This document shows, one piece after another, positions 1 through 64,000 of a stretch of 64,000 nt of DNA. The position numbers were made by a program, and so were the translations under genes. Source of the DNA: Candidatus Sericytochromatia bacterium (GTDB lineage Bacteria; Cyanobacteriota; Sericytochromatia; S15B-MN24; UBA4093); contig JAKFBU010000004.1 in assembly GCA_036676985.1 (NCBI GenBank), positions 32,001 through 96,000 on the forward strand. Reading direction: 5' to 3'. How positions within the stretch are numbered: position 1 is the stretch's first letter; every line of letters begins with the position of its first letter. Below the pieces are notes generated by a model, which saw only the letters and a program-made list of their open reading frames with translations, did no database searches and was not told the DNA's origin.

Positions 1-759
1 GTCCCCGTTGGCGAGCTGGATGAAGGCCGCGTTGTCGTCGGGCACGAACTTGACGAAGAGCTTCTTGAGCCGGGGAGCGCCCCCGAAGTAGTCGGCGTTC
101 GCCTCCATGGCCAGGTACTCGCCCGCGACCCACTCCTTGAACTTGAAGGGCCCCGTGCCCACCGGAGCCCGGTTGAAATGGTCGAGGTTGAGGTCCGGGC
201 TCTGCTCGAGGAGATGCGCCGGGTAGATGGGGTCGTTCGGCAGGCTGAACATCTGCATGTAGGGAGCGTAGGGCTCCTTGAAGTGCACGACGGCCGTCAG
301 CGGGTCCGGGGTGTCCACCCGGGCGATCTTGTCGTAGCCTTCGCGGCTCGAGACCAGGACCTTGGGGTCCATGTGCATCTTCCAGTTGAACCAGATGTCG
401 CGCGAGGTCAGCGGCTGACCGTCATGGAAGCGCACGCCGGGGCGCAGCTTGTAGGTGACGGACATGCCCCCGCCGCCGAGCTTGACGAGGCCGTTCTCGA
501 GGGTCGGCAGCACCGTCACGAGGTCCGGGAAGAAGCGCATCTGGTCGTCGACGCCGACCAGCCCGTTGAACATGGGCGTGGCGGCGTCGACCGCCGAGAT
601 GGCGTTGGTCAGGGTCGGGTTCAGCGTGTCCGGCTCCTGCTGGGAGCGGACGACGACCGTGTCGTCGGGGTTGCGGCGAGCGACGTCGACGGTCGACTTG
701 GAACACCCCATCAGCAGCAGGCAACCGAGCATCGGAGCCAAGAGGGTCTGGAGTCGCAA
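1..759 (-). CDS. Peptide ABC transporter substrate-binding lipoprotein (family 5), runs off the window edge
   Basis: Read by hand on the minus strand: TTG start after GGAGG, MRLQTLLAPMLGCLLLMGC (lipobox), then QEPDTLNP, LRPGVRFHDGQPLT..D..F, APVGTGPFKFKEWV. Lies downstream of the oppD/oppF-type genes. Confidence 0.85.
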   Translation of the reverse strand, partial: MRLQTLLAPMLGCLLLMGCSKSTVDVARRNPDDTVVVRSQQEPDTLNPTLTNAISAVDAATPMFNGLVGVDDQMRFFPDLVTVLPTLENGLVKLGGGGMSVTYKLRPGVRFHDGQPLTSRDIWFNWKMHMDPKVLVSSREGYDKIARVDTPDPLTAVVHFKEPYAPYMQMFSLPNDPIYPAHLLEQSPDLNLDHFNRAPVGTGPFKFKEWVAGEYLAMEANADYFGGAPRLKKLFVKFVPDDNAAFIQLANGD

Positions 760-823
760 GGGTCCCTCCGTAAAAGAAGCCGGGCGCTTGCCGAAAAGCG
801 AGCGCCCGGGAACGGGAATCGGG

Positions 824-1848
<1,025 letters not shown>

Positions 1849-1849
<1 letters not shown>

Positions 1850-2823
1850 TACTTGGCCTCCTTGGTCAGCCAGCAGCGAACCAGGTGGCCCGCCTCGACG
1901 GTCTCCAGCAGGGGCACCTCGCGGCACTTGGCGTTGAAGTGCTTGCAGCGGGGACCGAAGGAGCAACCCTGGGGCAGCCGGGACAGGGAAGGCGGCTGGC
2001 CCTCGATGGGCTCGAGACGCTCCTGCTTGGCGCCCATGCGGGGGATCGAGTTGAGCAGTCCCTGCGTGTAGGGATGCTTGGGGTTCTTGAACAGGGTGTG
2101 GACGTCGGTGTACTCGACGACCTTGCCCGCGTACATGACGGCCACGTAGTCGCACATCTCGGCGACGACGCCCAGGTCGTGCGTGATGAGCACGACGGCG
2201 GCCCCGCGCTTGGTGCGGATCTCGCGCATGAGGTCGAGGATCTGGGCCTGGATCGTCACGTCGAGGGCCGTGGTGGGCTCGTCGGCGATGAGCAGCTCGG
2301 GCTCGCACGAGAGGGCCATGGCGATGATGACGCGCTGGCGCATGCCGCCCGAGAACTGGTGCGGGTAGTCGTCGATGCGGGTGGCGGCGGCCGGGATGCC
2401 GACGGCCTCGAGGGCCGCGATCGCGCGCTGGCGGGCGGTGGCCTTGTCGACCTTCTGGTGGAGGATGATGGCCTCCATGATCTGCTCGCCCACGGTCAGG
2501 ACCGGGTTCAGCGAGGTCATGGGGTCCTGGGAGATCAAGGAGATCTGGTTGCCGCGGATCTCGCGCATCTCGGCCTCGGAGAGGCTCAGGAGGTTCTTGC
2601 CGTTGAAGAGGATCTGGCCGCCCACGATCTTGCCCTGGGGGCCTGCCACGAGGCGCATGATCGAGAGGGACGTGATGCTCTTGCCGCATCCGGATTCGCC
2701 GACGATCCCGAGGATCTGGCCCTTCTGGACCTCGAAGTCGACGCCGTCGACGGCCTTGACGATGCCTTCCTCGGTAGTGAAGTGGGTCTGCAACCCGGAA
2801 ACCTTGAGCAACGCTTCTGCCAC
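1849..2823 (-). CDS. oppD: Oligopeptide/dipeptide ABC transporter ATPase (OppD/DppD type)
   Basis: [38 protein letters not shown]. Confidence 0.92.
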
Positions 2824-2963
2824 GTGTCCTCCGTCAGAGCGGGTAAAACCGAGCCGTGGGGCCGATTAGGCGAGAATTCCCAGATGACAACGTTATCACA
2901 CGACCGGGGGGTTGTCCACGACCGATCGCTACCGCGCGGGGTCAACCACGGGACGCGAGCGGG

Positions 2964-3533
2964 CTACTCGTCGAAGTACTCGCCGATGTGGAAGTCCGCG
3001 GGCTTGTCGAAGCGGTCCTCGCTGAGGGTGGCCTGCTTGATCCGATCCACCCGGAACACGCGCCGATCCTGGCGCATGTGGCAGTAGGCGATGAGCCAGT
3101 GCAGATCGCCCATCTGCTTGAGGCCGTAGGGGTCGACGCGGCGCGTGTTGAACTCCTCGCGGCTCATGGAGAAGTAGGAGACCTCCAGCGTGCGGCCTTC
3201 GTCGATGGCCTGCTGGATCACGGGCATGGTGCCGTCGATCGCGTACATGGGCATGGCGTAGCTGGAGTCGACGGTCATGGCGTCGATGTCGCTGGTCTCG
3301 GAGTCGTGGATGGTCGCCGTCACGATGTCCTCGACGATCTCGTCGGTCATCTCCAAGAGGTCCTCGGGCAGAGCGCCCTGGAGCTTGCCCATCAGGCCCG
3401 CCATGAGGACGTCCTGCGGCACGCCGTTGATCTCGATGACCTCCACCATGTCGTCCAGGAGCTTGAGGCCGACCATGAGCAGGACGGCTTCATCCAGTGA
3501 TAGACGGAGCGGAAGGTTGGAGGGATCGCTCAT
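2964..3533 (-). CDS. Stand-alone WYL-domain protein
   Basis: C-terminal AIDEGRTLEVSY...RRVDPYGL...WLIAYCHMRQDRRVFRVDRI is the WYL signature. The N-terminus is acidic with no obvious HTH. Confidence 0.85.
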   Translation of the reverse strand: MSDPSNLPLRLSLDEAVLLMVGLKLLDDMVEVIEINGVPQDVLMAGLMGKLQGALPEDLLEMTDEIVEDIVTATIHDSETSDIDAMTVDSSYAMPMYAIDGTMPVIQQAIDEGRTLEVSYFSMSREEFNTRRVDPYGLKQMGDLHWLIAYCHMRQDRRVFRVDRIKQATLSEDRFDKPADFHIGEYFDE

Positions 3534-3707
3534 CCTCGGGAGATCTCCTACGACACGGCCGCGACGATCGGCGCCAACGGGTGGAACGACTGAAACTTCG
3601 GCATCTTAAGAGCCTCCGGGCCTTCTGTCAAATGCGGGGAGGCCGTGGAGGCGCGATCGCGGGTATATGGCATGCGGTAAGCCGAAGGATTGATCGAGGA
3701 GGACCGG

Positions 3708-5492
3708 GTGCGGGGACGGGCGTTCAGGCGACTAGCCGTCGGAGTGGCGTTGGCCACGGCCGTCGGCTGCGCGCCGCGGCCCGCCGTGACGCCCCCGGCC
3801 GCTGAAGCGGGGCTCGGGACCGTCACGCTGCAGCTGGAGGGCTTCGGCGACGCGCCGCGAGCCACGCAGGCCGTCCCGACGTTCAGCCGGGCGCGCCTGC
3901 ACATCGACGGGCCCGCCATGCCCGCCGAGCGGACGGCCAATGCCTCCTTCCGCCTGGGAGCCACCCAGCTCACGGTGCGCAACGTCCCGGTCGGCCCCAA
4001 CGTCGTGGTCGTCGTCGAGGGGCTGGACGCCTCCGATCGCCCCCTGCCGGGGGCGCGCTTCGGGACGGTCCTGGATATCGCCCCCGGCGCGACCGTCCAG
4101 GCGCCGGTGGGGCCCCTCACCACGCCGCTCGCCGAGGTGGTGCTCGCGCTCCTCGCCAATGACCGCGCGGCGGGCCGCAGCCTCGACCAGGCCCTGTCGG
4201 CCCGGCTGGACGAAGCGGCCCTCCAGGCGCGTCTCGAGGGCGAGCGATCGCGGCTCGGGGTGGTGCACCCGGCCCTGTTCAACGCCGTGGGGCTCGCCGG
4301 CACCCTCGCCGCTTCCCCCACCCTGACGCCGCCGTCGGATTTGTCGAGCTACGTGCGATCGCCCGGCCGGGTGCGGGTCCGCCTCAAGGGCCTGCCCACG
4401 GGCTCCAGGGCCACGGTCTCGCTGGACGACCCTGTCTCCCCCAAGCAGCAGAACCTTGCGGAGGGCAGCCACGACATCCTGCCGGTCGCGCCCGGCACCT
4501 GGACCGTATCGGTGGAGGCGGCGGGCGGCCTTGCGGCCTCGCTGCCGGTGACGGTGCCCGAGGGCCTGACTGGGACGCCCCCGGAGGTCTTCCTGGACCT
4601 GAGCCGCTGGGAGTCGTTCGCGGGCATGTCCAAGCCCCTTGCCGCCACCCTCTGCCTGCCCATGAGCCTCGGGGACGTGCCGTCCTTGCTCATGGTGGGC
4701 GGACTGGACGCCGTTCCTTCCCCGGTCACGCGCTACGCGACCGACAGCTGCTTCGCCTACGACGGCACGCGCGTCGCTCCGTTGCCGCTCTTGCCGGATC
4801 CCGTGTCCTTTGCCGCGGGGGCGGTCGTCGAAGGCAAGCCCTACGTGATCGGCGGCCTCTCGGAGACCGGACAGCGGACCGACCAGGTCTATCGCCTCGA
4901 CGGCAGCGCATGGAAGGCCGTCGCCACGGCCTCGACCGCCTTCGCGGGGGCGGTGAGCATCGCCGACGGCGCGGACATCTACCTCTTCGGGGGAACGCTC
5001 GGCCTCGGGGGCCTCGTCTACGAGACGCAGACGGGCAAGTTCCGCGCCGGCCCCGACATGACCATCGTGCGTCGCATGCCCGCGAGCGCGGTCCACGAAG
5101 GCCGGCTCTACGTCTTCGGCGGCGGTGAGCAGGGAGAGCCCCTGGCCGCCTCGGAGGTCTTCGATCCGCAGGCCGGGGGGTGGCGCAACATCGAGGCCAT
5201 GCCGGCCCCCCGCCTCGGAGCCCGGGCCGTGTCGCACGGGGGCCGGATCTACGTCATCGGGGGCGTGAACCGGGATGGCATGGCCACCGGCCGGGTGGAC
5301 GTCTACGATCCGGCGGCGAACACCTGGGCGCTCTTCAGCGCCCTGCAGACGCCTAGGGCGGCGAGTGCCGTCGGCGTGCTGAGCGATCGCCTCTTCGTCC
5401 TGGGCGGCAGCGACGGCCTTTTGGCCTCGATCCTGACCGGGGCGCTCGACAAGCCCGCGGTCCTCGGCGCCATCGAGGTCCTGAAGCCATGA
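3708..5492 (+). CDS. Kelch-repeat lipoprotein with N-terminal Ig/carboxypeptidase-regulatory-like domains
   Basis: GTG after GAGGAGG; lipobox AVGC; repeated YVIGG/YVFGG...YDP...W...PR Kelch units in the C-terminal half. Confidence 0.8.
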   Translation: MRGRAFRRLAVGVALATAVGCAPRPAVTPPAAEAGLGTVTLQLEGFGDAPRATQAVPTFSRARLHIDGPAMPAERTANASFRLGATQLTVRNVPVGPNVVVVVEGLDASDRPLPGARFGTVLDIAPGATVQAPVGPLTTPLAEVVLALLANDRAAGRSLDQALSARLDEAALQARLEGERSRLGVVHPALFNAVGLAGTLAASPTLTPPSDLSSYVRSPGRVRVRLKGLPTGSRATVSLDDPVSPKQQNLAEGSHDILPVAPGTWTVSVEAAGGLAASLPVTVPEGLTGTPPEVFLDLSRWESFAGMSKPLAATLCLPMSLGDVPSLLMVGGLDAVPSPVTRYATDSCFAYDGTRVAPLPLLPDPVSFAAGAVVEGKPYVIGGLSETGQRTDQVYRLDGSAWKAVATASTAFAGAVSIADGADIYLFGGTLGLGGLVYETQTGKFRAGPDMTIVRRMPASAVHEGRLYVFGGGEQGEPLAASEVFDPQAGGWRNIEAMPAPRLGARAVSHGGRIYVIGGVNRDGMATGRVDVYDPAANTWALFSALQTPRAASAVGVLSDRLFVLGGSDGLLASILTGALDKPAVLGAIEVLKP

Positions 5493-6748
5493 GGATCCGG
5501 CTCCGCGGCTCCCTGGTGCTGCTCTCGCTGCTCGTCGCGGCGGCAACGGGCTGCGATCTCCCCCTGGCGCCCCTGGACCTGCCGATCGCCTCGTCGGCGG
5601 CGCCCACGGGCTCGGGGGGAACGCCGCGTCCCAGCCCGACGGCGACCGCGTCGCCGCAGCCGACCCCCACGGCCACGGCCTCCGCGACGCCGGCCCCGAC
5701 CGTCGAGCCGACCTCGGAGCCCACCCAGGCTCCCACCCAGGCGCCGACTCCCACGCCAGTGCCCACGCCGACTCCCAACGGGACGCTCATCGTAGGGACC
5801 TCTCCCGAGGCGAGGGGTGCGTGGTCGAGCCTCACGGCCCTCGCGCGGCCCCGCATGGGGCACGTGGCCCTGGTCCTGGACAGCCGCCTGGTAGTCGCCG
5901 GCGGCGTTCCCTCCGAGGTGCTCGAGGGCTATCGCCCGGCGAGCGACGTCTGGGAGGAGTTCGATCCCAAGGGGGCCTACGCGGAGGCCAAGCGCCAGAC
6001 CATCCTGGCGCAGTACTTCTCGTGCGGCGGGACGGTCGGCACGTCTCGGGTCGTGGTGGCGGGCGGCTACGACGGTGCCTTCGAGATCGGGATCCCGCGC
6101 GTGTACACCTGGACCGAGGGGTTCCAGTTCAGCACATTCTTCGGGGCGAGCATGCCCACGCCGCGCTATGCGGTCGCTGGTGCGACAATCGGCAACAAGC
6201 TCTACGTGGCCGGCGGCCTGCGGAGCCGGACCGTCTCCCTGGACGGGGCCTACCGGGGCATCGACACCGTGCCGGCCTTCGAGGCCTTTGACGTGACGAC
6301 CAATGCCTGGAGCTCCCTGCCCGCCCTGCCCTACGCGGTCTCGGGCGCCGTGGCCGTCGCCTACAACGGCCAGCTCTGCGTGCTCGGCGGCTTGCTGGCG
6401 AGCGGCGAGCCCATCGGCCATGCGCAGGTCTACCGGCCGGACATCAACCAGTGGATCACGGACCCGAACCTCGGGGCCCTACCTCCCATGCGAACGGCCC
6501 GGCACTCGGCGGCGGCGGCTGTCCTCGACGGCAAGATCTACGTGCTGGGCGGCATGGGAGAGGATCGCACGGCCCTGACGGCATGTGAGGTCTACGATCC
6601 GGCCACCAAGACCTGGCAGGTCCTGCCTCCCATGCCGTTCGCTCGCTACTTGCACGGGGCCGCGGCCCTCGCGGGCAAGGTCTACGTGCTCGGCGGCAAC
6701 AACGCGGCGGGGCAGCCCCAGCGCACGGTGGAGGCCTTCATGCCATGA
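5489..6748 (+). CDS. Kelch-repeat lipoprotein with a Pro/Thr stalk
   Basis: ATGA overlap with the previous gene; lipobox ATGC; PT/TAT-rich linker; about six Kelch repeats (KLYVAGG, KIYVLGG, YDPATKTW). Confidence 0.85.
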   Translation: MRIRLRGSLVLLSLLVAAATGCDLPLAPLDLPIASSAAPTGSGGTPRPSPTATASPQPTPTATASATPAPTVEPTSEPTQAPTQAPTPTPVPTPTPNGTLIVGTSPEARGAWSSLTALARPRMGHVALVLDSRLVVAGGVPSEVLEGYRPASDVWEEFDPKGAYAEAKRQTILAQYFSCGGTVGTSRVVVAGGYDGAFEIGIPRVYTWTEGFQFSTFFGASMPTPRYAVAGATIGNKLYVAGGLRSRTVSLDGAYRGIDTVPAFEAFDVTTNAWSSLPALPYAVSGAVAVAYNGQLCVLGGLLASGEPIGHAQVYRPDINQWITDPNLGALPPMRTARHSAAAAVLDGKIYVLGGMGEDRTALTACEVYDPATKTWQVLPPMPFARYLHGAAALAGKVYVLGGNNAAGQPQRTVEAFMP

Positions 6749-8196
6749 GCCGTCGATCGCTAGTCCTGGCCCTTTTGAGCCTGACGCTCGCCGCGTGCGT
6801 CCCCCCCACCGCAGGCCTTCAGCCGCCTGCGGGAGTACCGGACCTGGAGGTCTCGGTGACGCCGGCCGAGGCTCCCCCTGCCGGGGCGCCCTCTGGAACC
6901 GCAGGGCCCGTCGAGCCCGGGGCGGTCGAGGACGTCGTGCCCGGCGAGTACCTCGTGGGCCTGACGCCGGAGGCGGATGCCCAGGCGATCGCCCGGGCCG
7001 TGGGAGCTTCCTTCCAGGGCGAGATCCGCTTCACCGGTCGATACGCTCACCTGGCCCTCCCCGCGGACACGTCCCGCTCCGAGGCCGAGGCACGCCTCCA
7101 GGAGCTTTCGGGCGTGACGTCGGTGGCCCCCAACTGGCGCGTTCAGCCCGCCTACCTGACGTCCGGGCAGACGCCCGACGACATACGCTACGGCGACCAG
7201 TGGGCTCACCAGGTGACGGGCGCTCTGCCGGCCTGGCGGGCCCTGGGGACGGGCTTCACGGCCTCCAACGTGGCGATCGCCGTCCTGGACTCCGGCTGCG
7301 ACGTGTCGCACCCGGACTTCATGGGCCGGGTGCTCGCGGGCCGGAACTACACGGACGAGCATCCGGACACGAGCCTCTCGCTGGCGGACGACGTCACGGA
7401 TCTGCACGGCCACGGTACACACGTGGCGGGGATCGCGGCTGCCTCGGGGCACAACGCCCTGGGGGTGACGGGTGTGGCCTGGGATGCCAAGATCCTGCCC
7501 GTGAAGGTGCTCGGCCTCAGCGGCGGGTCGGCGGCGGGCATCCTCAAGGGCCTCGTGTACGCGGCGGATTACTCGACCTCCGAGGCGACGGTGCGGGTCA
7601 TCAACTTGAGCCTGAGCGTCCCCGGGCGCTTCACGACCGAGGCGGCCTTCGAGGACGCCATGGCCTACGCCTGGCGCAAGGGTATCGCGGTGGTGGTGGC
7701 CGCGGGCAACCAGGGCGCCGACGTCCCCCGGCCGGGCACCAATCCGCATGCCATCGTGGTGGCGGCGACCGCCGTCCATGAGATCGTGCCCAAGCTCTTC
7801 GTGGAGTTCCTGGCGGGCTTCTCCAACAAAGGCGATCGCATCGACGTGGCCGCGCCCGGCAGCAAGATCCTCTCGACGGCTCCGCGCTACGACAACCAGC
7901 TCAGCCAGCGCAGCGGCCTCTTGACCCGGGCGGTGGGCGACGAGATCTCCCCCATCGACCCGCCGTACGCGTACAACGACGGTACGTCCATGGCCGCTCC
8001 CTACGTCTCGGGCGTGGCCGCCCTCATGGCGGCGCGCTACGACCCTTACCACATGCGGATGAACGCCGCCTTCGCGGACCGGTTGGCGGAGCGCCTGGCC
8101 TCCACCTCGGACGATCTGGGGCCGGTCGGCAAGGATCCCTACTTCGGCCACGGTCGCGTGAACGTGCAGAAGGGGCTCGCGCCCTCCTCGCTCTAG
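6745..8196 (+). CDS. S8 subtilisin-like serine protease, lipoprotein
   Basis: Lipobox LAAC; catalytic triad motifs VLDSG, HGTHVAG, GTSMAAP; oxyanion AAGN; C-terminal GKDPYFGHGRVN. Confidence 0.93.
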   Translation: MSRRSLVLALLSLTLAACVPPTAGLQPPAGVPDLEVSVTPAEAPPAGAPSGTAGPVEPGAVEDVVPGEYLVGLTPEADAQAIARAVGASFQGEIRFTGRYAHLALPADTSRSEAEARLQELSGVTSVAPNWRVQPAYLTSGQTPDDIRYGDQWAHQVTGALPAWRALGTGFTASNVAIAVLDSGCDVSHPDFMGRVLAGRNYTDEHPDTSLSLADDVTDLHGHGTHVAGIAAASGHNALGVTGVAWDAKILPVKVLGLSGGSAAGILKGLVYAADYSTSEATVRVINLSLSVPGRFTTEAAFEDAMAYAWRKGIAVVVAAGNQGADVPRPGTNPHAIVVAATAVHEIVPKLFVEFLAGFSNKGDRIDVAAPGSKILSTAPRYDNQLSQRSGLLTRAVGDEISPIDPPYAYNDGTSMAAPYVSGVAALMAARYDPYHMRMNAAFADRLAERLASTSDDLGPVGKDPYFGHGRVNVQKGLAPSSL

Positions 8197-8259
8197 GGGT
8201 TAGCGCCGGTGAGCCACGGGTATGACTCGCTTGGCCTCTCGCCTTCTTGGAGGATACCC

Positions 8260-10056
8260 GTGGTCCGGCGCGCGCTCTTGCCCCTCATCGCCGTCTCGCT
8301 CCTGCTCGCCGGCTGTCCCGGCGATTGGCTGATCGCGGATGACAGCGACAACTCGAACATCATCAGCACGTCGCGGGGCGGCACCGGCGGCGGTGCAAAC
8401 TTCACGGGGGGCACCAACACCGGCTCGTCGGGAGGCAGCACGACGCCCTTCTCGTGCACGGGCCTGCGGGTCGGGATCGGCGTGGAGAGCGACGCGGCGG
8501 CGGGCACCAACCCGTCCAGCGTGTCTTTGAGTGATTCGGTCCAGGTCATGCCCCTGTACCTCGGCAGCAACGTGTCCATGTCCGTGTCGAACGCCAAGAC
8601 GGCCGTGGTGGCCATGGCCTCCCTGAACGAGACGAGCGATTCGTACGTGCAGGCGACGTGGAGCGGGTCGGGGGTGGGTACCGCCTATCGCACCCAGTCC
8701 GAGTCCGCTCTGGATGAGTCGCCGCAGAACCGGGCGGAGCGCCTGGTGCGCGAGCACGCGAAGACCTTGCGTCCGGCGCCGGTGAGCACGAGCTATCGCA
8801 CGCAGGCCGGGACGACCTACGCGAACGGGGCCGAGCGGACGTTCAAGATCCTCGACTTCAGGCCGGGCATGCCGGCGCGTTCGGTTCCGACCAAGGCGGT
8901 GCACGTCTACAACGCGCCGACTGGCCAGAAGGGTAGCTTCGTCATCTGGGTGGACCAAGAGGACGCGGCCATCTTCCAGGGGTCGGGCAGTAAGCTCGAG
9001 ACGATCGCCAACGAGCTGCGCGAGCGGATCTACAAGCTGGATACCTGTGCGTTCGGCTCGGACACGACGATCGCCGAGAACGACGCCCTGCCTGCGAGCA
9101 AAAAGGTCTACCTGGATGACGACTACGTCCACTTCGTCTTCTCGCGCCGGGTCGACAATGGCACGCTGACGACCGGGAACGGGACGCTCGGGTTCTTCAC
9201 GCTGGCGGACTTGGCGGATAGCGGGTTCAACCGGGGGAAGATCCTCTACATCGCCTCCAGTGCGACGTCGCGCTCGCTGGGAGATATGTTCGCGGTCATC
9301 GCCCACGAGTTCCAGCACCTGCTGTTCTCCTGCCACCGGGTCAAGGCGGTGGGGATGCAGAACCACATCTACGAGTTCCAGTCGGGGGCAGACACGTGGC
9401 TCAACGAGGGCCTCTCGATGCTCGCCATGATGCTCAACGGCTATGGCCCGGACGGCTCGGAGCCGAGTCCGGCCATCGTGCAGCAGATCGCCGACTACCT
9501 GGACGAGCCCAGCAAGTACTCCATGACGGAGTTCTATCAGGGCACGGGCAATCCGACGGATGCGTACGGGATGGTCACGCTGTTCGTGCAGTACCTGAAC
9601 GATCGCCTGGGCGACGCGTCGCTCAAGGACTTTCATTCCACGGACAACAGCGCGACCATGTTCAACGGGCAGGCCGCCAGTGCAGGGAACGTGGACCCGA
9701 CAGACCTGGCTGACCGGGTCTTGGCCAAGTACGGGACGACGCTCGGCCGGATGTTCGCAGACTTCGGGGCGGCGGTGGTGCTGGACGGGTCGGAGGCGGT
9801 TGCTTCCCTGGATGAGCCATGGGCCTCGCGCTACCAGATCCGCAACGTGAACCTGCGTGGCAAGTACACCGGCCTGGAGCCGGAGCAAATCCAGATGCAG
9901 GGGCCAGGGGTGCAGGTGCAGGCGTCGACGAACCTATCGTTGCGGCCGTACTGCTTGAACTTCCTGTATCAGAAGAATCTAAGCGGGACGATCAGCCTGG
10001 GCTTCACGGGCGGCGGCGGCTCGGGGTACGGGGCGAAGCTGATTCTCACGCAGTAG
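8260..10056 (+). CDS. HEXXH zinc metalloprotease lipoprotein (peptidase M30/hyicolysin-like)
   Basis: GTG after GGAGG; lipobox LAGC; IAHEFQHL...WLNEGLS gluzincin motif; later YG...LF.QYL. Confidence 0.75.
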   Translation: MVRRALLPLIAVSLLLAGCPGDWLIADDSDNSNIISTSRGGTGGGANFTGGTNTGSSGGSTTPFSCTGLRVGIGVESDAAAGTNPSSVSLSDSVQVMPLYLGSNVSMSVSNAKTAVVAMASLNETSDSYVQATWSGSGVGTAYRTQSESALDESPQNRAERLVREHAKTLRPAPVSTSYRTQAGTTYANGAERTFKILDFRPGMPARSVPTKAVHVYNAPTGQKGSFVIWVDQEDAAIFQGSGSKLETIANELRERIYKLDTCAFGSDTTIAENDALPASKKVYLDDDYVHFVFSRRVDNGTLTTGNGTLGFFTLADLADSGFNRGKILYIASSATSRSLGDMFAVIAHEFQHLLFSCHRVKAVGMQNHIYEFQSGADTWLNEGLSMLAMMLNGYGPDGSEPSPAIVQQIADYLDEPSKYSMTEFYQGTGNPTDAYGMVTLFVQYLNDRLGDASLKDFHSTDNSATMFNGQAASAGNVDPTDLADRVLAKYGTTLGRMFADFGAAVVLDGSEAVASLDEPWASRYQIRNVNLRGKYTGLEPEQIQMQGPGVQVQASTNLSLRPYCLNFLYQKNLSGTISLGFTGGGGSGYGAKLILTQ

Positions 10057-10076
10057 ATCTTTATCTGTGATATGTT

Positions 10077-10108
10077 GACGAGCGCTCGTTATCGAGTGCT
10101 CGTTTTTT
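10077..10108 (+). terminator. Intrinsic terminator ending the lipoprotein/protease operon
   Basis: ACGAGCGCTCG-TTAT-CGAGTGCTCGT hairpin followed by a T run. Confidence 0.7.
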
Positions 10109-10120
10109 GTTGGAGGGCCG

Positions 10121-10474
10121 ATGGATCTTCAAGTGATCAGAGCCCGGGCACAGCGAAACAATCCCACTGTTGCTGAACAAAAGCTGTGGCGATGCCTCAG
10201 GGGGAAGCAACTCGGGGTGAAGTTTCGGCGTCAACACCCTTTGGGGCCGTATGTCTTGGATTTCTTCTGTCCTGCGGTGGGGCTCGCGATTGAGCTGGAT
10301 GGCGGGCAACACGCGGGATCCCCGGAGGACGTGCGGCGAGATCAGTGGCTTGCAGAGCAGGGGATTCGGGTGGTGCGCTTCTGGAATCGGGATGTGCTCG
10401 GGAACATGGATGGTGTGCTGGAGCGGATACTAAGTGAGATTAACAAGGAGGACCCCCCCTACCCCCCCCTCTAG
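10121..10474 (+). CDS. DUF559 (Vsr-like PD-(D/E)xK) endonuclease
   Basis: T.AE..LW..LRGKQLGVKFRRQHPLGPYVLDFFC...LAIELDGGQH...RD.WL...G.RVVRFWN; GGAGG ribosome-binding site. Confidence 0.9.
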   Translation: MDLQVIRARAQRNNPTVAEQKLWRCLRGKQLGVKFRRQHPLGPYVLDFFCPAVGLAIELDGGQHAGSPEDVRRDQWLAEQGIRVVRFWNRDVLGNMDGVLERILSEINKEDPPYPPL

Positions 10475-10632
10475 AGGGGGGGAAGCTCTTGGGAGGGGAA
10501 GTTTCACCCATGATCCTAAGGAGTTGCCTTGCTCTCCCTCATGATCCGATGGAGCAGCCTCGCTCTCACCCACCCATGATCCGCACACCCCCCCTCTAGA
10601 GGGGGGGCTGGGGGGGTTCTCCTTATTCCAAA
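10446..10632. repeat. Palindromic REP/MITE-like element, family A, copy 1
   Basis: Two CCCCCCTCTAGAGGGGGG palindromes within terminal inverted repeats (AGGAGGACCCCCCC...GGGGGGGTTCTCCT). A near-identical element lies at 59822-59974. Confidence 0.85.
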
Positions 10633-13600
10633 CTAGAAGCTAATGCCGAGCTCCAGATAGCCCTGCGTCACCCCGTCCGTGGGATGCGTCCCGCGGGCGA
10701 CGCCCAGACGTAGCTCGGTGGGCACGTTCACGATCTCGAGGATCGTCCGGGCCTCCGCGCCCACGCCCACATGCGGCTCGCCGCTCAGGCGATCCGTCCC
10801 CACGAAGCCCGCCTCCGAGAACACCGCCCCCGACACCCGGCTCACCCAGAAGGGCAACGTCCCCGGACCCTGCTGCACCTCGGCGATCGGGAAGCGATAC
10901 TCCACGCTGCCCAGCGCCATCCGGTTGCCCGACAGCATCCCGCGCGAGTACCCACGCAATGGCTCCACCGCCACGCCGCCCACGTACCGCCGATCCACCG
11001 TCGTCAGGAGATTCGTCGACCCCGTGCCGCCCAGGTAAAAGTCGCCGTCCGGCTTCCCCAGGTTCGCCCCCGCCGCCGCACGAACGGCCAGCACATGGCG
11101 CTTCCAGGGCAGGCTCAGGTAGCGGCGGAAATCGCCCGAGATCCGGTCGAAGGACGTCGTCCCTCCGAACCAAGAGCCCGCCTTCTCGTACTCCAACCCG
11201 AAGGCATGCCCGTACTCCGGGCTGATCGCGAACTTCGAACGGTAGTTGTCCGCGTACGAGTAGCGCAGCACCAGGCTGTTGATCTGCCCTGGCTGCGGCT
11301 TGCCCTTGATGGCGTTGATGTCCGTCGGCGTGGGCTGCAGGGTCGACCCCGACCCGCTGTTGCGCATCCCCAAGTCGCCGATGGTCAGCCAGTTGTAACC
11401 GACCGTCAGCGAAGGACCCGTGATCCAGTAGGTGCCCAGCAGCTTGCTCGGCAGGCTCGGGAAGGTGGCCGCCACCGAGCCGCCCATCTGCCGCTGCCAC
11501 ACGTCGTAGGACTCCCGAGGGCCGCCCGGCAGGCGCCGGGTGACGGCGTAGGAGGTCGGCAGGTCGCTCAGCGCGAACGTGAGGCTCGGCGGCAACTGGT
11601 CGTTCTGGTAGTACAGCGAGTAGTAGGGCCGATTGCCCCCGAAGCCCCAGCCCGCGTTGATGAAGGCGTAGTGCTGCATCAGCACGTCCTGCGCGATGGA
11701 GTTCACGCCCACCATGTAGCCGTTCTCGTCGATGTAGCTCACCGGCGCCCAGTTCTTGGGCGCAAACGTCGGCCACGCATTGTAGGCATGGCTCGGGAAC
11801 GGGTTGGTGATGGTCGGCAGGTCCTCGCGCTCGGGGGCGACCGGCGCCGGAACCGGCAGGCCCGACGACGGGTCGTACACGGTCGCCGCCGAGAGGGGCA
11901 CCTCGCGCCAGGTGGCAGGGTCCACGGGCATGGCGTGGATGTCCCAGCCCTCGTGCGAGTAGCTCGCAAAGGCCAGGCGCTTGCCGTCCGGGGAGACGGC
12001 GGGCTCGATGGCCGCGCCGAGGACGTTGGTGACCTGGAAGACCTTGCCGTCCGCGAGGCGGTAGGCGAAGACGTTGAAGACGCCGCCCGTACGGTCCGAG
12101 GCGAAGTACAGCCACTTGCCGTCCGGCGACCAGTGCGGGTTGATGTCGACGGCGCTGTCGCGCCACAGGGGCTCCGGCTTGGTCTCGCCGGGCCGGAAGA
12201 CGTAGAGGTCGCGCGAGCCCGCCCGCCAGGTGGAGGTGGCGACCTGGTCGCCCTTGGGGGACCACGTGGTGCCCGAGTACTGCGTGCCGTCTTCGTTGGA
12301 CGTCAGCTGGGCCTTCATGGCGCCGCCAGTCTCGAAGAGGGCCAGGTTGTTGCGGCCGCTGCCGTTGAGCGTCGCGATGAAGTGCCGGCCGTCCGGCGAG
12401 ACCGCCGGATCGCTAGCGCGCTTGGCCTCGGTGAGCTGGTGGATCTTCTTGGTCTTGAGGTCGTAGCGGTAAATGTCGTCGTAGACGTTGAAGGCACCCA
12501 CGTCGCCCGCGGCCGAGAGGTACAGAAAGCGCCCCTGCGACAGGGTGTACGAGCTGGTGTAGAGCTTGCCGAACAGGCGCCGCGCGGGCTTGCCGTCCTG
12601 GGAGTCCAGCATCAGGGACGGGGACTGGCTCTTGGAGTACTCGGCGTAGAGGAGCTTGCCGTCTGCCGTCCACAGGGGGTGGCGGTGCTGAAAGCCCGTG
12701 GTCGTGAGGCGATCGCTCGACGTCACCGGTTGCTGCTTGATCACCGCGAGTTGCCGATCGGCCCGCTCCTTGAGATAGACCTTCAATTCGTCCCAGAGGG
12801 CGTAGGCGGACTTGCCGGGCAGCACCCGGCCGATGGCCTGGTTGATGCCGAGCCACGGAAAGGCGCCGTACTCGTGGGAGATCCGCCCCGGCACGTCTTC
12901 GCCGTACTTGTCGATCAGGTACTGGTAGAAGTAGGTCCCGTAGATGTAGGTGCTGGAGCCGCCCGGCCACTCGCTCAGGCTGCTCCAGCCCGTGGCCTGG
13001 TCGATGGAGAGCAGCTTGTCCGCCACCGCCGCCGAGCGGAGGATCATGTCGAAGTCCCCCTCCTTGGCGCGACCCCCGTTGCTGAAGCGCGACTCGGTGG
13101 TGACGGCGAGCCCTTCGATCAGGAAGACCGGCTGGAAGAGGTTGGGGTAGAGGGCCCGGCCGAAGATCTGGTTGACCAGGTCCGTGAGCCCCCCGTTGGC
13201 CTCGAACTGGGCCACGTGCGTGAACTCGTGCAGGATGATCTGCTTGAGCCAGCTCTCGTAGCGGCCCGACAGGTGGTCCTGACCCGGCGAGGTCAGGTAC
13301 ACGTACATCATGGAGTTCGGATAGGGGAAGGCGAAGCCGTTGACCGTGTCCTCGTTGTCGATGAGGGTCAGATCCGTCTTCTGGGTCGGCTTGACCTTGA
13401 GGAAGGGCGTGACCTTGGCGTAGGCCTCTTCGGCGAACACCGCCGCGCGCTGGGCGACGGTCTCCTGCCGGGCGTCGTAGTTGACGCGGAAGTGCGGCGT
13501 CTCGAGGGTGCGCCACGGGATCGTCGGATCGAACAGGGTCCCGGCCTGAGCCGGCGCGCCCAAGAGGGCTCCGATGGCGATGGCCAGGGCGATCGCCCCG

Positions 13601-13647
13601 GTCCTGGCTGCGTGACGGGTGCCTTGTGGACGGCTCGGAAACGGCAT
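10633..13647 (-). CDS. Omp85/BamA-family outer-membrane protein with N-terminal gluzincin domain and PD40 beta-propeller
   Basis: Signal peptide; ILHEFTH...LIEGLA; PD40 repeats (PAVSPDG, WSPDGK); barrel motifs LRGY, EYRFPI; C-terminal Phe (LGISF). Confidence 0.85.
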   Translation of the reverse strand: MPFPSRPQGTRHAARTGAIALAIAIGALLGAPAQAGTLFDPTIPWRTLETPHFRVNYDARQETVAQRAAVFAEEAYAKVTPFLKVKPTQKTDLTLIDNEDTVNGFAFPYPNSMMYVYLTSPGQDHLSGRYESWLKQIILHEFTHVAQFEANGGLTDLVNQIFGRALYPNLFQPVFLIEGLAVTTESRFSNGGRAKEGDFDMILRSAAVADKLLSIDQATGWSSLSEWPGGSSTYIYGTYFYQYLIDKYGEDVPGRISHEYGAFPWLGINQAIGRVLPGKSAYALWDELKVYLKERADRQLAVIKQQPVTSSDRLTTTGFQHRHPLWTADGKLLYAEYSKSQSPSLMLDSQDGKPARRLFGKLYTSSYTLSQGRFLYLSAAGDVGAFNVYDDIYRYDLKTKKIHQLTEAKRASDPAVSPDGRHFIATLNGSGRNNLALFETGGAMKAQLTSNEDGTQYSGTTWSPKGDQVATSTWRAGSRDLYVFRPGETKPEPLWRDSAVDINPHWSPDGKWLYFASDRTGGVFNVFAYRLADGKVFQVTNVLGAAIEPAVSPDGKRLAFASYSHEGWDIHAMPVDPATWREVPLSAATVYDPSSGLPVPAPVAPEREDLPTITNPFPSHAYNAWPTFAPKNWAPVSYIDENGYMVGVNSIAQDVLMQHYAFINAGWGFGGNRPYYSLYYQNDQLPPSLTFALSDLPTSYAVTRRLPGGPRESYDVWQRQMGGSVAATFPSLPSKLLGTYWITGPSLTVGYNWLTIGDLGMRNSGSGSTLQPTPTDINAIKGKPQPGQINSLVLRYSYADNYRSKFAISPEYGHAFGLEYEKAGSWFGGTTSFDRISGDFRRYLSLPWKRHVLAVRAAAGANLGKPDGDFYLGGTGSTNLLTTVDRRYVGGVAVEPLRGYSRGMLSGNRMALGSVEYRFPIAEVQQGPGTLPFWVSRVSGAVFSEAGFVGTDRLSGEPHVGVGAEARTILEIVNVPTELRLGVARGTHPTDGVTQGYLELGISF

Positions 13648-13757
13648 CCCCTCATCTTAGCGCAGGTGGCTCGGATAGGCCAATGGTCCGTCTGATGCGG
13701 ATCATGGCGATCCGTCGCGTCCGGCGCCCGTGAGCATGTTCGGCGGGTTCGTGCGCA

Positions 13758-13766
13758 TGGCATACT
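13758..13766 (+). promoter_or_regulatory. Putative extended -10 element (TGGCATACT) for the SDR gene
   Basis: TGn-CATACT about 65 nt upstream of the start codon; same form as the -10 candidates in the 150-bp repeats. Confidence 0.4.
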
Positions 13767-13830
13767 CATTGGAATCGGCGCAAGACGCGAACGTGGTGCC
13801 GAGCTTGGCGACGAAATGGAGGAGACCCCG

Positions 13831-14610
13831 ATGACCCGCCCCCTGACACTCATCACCGGCGCCTCGAGCGGCATCGGAAAGGCCTTCGCGGATCGGTTGG
13901 CCAAGGAGGGCCATGATCTCATCATCGTGGCACGCCGCCAGGCCGATCTGGAGGCCCATGCGGCCAAGCTGCAAGAGGCCCACGGCGGCAAGGTGCATGT
14001 GATTCCCATGGACCTGTCGCAGGCGAGCTCGGCGGACGAGCTGTTCGCGGAGGTCCAGCGGCGGGGCCTGGTGGTCGACGGGCTCATCAACAACGCGGGC
14101 GTAGGCCTGCACGGGGCGCTGGAGGCGAACGATCCGGGGACCCTGGAGCGGATGATCACGCTGAACGTGACGGTACTTAGCAAGCTGACGCGGTTGTTCC
14201 TGCCGGCCATGCTGGAGCGGAGATCGGGCGTGATCCTGAACGTGGCCTCGACGGCGGCCTTCCAGCCGATGCCGTACTTCGCGGCCTACGCGGCCACCAA
14301 GGCCTTCGTCCTGTCGTTCTCGGAAGGGATCGCCGAGGAGGTGCGGGACCGGGGCGTGAAGGTGGTGGCCCTGTGCCCCGGCCCCACGAGCACCGAGTTC
14401 AGCGAGTCGGCGAGCCTCAAGACCAAGGCCTTGAGCTACGCGAAGTTCATGACGGCCGAAGCGGTGGTGGAGGACGGCCTGGACGCCATCCGGCGCGGCG
14501 AAGTCGTGAAGATCTCCGGCCTGATGAACGCAGTGGCCGCACGGTCCGCACCCTTCGTGCCGCGGGCGCTCTTGAACCGGATCACGGGGATGATCTTCCG
14601 GCCCAGCTAA
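13831..14610 (+). CDS. Short-chain dehydrogenase/reductase (DltE-like)
   Basis: TGASSGIG, NNAG, NVAS, YAATK; GGAGGAG ribosome-binding site. Confidence 0.92.
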   Translation: MTRPLTLITGASSGIGKAFADRLAKEGHDLIIVARRQADLEAHAAKLQEAHGGKVHVIPMDLSQASSADELFAEVQRRGLVVDGLINNAGVGLHGALEANDPGTLERMITLNVTVLSKLTRLFLPAMLERRSGVILNVASTAAFQPMPYFAAYAATKAFVLSFSEGIAEEVRDRGVKVVALCPGPTSTEFSESASLKTKALSYAKFMTAEAVVEDGLDAIRRGEVVKISGLMNAVAARSAPFVPRALLNRITGMIFRPS

Positions 14611-14724
14611 GGCTTCTTGGAAAGTTAATCGAGACTTTCCCCTGCCTTAACGGTTTTTGGACAAGCCGGATGGCCGCGCTCCGGATAAGGATCGCGAAGA
14701 CCTCGACTGTTAAGGAGGACGGCC

Positions 14725-15753
14725 ATGATTTCCGGCGTCTCGAACTCGCCCTACGCTTACCGGCCCAAGGCCACCGCGCAGACGGCTGCCGCCGCTCCGA
14801 GCGCACCGGCTGCCGATAGCTCGGCGATCGCCCCCCGTCCTCAGCAGCCCGTGGTCCAGGCGGGTGGCGGCTTCGACGCCGCAGGCCTGCTCGACGGCAT
14901 CATGAACATGCTCAAGTCGGTCGGCGCCTTCTTCGTCGGCCTCTTCAACAAGATCTTCAAGAAGGGCGGCGAGCAGCCCGCCCCGGTGGACGACAACACC
15001 CTCAAGCTGGCCCAGCAGTACAACCTGCTGCCGACCAAGGAGAACGTCGACGCCTTCGTGACCGAGGTCCAGGGCTACGCGGCCCCCGGCCCCGGCGGCT
15101 TCCAGGTCCTCGGCCCCGGCAGCCCCAACACCGAGGCCATCGGCCAGATTCAGACCGCCCTCAAGGCCTGGGGCTTCCCCGCCGAGGTGACGGGCCAGTA
15201 CGACGCCCCCACCCAGGCCGCGGTCAAGGCCTTCAAGCAGGCCAACGGCCTCCACCAGACCTACAAGACGCCCGACGGCAACTTCGCGGTCAACGAGTAC
15301 TTCGACTACCAGACCTTCCAGAAGATGCAGGAGAAGATGAACGGCGGCGGCACGACCACCCCGGCTCCCGCTCCGACCCCGACCCAGGGCAACGGCACGC
15401 TCAACTGGCAGGCGATCGCCGACCAGTACAAGCTTTACCCGACCGAGGACAACGTCCAGGCCTTCCTCGCCGAGGTGAAGAGCTACCAGACCCCCGATGC
15501 CCAGGGCTTCAAGGCCATCGGCCCCGGCTACCCCAACCAGAACGAGATCCAGGAAGTCCAGGCCGCCCTCGCCCGCGTCGGTCACCAGGTGACCCCCAAC
15601 GGCCAGTGGGACGCCGCCACCGTCAAGGCCGTCATGGACTTCAAGGCCAAGTACGGCCTGCACCAGAACTACCGCTCGCAGGACGGCAACTGGGCCATCA
15701 ACGAGTACGCCGACAAGGCGATGCTCCAGAAGCTCTCGAGCCTCCTCGGCTAG
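14725..15753 (+). CDS. Peptidoglycan-binding-domain repeat protein (2 modules)
   Basis: Two copies of LGPG...IQ.AL...G...G.YD..T..AV..FK...GL (PG_binding_1-like); AAGGAGG ribosome-binding site; strongly biased codon usage. Confidence 0.8.
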   Translation: MISGVSNSPYAYRPKATAQTAAAAPSAPAADSSAIAPRPQQPVVQAGGGFDAAGLLDGIMNMLKSVGAFFVGLFNKIFKKGGEQPAPVDDNTLKLAQQYNLLPTKENVDAFVTEVQGYAAPGPGGFQVLGPGSPNTEAIGQIQTALKAWGFPAEVTGQYDAPTQAAVKAFKQANGLHQTYKTPDGNFAVNEYFDYQTFQKMQEKMNGGGTTTPAPAPTPTQGNGTLNWQAIADQYKLYPTEDNVQAFLAEVKSYQTPDAQGFKAIGPGYPNQNEIQEVQAALARVGHQVTPNGQWDAATVKAVMDFKAKYGLHQNYRSQDGNWAINEYADKAMLQKLSSLLG

Positions 15754-15774
15754 CCCCCTTCCCTCCTCCTTCGG

Positions 15775-15805
15775 GCCTCCCGGTCGCACGACCGGGGGGC
15801 TTTTT
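15775..15805 (+). terminator. Intrinsic terminator whose hairpin resembles that of the R1-R4 repeats, preceded by an anti-SD tract
   Basis: GCCTCCCGGTCGCACGACCGGGGGGC then TTTTT; upstream CCCCCTTCCCTCCTCCTT. Confidence 0.8.
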
Positions 15806-15938
15806 CGATCTCAAACTTTAACGCAAGGATCAGGAGGGTTTACCCGGGGCTTAAACGGATCCATCGGAACGCTGCCTATAACACTTTCAACGGAACCCAG
15901 TTGGTAATCTTTGGTGGACCAGTGAGGAGGATGCAGCG

Positions 15939-17528
15939 ATGAACATTGGTGGAGTGCCTCAGACCCGGCTTCCCCAGCGCCCCGCGGTCAAGGCCGGCGG
16001 CCCGACCGACGGCGTGCAGCCCACCTACGCGCCGCAGCCGACGACCTACGTCCAGCAGCAGCCGACCGTGCAGCAGAACAACGTGCAGCCGATGGCCAAC
16101 ATCTTGGCGAACGTGTTCAACGGCATCGTCAACTTCCTGAAGAGCTTCTTCGGCGCCATCGCCAACATGTTCAAGGGCGCGAGCAACAACACCGGCACCA
16201 CCCCCGGTACCACCACGCCCGGCACGACGGTCCCCGGCACCACGGTGCCCACGACCCCGGCGCTCGACCCCAGCCAGGCGGCGATCGCTCAGCAGTACAA
16301 CCTGCTCGCCACCCCCGAGAACGTCCAGGCCTTCCTCGCCGAGGTCCAGAAGTACCAGGCGGACGGCGCCCTCGGCCCCGGCAACACCAACACGGCCGCC
16401 ATCCGTGACCTCCAGGGCGCTCTGGCTCGCCTCGGCTACCAGCTGCCCCAGACCGGCACCTACGACCAGGCGACCGCCCAGGCGGTGATGGCCTTCAAGC
16501 AGGCCAACGGCCTCCACCAGACCTATCGCTCGAAGGACGGCAACTTCGCGGTCAACGAGTACGCCGAGACCCAGACCCTGCAGGTCATCATGACGAAGCT
16601 TCAGGCCCTGATGACCCAGCAGCCCCCGGTCCAGCAGCCTCCTGTCGCCCAGCCCCCCGTCGTTCAGCCCCCCGTCGTTCAGCCCCCCGTCATTCAGCCC
16701 CCCGTGGTCCAGCCCCCGGTTCAGCAGCCCGGTCAGCCCAACTTCGCCGCGATCGCCCAGCAGTACAACCTCCTGAACAGCGCCGAGAACGTCAACGCGT
16801 TCCTCGCCGAGGTCCAGAAGTACCAGGCGGAAGGCGCGCTCGGCCCCGGCAGCAACAACCAGGGTGCCATCCGCGACCTGCAGGGTGCGCTCGCCCGCCT
16901 CGGTTACCAGCTTCCCCAGACCGGCACGTACGACCAGGCGACCGCCCAGGCGGTGATGGCCTTCAAGCAGGCCAACGGCCTTCGCCAGGGCTACAAGTCG
17001 GCCGACGGCAACTTCGCGGTCAACGAGTACGCTGAGACCCAGACCCTGCAGCTCATCATGCAGAAGCTTCAGGCGATGATGACCCAGCAGCCCGCCCCGC
17101 AGCCCGCTCCCCAGCCCGCCCCGGTTCAGCAGCCCGCCCAGCAGCAGCCCGCTCAGCCGGCCCCCGGTCAGCCCAACATCGCCGCCATCGCGCAGCAGTA
17201 CCGCATCCAGGCGACCCCCGAGAACGTCCAGGCGTTCCTCAACGAAGTGAAGCAGTACCAGACCGACGGCGCCCTCGGCCCCGGCAGCAACCAGACCCAG
17301 GCCATCAACGACCTGCAGACGGTGCTCAAGAAGTGGGGGTTCAACGTCAATCAGAACGGCCAGTTCGACCAGGCCACCCAGGCGGCGGTCATCGAGTACA
17401 AGAAGCGCAACGGCCTGCACCAGTCCTACCGCGCTCAGGACGGCAACTTCGCGGTCAACGAGTACGCCGACAAGCAGACGCTCGAGCACATCATGAAGAA
17501 GCTCGAGGCCGAGATGAAGGCGTCCTAA
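15939..17528 (+). CDS. Peptidoglycan-binding-domain repeat protein (3 modules, Q/P-rich linkers), paralog of 14725-15753
   Basis: Three near-identical AIAQQY...ENVQAFLAEV...LGPG...LQ.AL...YDQATAQAV.AFKQANGL...DGNFAVNEY modules. Confidence 0.8.
   Translation: MNIGGVPQTRLPQRPAVKAGGPTDGVQPTYAPQPTTYVQQQPTVQQNNVQPMANILANVFNGIVNFLKSFFGAIANMFKGASNNTGTTPGTTTPGTTVPGTTVPTTPALDPSQAAIAQQYNLLATPENVQAFLAEVQKYQADGALGPGNTNTAAIRDLQGALARLGYQLPQTGTYDQATAQAVMAFKQANGLHQTYRSKDGNFAVNEYAETQTLQVIMTKLQALMTQQPPVQQPPVAQPPVVQPPVVQPPVIQPPVVQPPVQQPGQPNFAAIAQQYNLLNSAENVNAFLAEVQKYQAEGALGPGSNNQGAIRDLQGALARLGYQLPQTGTYDQATAQAVMAFKQANGLRQGYKSADGNFAVNEYAETQTLQLIMQKLQAMMTQQPAPQPAPQPAPVQQPAQQQPAQPAPGQPNIAAIAQQYRIQATPENVQAFLNEVKQYQTDGALGPGSNQTQAINDLQTVLKKWGFNVNQNGQFDQATQAAVIEYKKRNGLHQSYRAQDGNFAVNEYADKQTLEHIMKKLEAEMKAS
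16618..16730 (+). repeat. Intragenic 15-bp tandem repeat encoding QPPV(V/Q/A/I)
   Basis: Repeated CAGCCCCC(C/G)GT(C/G)NNN units, about seven copies. Confidence 0.8.
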
Positions 17529-17545
17529 GCCGAGGTTCCCAATCG

Positions 17546-17694
17546 AAGAAGCCCGCCGGGTGTGTCCGGCGGGCTTCTTGGTTTCTAGAGGTGAGGTGGT
17601 GCGCTCTTGATGCTGTCATCTTGCCATACGAGGGCTCGAGAAGCAGTTGCGTCGATCGCTCCTGATATGTGATCCTGCTATCGCCCGCTTGGCC
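17546..17694 (-). ncRNA. Repeat R1: putative promoter plus ~70-nt small RNA (RNA about 17540-17611)
   Basis: One of four homologous ~150-bp elements. Minus strand reads TGGCAAGAT (extended -10), ATCAAGAGCGCACCACCTCACCTCT, then the AAGAAGCCCGCCGG/CCGGCGGGCTTCTT hairpin. The repeat itself is certain; the ncRNA call is inferred. Confidence 0.6.
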
Positions 17695-17738
17695 GCTCGA
17701 TGGGACGAGCGCCTGCTTGATCCAAAGGAGGACGGTTC

Positions 17739-17963
17739 GTGACAGTCGAGATCCATTACTGCCAGATGTGAAACTACCTGCCGCGGGCGACCCGGGTGGC
17801 CGCCGAACTCAAGGAGACGCTCGGCATCGAGGCCGCGGTCATCGCGGGAGGCAAGGGCGTGTTCGACGTGCTGGTGGACGGCAAGCTGCTGTACTCCAAG
17901 CACCTGACGGCGACCTTTCCGGAGGAGGGCGAGGTGACCCGCCTGATCCGGGCGCGCTCGTGA
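17739..17963 (+). CDS. SelW/SelT/SelH-like (Rdx family) selenoprotein with CxxU motif
   Basis: AAAGGAGG RBS and GTG start. MTVEIHYCQM-TGA(17769-17771)-NYLPRATRVAAELKETLGIEAAVIAGGKGVFDVLVDGKLLYSKHLTATFPEEGEV; Rdx homology continues past the TGA. GC hairpin follows the UGA. Missing from the ORF track. Confidence 0.88.
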
Positions 17964-18095
17964 CGCGGTCGGGCTGCCTGCGCTCGCTTGGTCGTTTCCC
18001 GTTCCGGTGGAAGATGCCAACCTTCTGATCCCTCCCCGGGTTTTGGAACACTTGGGTATAAGATTTTTAGCTCACCGAACGAGAGATACTGCACG

Positions 18096-19793
18096 ATGAT
18101 CAACGGCCTTTCTTCACCGCAACCGACGCCGCAGCGGCTCGAACGTGCCCCGCTTCCCGTGGACGCCAAGCAGATCCAGGAAGCATCCGGTGGCGTGATG
18201 ACCCGTGATGCGCTCCGCAAGACAGCCGAGGCCAAGCTGGAGAACCGCAATGTCTTTGCGCTGCTGGATGGCGGCGACCTGAACGACATGCTGCGCAACG
18301 GGACGCTGTTGCCCGAACGGGCTCATTTCACGCTCGATCGGCCCCGTTTCGTGGAGAATTCCGTGCCCCTCGTGGTGCAACTCTCCGAGAACGGTAAACA
18401 GGCGCTCCTGAACGCCGACCCAGCCTTTGCCGAGGCACTGGTCGGCGACAGCTTGCAAGGTATCAAGCCCACTACCCCGTTCCGGCTCGACTCCCACGTC
18501 GCCGAGATTCTCCTGTTTGCAGAGGACAGGGAGAAGCTCTTCACGGCTTACGCCGAGAAGGCCGCCAAGGGTGAGGTGCCAGAGACGATCGCGGGTATGC
18601 CCTTCAAGACCTACTTCGAGCAGCACATCAAGGGCGCCGACGACGTGATGGCGGAGGTGGAGCTCCAGAATTTCCGGAAGCTGATTCCGGGGTTCACGAG
18701 CCTGCCGCCCACCGAGCAGCGGGTGCGCGCGGCGCTGGGTGGGAAAATGGCCGACTATTTACCCTCGGTCCTCCCCGCGGATGTGCGACGTCAGATGGCG
18801 AATACGATGATCCGCCACCAGACCTTCGACCGGGCCACTCCCGGTAGGGGGCTGGAGGTGGCCGGCGAGATCAAGGAGTTCTTCCACGGGACGACCTCGG
18901 GCAAGCTGATCTCGCGCACCGGCTTCCGAATGCAGCCCGAATTGCTCTTCAGTAAGCTGCCCAAACGGGCGCAAAACGTCTTGGAGGATAAATTCAGGAT
19001 CCGGTTCCGATCGGCGTTCGGCATGGGGGTGTATACCGGCAACGCGACGGTCGCCAGCCGCTATGCCGCCATCAAGTCCCAAAACGCGACGAGCCCCGTT
19101 CATGTCGTCAGCGGCTTGATGGCCCTGGGCAAGACGACCGTGAATGACCTCGCCGAGGACAAGCTTGCCCATACGCGGATCGTTTCGGGACAGGATTTGG
19201 AAGGTAAGTACTTCATCACTCGCGAGCCCAAGCGTTTCACCGTCAAGGGCCTGACGACCCTGGATCCCAGGCAGACCGACGGCTGGATGCGCCATTTTCC
19301 CCAGCTCCTGAAGGCCCATTCGGCCGATCCGTTCGAGATCGGGAAGCTGTTCGATCGGTTGCCGCAAGGTCCGGCCCAGCGTGCGCTCAATGAGACTCTC
19401 AAGGGGCGCGACCCCGCGACGGTGAGGAGTGCGACCCTCTTGTTGGCTCGCCGCGGTGATGAAAAGGCACTGGCCTCTACCATGAAACTGTTGGAGGGCG
19501 TGGCCTCGCCCATGGAGCGAGAGGTGATTCAGGATACGCTCATGGCGGCTCTCAAGTCGATTGGGCCCGGACACGCCGACCGGACGCGACCCATCGCCGA
19601 GGCGGTGCTGCGGCTGCCTCCCGGTCATCGGTTCTCGCCCGAGAGTCTTGCCGAGTCCCTTTTTGAGACGCTCGGCGCGGAAATCCGGCCCTTGGTCGCG
19701 CGCCACGGTCTCCAACTCCCCCCCGCACCCGCCGAAGGGGCGCTGGCGCGGGCTTGGCAGACTGCAGCCAAGGGCTTCAGGCGCCTGCTGTAA
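18096..19793 (+). CDS. Protein with a central PARP-like ADP-ribosyltransferase domain and C-terminal HEAT-like helices
   Basis: FFHGTT...I...GF, FGMGVY, A..YA and V...ALGK motifs in PARP order; LKGRDPATVRSATLLLARRGD HEAT-like unit; atypical codon usage. Confidence 0.6.
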   Translation: MINGLSSPQPTPQRLERAPLPVDAKQIQEASGGVMTRDALRKTAEAKLENRNVFALLDGGDLNDMLRNGTLLPERAHFTLDRPRFVENSVPLVVQLSENGKQALLNADPAFAEALVGDSLQGIKPTTPFRLDSHVAEILLFAEDREKLFTAYAEKAAKGEVPETIAGMPFKTYFEQHIKGADDVMAEVELQNFRKLIPGFTSLPPTEQRVRAALGGKMADYLPSVLPADVRRQMANTMIRHQTFDRATPGRGLEVAGEIKEFFHGTTSGKLISRTGFRMQPELLFSKLPKRAQNVLEDKFRIRFRSAFGMGVYTGNATVASRYAAIKSQNATSPVHVVSGLMALGKTTVNDLAEDKLAHTRIVSGQDLEGKYFITREPKRFTVKGLTTLDPRQTDGWMRHFPQLLKAHSADPFEIGKLFDRLPQGPAQRALNETLKGRDPATVRSATLLLARRGDEKALASTMKLLEGVASPMEREVIQDTLMAALKSIGPGHADRTRPIAEAVLRLPPGHRFSPESLAESLFETLGAEIRPLVARHGLQLPPAPAEGALARAWQTAAKGFRRLL

Positions 19794-19814
19794 CGCCACT
19801 TATGCCTCACTGAA

Positions 19815-19962
19815 GGAGCCCGCCGGGTGTGCGTCCGGCGGGCTTCTGGGTTCAGAGAGGTGAGGTGGTGCGCTCTTGATGCTCTCAGGATGCCACACCT
19901 TCGCTCGATCGGCTGTCGGGACGATCGCTCCGCCCGTGTGAGCCTGCTTTCGCTCGCTTGCC
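19815..19962 (-). ncRNA. Repeat R2: putative promoter plus small RNA (RNA about 19810-19880)
   Basis: Minus strand: TGGCATCCT, ATCAAGAGCGCACCACCTCACCTCTCT, GCCCGCCGG/CCGGCGGGC hairpin. Confidence 0.6.
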
Positions 19963-20021
19963 TACTTCTCGTAGGAGGCGAGGCTCCAGCGCTTACTTCA
20001 CCAATTGATCGTGGGAACTTA

Positions 20022-20048
20022 AAGTCGCCATAAGAATGCTGGCGACTT
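20022..20048. promoter_or_regulatory. Inverted repeat, candidate operator
   Basis: AAGTCGCCA-N9-TGGCGACTT, perfect, between R2 and the phospholipase D gene. Confidence 0.45.
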
Positions 20049-20118
20049 AACACCGCGATAACAGCCTTGTCGCAAGGGACGATTGATTGCTTTTAGGCTA
20101 GACGGGGACGGTGCCGCG

Positions 20119-21363
20119 ATGCTCGACAATCTGCAGATGATCTATCGCATGGTCCGGAACGACGCTCCGAAGCGTGCCAAGGCGCTCGCCGCGTCCCCCG
20201 TCAAGTCGACCGTCCGCGCCGTTAGCCGCAGCGCGATGACGCCCGACGTGTTCATGCGCGGCCAGCTGCCGGCTCTCCAGGGCGTCCTGATCGATGGCGC
20301 GCAGGCCTTCTCGACCTTCAAGAACACCCTCTCGGGCGCCAAGAAGAGCATCTTGCTCGAGACCTTCACCTTCAAGGACGATGCCACCGGGCGCGAGATC
20401 GCCGACCTGCTCGTCAAGAAGCGGAGCCAGGGCGTGGACATCAAGGTCCTGCTCGATACCTACGGCACGGCGACCAACCTGCCGGATGCTCCGCACCTCC
20501 CGCTCTACCAGTTTCTCCACGAGAACGGCGTCGAGGTGCGGCTGCACAACCCCGAGGTCTTCTCGCTCAAGGAGGGGATGCCCCTCACCCATCGCAAGCT
20601 CACGATCGTCGACAACAAGCGCTTCCTCACCGGCGGCATGAACATCTCGGATCGCTACTCCAAGGAGTGGCACGACACCATGATCCGGGTGGATGGTCCC
20701 TCGACTCGCGAGGCCGTCGCGGCCTTCAACCGCAACTGGACCCGCGCGGGTGGCGAGGCCCTCCCCTTGCCGACCTTCAACCTGGCGGACCCCCGGGTCA
20801 AGGTGGTCTTCAACGATCCGCAGGCCAAGGAGTTCGGTCTGACCGAGGCCGTCTTCGGCGAGCTGCGCCAGGCCAAGAACCAGATCCGGATCATGGTGCC
20901 CTACCTGTCCGATCGCAAGCTGATGGACGAGCTGATCGCGGCACGGCAGCGCGGGGTTCGGGTCGAGGCCCTCTTGCCCAAGATGAACGACGAGAAGGTC
21001 TACGGCGACCTCAACAACGCGATCGCCCAGGAGCTCCTGGAAAACGGCGTCAAGGTCAAGTGGTACACCGGCAAGGACGTGCCGGGGCTCGCCAAGGAGC
21101 ACTTCAGCCACACCAAGGCGATGATCCTCGACCAGGACACGCTCATCATGGGCTCGGCCAACGCCGATAGCCGCTCCTTCAACGGCAACCACGAGTTGAA
21201 CGTCATCATCAAGGATCCGCACGTGGTCCAGGACGCCAAGCAGCGCCTCTGGCTGGCGGATTGGACCGCCAGCAAGCCCGCCAACCTCGAAGAGCTCCAG
21301 AATGCGAGCCTCTCGGACAAGGTCAAGCGCGGGGCCTGGAAGCTGCTTTCCCCCTTGCTCTAA
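20119..21363 (+). CDS. Phospholipase D / cardiolipin synthase-like (ClsB-type, no transmembrane helices)
   Basis: Two HKD motifs: HRKLTIVD...GGMN and HTKAMILD...GSAN. Confidence 0.88.
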   Translation: MLDNLQMIYRMVRNDAPKRAKALAASPVKSTVRAVSRSAMTPDVFMRGQLPALQGVLIDGAQAFSTFKNTLSGAKKSILLETFTFKDDATGREIADLLVKKRSQGVDIKVLLDTYGTATNLPDAPHLPLYQFLHENGVEVRLHNPEVFSLKEGMPLTHRKLTIVDNKRFLTGGMNISDRYSKEWHDTMIRVDGPSTREAVAAFNRNWTRAGGEALPLPTFNLADPRVKVVFNDPQAKEFGLTEAVFGELRQAKNQIRIMVPYLSDRKLMDELIAARQRGVRVEALLPKMNDEKVYGDLNNAIAQELLENGVKVKWYTGKDVPGLAKEHFSHTKAMILDQDTLIMGSANADSRSFNGNHELNVIIKDPHVVQDAKQRLWLADWTASKPANLEELQNASLSDKVKRGAWKLLSPLL

Positions 21364-21487
21364 GGACGGCATGTCCGTCGCTGGCGAGCGCGAGGATCCG
21401 CCACGCGTCGTGCAACCGGCGCCTTCCCGATGGGGCCTGTAAGCGACCCTCACGCTCAGCAGGAAGCCGACGAACTCCGGAAACGAC

Positions 21488-21635
21488 GAAGCCCGCCGGG
21501 TGTGCGACCGGCGGGCTTCTGGTTTCAGAGAGGTGAGGTGGTGCGCTCTTGATGTTCTCAGGATGCCATACCTTCGCTCGAGCGGCAGTCGGGACGATCG
21601 CTCCGCCCGTGTGAGCCTGCTTTCGCTCGCTTGCC
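21488..21635 (-). ncRNA. Repeat R3: putative promoter plus small RNA (RNA about 21482-21553)
   Basis: Nearly identical to R2; hairpin 21488-21519. Confidence 0.6.
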
Positions 21636-21655
21636 TGCTAACCGGCAAAAGGGAT

Positions 21656-21795
21656 GGCCCGCCGGGTGTGCGACCGGCGGGCCTTGGGTCAGAGAGGTGA
21701 GGTGGTGTTGATGCTCTTAGGATGCCACACCTCCAAAGGATCGGCTGTCGGTGCGATCGCTTCTCCCGTGTGACCTTGCTATCGTTCGCTTGGCC
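21656..21795 (-). ncRNA. Repeat R4: putative promoter plus small RNA (RNA about 21647-21712), in tandem with R3
   Basis: Same hairpin, CACCACCTCACCTCTCT core and TGGCATCCT. Its upstream block overlaps the stop codon of the CCA-type gene. Confidence 0.6.
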
Positions 21796-23212
21796 GGCCC
21801 TCGGCCCCCAGGTGCCGCGAGGCAAAGGCGATCGCCTCCTCCCGGCTCGCGACCTCCCCGCGGAGCTGCGCCTCGATCACCCGGTTAAGCAGCACGCCGA
21901 TGTGCTTGCCCGGCTTGAGGTCCAGCTCGCGCATGAGATCCTTGCCGTCGACGAGCCGCTGCGGCGCCGTGTAGGCTCCATCCGGTCGGTAGTAGGCCGA
22001 CAGGAGCGCGGGCAGGACCGTGGCCAGCTCGGCCGCAATGGGGCGCTCGGCGGCCTCCTGGAGCGCGAGGCTCAGGAGCAGGAGCGCCGCGCTCGCGTCC
22101 CCTGCTGCTTGAAAGAAGCGGTAGAGGGCCACCGGGTCGTCGGGCGTCCTGGTGAGCCCTTCCGGCAGCCGCTGGAGCCGCACCAGGCGCACGAGGAAAT
22201 CCCGGGCCTTGGCCGATAGCTTCAGGCGGGTCGCGATCGCCTCCACGCGCTTGGCGCCTTCGGCCTCGTACCCGTCGTAGGAGACGGCCCCGTCTGCTCC
22301 GTAGGTCGTGCAGAAGGGCTTGCCCACCTCATGCAGGAGGGCCGCGAGCCGGAGCATGACCTCGGCCGTGGCGCCGCCGCCGAGGTCCCGGGCCAGATCC
22401 GCCCGGACCTCGGCGTCATGGGTCGGCCGGCGCGCGTCGAGGCGGCGGACGGTTTCCAGCGCATGGGCCCGCCCGTTCATCCGGGGGCTCGCCACCCGCT
22501 GGAGCATGGTGAACTCCGGCACGAGCACCATGAGCACCCCGATCCCGAACAGCCGCTCGATCCACCGGAAGGCCTGCGGCAACGCCAGGATCTTGAGGAG
22601 CTCGGCCGTCGTGCGCTCCGCGGCCACGTCCAGGAGCTTGCGCTTGTAGGTCTCGACCCACTGCAGGGTCTCGAAGTCGATGTCGAAGTCCAGCGCCGCG
22701 GCGAAGCGGAACACCCGGATCAGCCGGGCGGGATCGGCCAGGAGGTTGTCGTCGCTGATGGCCCGGACGGTGCGCCGGGCGAGATCCACCAGGCCGCCCG
22801 CGGGATCGAGGGGCTCGGGCTGCGCCACGCGCTGCCCGTTGCGCACCAGGGGCAGGGCGATCGCGTTGATCGTGAGGTCCCGCTGCAGGAGATCCGCCTC
22901 CAGGTCCGCACCCTGCAAGCGCGCCAGGTCGAGGACCGCCCCCGAGTCGAGCACGACCCGCACGATGCCGAACTCCGCGTCCAAAAGGACGTAGTGGCCC
23001 TTGAGGGCGCGGGCGATCGCCTTGCCCAGGACTTCGGGATCGGCCGAGGTCACGAGATCGACGTCGAGCTGGGCGCGACCCAGGAGGGCGTCCCGCACGT
23101 AGCCGCCGACTAGCCACAGATCGCCGCCCAGCTGGGCGGCCTGGTCGCAGCAGGCGGCGAAAAGGGGCGCGGGTTCTAGGGGAACGTTCGGAGGTTGGGC
23201 AGAAAAGGGCAT
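21779..23212 (-). CDS. tRNA nucleotidyltransferase / poly(A) polymerase family protein with a degenerate HD region
   Basis: VGGYVRDALL...DVDL, DL..RDLTINAIA, DPAGG..DL, DPARLIR..RFAA, ER..AEL; C-terminal GKDLM..L.LKPG..IG. Confidence 0.88.
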   Translation of the reverse strand: MPFSAQPPNVPLEPAPLFAACCDQAAQLGGDLWLVGGYVRDALLGRAQLDVDLVTSADPEVLGKAIARALKGHYVLLDAEFGIVRVVLDSGAVLDLARLQGADLEADLLQRDLTINAIALPLVRNGQRVAQPEPLDPAGGLVDLARRTVRAISDDNLLADPARLIRVFRFAAALDFDIDFETLQWVETYKRKLLDVAAERTTAELLKILALPQAFRWIERLFGIGVLMVLVPEFTMLQRVASPRMNGRAHALETVRRLDARRPTHDAEVRADLARDLGGGATAEVMLRLAALLHEVGKPFCTTYGADGAVSYDGYEAEGAKRVEAIATRLKLSAKARDFLVRLVRLQRLPEGLTRTPDDPVALYRFFQAAGDASAALLLLSLALQEAAERPIAAELATVLPALLSAYYRPDGAYTAPQRLVDGKDLMRELDLKPGKHIGVLLNRVIEAQLRGEVASREEAIAFASRHLGAEGRPSER

Positions 23213-23321
23213 GATCGGTACCTCGGCCCCTCATCATGCCACCTGCGACGGAGGGCTGTAAACCGGACAAGAAGTGGTACAATACGCGCGTCATCCTCGT
23301 CTCGACCGAAAGGGAGCGTCA

Positions 23322-24587
23322 ATGGCGACCGGGACCTTGTACACGTCCATCAACCACCTCGAGAAGTCGCGCCTGCAACTCGACAAGTGCGGTGAGCTGC
23401 TCGGCCTCGATGCCGGCATGCTCGAGCGGCTGGGCACGCCGGACAAGGTGTTCCAGACCCACAGCCCCATCCGCATGGATGACGGCTCGGTGCGCATGTT
23501 CCCGGGCTACCGGGTCCAGCACAACAACATCCTCGGCCCCTACACGGGCGGGATCCGCTTCCACCCCACGGTCGACCTCAACAAGATCACGTCGCTCGCC
23601 ATGCTCATGACCTGGCAGTGCTCCCTGGTGGGCCTGCCCTACGGCGGCGCCAAGGGCGGCATCACAGTCGATCCCCATCAGCTCTCGGTCGCCGAGCTGG
23701 AGCGCCTGACCCGCCGCTATACCTCGGACATGGTGCTCGTCTTCGACCCCCACAAGGACATCCCCTCGCCCGACGTGAACACCCACTCGCGCGAGATGGC
23801 CTGGATCATGGACACCTGGAGCACCAACCACGGCTACGCCGCCCCCGGCGTGGTCACGGGCAAGCCCGTCGCCATCGGCGGTACGGTCGGCCGCTCCAAC
23901 GCCACGGGCCGCGGCGTCGTCATGACCCTCGACGATCTGCTCAAGTTCGTGGGCAAGGACTGGCAGGGCCTGCGCATCGCCATCCAGGGCTTCGGCAAGC
24001 TGGGCTCGGTGACGGCCCGGCTCGCACACGAGCGCGGCGCCAAGGTGGTGGCCATCTCGGACATCACGGGCGGCCTCTACCGCGAGGACGGCCTGGACAT
24101 CCCGGACGTCATCGGCTACACCAAGGCCCACCGCTTCCTCAAGGGCTACCAGGAGGCGCAGTCCATCACCGAAGAGGAGCTCCTCTACCTGCCCTGCGAC
24201 GTGCTGATCCCGGCGTCCCTGGGCGCCCAGATCCACGCCGCCAACGCCCACAAGATCCAGGCCTCCATCGTGGTCGAGGGCGCCAACGCGCCCGTGACCT
24301 TCGAGGCGGACGCCGTCCTCGAGGAGCGGGGCGTCATCGTCCTGCCGGACATCCTCGCCAACGCGGGCGGCGTGGTCGTCAGCTACTTCGAGTGGGTCCA
24401 GGGCACCCAGCAGCTCTTCTGGACCGAGGACGAGGTCAACGAGCGCCTGCAATCGGTCCTGAGCCGCGCGTTCCAGCGGGTGGCCGCCAACGTCACCAGC
24501 AAGGGCCTCTCCTTCCGCATGGGCGCCTACGTGGAGGCCGTTGGCCGCGTGGCAAACGCCCTCTCGCTGCGGGGGCTCTACCCCTAG
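23322..24587 (+). CDS. Glu/Leu/Phe/Val dehydrogenase family protein with substituted substrate-binding lysines
   Basis: GYRVQHN, GGIRFHP, PYGGAKGG, VTGKP, ATGRGV, EGANAP, PDILANAGGVVVSYFEWVQ. GPYTGG and MTWQ replace the usual GPxKGG and MTWK. Confidence 0.9.
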   Translation: MATGTLYTSINHLEKSRLQLDKCGELLGLDAGMLERLGTPDKVFQTHSPIRMDDGSVRMFPGYRVQHNNILGPYTGGIRFHPTVDLNKITSLAMLMTWQCSLVGLPYGGAKGGITVDPHQLSVAELERLTRRYTSDMVLVFDPHKDIPSPDVNTHSREMAWIMDTWSTNHGYAAPGVVTGKPVAIGGTVGRSNATGRGVVMTLDDLLKFVGKDWQGLRIAIQGFGKLGSVTARLAHERGAKVVAISDITGGLYREDGLDIPDVIGYTKAHRFLKGYQEAQSITEEELLYLPCDVLIPASLGAQIHAANAHKIQASIVVEGANAPVTFEADAVLEERGVIVLPDILANAGGVVVSYFEWVQGTQQLFWTEDEVNERLQSVLSRAFQRVAANVTSKGLSFRMGAYVEAVGRVANALSLRGLYP

Positions 24588-24616
24588 GGCCGACTCGCTA
24601 CAGTCGGCGATTCCAG

Positions 24617-24656
24617 GCGAGGTTCGACGGACGAGACGTCCGTCGAACCTCGCTTT
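24617..24656 (+). terminator. Long perfect hairpin downstream of the dehydrogenase gene
   Basis: 17-bp perfect stem GCGAGGTTCGACGGACG-AGA-CGTCCGTCGAACCTCGC followed by TTT. Confidence 0.55.
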
Positions 24657-24660
24657 CGCG

Positions 24661-24689
24661 TTGACCATCCCCGCCGGGAGCGCCATAAT
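24661..24689 (+). promoter_or_regulatory. Sigma70-type promoter
   Basis: TTGACC-N17-CATAAT upstream of the DUF5335/ROK/pfkB cluster. Confidence 0.6.
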
Positions 24690-24768
24690 TCACGTATCTT
24701 TACAATCTCTCGTCGGCCTCCGGCGGATGCCCGGCCGGCGGGCGGGATGCGAGGCAAGGAGAGGGGTC

Positions 24769-25125
24769 ATGAGAACGCGCGAGATCGATCGGCCCATGTG
24801 GAACGCCTACATGGCCCAGATCAGCAACCTGTGCATGAACCGTCCCATCACCCTGGAGATCGTCAGCGAGGAGCTCGGCGACCAGATGGTGGCGAACCAC
24901 GTGCCCTTCATGGGCATGGCGCCCGAGCAGAAGGGATCGGCCGCCTGCGCGGTGGACATCGAGCTGGGCCGCCTGGGATCGACCGACCACCTGATGCAGG
25001 AGATCGCCTGCGCCACGCGCGTCGTCGTCCGGGAGGACGACGACGGCACGCTGATGGCCATGGACATCGAGGGCGAAGACCCCACGACCCACGCCCCGAT
25101 CAAGGCCATCGTGACCTGGGATTAG
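24769..25125 (+). CDS. DUF5335-like protein
   Basis: AAGGAG RBS; MRTREIDR..W..Y...S......ITLEI....LGDQ......PF.G pattern. Confidence 0.6.
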   Translation: MRTREIDRPMWNAYMAQISNLCMNRPITLEIVSEELGDQMVANHVPFMGMAPEQKGSAACAVDIELGRLGSTDHLMQEIACATRVVVREDDDGTLMAMDIEGEDPTTHAPIKAIVTWD

Positions 25126-25156
25126 TCACCCTCCGGAGTGTTCTAAGGGGGATGCC

Positions 25157-26119
25157 GTGGCCTACTACATCGTCGGGATCGACCTCGGCGGCACCAAGAT
25201 CGCGTCGGCGCTGCTCGATACCGACCTCTCGATCGTCAAGAACGACACGGTGCGCACGGACAACAGCCGGGGCCCCGAGGGGGTCGCCGACCAGATGGCC
25301 GAGTCGGTCAAGCGCCTCACGGAGGGCTTGGGCCGCGAGGCGGTCCTGGGGGTGGGCGTCGCGAGCGCCGGCCTCGTGGAGCCCGGTACGGGCAAGGTCC
25401 TCTACTCGCCCAACCTCGACTGGCGGGACGTGCCCCTGCGCGACATGCTCAGCGAGCGGCTCGGCATGGAGGAGGTCTACGTCGACAACGACGTGAACAT
25501 GGCCGCCCTCGGCGAGCTGCACTTCGGCGCGGGCCAGGGGGCGCGGCACATGATCTGCGTCTTCGTGGGCACGGGCATCGGCTCGGGCATCGTCATCGAC
25601 GGCCACCTCTACGCGGGCGCCAACGGCTTTGCGGGCGAGGTGGGCCACACCACCATCGACTGGGACGGGCCGCCCTGCCCGAGCGGCAACCCGGGCTGCT
25701 GGGAGTCCTACGCCTCCGGCACGGCCATGGCCCGCCGGGCCCGGGAGGCCCTGGAGCGGGGCGAGACCTCGATCCTCAAGGACATGGTCGGCGGCGACCT
25801 CGCGCAGCTGCGCGTGGAGACCATCGCCGAGGCCGACCGGGACGGGGACGCGCTGGCCCGCCGGATCCTCGCGGAGACCGGGGAGTACCTGGGTGCCGGC
25901 CTCTCGAACCTCGTCAACACGCTCAACCCCGAGCTCATCGTCATGGGCGGCGGGGTGATCCGCGGGGTGCCCCAGCTCTTCGACCTGGCCGAGGCGAGCA
26001 TGCGGCGCCGGTCGCTGCCCGATGCCGTCGCCGCCGTGCGCACGGCCCGGGCGCACTTCGGCCGGGAGGCGGGCGTCATCGGAGCGGGCGTCCTCGTGAA
26101 GCTCGCGGGCAAGCCGTGA
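25157..26119 (+). CDS. glk: ROK-family sugar kinase (glucokinase)
   Basis: GIDLGGTK, NDVNMAALGE, GTGIGSG, GEVGH, CPSGNPGCWESYASG. Confidence 0.88.
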   Translation: MAYYIVGIDLGGTKIASALLDTDLSIVKNDTVRTDNSRGPEGVADQMAESVKRLTEGLGREAVLGVGVASAGLVEPGTGKVLYSPNLDWRDVPLRDMLSERLGMEEVYVDNDVNMAALGELHFGAGQGARHMICVFVGTGIGSGIVIDGHLYAGANGFAGEVGHTTIDWDGPPCPSGNPGCWESYASGTAMARRAREALERGETSILKDMVGGDLAQLRVETIAEADRDGDALARRILAETGEYLGAGLSNLVNTLNPELIVMGGGVIRGVPQLFDLAEASMRRRSLPDAVAAVRTARAHFGREAGVIGAGVLVKLAGKP

Positions 26120-26135
26120 CCCGACAGGAGGAGCC

Positions 26136-27089
26136 ATGATCGCGACCGTCACCCTCAACCCCTCGCTGGACAAGACGCTCACCGTCGATGCCCTGGTGGC
26201 GGACGACACCAACCGGGCGGTCGCCGTCCGGATCGATCCGGGCGGCAAGGGCATCAACGTCTCGCGGGTGGTGCGCGAGTTCGGCGGGCAGACGCTCGCC
26301 ATGGGCCTCTTGGGCGGCCATAACGGCAAGCTCGTCCAGGACGCCCTCAACGACGAGGGCATCAGCTGCGACTTCAACTGGATCGACGGCGAGACCCGCG
26401 AGAACCTGATCCTCGCGGACAAGCGCACCAGCGATCAGTACCGCATCAACGCCCCCGGGCCCTACGTGCGGGTCGAGGAGGGCGATCGCGTCAAGCGAAA
26501 GCTCTCGGGCTGGAGTCGGCGTCCCCAGTACATCGTCTTCTCGGGCAGCATCCCGCCCGGGCTGTCCAAGGAGATCTACCACGAGCTGATCGAGGACGCC
26601 CGCACCAAGGGCCTGAAGACGGCCCTCGACGCGGACGGCAAGGCCCTGCAGGCGGGCGTGGCGGCCCGCCCGACGGTGGTCAAGCCCAACCGCTACGAGC
26701 TCGAGCGCTTCGTCGGCCACGAGCTCCAGGGCGAGGAGGCGCTCGTGCAGGCGGGGCGCGAGCTCATCCGCCAGGGCGTCGAGCTCGTCGTGCTCTCGGA
26801 CGGGCCGCGGGCGGCCTATGCCATTTCGGCCGACGAGGTCTGGGTGGCCACCCCGCCCCCGATCGAGGCGCAGTCCGCGGTGGGCGCCGGCGACTCCATG
26901 CTCGGCGGGGTGCTCTGGAAGCTCACGTGCGGAGCCCGGCTCGAGGAGGCGCTCGCCTGGGGCGTCGCCTCGGGGGCGGCCACGGCCATGACCCCGGGCA
27001 CCGAGTTGTGCCACTTGCGGGACGTGAAGACGCTCTTGGAACAGGTCCGGGTCCGCCGCCTGGAGGCGGTGGGCTCGGCGCGCGGTTAA
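26136..27089 (+). CDS. 1-phosphofructokinase-family hexose kinase (PfkB)
   Basis: TVTLNPSLD, GGKGINVS, SGSIPPG, KPNRYEL, VGAGDS. Confidence 0.9.
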   Translation: MIATVTLNPSLDKTLTVDALVADDTNRAVAVRIDPGGKGINVSRVVREFGGQTLAMGLLGGHNGKLVQDALNDEGISCDFNWIDGETRENLILADKRTSDQYRINAPGPYVRVEEGDRVKRKLSGWSRRPQYIVFSGSIPPGLSKEIYHELIEDARTKGLKTALDADGKALQAGVAARPTVVKPNRYELERFVGHELQGEEALVQAGRELIRQGVELVVLSDGPRAAYAISADEVWVATPPPIEAQSAVGAGDSMLGGVLWKLTCGARLEEALAWGVASGAATAMTPGTELCHLRDVKTLLEQVRVRRLEAVGSARG

Positions 27090-27101
27090 GGAGAGGAACC
27101 C

Positions 27102-27386
27102 ATGGTTCACTTCAAGGAGGTGTCGTACTTCGTCGAGGAGCTCACATGCAAGTTCTGCGTGCGACGCGTCCTCGACGGCTTACGGGCCGTAGACGGCGTG
27201 GTCGCGGTGCGGGTCAGCAGTGCTCCGGTCCTCGACGACATGACCGGCACGGGCTACGGGATCGCCACGGTCAAGTACAACCCGGAGTTCACGGGCGTGA
27301 ACCAGCTCAAGGAGTACCTGGAAGAGGGCTTGAGCTTCACCGTCCGCGAGGTCCATGAGGAGAACCATCCGATCCGGCAGTCCTAG
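27102..27386 (+). CDS. Heavy-metal-associated (HMA) domain protein
   Basis: VEELTCKFCV..V...L..VDGV...V...ATVKYNP fold with CxxC. Confidence 0.7.
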   Translation: MVHFKEVSYFVEELTCKFCVRRVLDGLRAVDGVVAVRVSSAPVLDDMTGTGYGIATVKYNPEFTGVNQLKEYLEEGLSFTVREVHEENHPIRQS

Positions 27387-27512
27387 GCTCCGCAAGCCCT
27401 GGCGATGATTGCCTCCTTATCCGTTATCTGTTAGCATTTGCAAGGTATGGCGCGCGTGCGGCTCAGGGCGGGCTCCCGCGCCATCGCCCGGCGGCGATGC
27501 GGATAGGGGTCG

Positions 27513-30500
27513 ATGATCGAGCAACTGACCAATCGCTATCGCATCCTGTCCCTCCTGGGACAAGGAGGCATGGGCAGCGTCTTCCTCGCGGAGGACGCTA
27601 GCAGCGGCGATCGCGTGGCCCTCAAGACCCTGTCGCTGCAGAGCGCGGGCGACCCCGCCGAGGCCCTCGTCCGCTTCCGGCAGGAGTTCCGCGCCATGGC
27701 GCGCCTGCGCCACCCCAACATCGTCGAGGTCTACGACTTCGGACAGCTCGACGACGGCACGCCCTTCTTCACCATGGAGGTCGTGGAGGGCTGCGGGCTC
27801 GACGAGCGCATCCCCTTTCCGCCCGACGAGCTGCCCGGCATCCTCGCCCAGCTGTGCGGGGCCCTCTCCTTCATCCACCAGCAGGGCCTGGTCCACTGCG
27901 ACATCAAGCCCGAGAACGTCCGCCTGACGCCCGAAGGGCGCGTCAAGCTCATGGACTTCGGCCTCATGAGCCCCACGGGCCAGGCCGGCGGCTCCATCAA
28001 GGGCACGCTCGCCTACATCGCCCCCGAGGTCGCCAAGCGTGCCAAGGTGGACGCCCGCTCGGACCTCTACTCGCTGGGCGCCGTCGCCTATCACCTGCTT
28101 GCCGGTCGCCCGCCCTTCCCCGGCGAGGATCCGCTCAGCGTCCTCAAGGCCCACATGGAGCTGGACCCGGATCCCCTCCGGCCCCTGTGTCCGCAGGTCT
28201 CGGTCCCCCTGGAGCGCACCGTCATGCGCCTCCTGGAAAAGGACCCCATGGCGCGCTACCAGTCCACCTACGAGGTGCTCGCCGATCTGGGCGTCGCCAC
28301 CGAGGAGGACGACAAGGGCACGCTGTTCTCCAGCCCCTTCGTGGGCCGGACGCGGGAGCTTTCGCTCTTCGCCGAGCGGTTCGAGGCCCTCGGCCGCAAG
28401 GAGGCGAGCACGCTGCACGTGGCGGGAGCACCCGGCCAGGGTAAGACCCGCCTGCTCGAAGAGCTGCGCTACCAGGCCCAGCTCGCGGGCCGCCTCGTCC
28501 TGACGGGCCGCTCCCAGGAGGACGCCCTCCCCTACGGGCCCTTCGTGGAGGTCCTGCGCGGCGCCATCGCGAGCCTGCCGGCCGAGGCCGTGGCCCCCTT
28601 CCGGGCGCCCTTGGCGGGGCTCTTGCCCGAGCTTGCCGACGAGGGCGGCCATGCGGCCCTCGACCCCCAGAAGGAGAAGGCCCGCCTCCAGAATGCCGTC
28701 GTCGACCTCTTGGCCCTGGTGGCCAAGAGCAGCGGCCTTGTCGTCCTGATGGACGACTGGCACTGGGCCGACGCCAGCAGCCAGGAGCTCTCGGACGTCC
28801 TGGCGCGCACCCTCCAGGGCCAGCCGGTCCTCGTCTTGACCGCCGGTCGCGAGAAGCTCGGCGAGGGCATGGAGCTCGAGGCCTTCGGCCCGGACGAGGT
28901 GCGCGAGATGGCCGAGGCCATCCTGGGCAGCCGCGACCTGGACACCGCCTTCATCGCCCAGCTGCATGAGGCGACCTCCGGCAACCCGTTCTTCGTCGAG
29001 AGCGCCCTGCGCCATCTCTGGCAGGAGGGCACGCTGCGTCGCCACAAGGGCCAGTGGGTTACCGCGGGCCTCACGCTCTCGGCCACGGACCTGCCGTCGG
29101 ATGTCCACGACCTGTTGCTCAAGCGGATCGACCAGCTCTCCGGGTCGGCCGTGCGCGTCTCCGAGTTCGCCGCCGCCATGGGCCAGCCGTTCGCCGTTTC
29201 GCGCCTGCGCCGCCTGGTGCCGGGCGACGACGACGCGCTCTTCGAGGCGCTCGCCGAGCTCGCCAGCGAGGGCATCCTCCGTGAGGAGGAGGGCGTCATC
29301 CGCTTCGCGGGCGGTCAGCACGCCGAGCTGCTGTACGGTCGCCTCTCCGAAGAGGCGCGGACCCGCATCCACTCGGTCATCGCGGCGGTCCTCACGGAGG
29401 AGCTCGCCGGCGACGACCGGCTCGAGGCCCTGTTCGAGCTGGCGCGTCATCACCTCTTGAGCGACGCCCCGGAAGGTGGCGTGGGCTACGCCCTGGAGGC
29501 CGCCCGCAAGAGCTTCGCGCTTTTCGGCCTCGCCCAGGCCAAGCAGCTCCTCGAGGCGGGGCTGCCGCATGCGAGCGATCGCGCCGTGCGCCTGAGCTTC
29601 CTGCAGCTGCTGGGCGACATCGCCCGCTTCTCGTCGCAGCTGGAGCCCGCGGAGGCCTACTACGCCGAGGCCCTGCCCATCGCCCAGGAACTCGGTCTCC
29701 ACACCATGGAGGCCTCCCTGCTCTACAACCAGGGCATCCTGTTCCAGATCCGCTCGCAGTACGACCCGGCCCTGGAGAAGATCCAGGGGGCGCTCGCCAT
29801 CCTCGAGACGCACCCGAACCCGCGCGAGACCCTGCGCAGCCTGTTCGCCAAGGGGCGCCTCCACAACTTCAAGGGTGAGGGTCAGAAGGCCATCGAGACG
29901 ACCGAACGCGCGCTGGTGCTCGCCCGCGAGGTGGGCGACGTCGGCATGGAGAGCGGCTGCCTAGGCTTCCTCGGTCTGCTGTACGTCCACGGCGCACCCG
30001 ACCGCATCCAGACCGGCCTCGACTACCTCGAGGAGTCCAAGGCCATCAAGGAGCGGCTGGGCGACAAGGTCGGCATCAACGACACCCTGAACCTCCTGGG
30101 CAATGCCCAGATGGCCATCGGCCGTTTCGCGGACGCGCTCGCCTCCTTCGAGCGGGGCCTGACGCTCTGCCAGGAGCTGGGCATCCGCGACGACGAGATC
30201 TGCGCCATGCTCAACGTGGGCATGATGGCCTACGAGCTCGGCCGCTTCACCGTCGCCGTCTCCCACTGGCAGCAGGCGGTCGATGCCGCCAAGGGCTCGG
30301 GCAACGTGCTCTACCAGGGCATCGGCCTGGTGTGGCTCGCCATGGCGCATGCCAACACCGCCGACCTGGATCACGCCCGGACGCGCCTCAAGGAGGCGGA
30401 CGCCCTCGCGCTGGAGACCAAGAACAGCTACCTGGACGTGACGGTCGCGACCTTCGGGATCGAGGCGGAGCTCCTGCTCGGCCGCCTGGTGGACGCCCTG

Positions 30501-32714
30501 CGCCGCGCCGAGCGGGCGGACGCCCTGGGCAAGGAGACGGGCATCCACGAGTACGATGCCAAGCTCTGGGGCCTCAAGGCGGAGCTGTTCACGCGCCTGA
30601 GCGAGCCCGCGCTCGCGGAGGCCGAGATCCAGCGGATGCTCGAGCATGCCGAGACCAACCAGGCTCTGGGCGTGCGCGCCCGCGCGCTCGTGGCTCGTGC
30701 CTTCATCGCGAGCCGCTCGGACGATCCCGAGACCTGGCTGATCACCGTCGAGCCCGCCCTGGAGGCGGCGCGCGAGTGCCAGGCCGCGTATCTCGAGGGC
30801 TTCGCCAGCTGGATCCACGGCTCGGTGCTCCTGCGCCTGGGACAAGGCGCCCGGGCCCGCGCGGCCTTCGAGCTCGCGGCCCAGCGCGCCAAGGAGGCCG
30901 GCTGTCCCCGCCTGGACGTGCTCGCGACCTTCGGCTTCGCCCAGGTGGAGCGGAGCTCGGCCAAGGCCCACCAGATCCTGCCCAAGGCCCGGACGGCCCT
31001 TGCCGACCTGCTGAGCGTCCTGGATGCCGATGCCCAGGAGGACGTCCTCTCGTTGGACGAGCTGTGGCGCGTCCAGCAGGGCGACCTTGCGGTCGCGCTC
31101 GCCGGAGCGAGCGATGCCACGGGCTCCGGGGTCTCCGAGGGCAAGTACCTGACTGCCGTCAGCGAGCTTCGCGTCGCCCAGAGTCAGCTCGAGGAGCTGC
31201 TGCGCGCCAACGACAGCCTCCAGCGGATGGTGAACTTCGCGGCCGAGGCCCAGGGCATGCTGGATCTGCCCCAGCTGCTGGACCGCATCGCGGGCCTGGT
31301 CAAGGGCCTGGTGGAGGCCGACCGCGGCTTCGTCCTCATGCGCGAGGACGACAAGCTCCGCATCAAGGGCTCGACGCTCGACTACCGCGATCGCAACCCC
31401 CGCCACTGGCAGTTCAGCGAGACGATCGCCGAGCGCGCCTACCAGGAGGGCCGCGCGGTCTTCATGCAGGATGCGAGTGAGGACGCCGGCGCGTCGCGCA
31501 GCGTGATGGACCTCCAGATCCGCACGGTGCTCTGCGTGCCCCTGATCCACCGCGACCAGACCGTGGCGCTCGTCTACGTGGACCGGCACACGGTGGGCGG
31601 CGAGTTCAGCGAGGACGACCGGGTGCTGGTCGAGAGCTTCGCCTCGCAGGCGGCCCAGGCCATCGTCAACGCGCAGCTGCACGTGGAGAGCGAGGCGCGA
31701 TCGCGCCAGCTCGAGATGCTCAACAACCTGGCGCGCACCGTCTCGACGACCCTCGTGCTCGCGGAGGTCATCGACAACATCATCGACTTCACGCTCAAGC
31801 TGACGGGCGCGGATCGGGCCTTCATCCTGCTCACGGACGACGGCGAGGTCCTGCGCTGCGACGCGGCCAAGGATCGCATGGGCAACGTGCTCACGGACTC
31901 CGGCGAGAAGGTGTCCATGAGCATCACGCAGCGCGTGCTGTCGACCCTCGAGGCCGAGTGCGTGCTCGACACCAAGGATCACGAGCGCTTCGCCGCCCAG
32001 CAGTCCATCCTGGACCTGAACCTGCGCACGGTCATGTGCGTGCCCCTGATGGTCAAGCAGGAAGCCCTGGGCGTCCTGTACGTCGACTCACAGGCGGTGG
32101 TCAACGCCTTCACGGACCGCGATCTGGACCTGTTGCGCTCGATCGCGAGCCAGGCCTCGGTGGCCATCCAGAACGCGAAGCTGTACGAGCGCGCGACGGT
32201 GGACGGACTCACGCGCCTCTACGTCCGCTCGTACTTCGAGCAGCGGCTCTCGTCCGAACTGCGGCGGGTGCTCCGCTACGGCGGCGAGGTCTCGCTCTGC
32301 ATGATGGACATCGACCACTTCAAGAAGTTCAACGACACCTACGGTCACGCGACGGGCGACGAGGTGCTCAAGCTGGTGGCCCGGGTCATCAAGGAGCAGA
32401 TCCGGGTGGACGTGGACATCCCGGGCCGCTTTGGCGGCGAGGAGATGCTCGTCCTGATGCCCGAGACGGGCATCGAGGGGGCGATGAACCTCGCGGAGCG
32501 CCTGCGCCACGCGATCGAGACGACGGATCTGCCGGGCCCGAACGGCGAGACGCTGCACGTGACGGTGTCGATGGGCGTGGCGACCGTGCCCCTGCATGCG
32601 CAGACGATGGTCGAGCTCGTGGAGTTCGCGGACCAGGCGCTGTACCGGTCGAAGCGCGGCGGGCGTAACCAGGTGACGCTGTACGATCCGGCGGCGAGCG
32701 AGGCGGCGCACTAG
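27513..32714 (+). CDS. Ser/Thr kinase-AAA ATPase-TPR-GAF-GAF-GGDEF diguanylate cyclase
   Basis: Kinase: LGQGGMG, VALK, HCDIKPEN, DFG, APE. AAA: FVGR, GAPGQGKT, MDDWHWAD, GNPFF. Then TPRs, two GAF domains, and DGLT, DIDHFKKFND.YGH..GD, RFGGEE. Confidence 0.92.
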   Translation: MIEQLTNRYRILSLLGQGGMGSVFLAEDASSGDRVALKTLSLQSAGDPAEALVRFRQEFRAMARLRHPNIVEVYDFGQLDDGTPFFTMEVVEGCGLDERIPFPPDELPGILAQLCGALSFIHQQGLVHCDIKPENVRLTPEGRVKLMDFGLMSPTGQAGGSIKGTLAYIAPEVAKRAKVDARSDLYSLGAVAYHLLAGRPPFPGEDPLSVLKAHMELDPDPLRPLCPQVSVPLERTVMRLLEKDPMARYQSTYEVLADLGVATEEDDKGTLFSSPFVGRTRELSLFAERFEALGRKEASTLHVAGAPGQGKTRLLEELRYQAQLAGRLVLTGRSQEDALPYGPFVEVLRGAIASLPAEAVAPFRAPLAGLLPELADEGGHAALDPQKEKARLQNAVVDLLALVAKSSGLVVLMDDWHWADASSQELSDVLARTLQGQPVLVLTAGREKLGEGMELEAFGPDEVREMAEAILGSRDLDTAFIAQLHEATSGNPFFVESALRHLWQEGTLRRHKGQWVTAGLTLSATDLPSDVHDLLLKRIDQLSGSAVRVSEFAAAMGQPFAVSRLRRLVPGDDDALFEALAELASEGILREEEGVIRFAGGQHAELLYGRLSEEARTRIHSVIAAVLTEELAGDDRLEALFELARHHLLSDAPEGGVGYALEAARKSFALFGLAQAKQLLEAGLPHASDRAVRLSFLQLLGDIARFSSQLEPAEAYYAEALPIAQELGLHTMEASLLYNQGILFQIRSQYDPALEKIQGALAILETHPNPRETLRSLFAKGRLHNFKGEGQKAIETTERALVLAREVGDVGMESGCLGFLGLLYVHGAPDRIQTGLDYLEESKAIKERLGDKVGINDTLNLLGNAQMAIGRFADALASFERGLTLCQELGIRDDEICAMLNVGMMAYELGRFTVAVSHWQQAVDAAKGSGNVLYQGIGLVWLAMAHANTADLDHARTRLKEADALALETKNSYLDVTVATFGIEAELLLGRLVDALRRAERADALGKETGIHEYDAKLWGLKAELFTRLSEPALAEAEIQRMLEHAETNQALGVRARALVARAFIASRSDDPETWLITVEPALEAARECQAAYLEGFASWIHGSVLLRLGQGARARAAFELAAQRAKEAGCPRLDVLATFGFAQVERSSAKAHQILPKARTALADLLSVLDADAQEDVLSLDELWRVQQGDLAVALAGASDATGSGVSEGKYLTAVSELRVAQSQLEELLRANDSLQRMVNFAAEAQGMLDLPQLLDRIAGLVKGLVEADRGFVLMREDDKLRIKGSTLDYRDRNPRHWQFSETIAERAYQEGRAVFMQDASEDAGASRSVMDLQIRTVLCVPLIHRDQTVALVYVDRHTVGGEFSEDDRVLVESFASQAAQAIVNAQLHVESEARSRQLEMLNNLARTVSTTLVLAEVIDNIIDFTLKLTGADRAFILLTDDGEVLRCDAAKDRMGNVLTDSGEKVSMSITQRVLSTLEAECVLDTKDHERFAAQQSILDLNLRTVMCVPLMVKQEALGVLYVDSQAVVNAFTDRDLDLLRSIASQASVAIQNAKLYERATVDGLTRLYVRSYFEQRLSSELRRVLRYGGEVSLCMMDIDHFKKFNDTYGHATGDEVLKLVARVIKEQIRVDVDIPGRFGGEEMLVLMPETGIEGAMNLAERLRHAIETTDLPGPNGETLHVTVSMGVATVPLHAQTMVELVEFADQALYRSKRGGRNQVTLYDPAASEAAH

Positions 32715-32734
32715 TTCCTGACCAAGCTCAGTTG

Positions 32735-32922
32735 ACCCCCCCTTCCCCCCCTGCTTCGCAAGGGGGGCATAAAGAGTCCTGCTGTGCAGGATTGCAGAAT
32801 GGGGGCCTCGCAGGGAGGCCGGCTGCGTAGGAAAGACGCCGAAGCCTTACAACAAATCAGCCCCGGCGAAGCCGGGGCCAATCCTTATGCCCCCCTTGCG
32901 AAGCAGGGGGGGAAGGGGGGGT
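32735..32922. repeat. MITE/REPIN-like element, family B, with ~38-bp terminal inverted repeats
   Basis: ACCCCCCCTTCCCCCCCTGCTTCGCAAGGGGGGCATAA ... TTATGCCCCCCTTGCGAAGCAGGGGGGGAAGGGGGGGT; internal GCCCCGGCGAAGCCGGGGC hairpin; between convergent genes. Confidence 0.85.
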
Positions 32923-32930
32923 AAGAGTCG

Positions 32931-33875
32931 CTACTTCCCGAACAACCCCTTCAGCTTGCCCAGTAACCCACCCGGCTCAGGGCCGAGGCCCTGGGGAGCG
33001 ACGGGCTGGATGGAGGGCTGCACGGCGGGCTGGATCACCGGCTGCACCAGCGGACCCGTCTTGCCGCCGCTCAGGTTGCCCGTCATCCCCTTGTTCTGCT
33101 GGTTCGGAGCCGGGAAGAGACGGCAGATGACCGGATCGTTCTTGTAGTTGTCGTAGAAACCGCAGATCGCGTAGGCCTTGCCTTTGAGACGCTCGATGGC
33201 AAGCTCGTTGAGCCGCTCCCAGGCCTCCTCGTACTGGCAGTTGTAGATCTGCTCCATCTGGGCCGAGGCTTCCTGGTGCCCGCGCAAGGTCTCGTCGTAC
33301 TGGAACAGCGAGACCTGGGCCCGCTGCTTCAGCTTGGGGTTGGTTGCAAGGACGTCGGCGATCGCCTGCGCCATCTCGCGCTGGCCGGGGTTCAGGGCGC
33401 GGAAGGGCGCCGGCACGGGGTCATAGGGTTCGGGCTCCGGCTCCACGGCCTCGACCGTCTCGGTCTCGCTCGCCTCGGACGCGAGCGACTCGTCGCCCTC
33501 CTCGGCCGGTGGCGGCTCGATGAAGGCCGCGGGCGCCTCTTCCGTAGCGTACTCGATGAAGGCCTCGGGCTCGGGTTCCGGCTCGGGAGGCAATGGGTTG
33601 TCCACCAGGTGCAAGGCGAAGCGCAGCACGGTGATGGGCCCGCCGAACAGCGTCGTCAGGTGACGGACGTAGTTGAGCTCCTTGCGGACCTCCTCGAGGC
33701 GCTGCGGCACGGCGATCTTGAGCGAGGCCAACGGCGGCGTCTGGAGCTGCCGCGTGCTGCGCGAGGGCGCAGCGGCCTGCTGCGAGCCGCTCGAGACGAA
33801 GGCGTCCGAGAAGTGCTTGGTCGATTGCCGCCCGAGCGGCTGCGTTCCCCGCTTATCGTTCGGAGGGTGCTGCAT
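32931..33875 (-). CDS. Hypothetical protein with TxxL motifs and an acidic Pro/Glu linker
   Basis: Open 314-aa ORF with plausible composition (TQPL, TRQL, TGNL, TGPL; C-terminal amphipathic LLGKLKGLFGK). Confidence 0.65.
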   Translation of the reverse strand: MQHPPNDKRGTQPLGRQSTKHFSDAFVSSGSQQAAAPSRSTRQLQTPPLASLKIAVPQRLEEVRKELNYVRHLTTLFGGPITVLRFALHLVDNPLPPEPEPEPEAFIEYATEEAPAAFIEPPPAEEGDESLASEASETETVEAVEPEPEPYDPVPAPFRALNPGQREMAQAIADVLATNPKLKQRAQVSLFQYDETLRGHQEASAQMEQIYNCQYEEAWERLNELAIERLKGKAYAICGFYDNYKNDPVICRLFPAPNQQNKGMTGNLSGGKTGPLVQPVIQPAVQPSIQPVAPQGLGPEPGGLLGKLKGLFGK

Positions 33876-33942
33876 GCGAAAGATCCCCCAGCTGAGTGCC
33901 AGGGGATCTTGTTCCCACGTCGCTTGGTTTATAACCGGCGAA

Positions 33943-34188
33943 CTAGCGGCCGAAGCCCACCCGCGGGCGCTCCTTGCTCTCTTCCAGCTTGGGACGACGG
34001 AAGATGAACGGGTTGGCCGTCACGAGGGACCACCCCTCCTTGCCCAGGTCGTTGAGACGGGCCTTGGGATCCGTTCCCAGATCCTCGAGGTACTCGTACT
34101 CCCACTCCTGGTGCTTCTTGTCATCGGCTGCGATAGAGGGAACCAACGGGGTGCCGGCCTCGCGACCGGCGGCTCGAACTCGATCCAT
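33943..34188 (-). CDS. Small hypothetical protein (DUF4177-like)
   Basis: AAGGAG RBS; WEY...LNDLGKEGWSLV...IFRRP pattern. Confidence 0.6.
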   Translation of the reverse strand: MDRVRAAGREAGTPLVPSIAADDKKHQEWEYEYLEDLGTDPKARLNDLGKEGWSLVTANPFIFRRPKLEESKERPRVGFGR

Positions 34189-34274
34189 GGAAGGGCTCCT
34201 TTCAAAGTCGGGGGCAATTTTACCATGGATGAACCCGCCCCGGGCCCTCGACGGGACCGGGGCGGTACCAAGGC

Positions 34275-35363
34275 CTAGAAGGCCAGGCGGGTGTGGAGCG
34301 CCACCTGGTTGTTGTTCACGCCGCTGGCGTAGTTGACGTTCTGGTTGTCCAGCACGAAGGCCAGGTTACCGCCGAGGGGGCGGTAGGCGATGCCCGCGAT
34401 GGTCTCCAGCCGGTCGTCTCCCGTGGCATCCACGTTGGGGTCCACAGTGTCGGCCCGGAGCACGAGCTCCAGGGGCTGGCCGGTGAACGCCAGGGGCACG
34501 GTGCCGAAGGCCGAGAGGATCTGGCCGTTGGTGACGGCCCCGCCGAGCGGAGCATCCATCATGCGTGAGCCCTGCACGGCCACCCGGAAGCCGGGCGTGC
34601 TGTAACCGAGGATCACCGAGGCGCGATCGGCCTGGTCGGCCGTCGAGAGGTTGCCGCGGCGCCCCAGGAGGCTGAGATCCAGGCCGGCGAGCGGGCTCAG
34701 GGTGACGCTGCCCTCGAGCGACTTGCGGCCGTCGGTCTCCGTGGCGCGGAAGCCCTCGCCGTTGGCGAATGCCAGGTTGTAGCGCAGCCAGCCGTGGTTG
34801 CCCTTCCACTTGAGGGCCTTGTCCCAGATCTGGATGTAGGAGGGGTTGGTCCCGCCGAAGGAGTAACGGGCCACGCCGCCCTCCATGGGCACGACCGAGA
34901 GCATGCGGTAGTCCCAGTAGCTGTACTCGGTCTCGGACCACGGCATCCAGACCATGCCGAGCTGCATCATGCTGCCCTGGTACAGGAGGTTGTCGCCCTG
35001 GATGTAGGCCATCTGCAGGAGCTCGGTGTGCGGTTCGGTCTGGGTCGTGCTCGTGACGCTGGTGACGGCCGTGCCGCCGACGCCGGGGGGCACCAGGACG
35101 GGGCCCGTGGTGCTGGAAACGGTGCGCACCCAGGTGTCCGAGTAGGCGTTGACCGTCACCTGGCCGGCCCAGGTCGCATCGAGGCGGGCCTTGCCCGTCA
35201 GGTAGGCGCGCATGAGGTTGAAGGACCCGGCGCCCGACGGGGTGGGCATCCGGTAGTCGGCGAAGATGAGCCCGGAGACGCTCGTCGACGGGGTCTGCGC
35301 GAGGGCGGGCGTCGCCGTTCCGACGGCGATCGCGGCGGCAAGCAAGAGGCTGGATTTGGTCAT
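34275..35363 (-). CDS. Putative outer-membrane porin
   Basis: Signal peptide; SGLIFADY...FNLMRAYL, NGEG....D..K pattern typical of OprO/P-like porins; C-terminal Phe; divergent from the ABC operon. Confidence 0.65.
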   Translation of the reverse strand: MTKSSLLLAAAIAVGTATPALAQTPSTSVSGLIFADYRMPTPSGAGSFNLMRAYLTGKARLDATWAGQVTVNAYSDTWVRTVSSTTGPVLVPPGVGGTAVTSVTSTTQTEPHTELLQMAYIQGDNLLYQGSMMQLGMVWMPWSETEYSYWDYRMLSVVPMEGGVARYSFGGTNPSYIQIWDKALKWKGNHGWLRYNLAFANGEGFRATETDGRKSLEGSVTLSPLAGLDLSLLGRRGNLSTADQADRASVILGYSTPGFRVAVQGSRMMDAPLGGAVTNGQILSAFGTVPLAFTGQPLELVLRADTVDPNVDATGDDRLETIAGIAYRPLGGNLAFVLDNQNVNYASGVNNNQVALHTRLAF

Positions 35364-35426
35364 CGGTACCTGCTTTGGGTCGAGACGAGGCGGCGGTCGT
35401 TGGCGATCGCCTGGAAGCTAGCAGGG

Positions 35427-35457
35427 ATTGAAGCATAAATACTATGAATGCCTCAAT
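35427..35457. promoter_or_regulatory. AT-rich inverted repeat, candidate operator between porin and ABC transporter
   Basis: ATTGAAGCAT-N11-ATGCCTCAAT, with a nested CATA-N5-TATG. Confidence 0.5.
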
Positions 35458-35513
35458 GATTTTTGGTAATATGGCCCGAGGTTCCCGCGCCTTCTAGATC
35501 TGGAGTGCCTGCC

Positions 35514-36368
35514 TTGAAATCGACTGCTGCTACGCTCCTGGCGTCCGTGCTGCTCCTGGCCCTCGCTGCCCCGTCTCCGGCCGAGCAGCCGGTGCTGCGC
35601 GTCGGCATGATCCCCGACGTGAACCCGACCAAGCTCATCCGGGACTCCCGGCCGCTCGTGAGCTACCTCGAGAAGAGGACCGGCGCCAAGGTCGAGCTGA
35701 CGGTCCCCACCAACTACGCGGCCGTCGTCGAGGCGCTCGCCAACGACCAGCTGGATTTCGCGTACCTGGGCGGCTTCACCTTCGTGCAGGCCCACAACCG
35801 CTCGGGTGTCGTGCCGCTGGTTCAGCGCGACACCGACCAGCACTTCCACTCGCTGTTCATCACGCAGACGGCCTCGGAGCTCAAGCGGCTGCAGGACGTC
35901 AAGGGAAAGACGTTCGCGTTCGGCGACGTCAACTCCACCTCGGGCCACCTCATGCCGTCCTACTTCATGCGCAAGCACGGCATCGATCCCAAGAAGGACC
36001 TCAAGGAGGTCGTCTACACGGGCGGCCATGACGCCACGGCCCTGGCCGTCGCCAACGGCAAGGTCGCGGCCGGCGCCATGGACGAGACGGTCTACAAGAA
36101 GCTCATGGACAAGGGGACCCTCACCAAGGACCAGATCCGCGTCTTCTACACCACCCCTGACTTCTTCGACTACGTCTGGGTGGCGCGCAAGGGGCTCGAC
36201 CCCAAGCTCCAGCAGAAGCTCGCGAACGCCTACCTGAGTCTGTCCGAGACGCGCGCCGAGGACAAGGTCCTCCTGGAGCTCCTGCGCGGCAAGAAGTTCG
36301 TCAAGGCCAACGCCAAGGACTATGACCGCCTGGAGCAGGCGGCCCGGGACGCCGGCCTCCTGAAGTGA
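35514..36368 (+). CDS. phnD: PhnD-family ABC substrate-binding protein (putative selenate-type subfamily)
   Basis: IPD..PT.L, NYAAVVEAL, GGFTFVQA, PLVQR, STSGHLMP, GGHDAT, TTPDFFDYVW. Confidence 0.85.
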   Translation: MKSTAATLLASVLLLALAAPSPAEQPVLRVGMIPDVNPTKLIRDSRPLVSYLEKRTGAKVELTVPTNYAAVVEALANDQLDFAYLGGFTFVQAHNRSGVVPLVQRDTDQHFHSLFITQTASELKRLQDVKGKTFAFGDVNSTSGHLMPSYFMRKHGIDPKKDLKEVVYTGGHDATALAVANGKVAAGAMDETVYKKLMDKGTLTKDQIRVFYTTPDFFDYVWVARKGLDPKLQQKLANAYLSLSETRAEDKVLLELLRGKKFVKANAKDYDRLEQAARDAGLLK

Positions 36369-37177
36369 TCCGCTACGACCTCCGGAACGTCGAACGACGC
36401 TATCGAGGGCCCGCCGGCGAGCCGGTGTCAGCCCTCGACGGCGTATCCCTGAGCATCCGGGCGGGCGATCGCGTGGCCCTCGTCGGGCCGAGCGGCTCGG
36501 GCAAGAGCACGTTCCTGCGCCTGTTGAACGGCACGCTCTTCGCAACGGCCGGGACGGTCTCGTACGACGGCTGGGAGGTCTCGGCCCAGGACGCGCGCCG
36601 GCTCAAGGCCATGCGCCGGGAGATCGGGGCGGTCCACCAGCACCTGGGCCTGGTACCGCCCCTGCCCGCCTACGAGAACGTGCTCGCGGGCCGGCTCGGT
36701 GAATGGCCGGTCTGGAAGGCCCTCCTCACGCGCCTCGTGCCCCCACGCGCGGACGTCGCGCGCGCCCGCGCGATCCTCGCGGAGGTGGGGCTCGGGGACA
36801 AGTGGCAGACGGTGACCCGGGCGCTGAGCGGCGGCGAGCAGCAGCGGGTGGCGATCGCCCGCCTCCTGATGCAGGATCCGGCGATCATGCTCCTGGACGA
36901 GCCGGTCTCGGCCCTGGACCCGGGGCTCTCCGAGGAGATCGTGCGCCGCCTCGTCGAGGTGCAGGCGCGGACCGGCAAGACGCTCGTGGCCTCCATGCAC
37001 GACGTGGTGCTCGCCCGCAAGCACTTCTCGCGCCTGGTGGGCCTCAAGCAGGGTCGCCTGCTCTTCGACCTCCCGACCGAGGAGGTCACCGAGGCCATGC
37101 TGCGTCAGCTCTACGAGGGAGCGGACCCGGAAGAGGCCGCGGGGGCCCTCGCGGGGATCGGCCATGGCCAACGCTAG
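36365..37177 (+). CDS. phnC: PhnC-like ABC ATPase
   Basis: [39 protein letters not shown]. Confidence 0.85.
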   Translation: MIRYDLRNVERRYRGPAGEPVSALDGVSLSIRAGDRVALVGPSGSGKSTFLRLLNGTLFATAGTVSYDGWEVSAQDARRLKAMRREIGAVHQHLGLVPPLPAYENVLAGRLGEWPVWKALLTRLVPPRADVARARAILAEVGLGDKWQTVTRALSGGEQQRVAIARLLMQDPAIMLLDEPVSALDPGLSEEIVRRLVEVQARTGKTLVASMHDVVLARKHFSRLVGLKQGRLLFDLPTEEVTEAMLRQLYEGADPEEAAGALAGIGHGQR

Positions 37178-38780
37178 GCGCTGGCTCTGGCTGGTGGCGC
37201 TCGTCACCCTGGGCTGGGCCTTCCACACGGTCGGGGCCACGGGCGAGGCCCTCGTCACGGGCATTCCGGCCATGGGGCGCCTCGTGGGCCAGCTCTTCCC
37301 GCCGGACGTCTCGCCCGAGTTCCTCTCCATGCTCGGTAGGCCGGTGTTCGAGACGCTCATGCTCTCGGTGCTCGGCATGGGGCTCGCGACGATCGTCGGC
37401 GTCCCGCTCGCCCTCATGGGCACCCAGACACTGTGGGGCGGCACCCGGGCGCTGGAGGAGGCGCGATCGCCCCTCGGCGCCTTCCTGTACCATGCCGCCC
37501 GCCGGACGCTGGACGTGTTCAGGGCGGTGCCCGATCTGGCCTGGGCGCTCCTGTTCGTGGCGGCGGTGGGGCTCGGCTCCCTGCCGGCCCTGATCGCCCT
37601 CGGCATCTCCTACGCGGGCATGCTCGGCAAGGGCGTCTCCGAGATCCTGGAGGGCGTCGACCCGACGCCTGCCGCGGCCCTGCGGGGCTCGGGCGCCGGA
37701 CGCCTCGGCGCCATGGTCTGGGCGGTGGTGCCCCAGGCATGGTCCCAGATCGTGGCCTACACCTTCTACTGCTGGGAGTGCAGCATGCGGGCCTCGGCCC
37801 TGATGGGCTTCGTGGGCGCGGGCGGCATCGGCTACCAGATCGACCTGTCCATGCGCATGTTCGAGTTCCGGCAGGTCTCGACGCTCATCGCCGCGCTCCT
37901 CCTCTTGATCGGCCTGGTGGACCTCACGAGCCACCTCGTCCGCCGCAGCCTGCTCGGCGAGCCGAGCGTGGGCCGTCGCCGCTTCGGACGCGCCCTGACA
38001 GCCGGGCTCGCGCTCCTCTTCGTGGGGGGGATGGCGAGCATGCAGGGGGCCTGGGGCCAGCTCTTCACGGGCCAGGCCGCCCGGAACCTCGGGCGCTTCA
38101 CGGGGGGCTTCTGGCCCATGGCGACGGGCTCCGAGTACGTCCAGCTCGTCGTCTCGAAGCTCGCCGAGACGCTCGCCATCTCGGTGGCGGCCACCGCCAT
38201 CGGCGCGCTCCTGGCCTTCCTGTTCTGCGTGCCCGCGGCCCGCGCGGAGACGTTCCTGCTCTCGCCCCCGTCCGGCCCCATCGCCGGGCTCCTGCGCACG
38301 GGCTTCGTCGCGAGCCGGGCGGTATTGAACCTCCTGCGCTCGGTGCCCGAGGTCCTGTGGGCACTCCTGCTCATCGTGGCCGTGGGACTCGGTCCCTTCG
38401 CGGGGGCGCTCGCCCTCAGCCTGCACACGGGCGGGGTGCTCGGCAAGCTCTATGCCGAGGCCCTCGAGGAGGCCGACTACACCCCCGTGCATGCCCTGCT
38501 CGGCATGGGCGCGCCCGTGGCGAGCGCCATCGCCTACGCGGCCCTGCCGGTCGCCCTGCCCACCCTGCTCGCCTTCACGCTCCTGCGCTGGGAGGTCAAC
38601 CTCCGGGTGGCCACCATCCTCGGCTTCGTGGGCGGCGGCGGCCTCGGCCAGGAGCTCTGGAACCAGATCCAGCTCGGCTTCTACGACCGGGTGGCTACCA
38701 TCCTCGTGGTCATCTTCGCCGTCGTGCTGCTCGTCGATCAATTGAGCGCCGGGTTGCGGCGATCGCTCGCGCGCGTCTAG
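37164..38780 (+). CDS. phnE: PhnE/PtxC-like ABC permease with two fused permease domains
   Basis: Two R(A/S)VP...WALL...VGLG...G.LGK...E..E...GFVG.GG.G units. Confidence 0.85.
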   Translation: MANARRWLWLVALVTLGWAFHTVGATGEALVTGIPAMGRLVGQLFPPDVSPEFLSMLGRPVFETLMLSVLGMGLATIVGVPLALMGTQTLWGGTRALEEARSPLGAFLYHAARRTLDVFRAVPDLAWALLFVAAVGLGSLPALIALGISYAGMLGKGVSEILEGVDPTPAAALRGSGAGRLGAMVWAVVPQAWSQIVAYTFYCWECSMRASALMGFVGAGGIGYQIDLSMRMFEFRQVSTLIAALLLLIGLVDLTSHLVRRSLLGEPSVGRRRFGRALTAGLALLFVGGMASMQGAWGQLFTGQAARNLGRFTGGFWPMATGSEYVQLVVSKLAETLAISVAATAIGALLAFLFCVPAARAETFLLSPPSGPIAGLLRTGFVASRAVLNLLRSVPEVLWALLLIVAVGLGPFAGALALSLHTGGVLGKLYAEALEEADYTPVHALLGMGAPVASAIAYAALPVALPTLLAFTLLRWEVNLRVATILGFVGGGGLGQELWNQIQLGFYDRVATILVVIFAVVLLVDQLSAGLRRSLARV

Positions 38781-38962
38781 CCGACCGCTGGCACCTCTCA
38801 ACTTCCACTAGCCCGACACCCAGGCCAACGCCGGGAGCCCGGATCGGCGCTCGGGGCGCATGCCCTGGAGCCCGGCTTGCGCCGAGGTGACGGCCGGCAC
38901 GCCCCCTGAAGCCCGACCCTACCTCCTCCGGCTCCCGCGTCCCGTGTATGACATTCAGCCGA

Positions 38963-38991
38963 GTGACACGTAAACGTTTGTGTGCTAATGT
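38963..38991 (+). promoter_or_regulatory. Promoter of preA with a LacI/PurR-like operator in the spacer
   Basis: GTGACA-N17-TAATGT; ACGTAAACGTTTGTGT (38968-38983) resembles the PurR box ACGCAAACGTTTGCGT. Confidence 0.6.
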
Positions 38992-39033
38992 GAACTCTTC
39001 CTAAGCAAGCATCCCTTGAGTGAGGAGGATCGG

Positions 39034-40323
39034 ATGTCCCTAGCCATCGAGTTCGCCGGCGTCAAGTTCCAGAACCCGTTCACGCTCGCCTCTGCCCCTC
39101 CCACGACCACCGGGGAGATGATCATGCGGGCCTACGAGGCCGGCTGGGGCGGGGCCATCATCAAGACGGCCGGTCCGGCGCACGAGCGGATCGACAACGT
39201 CAGCCCGCGCTTCGCGGCGCTCAACGTCGGCAACCGCCGCATGTTCGGCTTCGAGAACATCGAGCTCATCAGCGATCGCCCGCTCGAGGTCTGGCTGGAG
39301 GAGTGCCGCCGGATCAAGGACCAGTACCCCGAGCACGTCCTCATCGGCTCCATCATGGCCGCGGGCGGCTCCGAGGCCGACTGGAAGGAGCTCACGCGCC
39401 TCTTCCAGGACGCGGGCTGCGACATGATCGAGTGCAACCTCGGCTGTCCGCACGGCATGCCCGAACGCGGCATGGGCTCGGTCTGCAGTCAGAACCCCGA
39501 GGTCACGGGCAACATCACCCGCTGGGTGACCGAGGTCGCCCGGGTGCCCATGATCATCAAGCTCTCGCCCAACGTCACCGACATCACGGTGCCCGCCCGG
39601 GCGGCCGTCACCAACGGCGCGCACGCCGTCTCGGCCATCAACACCCTCAACGTGCTCATGGGCGTCGACATCGAGGACTTCAGCGTCAGCCCCTCGGTCA
39701 AGGGCCGCACCACCTACGGCGGCTACTCGGGCGTGGCGGTCAAGCCCATCGCCCTCAAGGCCGTCTCGGACATCGCCCGCAAGTTCCCCGGCTTCCCCGT
39801 CTCGGCCACCGGCGGCATCGCCACCTGGAAGGACGCCGTCGAGTTCCTCGCGGTGGGCGCCACCAACCTCCAGGTCTGCACCGAGGTCATGCTGCGCGGC
39901 TTCGGCATCGTCAAGGAGCTCAACAAGGGCCTTGAGGAGTACATGGAGCGCAAGGGCTTCAACTCCCTGCAGGAGATCGTGGGCCTGGCGCTTCCGAACG
40001 TCACGGACCACTCCAAGCTCGACTTCCAGTACCGCCCCAAGGCCGTCATCGACCAGGCCCGCTGCATCAAGTGCGACAAGTGCTACACCGCCTGCAACGA
40101 TGCGGCTTATCAGGCGATCGCCCTGCCGCATGCCTTCGGCACCCCCATCAAGGAGCGCGGCGTGCCCGAGGTCCACCTGGACCTCTGCACCGGCTGCTCG
40201 CTCTGCTCGCACGTCTGCCCGGTGGACTGCATCGACATCGTCGAGGTGGCCGGCGCCCCGCGCGAGGTCTCGCACTACAAGGAAATGACCGTCCCCGCGT
40301 CCAACCCCTCGGTTCGCGTCTAG
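39034..40323 (+). CDS. preA: Dihydropyrimidine dehydrogenase subunit PreA
   Basis: NPFTLASAPPT, NIELISDR, N.GCPHGMPERGMG, KLSPNVTDI, GGYSG.AVKPIAL; two C-terminal 4Fe-4S motifs. Confidence 0.93.
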   Translation: MSLAIEFAGVKFQNPFTLASAPPTTTGEMIMRAYEAGWGGAIIKTAGPAHERIDNVSPRFAALNVGNRRMFGFENIELISDRPLEVWLEECRRIKDQYPEHVLIGSIMAAGGSEADWKELTRLFQDAGCDMIECNLGCPHGMPERGMGSVCSQNPEVTGNITRWVTEVARVPMIIKLSPNVTDITVPARAAVTNGAHAVSAINTLNVLMGVDIEDFSVSPSVKGRTTYGGYSGVAVKPIALKAVSDIARKFPGFPVSATGGIATWKDAVEFLAVGATNLQVCTEVMLRGFGIVKELNKGLEEYMERKGFNSLQEIVGLALPNVTDHSKLDFQYRPKAVIDQARCIKCDKCYTACNDAAYQAIALPHAFGTPIKERGVPEVHLDLCTGCSLCSHVCPVDCIDIVEVAGAPREVSHYKEMTVPASNPSVRV

Positions 40324-40332
40324 GAGAGCCCC

Positions 40333-41649
40333 ATGAAGAAACTCATGACCTCGCAGGAAGTCCTCGCCAAGCGCTCGCAGTACATGGCCCCCACGGCCAA
40401 GCACTGGTACACCAACCCCCCGCACTTCGTCTCGGGCAACATGCAGCACCTCTTCGACGAGACGGGCAAGGAGTACCTGGATCTCTTCGCCGGCATCTGC
40501 ACCGTCAGCGTCGGCCACAGCAACCCCTCGGTCACCGAGCGCGTGGTGCAGCAGGCCCAAACGCTCCAGCACACCTCGACGGTCTTCCTGAGCCAGGGCA
40601 TCGTCGAGCTCGCCGAGCGGCTCGCCAAGATCACCCCGGGCCGCCTCCAGAAGAGCTTCCTCACCAACTCGGGCACCGAGGCCAACGAGGCCGCCATCCT
40701 CATGGCCAAGAACCACACGGGCCGCACCGAGATCATCGCGCTGCGCCATTCCTACCACGGCCGCAGCTACCTGGCGGGCTCCCTGACGGCTCAGAGCGCC
40801 TACCGGGTGGACCTCACGCCGGTGCCGGGCATCTCCTTCGCGCCCAACCCCTACTGCTACCGCTGCCCCTTCGGCAAGGAGCCGGGTTCGTGCGCGATGG
40901 AGTGCACCAAGGCCCTGGAGGACGTCATCCAGACCCAGACCTCGGGCGCTCCGGCGGTCATGATCGCCGAGCCCATCCAGGGCGTGGGCGGCATCATCAC
41001 GCCTCCCAAGGACTACTTCCCCGAGGTCAAGCGGATTCTCGAGAAGTACGGCATCCTGTTCATCGCCGACGAGGTCCAGACGGGCTTCGGCCGCACGGGC
41101 GGCAAGTGGTTCGGCATCGAGCAGTGGGGCGTCGAGCCGGATCTCATGACCATGGCCAAGGGCATCGCCAACGGCTATCCGGCGGGTGCGGCGATCGCCC
41201 GGGCCGAGGTCGCCGACAGCCTGCAGCGCGGCACGATCAACACCTTCGGCGGCAACCCCATCTCCAGCGAGGCGGCCTTGGCCACCATCGACTACCTGGA
41301 GGAGCACCGGCTCCTGGACAACGCCACCCAGGTCGGCGGCTACTTCAAGGACCGCCTGATGGAGCTGGCCGAGACCTACCCGGTGATCGGCGAGGTGCGC
41401 GGCATGGGCCTCATGCTCGGCGTGGAGCTCGTCAAGGACAAGAAGACCAAGGAGCCCGCGCCCGACTTCGCCAACCAGGTGATGGACATGACCCAGGAGG
41501 CGGGTGTCGTCATCGGCAAGGGCGGCATCCACGGCAACACGCTGCGGATCCAGCCGCCGATGGTCGTCACCAAGCAGGACGTGGACCGCGGGATCACGGC
41601 CCTCAAGGGCGCCCTCGAGGGGATCTCGAAGACCGTCGCTCGGGCATAG
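40333..41649 (+). CDS. Class III PLP aminotransferase (AGXT2 / beta-alanine type)
   Basis: [47 protein letters not shown]; co-transcribed with preA. Confidence 0.88.
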
Positions 41650-41662
41650 GCGACTTAAACTC

Positions 41663-41694
41663 AAGCGGCGGGAGGGCGACCTCCCGCCGCTTTT
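41663..41694 (+). terminator. Intrinsic terminator
   Basis: AAGCGGCGGGAGG-GCGA-CCTCCCGCCGCTT-TT. Confidence 0.8.
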
Positions 41695-41740
41695 GTATGG
41701 CTGTCAGATTGGTAGCCTGCCCTGGACATGACGTCTGCGC

Positions 41741-41834
41741 TCCCGTCATTCTCGCGAAAGCGGGGTCACCCTCGCGAAGGCGGGGGCCACCGTATACGCA
41801 GCTTTGGACCCCCGCTTTCGCGAGGGTGACGGGA
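41741..41834. repeat. REP-like element, family C (GTCA..CGCGAAAGCGGG type)
   Basis: TCCCGTCATTCTCGCGAAAGCGGGG plus GTCACCCTCGCGAAGGCGGGGGCCA, then inverted TGGACCCCCGCTTTCGCGAGGGTGACGGGA. Confidence 0.8.
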
Positions 41835-41864
41835 TCGCTGGTTCAGGTTGAGTGTCTGGTGCTC

Positions 41865-42356
41865 TTACAGGCAGACCAGGCCCGTCAGGGCGAAGGAGCG
41901 GCGGTAGTCGCCGTGCTGCTCGACCCACTTGGCCAGGCCGATCTCCCATGCGTACCACTCGACGAGGAAGAGGCCCTCGTCATGGCGGTGCTCGACCCGG
42001 TAGCAGTCGCGCAACCGGCCCGCGGGCGTATCGATCTCCTCGGGGCCCTTGACGTCGCAGGTCACCGTGCCGAGGTCCGAGTCCTCGTAGGTCCAGTGGG
42101 CGCCGTTGCGCAGGGGGAACTTCAACAGGGGAGACTCGAGGCACTCCGAGCGGAAGAGCGCCTTGCGGCTGACGACGAAGCTCTCCTCGCCGGCGCCGCT
42201 CGCGAAGCTCACCACGCCCCCGACGGGCGTCAGCCGGATCCGGTCGATCGCATAGACCACCGTCTCGCCGGTCAGCTGATCGGCGTACAGCCATTCGTAG
42301 CCCGCCACGAGCGGGTAGTAGGGATCCAGCGGGATCCGCTTGATGGCTTGCTTCAT
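41865..42356 (-). CDS. Hypothetical protein (beta-sheet fold, DUF3108-like)
   Basis: YYPL..G..W.Y ... LKFPL..G..W ... E.IDTPAG...DCYRV ... EWYA..IGL.K pattern. Confidence 0.65.
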   Translation of the reverse strand: MKQAIKRIPLDPYYPLVAGYEWLYADQLTGETVVYAIDRIRLTPVGGVVSFASGAGEESFVVSRKALFRSECLESPLLKFPLRNGAHWTYEDSDLGTVTCDVKGPEEIDTPAGRLRDCYRVEHRHDEGLFLVEWYAWEIGLAKWVEQHGDYRRSFALTGLVCL

Positions 42357-42559
42357 GGGCCACCGTCCTCGGCGCGAGGGGCTCACCAAGCCCTACATAC
42401 CCATGAGTCGCAAGGCCTGAAACCCAGGCGATCACACGCCCTCGGGGCGTTCGCCGCGTCAGGCGAGCAAGGTCTTGATTTAGGAAGCTTAATGAAGCAA
42501 TATGATGGCTTGCTTGCAGGAGGCCGGAGGCGAGTCCGGCCCGGAAGAGGAGGCCCGGG

Positions 42560-43090
42560 GTGCGCCTGATCCCGCGAACCACCACCGCCGTCATCGTGCT
42601 GGGCATCGTCATCGGCCTGGCAGTCGGCCTGGGCACCCACACCTTCCTCTACGCCAAGGGATGGGCCTACCTCACCAACAACCCCCAGGCCTGCGCCGAG
42701 TGCCACATCATGGGCGACCACTACAACGCCTGGCTCAAGTCCAGCCATCATGCCGTGGCCACTTGCAACGACTGCCACACCCCGCACGGCCTCATCCCCA
42801 AGTACGCCTCCAAGGCCTACAACGGCTTCTTCCACAGCCTGGCCTTCACCACCGGCGACTTTCCGGACCCCCTGCAGATCAAGCCCATCAACCGCAAGCT
42901 CACCGAGCATGCCTGCGTCGAGTGCCACGAAGGCCTCGTCGAGAGCATCGGCGGCCATCCGGAGGGCCTGATCGCGACCGTCACGGGCCCGACTCCCGGG
43001 GCCTCCAAGGACAAAGTCTCGTGTATCCGCTGCCACTTCGACGTCGGACACCCCATGCTGGAGTCCGCCGCCGGCTATGACGTGAGGTGA
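42560..43090 (+). CDS. nrfH: Cytochrome c nitrite reductase small subunit
   Basis: N-terminal transmembrane helix; four heme motifs CAECH, CNDCH, CVECH, CIRCH; W.KSSH. Confidence 0.92.
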   Translation: MRLIPRTTTAVIVLGIVIGLAVGLGTHTFLYAKGWAYLTNNPQACAECHIMGDHYNAWLKSSHHAVATCNDCHTPHGLIPKYASKAYNGFFHSLAFTTGDFPDPLQIKPINRKLTEHACVECHEGLVESIGGHPEGLIATVTGPTPGASKDKVSCIRCHFDVGHPMLESAAGYDVR

Positions 43091-43092
43091 CC

Positions 43093-44529
43093 ATGAACCA
43101 ACCCTCTCCTCCTCCGGGCGATCGCCCCCGCCGCTCCCGTCGCTTCGTGCTGTCGGTCATGGGCCTCACCCTCCTCACGGCGGTGGTGACAGCAGGCGTC
43201 ATGGCGCTCCTGTTCAACATCTTCGAGCGGCGCCAGGAGGCGCGCGCGCCCTTTCAGCGGGTCGTGGAGATCACCAGCGAGACCGAGGACCCGGCGATCT
43301 GGGGGAAGAACTTCCCGCACCAGTACGACGACTATCTCAAGACCGTGGACCAGGTGCGCACGCGCTACGGCGGCAGCGAGGGCGTGCCGCACTCGCCCAC
43401 CAAGGCCGATCCCCGGACGGTCGTGGCCCAGTCGCGCCTCGAGGAGGACCCGCGCCTCAAGACCATGTGGGCAGGCTATGCCTTCGCCGAGGACTTCCGC
43501 GAGGAGCGCGGCCATGCCCACATGCTGAGCGATCAGGTCTTCACGAAGCGCCAGGTCGTCGCCAAGCAGCCGGGCACCTGTATCCACTGCCACGCCTCCA
43601 TCGTCGTGCCCTACACCAAGGCCGGCGACGGTGACCTCTTGAAGGGCTTCGAGAAGGTCAACCAGATGCCCTACGCGGACGCCCGCAAGCTCGTGAAGCA
43701 CCCGGTCTCGTGCATCGATTGCCACGATCCAGGCACCATGCAGCTGCGCGTCACGCGGCCGGGCTTCATGGAAGGCATCAAGGTCCTCAAGGCCTCGCAG
43801 GGCGTCCAGAACTACGACGTGAACAAGATGGCCACCCGCCAGGAGATGCGCACGTTCGTCTGCGGCCAGTGCCACGTGGAGTACTACTTCCGCAAGTCCG
43901 ACAAGCGCCTCATCTACCCCTGGGAGAAGGGGGTCAAGGTCGATCAGATCATGGCCTACTACGACGAGAAGAAGCACTACGACTGGAAGCACGCCAAGAC
44001 CGGCGCAGAGGTGCTCAAGGCCCAGCACCCCGAGTTCGAGATGTACAACCAGGGCGTGCACGCCCGGGCCGGGGTCGCGTGCGCGGACTGTCACATGCCC
44101 TACAAGCGCGAGGGCGCCATGAAGATCAGCGACCACCACGTCAGCAGCCCGCTCCTGAAGATCAACCGCTCGTGCCAGACCTGCCACCACTGGCCCGAAG
44201 AGGAGCTGAAGGAGCGGGTCGAGACGCTGCAGAACCGTACCTTCGAGATGCGCAACCGGGCGATGGACTCCCTGGTGGCGCTCATCGGGGACATCGAGAC
44301 GGCGAGCGCCTCGGGAGCGACGGACACGCAGCTCGCGGGTGCGCGCGAGATGCAGCGCAAGGGCCAGTTCTACCTGGACTTCGTGGAGGCCGAGAACTCC
44401 ATGGGCTTCCACGCGCCGGAGGAGGCCCTGCGCATCCTGGGCGAGTCGATCGACTACACCCGCCAGGGGCAGCTGAAGCTGCGGGATGCCGGTGTGAAGG
44501 TGCAGAAGACGGCGGCCACGGTTCCCTAG
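43093..44529 (+). CDS. nrfA: Ammonia-forming cytochrome c nitrite reductase (CXXCH heme-1 variant)
   Basis: WAGYAF..DF.E.RGH, CIHCH, CIDCH, CGQCHVEY, KAQHPEFE, CADCHMP, CQTCH, ENSMGFHAP. Confidence 0.93.
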   Translation: MNQPSPPPGDRPRRSRRFVLSVMGLTLLTAVVTAGVMALLFNIFERRQEARAPFQRVVEITSETEDPAIWGKNFPHQYDDYLKTVDQVRTRYGGSEGVPHSPTKADPRTVVAQSRLEEDPRLKTMWAGYAFAEDFREERGHAHMLSDQVFTKRQVVAKQPGTCIHCHASIVVPYTKAGDGDLLKGFEKVNQMPYADARKLVKHPVSCIDCHDPGTMQLRVTRPGFMEGIKVLKASQGVQNYDVNKMATRQEMRTFVCGQCHVEYYFRKSDKRLIYPWEKGVKVDQIMAYYDEKKHYDWKHAKTGAEVLKAQHPEFEMYNQGVHARAGVACADCHMPYKREGAMKISDHHVSSPLLKINRSCQTCHHWPEEELKERVETLQNRTFEMRNRAMDSLVALIGDIETASASGATDTQLAGAREMQRKGQFYLDFVEAENSMGFHAPEEALRILGESIDYTRQGQLKLRDAGVKVQKTAATVP

Positions 44530-44552
44530 CCGTCGGACTCCAGCCAAGACGA

Positions 44553-44584
44553 AAGCGGGCGGTCGCCGAAGCGACCGCCCGCTT
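44553..44584. terminator. Bidirectional terminator between nrfA and hydA
   Basis: AAGCGGGCGGTCGC-CGAA-GCGACCGCCCGCTT. Confidence 0.7.
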
Positions 44585-44596
44585 GTGATGCCAGGC

Positions 44597-46009
44597 TTAC
44601 CGCGCGGTCAGGGCCGCGTGCCTCTGCGGCATGCTGAGCGGGCTGCGGGAAAGGTAGCGGCCCTTGCCGCGATCGCCCACGTACTTGCCGCCCTCGACCG
44701 CCACCCGGCCGTTGACGAGCACGTAGGTCGGTACCCCGATGGTCTCGAAGCCCTCGAAGGGGTTGTAGTCCACCCGGTGGTGATGCGTCTTGGCCGAGAT
44801 GACGCCCTTGACCGTGGGGTCGAAGACCACGATGTCGGCGTCCGCCCCCACCGCGAGGGTGCCCTTGCGCGGGTGCAGGCCGAAGATCTTGGCCGGGTTG
44901 GTGGAGAAGATCTCGACGAAGCGGTTGAGGCTGATCCGCCCCGGCACCACGCCGTAGGTGTAGAGCAGGGCGAGCCGGTTCTCGATGCCCGGGGCCCCGT
45001 TCGGGATCTTGGCGAAGTTGTCCCGGCCCATCTGCTTTTCCTGGCCGAAGTTGAACGGGCAGTGGTCGGTGGCGACCGTCTGCACGTAGCCGTTCGCGAG
45101 GGCCTGCCACAGGGCCTCGTTGTCCTTGGCCTTGCGCAGGGGCGGGCTCATGACGTACTTGGCGCCGCCGAAGTCCGCCTCCTCGTAGCGGCTGTCGTCC
45201 AAGAGCAGGTACTGGGGGCAGGTCTCGGCCATGACGTGCTGGCCGTTGCACTGGGCGTGCTGCACGTGCCGCAGGGCCTCCTCGCAGGTCAGGTGCACGA
45301 CGTAGAGCGAGCGATCGGCCATGCCGGCCAGGGCGATCGCCCGGTGGGTCGCCTCGCCCTCGGCCTCCGCGGGCCGGCTCAGGGCGTGGTAGCGCGGGTG
45401 AACCTTGCCCTCGGCGACGAACTCCTTGACGAGCGCGTCGACCACCTCGGCGTTCTCGGCGTGCACCGTGACCAAGGCACCCAGGTCCCGGGTGCGGCGC
45501 ATGACCTGGAAGAGCCCCTCGTCGTCGATGCCGATGGAGCCCTTGTAGGCCATGAAGGTCTTGAAGCTCGTGATGCCCTCGGCGACGACCCTGGGCAGCT
45601 CGGCGGCGACCTTGTCGCTGTAGTGGGTGACGGCCATGTGGAAGGCGTAGTCGAAGACGGCCTTGTTGCGGGCCTTCTGGTGCCAGACCTCCAGGGCGTC
45701 CAGGAGGGGCTGGCCGCGCTCGGGCATGACGAAGTCGATGACGCTCGTGGTGCCGCCGACCGAGGCTGCGATGGAGCCCGTCTCGAAGTCGTCGGTCGAG
45801 AAGGAGCCCATGAAGGGCATGTCGAGGTGGGTGTGCACGTCGACGCCGCCCGGGAAGACGAGCTGGCCCGAGGCGTCGATGACCGTGTCGCCCGGATGGG
45901 CGTCCAGCTTGTGGCCGATCGCCACGATCGTGCCGTCCTGGATGTACAGGTCGGCGCGCATGCGCTCGGACGAGGTGACGAGCTCGCCATTCTGGATCAA
46001 GACGCCCAT
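44597..46009 (-). CDS. hydA: Dihydropyrimidinase (D-hydantoinase)
   Basis: PGGVDVHTH, GGTT, SFK.FMAY, VHAEN, ETCPQYL, SPPLR, TDHCPF, IPNG.PG.E.R. Confidence 0.93.
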   Translation of the reverse strand: MGVLIQNGELVTSSERMRADLYIQDGTIVAIGHKLDAHPGDTVIDASGQLVFPGGVDVHTHLDMPFMGSFSTDDFETGSIAASVGGTTSVIDFVMPERGQPLLDALEVWHQKARNKAVFDYAFHMAVTHYSDKVAAELPRVVAEGITSFKTFMAYKGSIGIDDEGLFQVMRRTRDLGALVTVHAENAEVVDALVKEFVAEGKVHPRYHALSRPAEAEGEATHRAIALAGMADRSLYVVHLTCEEALRHVQHAQCNGQHVMAETCPQYLLLDDSRYEEADFGGAKYVMSPPLRKAKDNEALWQALANGYVQTVATDHCPFNFGQEKQMGRDNFAKIPNGAPGIENRLALLYTYGVVPGRISLNRFVEIFSTNPAKIFGLHPRKGTLAVGADADIVVFDPTVKGVISAKTHHHRVDYNPFEGFETIGVPTYVLVNGRVAVEGGKYVGDRGKGRYLSRSPLSMPQRHAALTAR

Positions 46010-46157
46010 GGGACCTCCTTTGCACGAAAGCGGGCAACCGAAAGTCCCAGCCTACCATAAGGGACGCTATGTCGTCAGTATGACAACTCAGGAGCCGGAG
46101 TTAAGGCCCGTTTCAGCGAATCGAGACGCTGACGCGGGCCTAGGGGGGCGGTTTTGC

Positions 46158-46397
46158 TTAGACTTTCTGGCCGTACTTCTGCTCGAGGTAAGGCAGGATC
46201 TTCTCTTCGTCGTCCAGAACCGTGTCGCCATCCACCAGGACGGGGACCGAGGGCTGGCCCGAGACCTGGATGACTTCCTGGCGCTGGCTGCGATCGCGCG
46301 GCACGTTGATGTTGATGTAGGTGATCTGGAGCTCGCTGAGCTTCTCCCGCACCATCTTGCAGTAGGGGCAGCTCTCGAACTGGTAAAGCTTCATCAT
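46158..46397 (-). CDS. Glutaredoxin / GST-N-like protein
   Basis: LYQFESCPYC...SGQ..VPVLVD; AAGGAG RBS. Confidence 0.85.
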   Translation of the reverse strand: MMKLYQFESCPYCKMVREKLSELQITYININVPRDRSQRQEVIQVSGQPSVPVLVDGDTVLDDEEKILPYLEQKYGQKV

Positions 46398-46538
46398 GGG
46401 CTACGTCTCCTTGTAGGGGGGTGGCTCCATTATAACGGACTTCTGGCGGAGGGGTTGCAAACCGTGCTAAGATAAGGCGTTGGGGCGGGTCTTGCTTTCC
46501 CGCGCCGACGGAAACCTGATCTGAGAAGGAGACGGCGC

Positions 46539-46922
46539 ATGAGTGACGGACCCCGCAAGGAACGATTGGGCCAGGTCTTGCTGTCGCAAGGCATCATCAC
46601 CGACGAGCAGCTCGAGCATGCCCTCGGCGAGCAGGCCAAGAAACCCTACATGCGCCTGGGTGAGCTGCTCTTCAGCCTCGGCTACCTCACCTTCAACCAG
46701 CTCGAGCAGCAACTGGAGCAGCAGTACCGGGACATGCGCCTCGGCCAGATGCTCGTGCGCAAGAGCCTCATCACCGTCGACCAGCTCGAAGAGGCGATCA
46801 TCGAGCACGAGAACACGGGCCTGCTCCTGGGGCACCTGGTGATCCGGCTCGGCTTCTGCACCCTGGAGCAGGTGTCCAAGGTGCTCGAAGAACAGCGCAC
46901 GCTGGCCGCCCAGTACCACTAG
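46539..46922 (+). CDS. Stand-alone MshEN-repeat protein (putative c-di-GMP receptor)
   Basis: Four RLGxxLxxxGx(I/L)TxxQLxxxLxxQ-type motifs; AAGGAG RBS. Confidence 0.8.
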   Translation: MSDGPRKERLGQVLLSQGIITDEQLEHALGEQAKKPYMRLGELLFSLGYLTFNQLEQQLEQQYRDMRLGQMLVRKSLITVDQLEEAIIEHENTGLLLGHLVIRLGFCTLEQVSKVLEEQRTLAAQYH

Positions 46923-47199
46923 ACGATCTTCCTGGCCGCTTCGGCGGCCAGTTTCTTTTGGACGCCGCCCCGTCCCTGCGAGGAACGCTCCTGGAGCCGC
47001 GGCGGCGACCGAAGCGCCCCAAATTGTTCGGCCGATCAAGCGGGTCGTTTTGGGTTGTCATCCATGCTCCGAGGGTGTATGTTGGCGGCAGGCCCCCGGT
47101 TCGCGCGAACCCTTGCAACGTCGACGGCGACGTCTGTGGGCGGGGCCGTGCCACTCTTCCCCGGCATGGCGCCGGGTATGACAATGGAGTCATCAGAAG

Positions 47200-49891
<2,692 letters not shown>

Positions 49892-49897
49892 AACGAG

Positions 49898-49925
49898 AAG
49901 CGGGGGGCCATTGGCCCCCCGCTTT
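49898..49925. terminator. Bidirectional terminator
   Basis: AAGCGGGGGGCCA-T-TGGCCCCCCGCTT between convergent genes. Confidence 0.7.
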
Positions 49926-49940
49926 CCGATGCATGCGGGT

Positions 49941-50147
49941 CTAGCGCCGGCGGGTGGTCTGCTGCTCCGCCATCTTGCCGCGCTCGATCAGCTCCTTGAC
50001 CTTCTGGCCGCCCTTCTGGCCGATCTCGGAGTAGAACTCGACGCCCCGCTCTTGGAGGACCTTCTCGCCGCCGAGTCTACCGGCTTCGCGCACCGTCAGG
50101 TTTCCTTTTTCGAGGCTCTGACGCCCCATTGGCCGTTTCGCCGCCAT
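49941..50147 (-). CDS. KGG-repeat general stress protein (GsiB/Em-like)
   Basis: TVREAGRLGG...FYSEIGQKGG; AAGGAGG RBS. Confidence 0.85.
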   Translation of the reverse strand: MAAKRPMGRQSLEKGNLTVREAGRLGGEKVLQERGVEFYSEIGQKGGQKVKELIERGKMAEQQTTRRR

Positions 50148-50202
50148 GGTGAACCCTCCTTGACCCATCCCGGGGGGAGCTTTCCCCCCACCTCACGAAT
50201 GG

Positions 50203-50454
50203 TTATTCGCCCAGCGAACGCTTGCCGGCGTCGATGAGCTCGCGAACCTTGTTGCCGCCCTTCTTCCCGATCTCCGAGTAGAACTGCGGGCCATACTTTT
50301 GCTTGGTGGTGTTGCCGCCCTTGCGGCCACCGATCTGACCACCCTTGTGGCCGATTTCCGAGTAGAACTCGGGTCCGTATTCTTCCTTGACCTTGTTCCC
50401 GCCCAGGCGTCCCGCCTCGCGGGTGGTCATATCTCCGCGGCCCTTTCCTGGCAT
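50203..50454 (-). CDS. KGG-repeat general stress protein (GsiB/Em-like)
   Basis: MTTREAGRLGG and two YGP.FYSEIG.KGG repeats; AAAGGAGG RBS. Confidence 0.85.
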   Translation of the reverse strand: MPGKGRGDMTTREAGRLGGNKVKEEYGPEFYSEIGHKGGQIGGRKGGNTTKQKYGPQFYSEIGKKGGNKVRELIDAGKRSLGE

Positions 50455-50750
50455 GCTGATCCTCCTTTGCATCGGGTGGGGGCCTAACCCAGAGGCCCTT
50501 GGAATCGCCCTACGGAATGAACCCCACCTCTTTAAGAAACTTTACGAAGAAGTCTAAAAAGGCCTACGACCTCTGTCAATCTTTGCTAGGTTCCTGAAAC
50601 CCCCGAACGTCGACCCTCCTACTTGCCCGCTCAGGGGTGGGAAGCCGATGGCTCAAGGCTGGATCGCCCAAGGGTCTTGGGCCGCATTGGCATGGGCGCA
50701 CCGGAGGGCATGTCGGTACGCTCGCAGAGGGATTTGCGCGAGGTGAGGAC

Positions 50751-51827
<1,077 letters not shown>

Positions 51828-51941
51828 CCATCGCTCGAGCGATCGCCGTTGCCCGGCCTCCGCTCCGCGCCTCCTCCTAAGGAGCGCGGGCGGGGCGATC
51901 CCCGCCATCCGCGCTGGGCATGCGACGGCGAGACCCGACAC

Positions 51942-51970
51942 TTGACGCTTAATGTTTTGTTACATATGAT
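51942..51970 (+). promoter_or_regulatory. Near-consensus sigma70 promoter of ftsH
   Basis: TTGACG-N17-TATGAT. Confidence 0.75.
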
Positions 51971-52047
51971 CGGGCTCCTGGAAGACGGCCGCCGCTTGGC
52001 CGTCTTCGGGCTGGATGAGCGCGGCATGGGCTAGGAAGGGGCGTCCG

Positions 52048-53883
52048 ATGGAAGACAACGGCGGCAAGCTCTGGTGGTACCTGGCCTTCCTGGTCGTGGT
52101 GTGGGTCGGCTTCATGGTGTTCTTTCCCGCGGGCTCCTCGCGGGCGGATCTCTCTTACAGCGCGTTCCGGGAGCAGGTCGCGGCCGGCAACGTCAGCCAG
52201 GTCACGCTCCAGGGCCATCGTGCGGAGGGGCAGTTCGAGCGGCCGGTGCCCATCGCGAAGGACGGCAAGCAGGTTCCCTACTCCTCGTTCGCGACCACGC
52301 TGCCGCCGGTGGACGATCCGCGGCTCCTGCCGTTGCTGGAGTCCAAGGGGGTCGAGGTCTCGGCCAAGCCAGAGGCGAGCCGCTGGTGGCTCGATCTGCT
52401 GCTCCTGGGCGCGCCCATCGTGCTCCTGTTCGTGCTCCTGAGCCGCATGGGCGGTGGCGGGGCGGGCCAGCAGAGTGCGTTCACCTTCGGGCAGTCCAAG
52501 GCCAAGCTCTACACCACCGAGCGCCCCAAGGTCACGTTCTCGGACGTGGCGGGCGAGGACGAGGCCAAGCAGGAGCTGGTGGAGGTCGTGCAGTTCCTCA
52601 AAGAGCCGGGCAAGTTCCGCAAGCTGGGCGCCAAGATCCCCAAGGGCGTGCTCCTGGTGGGTCCGCCGGGGACGGGCAAGACCCTCTTGGCCCGGGCCGT
52701 CGCGGGTGAGGCCGGCGTCCCCTTCTTCTCCATCTCGGGCACGGAGTTCGTCGAGATGTTCGTGGGCGTCGGCGCGAGCCGCGTGCGCGACCTGTTCGAG
52801 AAGGCCAAGTCCCGGGCTCCGGCCATCATCTTCGTGGACGAGATCGACTCGGTGGGCCGCCGCCGGGGCGTGGGCATGGGCAACGTCAACGACGAGCGCG
52901 AGCAGACGCTCAACCAGCTCCTGTCCGAGCTGGACGGCTTCGAGCCGCACCAGGAGGTCATCGTCATCGCGGCGACCAACCGGCCCGACGTGCTGGACCC
53001 GGCCCTCTTGCGGCCGGGGCGCTTCGACCGGCGCGTGACGGTGGGACTGCCGGATCGGGCGGGCCGCGAGGCCATCCTCAAGATCCACACGGCCAAGGTG
53101 CCCCTGGCTCCAGACGTGGACATGGTGAGTCTCGCCTGGGAGACTCCCGGCTTCTCGGGGGCGGACCTGGCGAACCTCGTGAACGAGGCGGCCCTGCTCG
53201 CTGCCACCAAGAACGAGAGCCAGGTGACGGCCAAGGACTTCGACGAGGCCAAGGACAAGATCATCCTCGGCGTGCGGCGCAACACGATGCTGGATCCCAA
53301 GGAGCGGAAGCTGGTGGCCTACCACGAAGCGGGTCATGCCCTCGTCGCGCACCTGTTGCCGAACGCGGATCCGCTGCGCAAGGTGACGATCATTCCCCAC
53401 GGCCATGCCCTGGGCGTGACGCAGATGCTGCCGCAGGACGAGAAGTACTCGTTCCCGCGGGGCTACCTGCTGGACAAGATGGCCGTGCAGCTGGGCGGCC
53501 GGGCGGCCGAGGAGCTGGTGTTCGGTGAAGTGACGACGGGCGCCGAGAACGACCTGCTGGAGATGACGAAGCTCGCCCGGCGGATGGTGCTGCGCTGGGG
53601 CATGGGCGAGAACCTGGGGCCCCAGGCCTTCGACCTCGACATGGACTCGGGGTACCTGGGCATGGAGATGCCGAACCTCGAGAAGTCCTACTCCGAGGAG
53701 ACGGCCTCTATGATCGACCAGGAGGTGCGGCGGCTGACGTCGGAGGCCTACGACCGGGCGAGGCTCATCCTCACGGAGCACCGGGACAAGCTCAACAGCC
53801 TGGCCGAGACGCTCCTGGCCGAGGAGTCGCTCGATGCGCACCAGATCGAGGGGTTGGTCGGGGCGAAGATCCGGGCGAGCTAG
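52048..53883 (+). CDS. ftsH: ATP-dependent zinc metalloprotease FtsH
   Basis: Two transmembrane helices; [12 protein letters not shown], second region of homology [21 protein letters not shown]. Confidence 0.96.
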
Positions 53884-53907
53884 CAGCGAGGCCCTTGACG
53901 GCGCTCC

Positions 53908-54081
53908 CTAGCGGGGGCGTCGTTTGGCCATGAAGGAGTAGCCCACCCCGCCCAGGGAGACGAGACCCAGGACGAAGTTCAGGGCGATCGCGGGCAGGTC
54001 GGCCGAGCCTTCCTGCAGCCCCGCGAGCCCGGCCACGAGGCACAGGGCGCCCACGAAGGCGATCATGACGACGATCAGCAC
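53908..54081 (-). CDS. Small two-TM membrane protein
   Basis: AGGAGG RBS before GTG; two hydrophobic segments and a basic tail. Confidence 0.55.
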   Translation of the reverse strand: MLIVVMIAFVGALCLVAGLAGLQEGSADLPAIALNFVLGLVSLGGVGYSFMAKRRPR

Positions 54082-54125
54082 GCACCCCTCCTCCTGTGTC
54101 ATGCCGCCGACGGCACGTAAGGGGA

Positions 54126-55778
54126 TTATGCCCGGTCCGAGCCGATTCTAATGGGGAGGCGCTTGAGGGCCGCGGGGTAGACGTTCAGGCCGCTGCCGAG
54201 AAGCGTGTCGAAGACGTGGCGCGTCTCGGGGGACTGCAGGGCCCGCAGGATGGTCTCGAGCGGATAGGAGCGCGAGAGCTCCACATCCGCGGGATCCAGC
54301 GCGAGGCGGTGGCGCCGGGCGACGGTGGGATCCAGGTCCGCCAGCTGGTACTTGGGCTGGAGGCAGATGAGGCTGTCGTCGGTGTAGTAACCGTCCCGGT
54401 CGATGGCGGCCTCTAGCCCGCGCGCGCCCGTCACCTTGGCGACCACGATCTTGGGACGCTCGAAGAGCTCAGGAAAGAGGGGGCGGTACAGGTCCGCCGG
54501 CCGGTAACGCAGGTACTTGCCGCGCCATGTGAGGCGGCCGTCGCGCAGGCAGTCGCCTTTGAGGAGCGGTCGGTCGTCCGGCCCCTCTTGAGCCTCCAGG
54601 TGGAAGCGGGAGATGGGCACGCCACGCACGCCCCAGGTGGCGATCGCCACCCGCCCCAGCGGCATCCCGTCGGCGAAGAGCCGCAGGGCCTCTTCGAGCT
54701 CCTGGGCCGAGCGGTCCGTACGCAGGACGAGGCCGGGCATGCGCTCGAAGAGGGCCTGGGGGACTGACGCGGCGGGCTGGAGCCGGACGACATGGTCCCT
54801 GGGCGCCGCGCCCGCGCGGGCCAGGAGCGAGATGGTCGGGATGGGGCAGAAGGCGGGATTCTCGCGCACTTCGAGGACTTGAGCCTCATGCAGGAGGCGG
54901 GCCCGCGTCCCCTCGGCATACTCCTCGCTCAGGAAGGCCCGGGGCAGCACCAGGCCCAGGCGACCGCCGGGCGGCAGCCGGTCGAGTGCCTGCTCGACGA
55001 AACAGACGAAGAGGTCGAAGCGGCCCCGCAACCCCGGGAAGCGGGAGCGCAACGCGGCGCGCTCCGCGGCGTCCAGGCGCTCGACGTTGAGAAAGGGCGG
55101 GTTTCCGAGCACGACCTCGATGCCCTCCGGCCAGTCCAGCAGGCCGTCCGCCACGCGCAGGTTTCGTTGCAACTCGCGCGGAGCCAGCGTGGGGTCGCCG
55201 ATCTCGAGCCAGATCCCCAGGAGCGCGAGGCCCACGGCGACGGGATCCCGGTCGGTGCCGTGGAGGCAGTTAAGGGCGAGCCGGGCGCGCTCCGCGGGGG
55301 CGGCGTCGGCGGCCAGGCGGCGCAGGGCAGAGACGAGGAAGGCCCCGCAGCCCATGGCCGGGTCGTGGATCCTCGGAGTGCCGTGGGAGAGGGCCTCGGC
55401 GACGAGGCGGTCGGCGATCGCCTCCGGCGTGAAGTAGCTGCCCTGCTGCTTGCGGACCGCCCGTGCGGCGAGCCCGGCCTCGTGCCGGGCCCCCACGGCA
55501 TGCAGGTCCCACCCCCGGGTGGTGCGCAGGGTCTCGTCGAGGGTCGTGATGGGCAGCGGCGAGAACGGACCGCCGACCGCGGGGTCCAGGAGGGTGCCCC
55601 GGAAGCTCGGCAGGCCCATGGCCGGGTCACCGCCCGTCAGCAAGCCTTGCAGGGCCTGAAGGTGGGCAGGACCGTGGCGGGACAGGGCGATCGCGGCATA
55701 GCCCGGCTGATCGAGCGGCAGCAATCCGCGCCGCTCGGCCTCGAGGATAAAGGAGAGGCGAAGGCTCTCTAGTGCCAC
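54126..55778 (-). CDS. N6-adenine DNA methyltransferase, gamma class (TaqI/Eco57I-like), no nuclease domain evident
   Basis: RKQQGSYFTP, DPAMGCGAFL, GNPPF, DLFVCF; TaqI-like C-terminal specificity domain (PLLKG...YL.Y...PKIVV). Start codon uncertain. Confidence 0.82.
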   Translation of the reverse strand: MALESLRLSFILEAERRGLLPLDQPGYAAIALSRHGPAHLQALQGLLTGGDPAMGLPSFRGTLLDPAVGGPFSPLPITTLDETLRTTRGWDLHAVGARHEAGLAARAVRKQQGSYFTPEAIADRLVAEALSHGTPRIHDPAMGCGAFLVSALRRLAADAAPAERARLALNCLHGTDRDPVAVGLALLGIWLEIGDPTLAPRELQRNLRVADGLLDWPEGIEVVLGNPPFLNVERLDAAERAALRSRFPGLRGRFDLFVCFVEQALDRLPPGGRLGLVLPRAFLSEEYAEGTRARLLHEAQVLEVRENPAFCPIPTISLLARAGAAPRDHVVRLQPAASVPQALFERMPGLVLRTDRSAQELEEALRLFADGMPLGRVAIATWGVRGVPISRFHLEAQEGPDDRPLLKGDCLRDGRLTWRGKYLRYRPADLYRPLFPELFERPKIVVAKVTGARGLEAAIDRDGYYTDDSLICLQPKYQLADLDPTVARRHRLALDPADVELSRSYPLETILRALQSPETRHVFDTLLGSGLNVYPAALKRLPIRIGSDRA

Positions 55779-57166
55779 CCGAACGAATTGCCCGAGAACG
55801 GGCGACGCTGGGTCTCCTGGAACCACATGGACGGGATGGGGGTCGAGAAGTCGGTCCACTGGCGCGGGCTCTCGGCCGACGGCGCGAGGCCATTGACCGT
55901 CTGGCGCCAGACCTGGGCCTGGGCCTTGGCCAGGTTGGTGCTGAAGCTCTTCAGGTACGCGATCTGGGTGCCCGTCTGGCTCCAGGTGGGGCTGCTCTCG
56001 AAGATGCCGAAGGAGGTCTCCGACCGGTTGAGGAGCTGGCCCGAGCCGGCGTTCTTCGTCACGTCCTGGACGTAGACGCGCTGGTAGCGCTGCGAGTCCG
56101 ATTGGGCGTCCATGACGGGGCCATGCCGGGTGTAGGCGATGGCAAGGCCGTCCGCCCGCCAGTGGGGCTCGAAGGCGTAGTCGCGCGCGTCCGAGAGGTC
56201 CGTGAGCTGCTTGAGGTAGCGCCCGTCGGGGATGTTGAACAGGAAGAGGTTCCAGGCGGCGAGGTTGCTGCCGCTGTTCGTGTCCCCGATGTTGTTCATC
56301 TGGGCGCTGACGACCATGGTCGAGACCCGGTCCTGCTGGAGGCTGGGGTTCCAGGCCGGGAAGCGCTCGTTGACGGCCGTGTTGGTCACGCGGGTGGGCG
56401 TGTTGCCCTCACCCGTCGAGACGCGGTAGATGTCGAAGTTGCCGGCTCGATCCGAGACGAAGGCGAGCTCCTGGGAGCCGGGGCTCCAGCTGGGATCGAG
56501 GTTGAAGCCGGTGTTGTCGCTCGGGTTGACGACGGTCTGGACGCGGCCCCGGGCATCGACCGTGCGGATGGCCGAGACGGGCGAGGTCGGCGAATAGTCC
56601 ACGTAGGCGATCATGCGGCCGTCCGGCGAGACGGTGGGCTGGGCGCCCTTGACTGTGACGCCGTTCTCGTTCTTGAGGGGGCGCGAGTTGGCCACCTGGA
56701 AGCCGTTGTCGTCGGTCGAGACGAGCATGATGTCGCCGTAGCCGTTGTCGTCCGCGTTCTGGACGTAGCTGATGGTGGTGCCGCCCAGGTTGACCGTCAG
56801 GACCTCGCGCTTGGTGTTGGTGCCATCATCGACCATGATGGTGATGCGATCGCCCATGACCAGGTCGCCGCCGCTGTTGGGGGACTTGGAGGTGAAGGGC
56901 GCGTAGTAGGTGAGGGTCTTGGACTCGGTGTAGCGATCCGGGTAGACGCGGCCCCGCTCGGCGACCGCCAGGTAGCGGAGGGTGCGACCCGGCATGGTGC
57001 TGGCCTCGATGGTCAGGCGCGTCGATTGGCCCACGGCCAGGGACGGGTTGTCGAGGTTCGCGGTGACCAGGAAGTCAGTCGGCCAAGGGCAACCGGCAAC
57101 CAGCGAGGCCGTGGCCGCTAGAGCGACGGCGAGGCCCAGTTTGAGTGGCGAACGCTTCGTAACCAC
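55769..57166 (-). CDS. TolB-like PD40 beta-propeller lipoprotein
   Basis: AAAGGAG RBS; lipobox VAGC; PTVSPDG, PSWSPG, FVSDR.GNFDIY, PAWNP, PTWS repeats. Confidence 0.8.
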   Translation of the reverse strand: MVTKRSPLKLGLAVALAATASLVAGCPWPTDFLVTANLDNPSLAVGQSTRLTIEASTMPGRTLRYLAVAERGRVYPDRYTESKTLTYYAPFTSKSPNSGGDLVMGDRITIMVDDGTNTKREVLTVNLGGTTISYVQNADDNGYGDIMLVSTDDNGFQVANSRPLKNENGVTVKGAQPTVSPDGRMIAYVDYSPTSPVSAIRTVDARGRVQTVVNPSDNTGFNLDPSWSPGSQELAFVSDRAGNFDIYRVSTGEGNTPTRVTNTAVNERFPAWNPSLQQDRVSTMVVSAQMNNIGDTNSGSNLAAWNLFLFNIPDGRYLKQLTDLSDARDYAFEPHWRADGLAIAYTRHGPVMDAQSDSQRYQRVYVQDVTKNAGSGQLLNRSETSFGIFESSPTWSQTGTQIAYLKSFSTNLAKAQAQVWRQTVNGLAPSAESPRQWTDFSTPIPSMWFQETQRRPFSGNSFGWH

Positions 57167-57198
57167 CTGGTTGCTCCTTTTCAAGTCCCGATCCCCGA

Positions 57199-57909
57199 TC
57201 AACGCGTGGCCGGTATCGTTTTCATACCCACCGGGGGCTGGCCGGAAACCCCACCGATCGGCACTTCGCGCAGCCCCAGGGCTTTTCGGATGCCCTGCAG
57301 GGGGCCGATCTGCTGCGGGGTGAGGGGGTGCGCTCCGCCGAGCTGATGTGCGATCAGCGCCACCTTCGCCGTCTGCTCGACCGTCTCCATGCGGTAGTAG
57401 GCCTCGAAGAGGTCGCGGCCCACGGTGACGACGCCGTGGTGGTCGAGGATGCAGCAGTCGTAAGTGGCGATCAGCGAGCGGATCGAGTCGGCGACCTCGG
57501 GGGTGCCGGGCGTGGCGTAGGCGGCCGTGGGGATGGAGCCCACCGTGAGCACCACCTCGGTGAGGATGGGCTGGGCCAGGGAGACGCCCGCCACCGAGAA
57601 GGCCGTGGCCGTGGGTGGGTGGGCGTGGACGATGGCCATGGCATCCGGGCGCACGGCGTAGACCGCCGCATGCATGCCGAACTCGCTGGAGGGCTTGAGG
57701 GTGCCCGCGAGCTTCTTGCCGTCGAGATCGACCACCACGAGCTGGTCGGGCGTGAGGTAGCCCTTGCAGACGCCCGACGGAGTGGTCAGGAAGCGGTTGG
57801 GACCGACGCGGCAGCTGACGTTGCCGTCCATGGCCACGATGAGCTCGCGCTCGTAGAGGCGGCGGCAGACTTCGATGAGCTGTTTGCGGAGTTCGAATTC
57901 GTTAGGCAT
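57199..57909 (-). CDS. Class II aldolase (FucA/adducin family)
   Basis: DGNVS, TPSG, PSSE..MH..VY..RPD..AIVHAHP, HHGV. Confidence 0.9.
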   Translation of the reverse strand: MPNEFELRKQLIEVCRRLYERELIVAMDGNVSCRVGPNRFLTTPSGVCKGYLTPDQLVVVDLDGKKLAGTLKPSSEFGMHAAVYAVRPDAMAIVHAHPPTATAFSVAGVSLAQPILTEVVLTVGSIPTAAYATPGTPEVADSIRSLIATYDCCILDHHGVVTVGRDLFEAYYRMETVEQTAKVALIAHQLGGAHPLTPQQIGPLQGIRKALGLREVPIGGVSGQPPVGMKTIPATR

Positions 57910-58044
57910 GCCTCCATTGTAGGCGACGAGGCGCTTCATAGCTAGATCGGAAGCCTCGGGGCCGGGATCCGGCCGTCTGGTGAGACGGGGGCGTGGATGC
58001 GTGGACCCTCGCGCCGGGTATAGCACCCCTTGGCAGGAGGTTTC

Positions 58045-58965
58045 GTGCTGCAGACGGACATCGTGGCGCGGCTGGCCGAAGAGGCCGATTACCCGCGTCT
58101 TCTCGACATCTTGCGCCAGGGCTGGCCCGGCTCCAACGGCTACCACTCGTCGGTGGCCGACCGGTGGGCCAAGGATTGGCCGGCCATGCTCAAGGACTTC
58201 GACGCCCACGTGCTGGTGGAGGCCGATGGGGTGCTCGTGGGCTTCGCGGGCGTCCAGTTTCACGAGATCTCCTATACGGGCGGGCTCAAACGCGCCCTGG
58301 CGGATCACTTCCTGTCGCAGGCCTGGCCGATGCCGGAGGCGCTGGCCCTGCTCGTGCGGGGCCTCGCACCGTGGGCCCGGGAGCAGGGGGCGGCGCGCCT
58401 GACGTTCAACATGGAGCCCGGCGAGTATCCGGAGCTCGAGGCCTTGCGGGCAGAGGGCATGTTCGCCGAGCGGGCGGCCATGTTCACCTTCGACTTTCCG
58501 GACGAGCCTTTGGATGCGCGGGTGCGGCTCATGCGCCCCGAGGAGCGGCCGCAGGTGGCCGAGATGGGAGCGCGCATCGCGGAGTTCCTGTCGGGGTTCC
58601 GTGGGTCGCTGTGCGCGCTCTCGTTCGAGGAGCTGGTTCGGCTGACGGACAAGGCGTACCAGGACTACGGGGCCACGCGGGAGCATCGGTTCTTCGTGGC
58701 TGAGCGGGACGGGCGGATCGTGGGGTTCTGCTTCACCGTGCGCGAGGCCCCGGACGGGGGGCTGATCTACGACCTCTACGTGGATCCCGCGTACCGGCGG
58801 CAGGGGATCTCGCGGCAGCTGTACGTTCAGGCGTGTTCCTGGCTTCGGCAGGAGGGGGCGCAGTGGCTCACGCTGTCCGTGTTCGTGGATAACGAGCCGG
58901 CGTACAAGGCGTACGAGCAGTGGGGGTTCTTTCCATACTTCGTGGCCTGGGAACTAAACCTTTAA
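58045..58965 (+). CDS. Tandem GNAT acetyltransferase
   Basis: AGGAGG RBS; C-terminal LYVDPAYRRQGI...N.PA...YE.WGF; degenerate N-terminal GNAT domain. Confidence 0.8.
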   Translation: MLQTDIVARLAEEADYPRLLDILRQGWPGSNGYHSSVADRWAKDWPAMLKDFDAHVLVEADGVLVGFAGVQFHEISYTGGLKRALADHFLSQAWPMPEALALLVRGLAPWAREQGAARLTFNMEPGEYPELEALRAEGMFAERAAMFTFDFPDEPLDARVRLMRPEERPQVAEMGARIAEFLSGFRGSLCALSFEELVRLTDKAYQDYGATREHRFFVAERDGRIVGFCFTVREAPDGGLIYDLYVDPAYRRQGISRQLYVQACSWLRQEGAQWLTLSVFVDNEPAYKAYEQWGFFPYFVAWELNL

Positions 58966-58969
58966 TTCG

Positions 58970-59055
58970 GACAGGCACAGAGGCCTGTCCCACCCATGTG
59001 TCCCATCTACCCATTAGATTCGAAGGGTGCAGTGGGACAGGCCTCCGTGCCTGTC
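58970..59055. repeat. REPIN-like inverted REP doublet, family D (GTGG-type)
   Basis: GACAGGCACAGAGGCCTGTCCCAC (58970-58993) and GTGGGACAGGCCTCCGTGCCTGTC (59032-59055); partial copy GGCCTGTCCCACCC near 47739. Confidence 0.8.
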
Positions 59056-59062
59056 AGGTGAC

Positions 59063-59725
59063 CTAGAAGGTCAGCCGCATGCCCGCGATGCTGTTGCCGA
59101 AGAGCGTGGCCTCCAGCCCCCAGAACTTGAAGGCCGCCTCGGGCAAGAGCTGCATCACCGGCAGGTAGATGGTGTGATCCGGCGTCTCGATGGTGAGCGT
59201 CCGGCCGTCATTCGGCGCCCAGCTGGACGAGCCGAACATCCAGGGCAGGCCGCCGTTGCGATCCGCGCCCACGAAGTAGGTGAGGCCGATGGGATAGCGC
59301 AGGATGAACCAGTTGGTGAGCGGCAGGGACAGCAACAGGTAGCCCGTGGCGGCGGCTTGCGAGCCCACCGTGCTCGGGAGGTCGCCCACCCGGGAGTCGG
59401 CCAGCCCATCCACGTGGGAGTTGGGCACGCTCAGACGGCCGCCGATCGCCAGGTTCCAGCCGTCGTGCTTGCCGATCAGGCGCTGGGTGGCGTGGACGCC
59501 AAAGCCGCTCCAGGCGGTGCCGGGGTAGTAGTCGCGGGCGTCGACGCCGATGGTCAGGTGGTCGGTGAGCCCCAGATCGACCGAGAAGGCGCCCGGATCG
59601 ACGCCGATGCCGAGGTGGCCGGCGGTGATGTCGCTGCGAGGGCCGCTGCCGGCGAGGGCCGGCAACGCGCTGCCCAGGAAAAGGGTGGCGGAGAGCAGGG
59701 CTCCGAGGGCGAACTGGCGGCTCAT
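59063..59725 (-). CDS. Exported hypothetical protein, possibly an outer-membrane beta-barrel
   Basis: AAAGGAG RBS; signal peptide ending PALA; alternating beta pattern; C-terminal MRLTF. Confidence 0.6.
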   Translation of the reverse strand: MSRQFALGALLSATLFLGSALPALAGSGPRSDITAGHLGIGVDPGAFSVDLGLTDHLTIGVDARDYYPGTAWSGFGVHATQRLIGKHDGWNLAIGGRLSVPNSHVDGLADSRVGDLPSTVGSQAAATGYLLLSLPLTNWFILRYPIGLTYFVGADRNGGLPWMFGSSSWAPNDGRTLTIETPDHTIYLPVMQLLPEAAFKFWGLEATLFGNSIAGMRLTF

Positions 59726-59821
59726 CGTGATGCTCCTTTCGATCGAGCGGGGCTGAGTATCACGATAAGAGGGAGCGATCACATGATCGCTCACATGGGA
59801 GGACTAACGGGAAAATGGCTG

Positions 59822-59974
59822 AGGAGGACCCCCCCCAGCCCCCCCTCTAGAGGGGGGGAAGCTCTTGGGAAGGGAAGTTACACCCAAGATCCTAAGGAGT
59901 AGCCTTGCTTTCCACCCTCCCATGATCCTTACCCCCCTCTAGAGGGGGGCTGGGGGGGGTCTCCTTATTCCAAA
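59822..59974. repeat. Palindromic REP/MITE-like element, family A, copy 2
   Basis: Colinear with 10446-10632, including the TCTCCTTATTCCAAA end; one internal unit shorter. Confidence 0.85.
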
Positions 59975-59981
59975 AAGGAAT

Positions 59982-60260
59982 CTACGGAACGATCGTCTCG
60001 CCGACCATGTCGACGATGCCGAGCACGGCCGCATGCACGGGGGCCTTGCTGTCCCCGTAAGCCATGAGCGCCGAGCCGCCCTCCTTGACCGCGAGCACCG
60101 TCGCGCCCACGCCCGCCTGGAGCTTGTCCACTGCGAGGAACGGCGCACCCTTCGGCGTCAGATCGTCACCCAGGGGCTGCAACATGAGGACCTTGGCGCC
60201 CTCCAGCCGCTCGTGCTTGAGCGTCGAGTTCATGGTCCCGATGACCTTGGCGAGCAGCAT
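59982..60260 (-). CDS. BMC vertex protein (EutN/CcmL, BMC-P)
   Basis: MLLAKVIG...ST.KH..L.G...AVD...AGVG..VL...G.SA...A.VLGIVD. Confidence 0.9.
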   Translation of the reverse strand: MLLAKVIGTMNSTLKHERLEGAKVLMLQPLGDDLTPKGAPFLAVDKLQAGVGATVLAVKEGGSALMAYGDSKAPVHAAVLGIVDMVGETIVP

Positions 60261-60263
60261 GGC

Positions 60264-60581
60264 CTAGCCCTCCTTCGCGGCGGTCTGGACGCCGTGCAAC
60301 TCGGCGAGGACCTCCAGGTCCACGTCGTAGCGATCGACGATGCCCACGATGCCCGCATCCACCGGAGCGAAGGCGACGGGCAGGGCCAGGGTCGCCTCGC
60401 GGCCCATCACGCAGAAGCCCAGCTCCCCCACGCCGATGCCGATGGAGTCCGTGGCCACCACCGGGTCGCCCTTGCCCTCACCCTTCTCGTCGAGGGGCTG
60501 GACGATCATGAGCTTGACCCCGTGCAGCGAGGGATCCTTCTCCGTGGCGACCAGGGTGCCGATGACCTTGCCGATGAACAC
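60264..60581 (-). CDS. BMC vertex protein (EutN/CcmL, BMC-P)
   Basis: MFIGKVIGTLVAT.K...L.G.KL..VQP...VA.D..G.G.GE...PVDA.IVGIVD. Confidence 0.9.
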   Translation of the reverse strand: MFIGKVIGTLVATEKDPSLHGVKLMIVQPLDEKGEGKGDPVVATDSIGIGVGELGFCVMGREATLALPVAFAPVDAGIVGIVDRYDVDLEVLAELHGVQTAAKEG

Positions 60582-60594
60582 TGGAGCGCTCCTT

Positions 60595-61149
60595 TTAGAA
60601 CACGAAGTGGTTGAGGTCCTCGTGGGGGTTCGCGATGAGGGCCGTCCGGCACAGCATGGCGCCCGGGATGACGTCGCAGGCGTCCTCCAAGGCAGCCTCC
60701 ATGTCCTCGAGGACCCCGGTGAAGGTGAGGAAGGACTTGCCCCCCAGCCCGAAAGGCGCCCGGATCTCGATCAGCTGGACCGGGGCCGTCTTGACCGCCT
60801 TGTCCGCCGCCGCGATCGCACTCGGCAACGAGAAGGTCTCGATGATGCCCAGGCTGTCGAAGGCCGACACGTCCGCCACGCCGTTCAGCGCGGGGGCGAT
60901 CTGCGGGTCGAGGTTGGGGATGAGGATCTGGTCGAGCAGGGTGTCGGCCGCAAGCTCCACGGCGACCTCGAAGGACTCCTGGACCGAGGCCACGTCTCCC
61001 GAGAAGAGCAATAGGAACTTGCCGGGGCTCGTCGTCTGGGCGCGAACGATGCGAATGGGCGCCTTCTTGGCGATCGCATCGGCCACCACGTAGCCCATGG
61101 CGATGGAGCTGAGTTCGAGCAGGCCTATCGCCGGGTGCTGCATCTCCAT
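60595..61149 (-). CDS. Tandem-domain BMC shell protein (PduT-like)
   Basis: AIGLLELSSIA.G...AD...K...PGKF...GD; second domain LGIIET.S...I.AAD.AVK...GLGGK. Confidence 0.88.
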   Translation of the reverse strand: MEMQHPAIGLLELSSIAMGYVVADAIAKKAPIRIVRAQTTSPGKFLLLFSGDVASVQESFEVAVELAADTLLDQILIPNLDPQIAPALNGVADVSAFDSLGIIETFSLPSAIAAADKAVKTAPVQLIEIRAPFGLGGKSFLTFTGVLEDMEAALEDACDVIPGAMLCRTALIANPHEDLNHFVF

Positions 61150-62463
61150 TTAGCCGATCTCCTCGATGACGATCGCCTCGCCAAGCGATTTTACCACGCC
61201 CGCGATGCCCGCATATACGGGTGCGGCCTGAGAATCGGGCGCCGGCCGCGCGACCAGGTGGCCCACCGAGACGCGATCGCCCAGTCGAACCGCCGGGACC
61301 AAGGCCAGTTCAGGCCCTTGAGGCAACGAAAGCTCGATCCGGCGCACCCGCACCTCGCTCGTGTCCAAGGGAGCGACATAGTCGACGCCGTAGAGCCCCA
61401 ACCGCTTCGCCAGCCGGCCGAGGGGCACGCGCCATGCCGTCCGCGGGCCGGCTACTTGCCGGCGCGGCAGGACGGCGTGCCCGAGCGAGGCCTGGACCGC
61501 CTTCACTTCCTGGATGAGCGTGCCGGGCGCAAGCTCCGAGGGGCAGGCGTAGTAGGTGCAGAGTTGGCAGCCCGTGCAGTCGAGCGTGCTCGCGAGCACC
61601 GCCACGGGCGCGTCGAACGGCACGTGCAGGGCGCGCATGACCCGGTGCGGCTCCAGGGAGCCGCCCGCCTGATATACGGGGCAGAGGTCCGTGCAGCGCC
61701 GGCAGGAGTGGCAGGCGCTCTGCGCCCGCCGCAGCTCAACGCGCCGGGGCACGGAGCGCCGCCGGACCAGGAGGTGGTCGGTGGGCAGCACGGCGATGGT
61801 TCCCGTCTGGTGCGTCACATGGCCCTCGAAGCCGGTCGCGAGGTGGCCGCGCAGGGGCCCGCCCACCAACAAGGAGGCCGGGCCCTCGAAGGCAGGACCG
61901 CCCGCCGCCTCGACGAGGCTCTCGAAGGGGGTGCCGACCGGAGCCCAGAGGGTCTTCGGCGCGCGCACCGCACCTGTCACGGTGACCAGGCGCCGCGTCA
62001 CCTTCTGGCCGCGGTGGGCGCCCGCCACCTGGTAGAGGCTCATGGCGTTCAGGAGCACGGTGCTCTCGGGGTCGGCCTCGAGCATGCCGAGAAGCGTCAG
62101 GGCGTCGCCCGCCGGATAGAGGGAGGGCAGCTCGTGCACCTGCACGTGGAACTTGGCGAAGCCGTCCGACCCGATGGCCTTTTCGAGGGCCTGCATGGCC
62201 TCGCGGTCCGCGCGCTTGACGGCCACGACGCCGCGCTTGGCGCCGGTCGCCTGCATGGCGAGCTTGAGGCCGAGGACGACCTCGTCGGCATGATGGATCA
62301 GGAGCTGGGTCTCGACCCGCACCAGGGGCTCGGCGGCCGCTGCGTTCACCACGACCAGGTCCGCGGTGCGGGCGAGCATGCGGTGGACGGGCTCCGCGGC
62401 GTCGCCGTCCACGAGGCCCGCCTCGCGAATCTTGTCCAGCAGCGCCTGCGTCAGGGCCGTCAT
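61150..62463 (-). CDS. PduS/RnfC-like iron-sulfur protein with degenerate flavin/NADH motifs
   Basis: NAA..EPL, YPAGD, VTVTGAV..P, GGP..G, CHSCRRCTDLCP, CTGCQLC...CP; C-terminal sandwich domain. Confidence 0.8.
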   Translation of the reverse strand: MTALTQALLDKIREAGLVDGDAAEPVHRMLARTADLVVVNAAAAEPLVRVETQLLIHHADEVVLGLKLAMQATGAKRGVVAVKRADREAMQALEKAIGSDGFAKFHVQVHELPSLYPAGDALTLLGMLEADPESTVLLNAMSLYQVAGAHRGQKVTRRLVTVTGAVRAPKTLWAPVGTPFESLVEAAGGPAFEGPASLLVGGPLRGHLATGFEGHVTHQTGTIAVLPTDHLLVRRRSVPRRVELRRAQSACHSCRRCTDLCPVYQAGGSLEPHRVMRALHVPFDAPVAVLASTLDCTGCQLCTYYACPSELAPGTLIQEVKAVQASLGHAVLPRRQVAGPRTAWRVPLGRLAKRLGLYGVDYVAPLDTSEVRVRRIELSLPQGPELALVPAVRLGDRVSVGHLVARPAPDSQAAPVYAGIAGVVKSLGEAIVIEEIG

Positions 62464-63245
62464 AGGCCGAGTCTCGCCCAGACCGGGCCGAGGGGCTCGG
62501 AGGCCATGCCTACCGACTCGTAGATGCGGCGCGAGGGCGTGTTGCTCACCTGGGTCGTGAGGCCGAGGCTCGTCGCCCCCGCCTGACCGGCCGCGAAGAC
62601 GGCCTCCTGGAAGAGGATCCGGCCCCAGCCCTGCCGCTGGCGGTCGGGGTGCACGCCCACCGCGCCCAGGTGATAGCAGGGGCCCAGGGGCTGCAGGATG
62701 CTGAAGCCGAAGATCCCGTCCGCGTCCTCGGCCACCTTGACGATGGAGAGGCCGTCGAGGTGGACCGTCATCTCGTTGCGGCCGCGCTGGTAGGGGATTG
62801 GAAAGGAGGCATGATCGAGCGCCAGGAGGGCATCGAGATCGCCCATGGTGGCCCGGCGGATGGCCGGATGGTCCGAACCCGCCTGCAGGGGGTCCATGAG
62901 GTAGTAGAGGAGCTCGTCGACGCGCCCGAAGCCGTAGGGCTCGAGCATGTGGCCCTCGGAGCCCTTGACCACGATGGCGGGTCGGGGGCCGACGACGGCC
63001 AGGAGGCGGGGCAGCTCGCGGTCGAGGGCCTCGGCGAGGGCGCTCTTATCCCGGCCTGCCATGTAGAGGTCCACCAGGTGCTCGTGCACCGGCAGCGCCA
63101 CCAGCATGGCGTCGTCGCCGACGTAGGCATGGCCCGGGTGCTCGCGGGCCGTGGCCTCCATCCAGCCGACCGTACGCGGACCGGCCGTCCCCCCCGCATG
63201 CGGGAGCGACTGCCAGCGCTCGGCAAAGGTCACTTGGTTCGCCAT
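62460..63245 (-). CDS. GNAT acetyltransferase inside the BMC operon
   Basis: GVHPDRQRQGWG...L.TQ.SN..S...YE..G; overlaps both neighbouring genes. Confidence 0.78.
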   Translation of the reverse strand: MANQVTFAERWQSLPHAGGTAGPRTVGWMEATAREHPGHAYVGDDAMLVALPVHEHLVDLYMAGRDKSALAEALDRELPRLLAVVGPRPAIVVKGSEGHMLEPYGFGRVDELLYYLMDPLQAGSDHPAIRRATMGDLDALLALDHASFPIPYQRGRNEMTVHLDGLSIVKVAEDADGIFGFSILQPLGPCYHLGAVGVHPDRQRQGWGRILFQEAVFAAGQAGATSLGLTTQVSNTPSRRIYESVGMASEPLGPVWARLGL

Positions 63246-63664
63246 CCGGACGTCACCACGAACTCGATCGTCTCCAGCACCCAGCGGATGAAACCCTTAC
63301 CCTTGGTCTGGGAGACGAGTACCCGCTGCATCTCGACTCCGTCCAACCACGTGCCCCCGCACCGCGGACACACGTCCACCGCCGCCTCGCCCAGCTGCTT
63401 GGGGCGCGCCCGGCGGAGCGCGACGTCACAGGAGGGGCACTGGGCGGCCCGGCTGACCTGGACAGCCGGGATGCGCAGCTGGGTGTAGTGGTTGGCCACG
63501 TACTCCAGCGTGGGCGATTTGAGGAATTCCGCGAGCTCCCCCCGCTGGAACCAATGCCCCATGCACGCGGGGCAACGGTCCACGGCCGTGGCCCCGAGGT
63601 AGGTTCCTTCCAGGTAGGCGTCCTCGCAGCGGGGGCAACGCCCGTGGCTTTCCAGCAAAGGCAT
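63230..63664 (-). CDS. Double zf-TFIIB zinc-ribbon protein
   Basis: CPRC...VDRCPAC.G.WF..GEL and CPSC...VDVCPRCGGTWLD..E. Confidence 0.8.
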   Translation of the reverse strand: MPLLESHGRCPRCEDAYLEGTYLGATAVDRCPACMGHWFQRGELAEFLKSPTLEYVANHYTQLRIPAVQVSRAAQCPSCDVALRRARPKQLGEAAVDVCPRCGGTWLDGVEMQRVLVSQTKGKGFIRWVLETIEFVVTSGWRTK

Positions 63665-63667
63665 CGC

Positions 63668-64000
63668 CTAGACGATCCGGAAGTTGTCCTTCAAGACGCA
63701 GCGACGCAGGCGGGTGAAGTGCCGAGCCGTCGTCAGCCCCTCGCCCGTGGGGTGGGCGATGGTGAAGGAGGTGGGTCCTTCGCCGCCGAGGCCCAGCCCC
63801 GCAAAGGTCGGTCCGTTCTTGATGAAGATCGCCGTGTCCATCTCACGCGCCATCTTGTGCATGTGATCGACGTTCTTGGAGTGGATGGTGGCCGTGTGGC
63901 CGTAGCCGTGCTCGACCTCCTTGGCCAGCTCGATCGCCTCTTCGATGTCGCGCACCCGCACCAGGGGGATGACGGGCATGAGCTGCTCGGTCCACACCAG
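63668..64000 (-). CDS. BMC-type CoA-acylating aldehyde dehydrogenase (EutE/PduP family), C-terminal part only
   Basis: EQLMPVIP.VRV...EHG..HTA.IHS.N...FIKNGP..AGLG.GGEG..SFTIA.PTGEG.T.AR.FTR.RRC. Confidence 0.9.
   Translation of the reverse strand: MVWTEQLMPVIPLVRVRDIEEAIELAKEVEHGYGHTATIHSKNVDHMHKMAREMDTAIFIKNGPTFAGLGLGGEGPTSFTIAHPTGEGLTTARHFTRLRRCVLKDNFRIV

Follow-up and report, generated by a model that had tools for sequence, protein, structure and literature searches.

The window, the stretch of 64,000 nucleotides that we analyzed, contains four homologous elements in one orientation (R1 to R4). Their positions agree with those given in the original prediction, as borne out by both a repeat search and a minus-strand alignment (Table 1). 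The repeat search returned a family of four copies of 155 nt with 62 to 100% identity to the reference copy, and the mean column identity of the four aligned elements is 76%. Indels within the element are restricted to a 5-nt deletion in R4, between the transcription start site (TSS) and the seed, and small gaps near the hairpin. The 15-mer CACCACCTCACCTCT occurs four times in the window, always on the minus strand, compared with 0.16 expected occurrences (at least four in 0 of 100 shuffles). The hairpin, CACAC loop, TGGCA(TCC/AGA)T box, ATCAA and upstream blocks were each found as first described. R1 has an altered seed (CCUCUAGAAAC in place of CCUCUCUGAAC), folds into a hairpin preceded by an unpaired 5′ half (z = −6.7), and has 45 nt between the end of its block and its −10 hexamer. 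The block of R4 overlaps the final codons of a CCA/poly(A)-polymerase–like gene (21779-23212, minus strand). The same −10 form had also been noted at 13758 and 24684; these sites are unrelated to the elements. The 9-mer at 13758 is on the plus strand, and such a match arose in 10 of 100 shuffles. A covariance model (CM) run over the window found the four members and nothing else.

Table 1. Predicted features of the four elements, in window coordinates.
Feature	Position	Strand	Remarks
Repeat copies	17543-17697; 19812-19966; 21485-21639; 21644-21798		Same orientation; repeat search
R1 predicted sRNA	17541-17611	−	TSS A at 17611 (from −10 spacing) to U-rich tail; CM 75.5 bits
R1 terminator hairpin	17548-17577	−	GAAGCCCGCCGG / CCGGCGGGCUUC, loop ACACAC
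R1 −10 hexamer	17618-17623	−	CAAGAT, TGG ahead (extended −10)
R1 upstream conserved block	17667-17692	−	CCAAGCGGGCGATAGCAGGATCACAT; putative activator site; PWM score 35.8; fixed offset
R2 predicted sRNA	19809-19880	−	TSS A at 19880; CM 88 bits
R2 seed	~19850-19870	−	CACCACCUCACCUCUCUGAAC
R2 terminator hairpin	19815-19846	−	
R2 −10 hexamer	19887-19892	−	CATCCT, TGG ahead
R2 upstream conserved block	19936-19961	−	GCAAGCGAGCGAAAGCAGGCTCACAC; PWM score 36.1
R3 predicted sRNA	21480-21553	−	TSS A at 21553; tandem, downstream of R4; CM 90.1 bits
R3 terminator hairpin	21488-21519	−	
R3 −10 hexamer	21560-21565	−	CATCCT
R3 upstream conserved block	21609-21634	−	PWM score 36.1
R4 predicted sRNA	21646-21712	−	TSS A at 21712; CM 86.6 bits
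R4 terminator hairpin	21656-21683	−	Terminator scan: hairpin 21683-21656 + tail CCCTTTTG
R4 −10 hexamer	21719-21724	−	CATCCT
R4 upstream conserved block	21768-21793	−	PWM score 33.6

The description of a four-copy family holds for the window but not for the genome, which has seven exact copies of the 15-mer (reversed-pattern control, 0) and three further divergent paralogs detected by the covariance model (45 to 51 bits). BLAST matches occur in eight of the nine other genomes of the same taxonomic family, and none of 31 genomes from other families had a match. The same eight genomes hold 2 to 15 members each at ≥40 bits, and at E ≤ 0.001 up to 30 covariance-model matches were found in one genome. 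Our comparison set comprised 73 distinct members, with promoter statistics taken from the 48 distinct members that have an upstream block. In keeping with the suggested novelty, no Rfam family matches at gathering thresholds.

The promoter region is phased. The hexamer at the fixed offset is spelled in 13 ways; its second base is A in all 48 members and its sixth is T in 47. A TGn stands ahead of the hexamer in 37, and the sixth and seventh bases after it are C-A in 42. The four 5′ ends originally proposed coincide with the A that lies 7 nt past a hexamer obeying the sigma-70 −10 rule in these relatives, and they are likely starts on that basis. A sigma-70 scan of 17300-22100 that required both hexamers returned no promoters. 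Farther upstream, the conserved block (consensus C(A/G)A(G/C)C..CG..A(G)C....TCAC) ends exactly 45 bp from the hexamer. Subfamily B (five members from five genomes in two genera) is without this block; three of the five instead have TTGCAA-N17-CATGAT, and the remaining two show CATAAT or AATAAT in the corresponding position. RNAalifold on the upstream region of 48 sequences gave an energy of 0 for both strands, the terminator is the sole structure in the whole-element fold, and the upstream region is probably not RNA.

At the other end of the element, the terminator comprises 12 pairs that are 97.4% paired across 36 sequences. The outer pairs covary: four of them show two-sided changes, 37 cells in all, a count reached in 0 of 500 shuffles. 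The 8-bp stem core is identical in 35 of 36 members (a single change in the other), and the loop CACA is kept in all 36. The fraction of T in the 10 nt after the hairpin is 0.41 (68 members), compared with roughly 0.16 in this genome of 67.3% GC. In subfamily B, three of five members have a run of seven or more U (a U7-9 terminator). A simple terminator scan of 17300-22100 detected R4 alone. Regarding strand, the stem has 15 G-U cells against 8 A-C cells on the proposed strand, only a modest excess. The subfamily B stem CCAG(U/C)U / AGCUGG supports the minus strand, because its U-G in genus g1 (C-G in g2) pairs on that strand only. None of the listed sequencing runs that contain the locus is recorded as RNA; the sole run labelled RNA-Seq was judged to be probably DNA and yielded contigs only.

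Between promoter and terminator lies the seed, with its nearly invariant core CCUCUCUGA. Of the 73 members, 69 contain CCTCT(C/A), in most cases as CCTCTCTGA or CCTCTCGA; one member has a doubled seed, and the genus g3 seed is AGCACCUCUCGA. The seed lies in an unpaired 5′ arm, except in subfamilies B and C, where it occupies the loop of a single stem. Canonical copies also have CAU at or just before the predicted 5′ end.

Pairing with ribosome-binding sites, as originally proposed, is supported by the placement of the seed complement on those of a lipoprotein family. In this genome (G000), TCAGAGAGGTG occurs outside the sRNA genes at two sites only, each 4 to 6 nt ahead of the ATG of a lipoprotein gene, the paralogs T1 and T2. 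Across nine genomes, the 11-mer seed complement has 24 sites outside the sRNA genes, of which 19 fall 3 to 10 nt ahead of a start codon, a bias that is partly expected because the 11-mer contains the Shine-Dalgarno (SD)–like GAGG. All but one of these 19 genes (18) encode lipobox proteins, mostly of one paralogous family. The resulting set of candidate target genes is new here. When 4748 crude translation-start regions (−30 to +6) were ranked, T1 and T2 came 1 and 2 with one paralog's seed, 2 and 1 with another's, and 6 and 10 with a third's; with the seeds of four among the seven canonical copies, they fell between ranks 24 and 84. Matches of the window copies, all four of them canonical, to T1 and T2 are weaker than those of the divergent paralogs, and R1 ranks poorly. 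Duplex energies of the 33-nt 5′ half against all start regions barely beat those of shuffled seeds (naive duplex 1% quantile, −30.9 versus −28.3 to −29.9).

The orthologous ribosome-binding site in g3 reads UUGAGAGGUGCUU, and g3 sites are matched best by g3 sRNAs (run of 10 versus 6 to 8). For g2 sites, the longest perfect run with g2 sRNAs (9.9) is no better than with those of g1 (11.4) or g4 (11.0). Only 11 of 24 homologs of the T family have the motif or its g3 form, with partial forms in 5 and none in 8. The T-family lipoproteins have weak beta-propeller matches. Our search for an Hfq homolog found none; a CsrA homolog is present.

We consider it likely that each ~150-bp unit is a self-contained minus-strand gene for a trans-acting sRNA of about 65 to 72 nt that represses lipoprotein mRNAs at the ribosome-binding site. 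A −35-less promoter (TGn plus nAnnnT hexamer) would start transcription at the A of CATCAA, and its activity probably depends on a regulator, putative in both existence and identity, bound at the conserved upstream block. The RNA would have an unstructured C/U-rich 5′ half followed by a GC-rich intrinsic terminator, with the seed, (CA)CCUCUCUGA(A/G)C, as the nearly invariant core of the 5′ half. The seed is predicted to pair with G(C/U)UCAGAGAGGUG, covering the SD and the 4 to 6 nt before it, at sites 3 to 10 nt upstream of the start codons of the paralogous lipoprotein family and at least one further lipoprotein family. Such pairing would most likely block ribosome binding. Comparison among members shows how the gene is laid out and on which strand, its promoter and terminator signatures, the conservation of the seed and where the complementary sites lie; we infer transcription itself, and repression over activation.

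It is very unlikely that the units are untranscribed or passively transcribed repeats, whether a bidirectional terminator module or a spreading small mobile element. Three of the four window copies do follow closely on plus-strand genes, a T-rich stretch also trails the hairpin when the plus strand is read, assemblies break and depth rises at copies (as with any repeat), and one genome has as many as 30 matches at the looser threshold. However, a terminator module needs no phased nAnnnT hexamer, fixed 45-bp block spacing or seed kept across four genera, and one copy would have nothing to terminate, as no gene precedes it on the plus-equivalent strand. A mobile element was rejected: no inverted repeat is common to the element ends, the alignments contain no duplicated flank, and the places of R1 and R4 are syntenic in a sister genome. 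Dozens to hundreds of copies had been named as the mark of a MITE (miniature inverted-repeat transposable element); the 2 to 15 found per genome at ≥40 bits, together with synteny within the genus, argue against one. We also see little chance that the RNAs are cut from longer transcripts (the whole 150-nt RNA or the 3′ UTR of a preceding gene) and that the nAnnnT box is no promoter. Co-directional genes do lie immediately ahead of R4 and of the copies on contigs C39 (205450) and C59, but the genes upstream of R1, R2 and the C39 copy at 206527 are divergent, neither strand of the upstream 90 nt has a conserved structure, and in subfamily B a canonical −35 box replaces the block at the right distance. 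Almost no credence attaches to a sigma-54 promoter (TGGCA-N8-GCA resembling GG-N10-GC) with the block as the enhancer of an activator ATPase, as for the Vibrio Qrr sRNAs. The pattern fits three of the four copies in the window and two of the three canonical ones elsewhere, and the block lies about 60 to 85 bp upstream of the start. Yet a search for rpoN (TIGR02395) gave no candidates in a genome scored as 100% complete, while control genomes bearing rpoN were detected; PF00158 gave six weak matches only (best E, 1e-7). In addition, the −12 GC is not conserved in relatives (e.g., CAAGATACCCCCA), and the pattern is not enriched in the window (5 versus 2.46 expected). Sigma-54 is rejected for want of rpoN, unless the gene is in an unassembled part of the genome.

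The functional product could instead be a 20-residue plus-strand peptide, M-L-(S/L)-(G/S)-C-H...(20 codons)...TGA; the seed would in that case be no more than the reverse complement of a strong SD 8 to 10 nt ahead of a conserved ATG. Across three genera, 21 distinct copies share the ATG, an indel-free 60 nt and the TGA, the 5-nt deletion of R4 spares the frame, many differences among G000 copies look synonymous (CTC/CTG, CAC/CAT, GGG/GGT/GGC), and the N-terminus is lipobox-like. Nevertheless, mean column entropies over codons 2 to 20 are 1.20, 1.15 and 1.25 at positions 1, 2 and 3, and there is thus no codon periodicity; at codon 3, the third base is invariant and the first two vary. An in-frame TGA interrupts codon 8 of one copy, 2 nt are deleted at the ATG of the g2 copies, and in g3 copies a 1-nt insertion shifts the frame. 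The 27 nt past the TGA are better conserved than the frame itself and contain in-frame stops, and subfamilies B and C lack the frame while retaining seed, promoter and terminator. We rejected the peptide, as the frame has no periodicity and is broken in g2 and g3, and regard it as exceedingly improbable. It seems unlikely that the RNA is made as proposed but acts mainly by binding a protein, with the C/U-rich stretch or the terminator stem and its CACAC loop as the contact, and not by pairing with mRNAs. The constraint on stem core and loop exceeds what a terminator needs, high copy number is typical of protein-titrating RNAs, and the genome encodes the CsrA homolog. Against this, the RNA loops have no CsrA-type GGA motifs, complements of the seed cluster at the ribosome-binding sites of a single protein family, and the g3 seed changes are mirrored in g3 sites.

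The proposed repression by an sRNA of this form has parallels in other bacteria. The LhrC family of Listeria monocytogenes (LhrC1-5, Rli22 and Rli33-1) consists of multicopy, partly tandem sibling sRNAs whose CU-rich motifs pair, independently of Hfq, with AG-rich ribosome-binding sites of cell-envelope protein mRNAs, blocking translation; an extra motif lies in the terminator loop, and most copies are driven by LisRK, an envelope-stress two-component system (PMC8079631). The elements here are similarly multicopy and partly tandem, with a seed complementary to envelope-protein ribosome-binding sites, but they have no sequence or Rfam relationship to LhrC. LhrC has repeated UCCC, 105 to 121 nt and two hairpins, whereas in the present family a single long block, CACCUCUCUGA(A/G)C, forms the seed of an RNA of about 70 nt with one hairpin, from a different phylum. 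The streptococcal csRNAs of the CiaRH regulon were found by a promoter and terminator search; 2 to 6 similar genes per genome have a regulator site at a fixed distance from the −10, no −35, a start 7 nt past the −10, a terminator, and an unpaired stretch complementary to the SD sequence and start codon (PMC3091779). The family here shares several siblings, this gene layout (with a putative regulator site) and the anti-SD stretch; in contrast, it has no Rfam match, and its block is about 45 to 70 bp upstream of the −10, where the csRNA regulator site adjoins the −10. The upstream regions that we read contain no CiaR repeat (TTTAAG-N5-TTTAAG). The alphaproteobacterial ar14 ("cuckoo") RNAs (RF02344) are likewise multicopy with C-rich anti-SD motifs. 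They are the only named sRNA family with more than one weak match in the region, but those matches score 21.4 and 17.2 bits where the gathering score is 58.8, so the elements are not members. The ar14 motifs, CCUCCUCCC, lie in two hairpin loops, unlike the seed position here. MicL of E. coli is an envelope-stress sRNA whose main job is repressing a lipoprotein mRNA (lpp). This single-copy, Hfq-dependent sRNA is processed from inside a coding region and has a single target; the present family has numerous siblings and a paralogous family of candidate targets.

Every computational test that we ran is consistent with four co-regulated minus-strand transcripts of an undescribed sRNA family with a C-rich anti-SD seed, its own promoter and an intrinsic terminator, as originally predicted from sequence. 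The four repeats most likely encode members of a new family of ~70-nucleotide regulatory RNAs, found in an uncultured bacterium related to cyanobacteria. These sRNAs probably silence a lipoprotein gene family by masking the ribosome-binding sites of its members.

The four repeat units of the window, R1 to R4, form a single family of elements that are, in all likelihood, genes for small RNAs (sRNAs) read from the minus strand. The repeat search returned the four homologous, same-strand elements of the original prediction as one family of 155-nt units, and their minus-strand alignment has a mean column identity of 76% and contains every block that had been named, from the upstream block through the hairpin. 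The family's 15-mer occurs four times in the window versus 0.16 expected, a number reached in 0 of 100 shuffles. The start sites proposed for the four transcripts are identical to the A that is set by the fixed spacing from the predicted -10 hexamer. Two further '-10' sites, at 13758 and 24684, proved unrelated to the family. Comparative evidence thus upholds the reading of a putative minus-strand sRNA family directed against Shine-Dalgarno (SD) sequences, to which we add the size and spread of the family, its promoter logic, the rejection of open reading frame (ORF), sigma-54 and mobile-element readings, and a set of target genes. The fuller statement, in which the sRNAs would also repress lipoprotein genes, we consider probable, at a lower level of confidence than the assignment as sRNA genes itself.

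Locations of the repeat units, their motifs, neighbouring features and candidate targets (window coordinates unless a contig is named)
Feature	Location	Strand	Details
R1	17543-17697	minus	terminator loop 17560-17565; predicted start 17611
R2	19812-19966	minus	terminator loop 19827-19834; predicted start 19880
R3	21485-21639	minus	terminator loop 21500-21507; predicted start 21553
R4	21644-21798	minus	terminator loop 21666-21673; predicted start 21712
Upstream block AAGCG..CGA.AGCA.G.TCACA	R1-R4 alignment	minus	
GCGATCG	R1-R4 alignment	minus	
TGGCA(TCC/AGA)T, then ATCAA	R1-R4 alignment	minus	
Invariant core CACCACCTCACCTCT	R1-R4 alignment	minus	
Hairpin GCCCGCCGG/CCGGCGGGC	R1-R4 alignment	minus	CACAC loop
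First PG-binding gene	14725-15753	plus	
GC-rich hairpin	15774-15807		T5 tail
Second PG-binding gene	15939-17528	plus	15-nt tandem repeat at 16605-16730
SelW/SelT/SelH (Rdx) gene	17739-17963	plus	74 codons
ORF between R1 and R2	18096-19793	plus	565 codons
ORF	24747-25496	plus	249 codons
Antisense SD-N8-ATG stretch (example)	19852-19945		
HIP1 octamer GCGATCGC (example)	21826-21833		
T1	C23:219394-220659	minus	421 aa
T2	C6:65171-66247	minus	358 aa
(GT)n/CCATTCACCCA region, window's genome	C23:220680-220790		
(GT)n/CCATTCACCCA region, a compared genome	L276 (G007:C6) 160-180		
Doubled seed, a compared genome	L023 (G005:C108) ~1490-1604	minus	
CsrA homolog	C50:24465-24620	plus	87.8 bits

The family extends well beyond the window. 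In the assembly from which it comes (4.68 Mb in 79 contigs, scored 100% complete, 67.3% GC; the window is C4:32001-96000), the 15-mer has seven exact copies (four in the window, two about 1 kb apart on contig C39 and one on contig C59), and the reversed pattern, used as a control, has none. BLAST against 41 genomes, the window's own and 40 relatives, found the element in eight of the nine other genomes of the same taxonomic family and in none of the 31 genomes of other families. At a threshold of at least 40 bits, a covariance model built on 36 members counts 10 members in the window's genome and 8, 15, 6, 9, 8, 11, 3 and 2 in eight relatives; the ninth relative (83% complete, 620 contigs) has none. 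Matches in the remaining 17 genomes of the order are weak only (E 6.7e-5 or worse). Five of these were aligned and four resemble generic terminators; the weak match in genome G021, which contains a CACCCCUCUG stretch, may be a distant relative. A search of the whole collection with the hairpin pattern gave at least 118 stretches, mostly single chance matches in other GC-rich taxa, and among the matches listed the repeatedly matching records are Candidatus Sericytochromatia; the pattern is too generic to map the family. No Rfam 15 family matches the 64-kb window at gathering thresholds. The best sub-threshold matches between 17400 and 22000, ncr1175 (22.7 bits, gathering 60) and ar14 (21.4 bits, gathering 58.8), are at noise level.

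The predicted RNA is ~65 to 72 nt long from its start to the U-rich tail and folds into an open 5' half, in which the seed (a C/U-rich stretch) is unpaired, followed by a 10- to 14-bp GC hairpin (z -4.2 to -6.7). Across the 36 aligned members the 12-bp terminator hairpin is 97.4% paired, with compensatory changes in its four outer pairs (37 cells, equalled in 0 of 500 shuffles), and the T fraction in the 10 nt past the hairpin is 0.41. These features point to Rho-independent termination at the 3' end. The 8-bp core of the stem is alike in 35 of 36 members and the loop has CACA in all 36, within ..CACAC(C), a constraint that exceeds the needs of termination. Stem cells with G-U outnumber those with A-C on the proposed strand (15 versus 8), which is a weak bias toward that strand. 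Because five of the seven near-identical copies in this genome (the canonical copies) face a convergent gene, the hairpin probably terminates transcription in both directions. Past the first PG-binding gene of the window lies another GC-rich hairpin, which has a T5 tail; it is 79 to 81% complementary to the sRNA terminators and gives a plus-strand covariance-model match of 19.9 bits, and its appearance is that of a standard terminator built in a similar way.

The seed core CCUCUCUGA is present in 69 of 73 members, as CCUCUCGA in some members from genus g2 and in all from g3, and the leader ahead of it varies between subfamilies. Members of subfamilies B and C present the seed within a loop closed by a short stem, and in subfamily B this stem has, where g2 has C-G, a U-G in g1 that pairs on the proposed strand only. 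Taken with the conserved mRNA sites described below, these patterns argue for a conserved seed that would be accessible for pairing. In one member of another genome (L023), the seed is doubled in tandem, ACCUCUCUGAACC then CCCUCUCUGAACC, ahead of the terminator.

We compared promoters among 73 distinct members with 100 nt upstream of each. The upstream block, a 26-bp stretch, stands at one fixed offset in 50 of them (48 distinct), and in these 48 a hexamer follows the TCAC of the block at a fixed distance of 45 nt, in 13 spellings (CAAGAT, CATCCT, GACACT, GAAGAT, CATACT, CAGAAT, GAAACT, TATGCT, CAAGAC, CATTCT, TACTCT, GAGCAT and CATGAT). All 48 have A at position 2, and 47 of the 48 have T at position 6; the remaining positions (1, 3, 4 and 5) show free variation. 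In 37 of the 48, TGn stands ahead of the hexamer, and in 42 the 6th and 7th bases past it (-1/+1) are C-A. This pattern is the signature of a sigma-70-type extended -10 with its start at the A, and suggests that each RNA has its own promoter directly upstream. Subfamily B (five members from five genomes and two genera, including C23:247475 in the window's genome) is without the upstream block. Its promoters read TTGCAA-N17-CATGAT in three of five members and have CATAAT or AATAAT in the same place in the other two; the same seed follows in all five, and the terminator has a run of at least seven U in three. No other single observation argues as strongly for the strand of the RNA as this predicted textbook promoter and terminator on the equivalent of the minus strand. 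Among the sequencing runs listed for the locus none is recorded as RNA; run X20, labelled RNA-Seq but probably DNA, and two DNA runs yielded contigs, from which neither strand nor transcript ends can be read.

A two-hexamer sigma-70 scan of the window copies found no promoter, which fits promoters that need an activator and have no -35 box. With a weight matrix of the 26-bp block, ten sites in the window's genome score at least 20 bits, and nine of them are sRNA promoters (the seven canonical copies and the divergent paralogs on C25 and C28). The 45-bp phasing, the absence of the block from the subfamily with a -35 box and this near-exclusive link to the sRNAs all point to a putative binding site for a dedicated activator. 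An apparent CAC...GTG hairpin upstream would have suggested an RNA element, but it did not hold up: RNAalifold computed zero energy for either strand of the block and the 90 nt, and the single-sequence folding energy of the upstream 90 nt averages -7.7 versus -6.7 for shuffles. A sigma-54 promoter would account for the TGGCA-N8-GCA spacing, which fits; we reject it because rpoN was not found in the 100%-complete genome, matches to the activator domain (AAA-type) are weak, and the -12 GC is lost in relatives.

Two other readings concern the units as a whole. They could be MITEs or other small mobile repeats, as the original prediction had itself considered. However, the unit ends, CAAGCG... and ...GGGCTTC, are not inverted repeats, the flanks are not duplicated, and the positions of R1 and R4 are syntenic in the sister genome, G001. 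There, one sRNA gene follows the ortholog (78% identity) of the PG-binding gene that precedes R1, and another follows the ortholog (75% identity) of the CCA-enzyme gene, as for R4. This synteny and the lack of terminal inverted repeats or duplicated flanks therefore indicate vertical inheritance, with growth by local and dispersed duplication, and speak against a MITE.

The units could also encode a small protein on the plus strand, where the seed, read as its reverse complement, forms a perfect SD 8 to 10 nt before a conserved ATG, which opens an ORF of 20 codons (M-L-S-G-C-H...) closing at a conserved TGA. Against this, the mean entropies of the codon positions (1.20, 1.15 and 1.25 in 21 distinct copies) have no periodicity, and codon 3 varies at its first two bases but never at its third. 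An in-frame stop interrupts one copy, and the frame is broken by a 2-nt deletion at the ATG in g2 and a 1-nt insertion in g3. The region past the TGA holds stops and is more conserved than the ORF, and reading the TGA as Sec or Cys fails along with the ORF, given the missing periodicity, the indels and these stops. A ribosome-binding site (RBS) and ATG are in any case to be expected on the strand opposite any sRNA with complementarity to an SD and start codon, and they are likewise described opposite the csRNAs (PMC3091779). The antisense strand of the canonical copies (plus in the window) reads SD-N8-ATG followed by a lipobox-like L-(S/L)-(G/S)-C, although coding selection does not act on it. 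Given that SD, ATG and L-S-G-C can still be read there, the sRNA genes may be inverted duplicates of the 5' ends of their targets, and the lipobox-like start might be a relic of such an event.

Candidate targets follow from the seed. The 11-mer TCAGAGAGGTG, complementary to the seed core, occurs 11 times in the window's genome; nine occurrences are the sRNA genes themselves, and the remaining two precede the start codons (ATG) of the paralogous genes T1 and T2 by 4 and 6 nt. The products of both have a lipoprotein signal (..AGC..) at the N-terminus, weak WD40/PD40-type matches and no NCBIfam name. Pairing of CUCUCUGA with UCAGAGAG would allow the sRNA to repress T1 and T2. When 20-nt seed windows were used to rank 4748 crude start regions, each spanning -30 to +6, T1 and T2 came 1st and 2nd for the C23 paralog, 2nd and 1st for the C28 paralog and 6th and 10th for the C25 paralog. 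Their ranks were 24 to 84 for four canonical copies, 70 to 209 for the two canonical copies with the seed end CUGACC, and 615 and 1352 for R1, which has an altered seed. These short windows were informative; duplex energies computed naively for the 33-nt 5' half, over 4755 crude gene starts, did not discriminate.

T-family homologs occur in all ten genomes of the taxonomic family. Among 24 homologs, TCAGAGAGGTG stands before the start in nine and GAGAGGTGC in two (g3), the site is partial in five, and eight have none. Targets centred on the RBS had been predicted, and 19 of the 24 11-mer sites outside sRNA genes in the ten genomes indeed lie 3 to 10 nt before a start codon; outside g3 the sites were picked by the 11-mer, so that core complementarity is by construction and the independent evidence is their location and the genes that follow. 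Lipobox proteins are encoded by 18 of these 19 genes, mostly the T family and a second family of ~500 aa, whose ortholog in the window's genome (C61:49130) is among the best matches of the canonical seed. Genome G002 has three consecutive lipobox-gene targets, each with its own 11-mer site. Of the 20 g4 sRNAs, 17 end in CUGAGC, and the g4 sites have GCUCAG in four of four; in g2, the sRNAs mostly end CUGAAC and the sites have GUUCAG in eight of nine; in g3, the seed AGCACCUCUCGA is opposite the site UUGAGAGGUGCUU. By longest perfect run, g3 sites favour g3 sRNAs (10 versus 6 to 8), and cognate preference is small or absent in g1, g2 and g4. Co-evolution of seed and site is therefore clear for g3 only and suggestive elsewhere. 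GGUGUG directly follows the SD in 9 of 12 g2 and g4 target sites versus 0 of 6 in g1, a count that predates one added g4 site reading GGUGAAUGAC. Through its CACAC, the terminator loop may make a second contact with the mRNA, by pairing with the GUGUG located past the SD in most targets of g2 and g4. In two genera, the 5' regions of T-family genes share a run of (GT)n together with a CCATTCACCCA motif ~30 to 60 nt upstream of the RBS, which may be a conserved promoter or leader.

The window has several other features near the units. The two adjacent PG-binding genes encode proteins with repeated PG_binding_1 domains; the second, which with the sRNA gene after it is syntenic in G001, contains a tandem repeat coding a Pro/Gln-rich stretch. 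The SelW/SelT/SelH (Rdx) gene starts ~45 bp from the R1 upstream block on the opposite strand and matches Pfam PF10262 (E 2.9e-18) and NCBIfam NF041051 (85.4 bits versus a cut-off of 88). Because it has an in-frame TGA in a CxxU motif (C-Q-M-U), its product is probably a selenoprotein. Neither the ORF between R1 and R2 nor the 249-codon ORF has a Pfam match. The 4.68-Mb genome has 2729 copies of HIP1, the cyanobacterial octamer GCGATCGC, versus 70 to 800 for the other GC-rich octamers counted. GCGATCG is frequent in the regions upstream of the sRNAs.

In layout and proposed function, the RNAs resemble LhrC of Listeria and the csRNAs of streptococci in having several siblings, some in tandem, a regulator site (putative here) phased to the -10 box, and an unpaired C/U-rich stretch directed against the RBS of envelope-protein mRNAs. 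The CiaR direct repeat that adjoins the -10 box of the csRNAs, TTTAAG-N5-TTTAAG, was not seen in the upstream 100 nt of the 73 members, whose conserved block differs from it in sequence and position. LhrC is described as 105 to 121 nt long, with two stem-loops and two to three UCCC motifs (loop A, a single-stranded stretch and the terminator loop), whereas the RNAs here have ~65 to 72 nt, one hairpin and a ..CACAC. terminator loop. Defining motifs and Rfam scores thus place them outside LhrC, the csRNAs and ar14. A 2021 review gives the seven LhrC siblings as the highest number reported (PMC8079631), and the number found here exceeds it. We found no Hfq in the window's genome and no 16S rRNA in its assembly; a CsrA homolog is present.

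Sericytochromatia are a non-photosynthetic sister lineage of cyanobacteria, known, to our knowledge, from metagenome-assembled genomes only. We found no paper on their small or regulatory RNAs by title or abstract. The locus offers a complete circuit, testable from sequence alone, that comprises a candidate regulator site, ten or more predicted sRNA genes, a seed of 13 nt and a named set of candidate envelope-lipoprotein targets. Comparing promoters and terminators among a few related genomes fixed the strand, start site and targets of the predicted sRNAs without RNA data, and our covariance model can be used to annotate further genomes. An inverted-duplicate origin and a second contact through CACAC would, if true, go beyond the known kind. 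It is conceivable, though rather unlikely, that one dedicated regulator, with its block almost only at these promoters, drives 10 to 15 sibling sRNAs that clamp the RBSs of a lipoprotein family. If so, the sibling set would be larger than any described so far, and no earlier post-transcriptional circuit would be known from this sister lineage of cyanobacteria.
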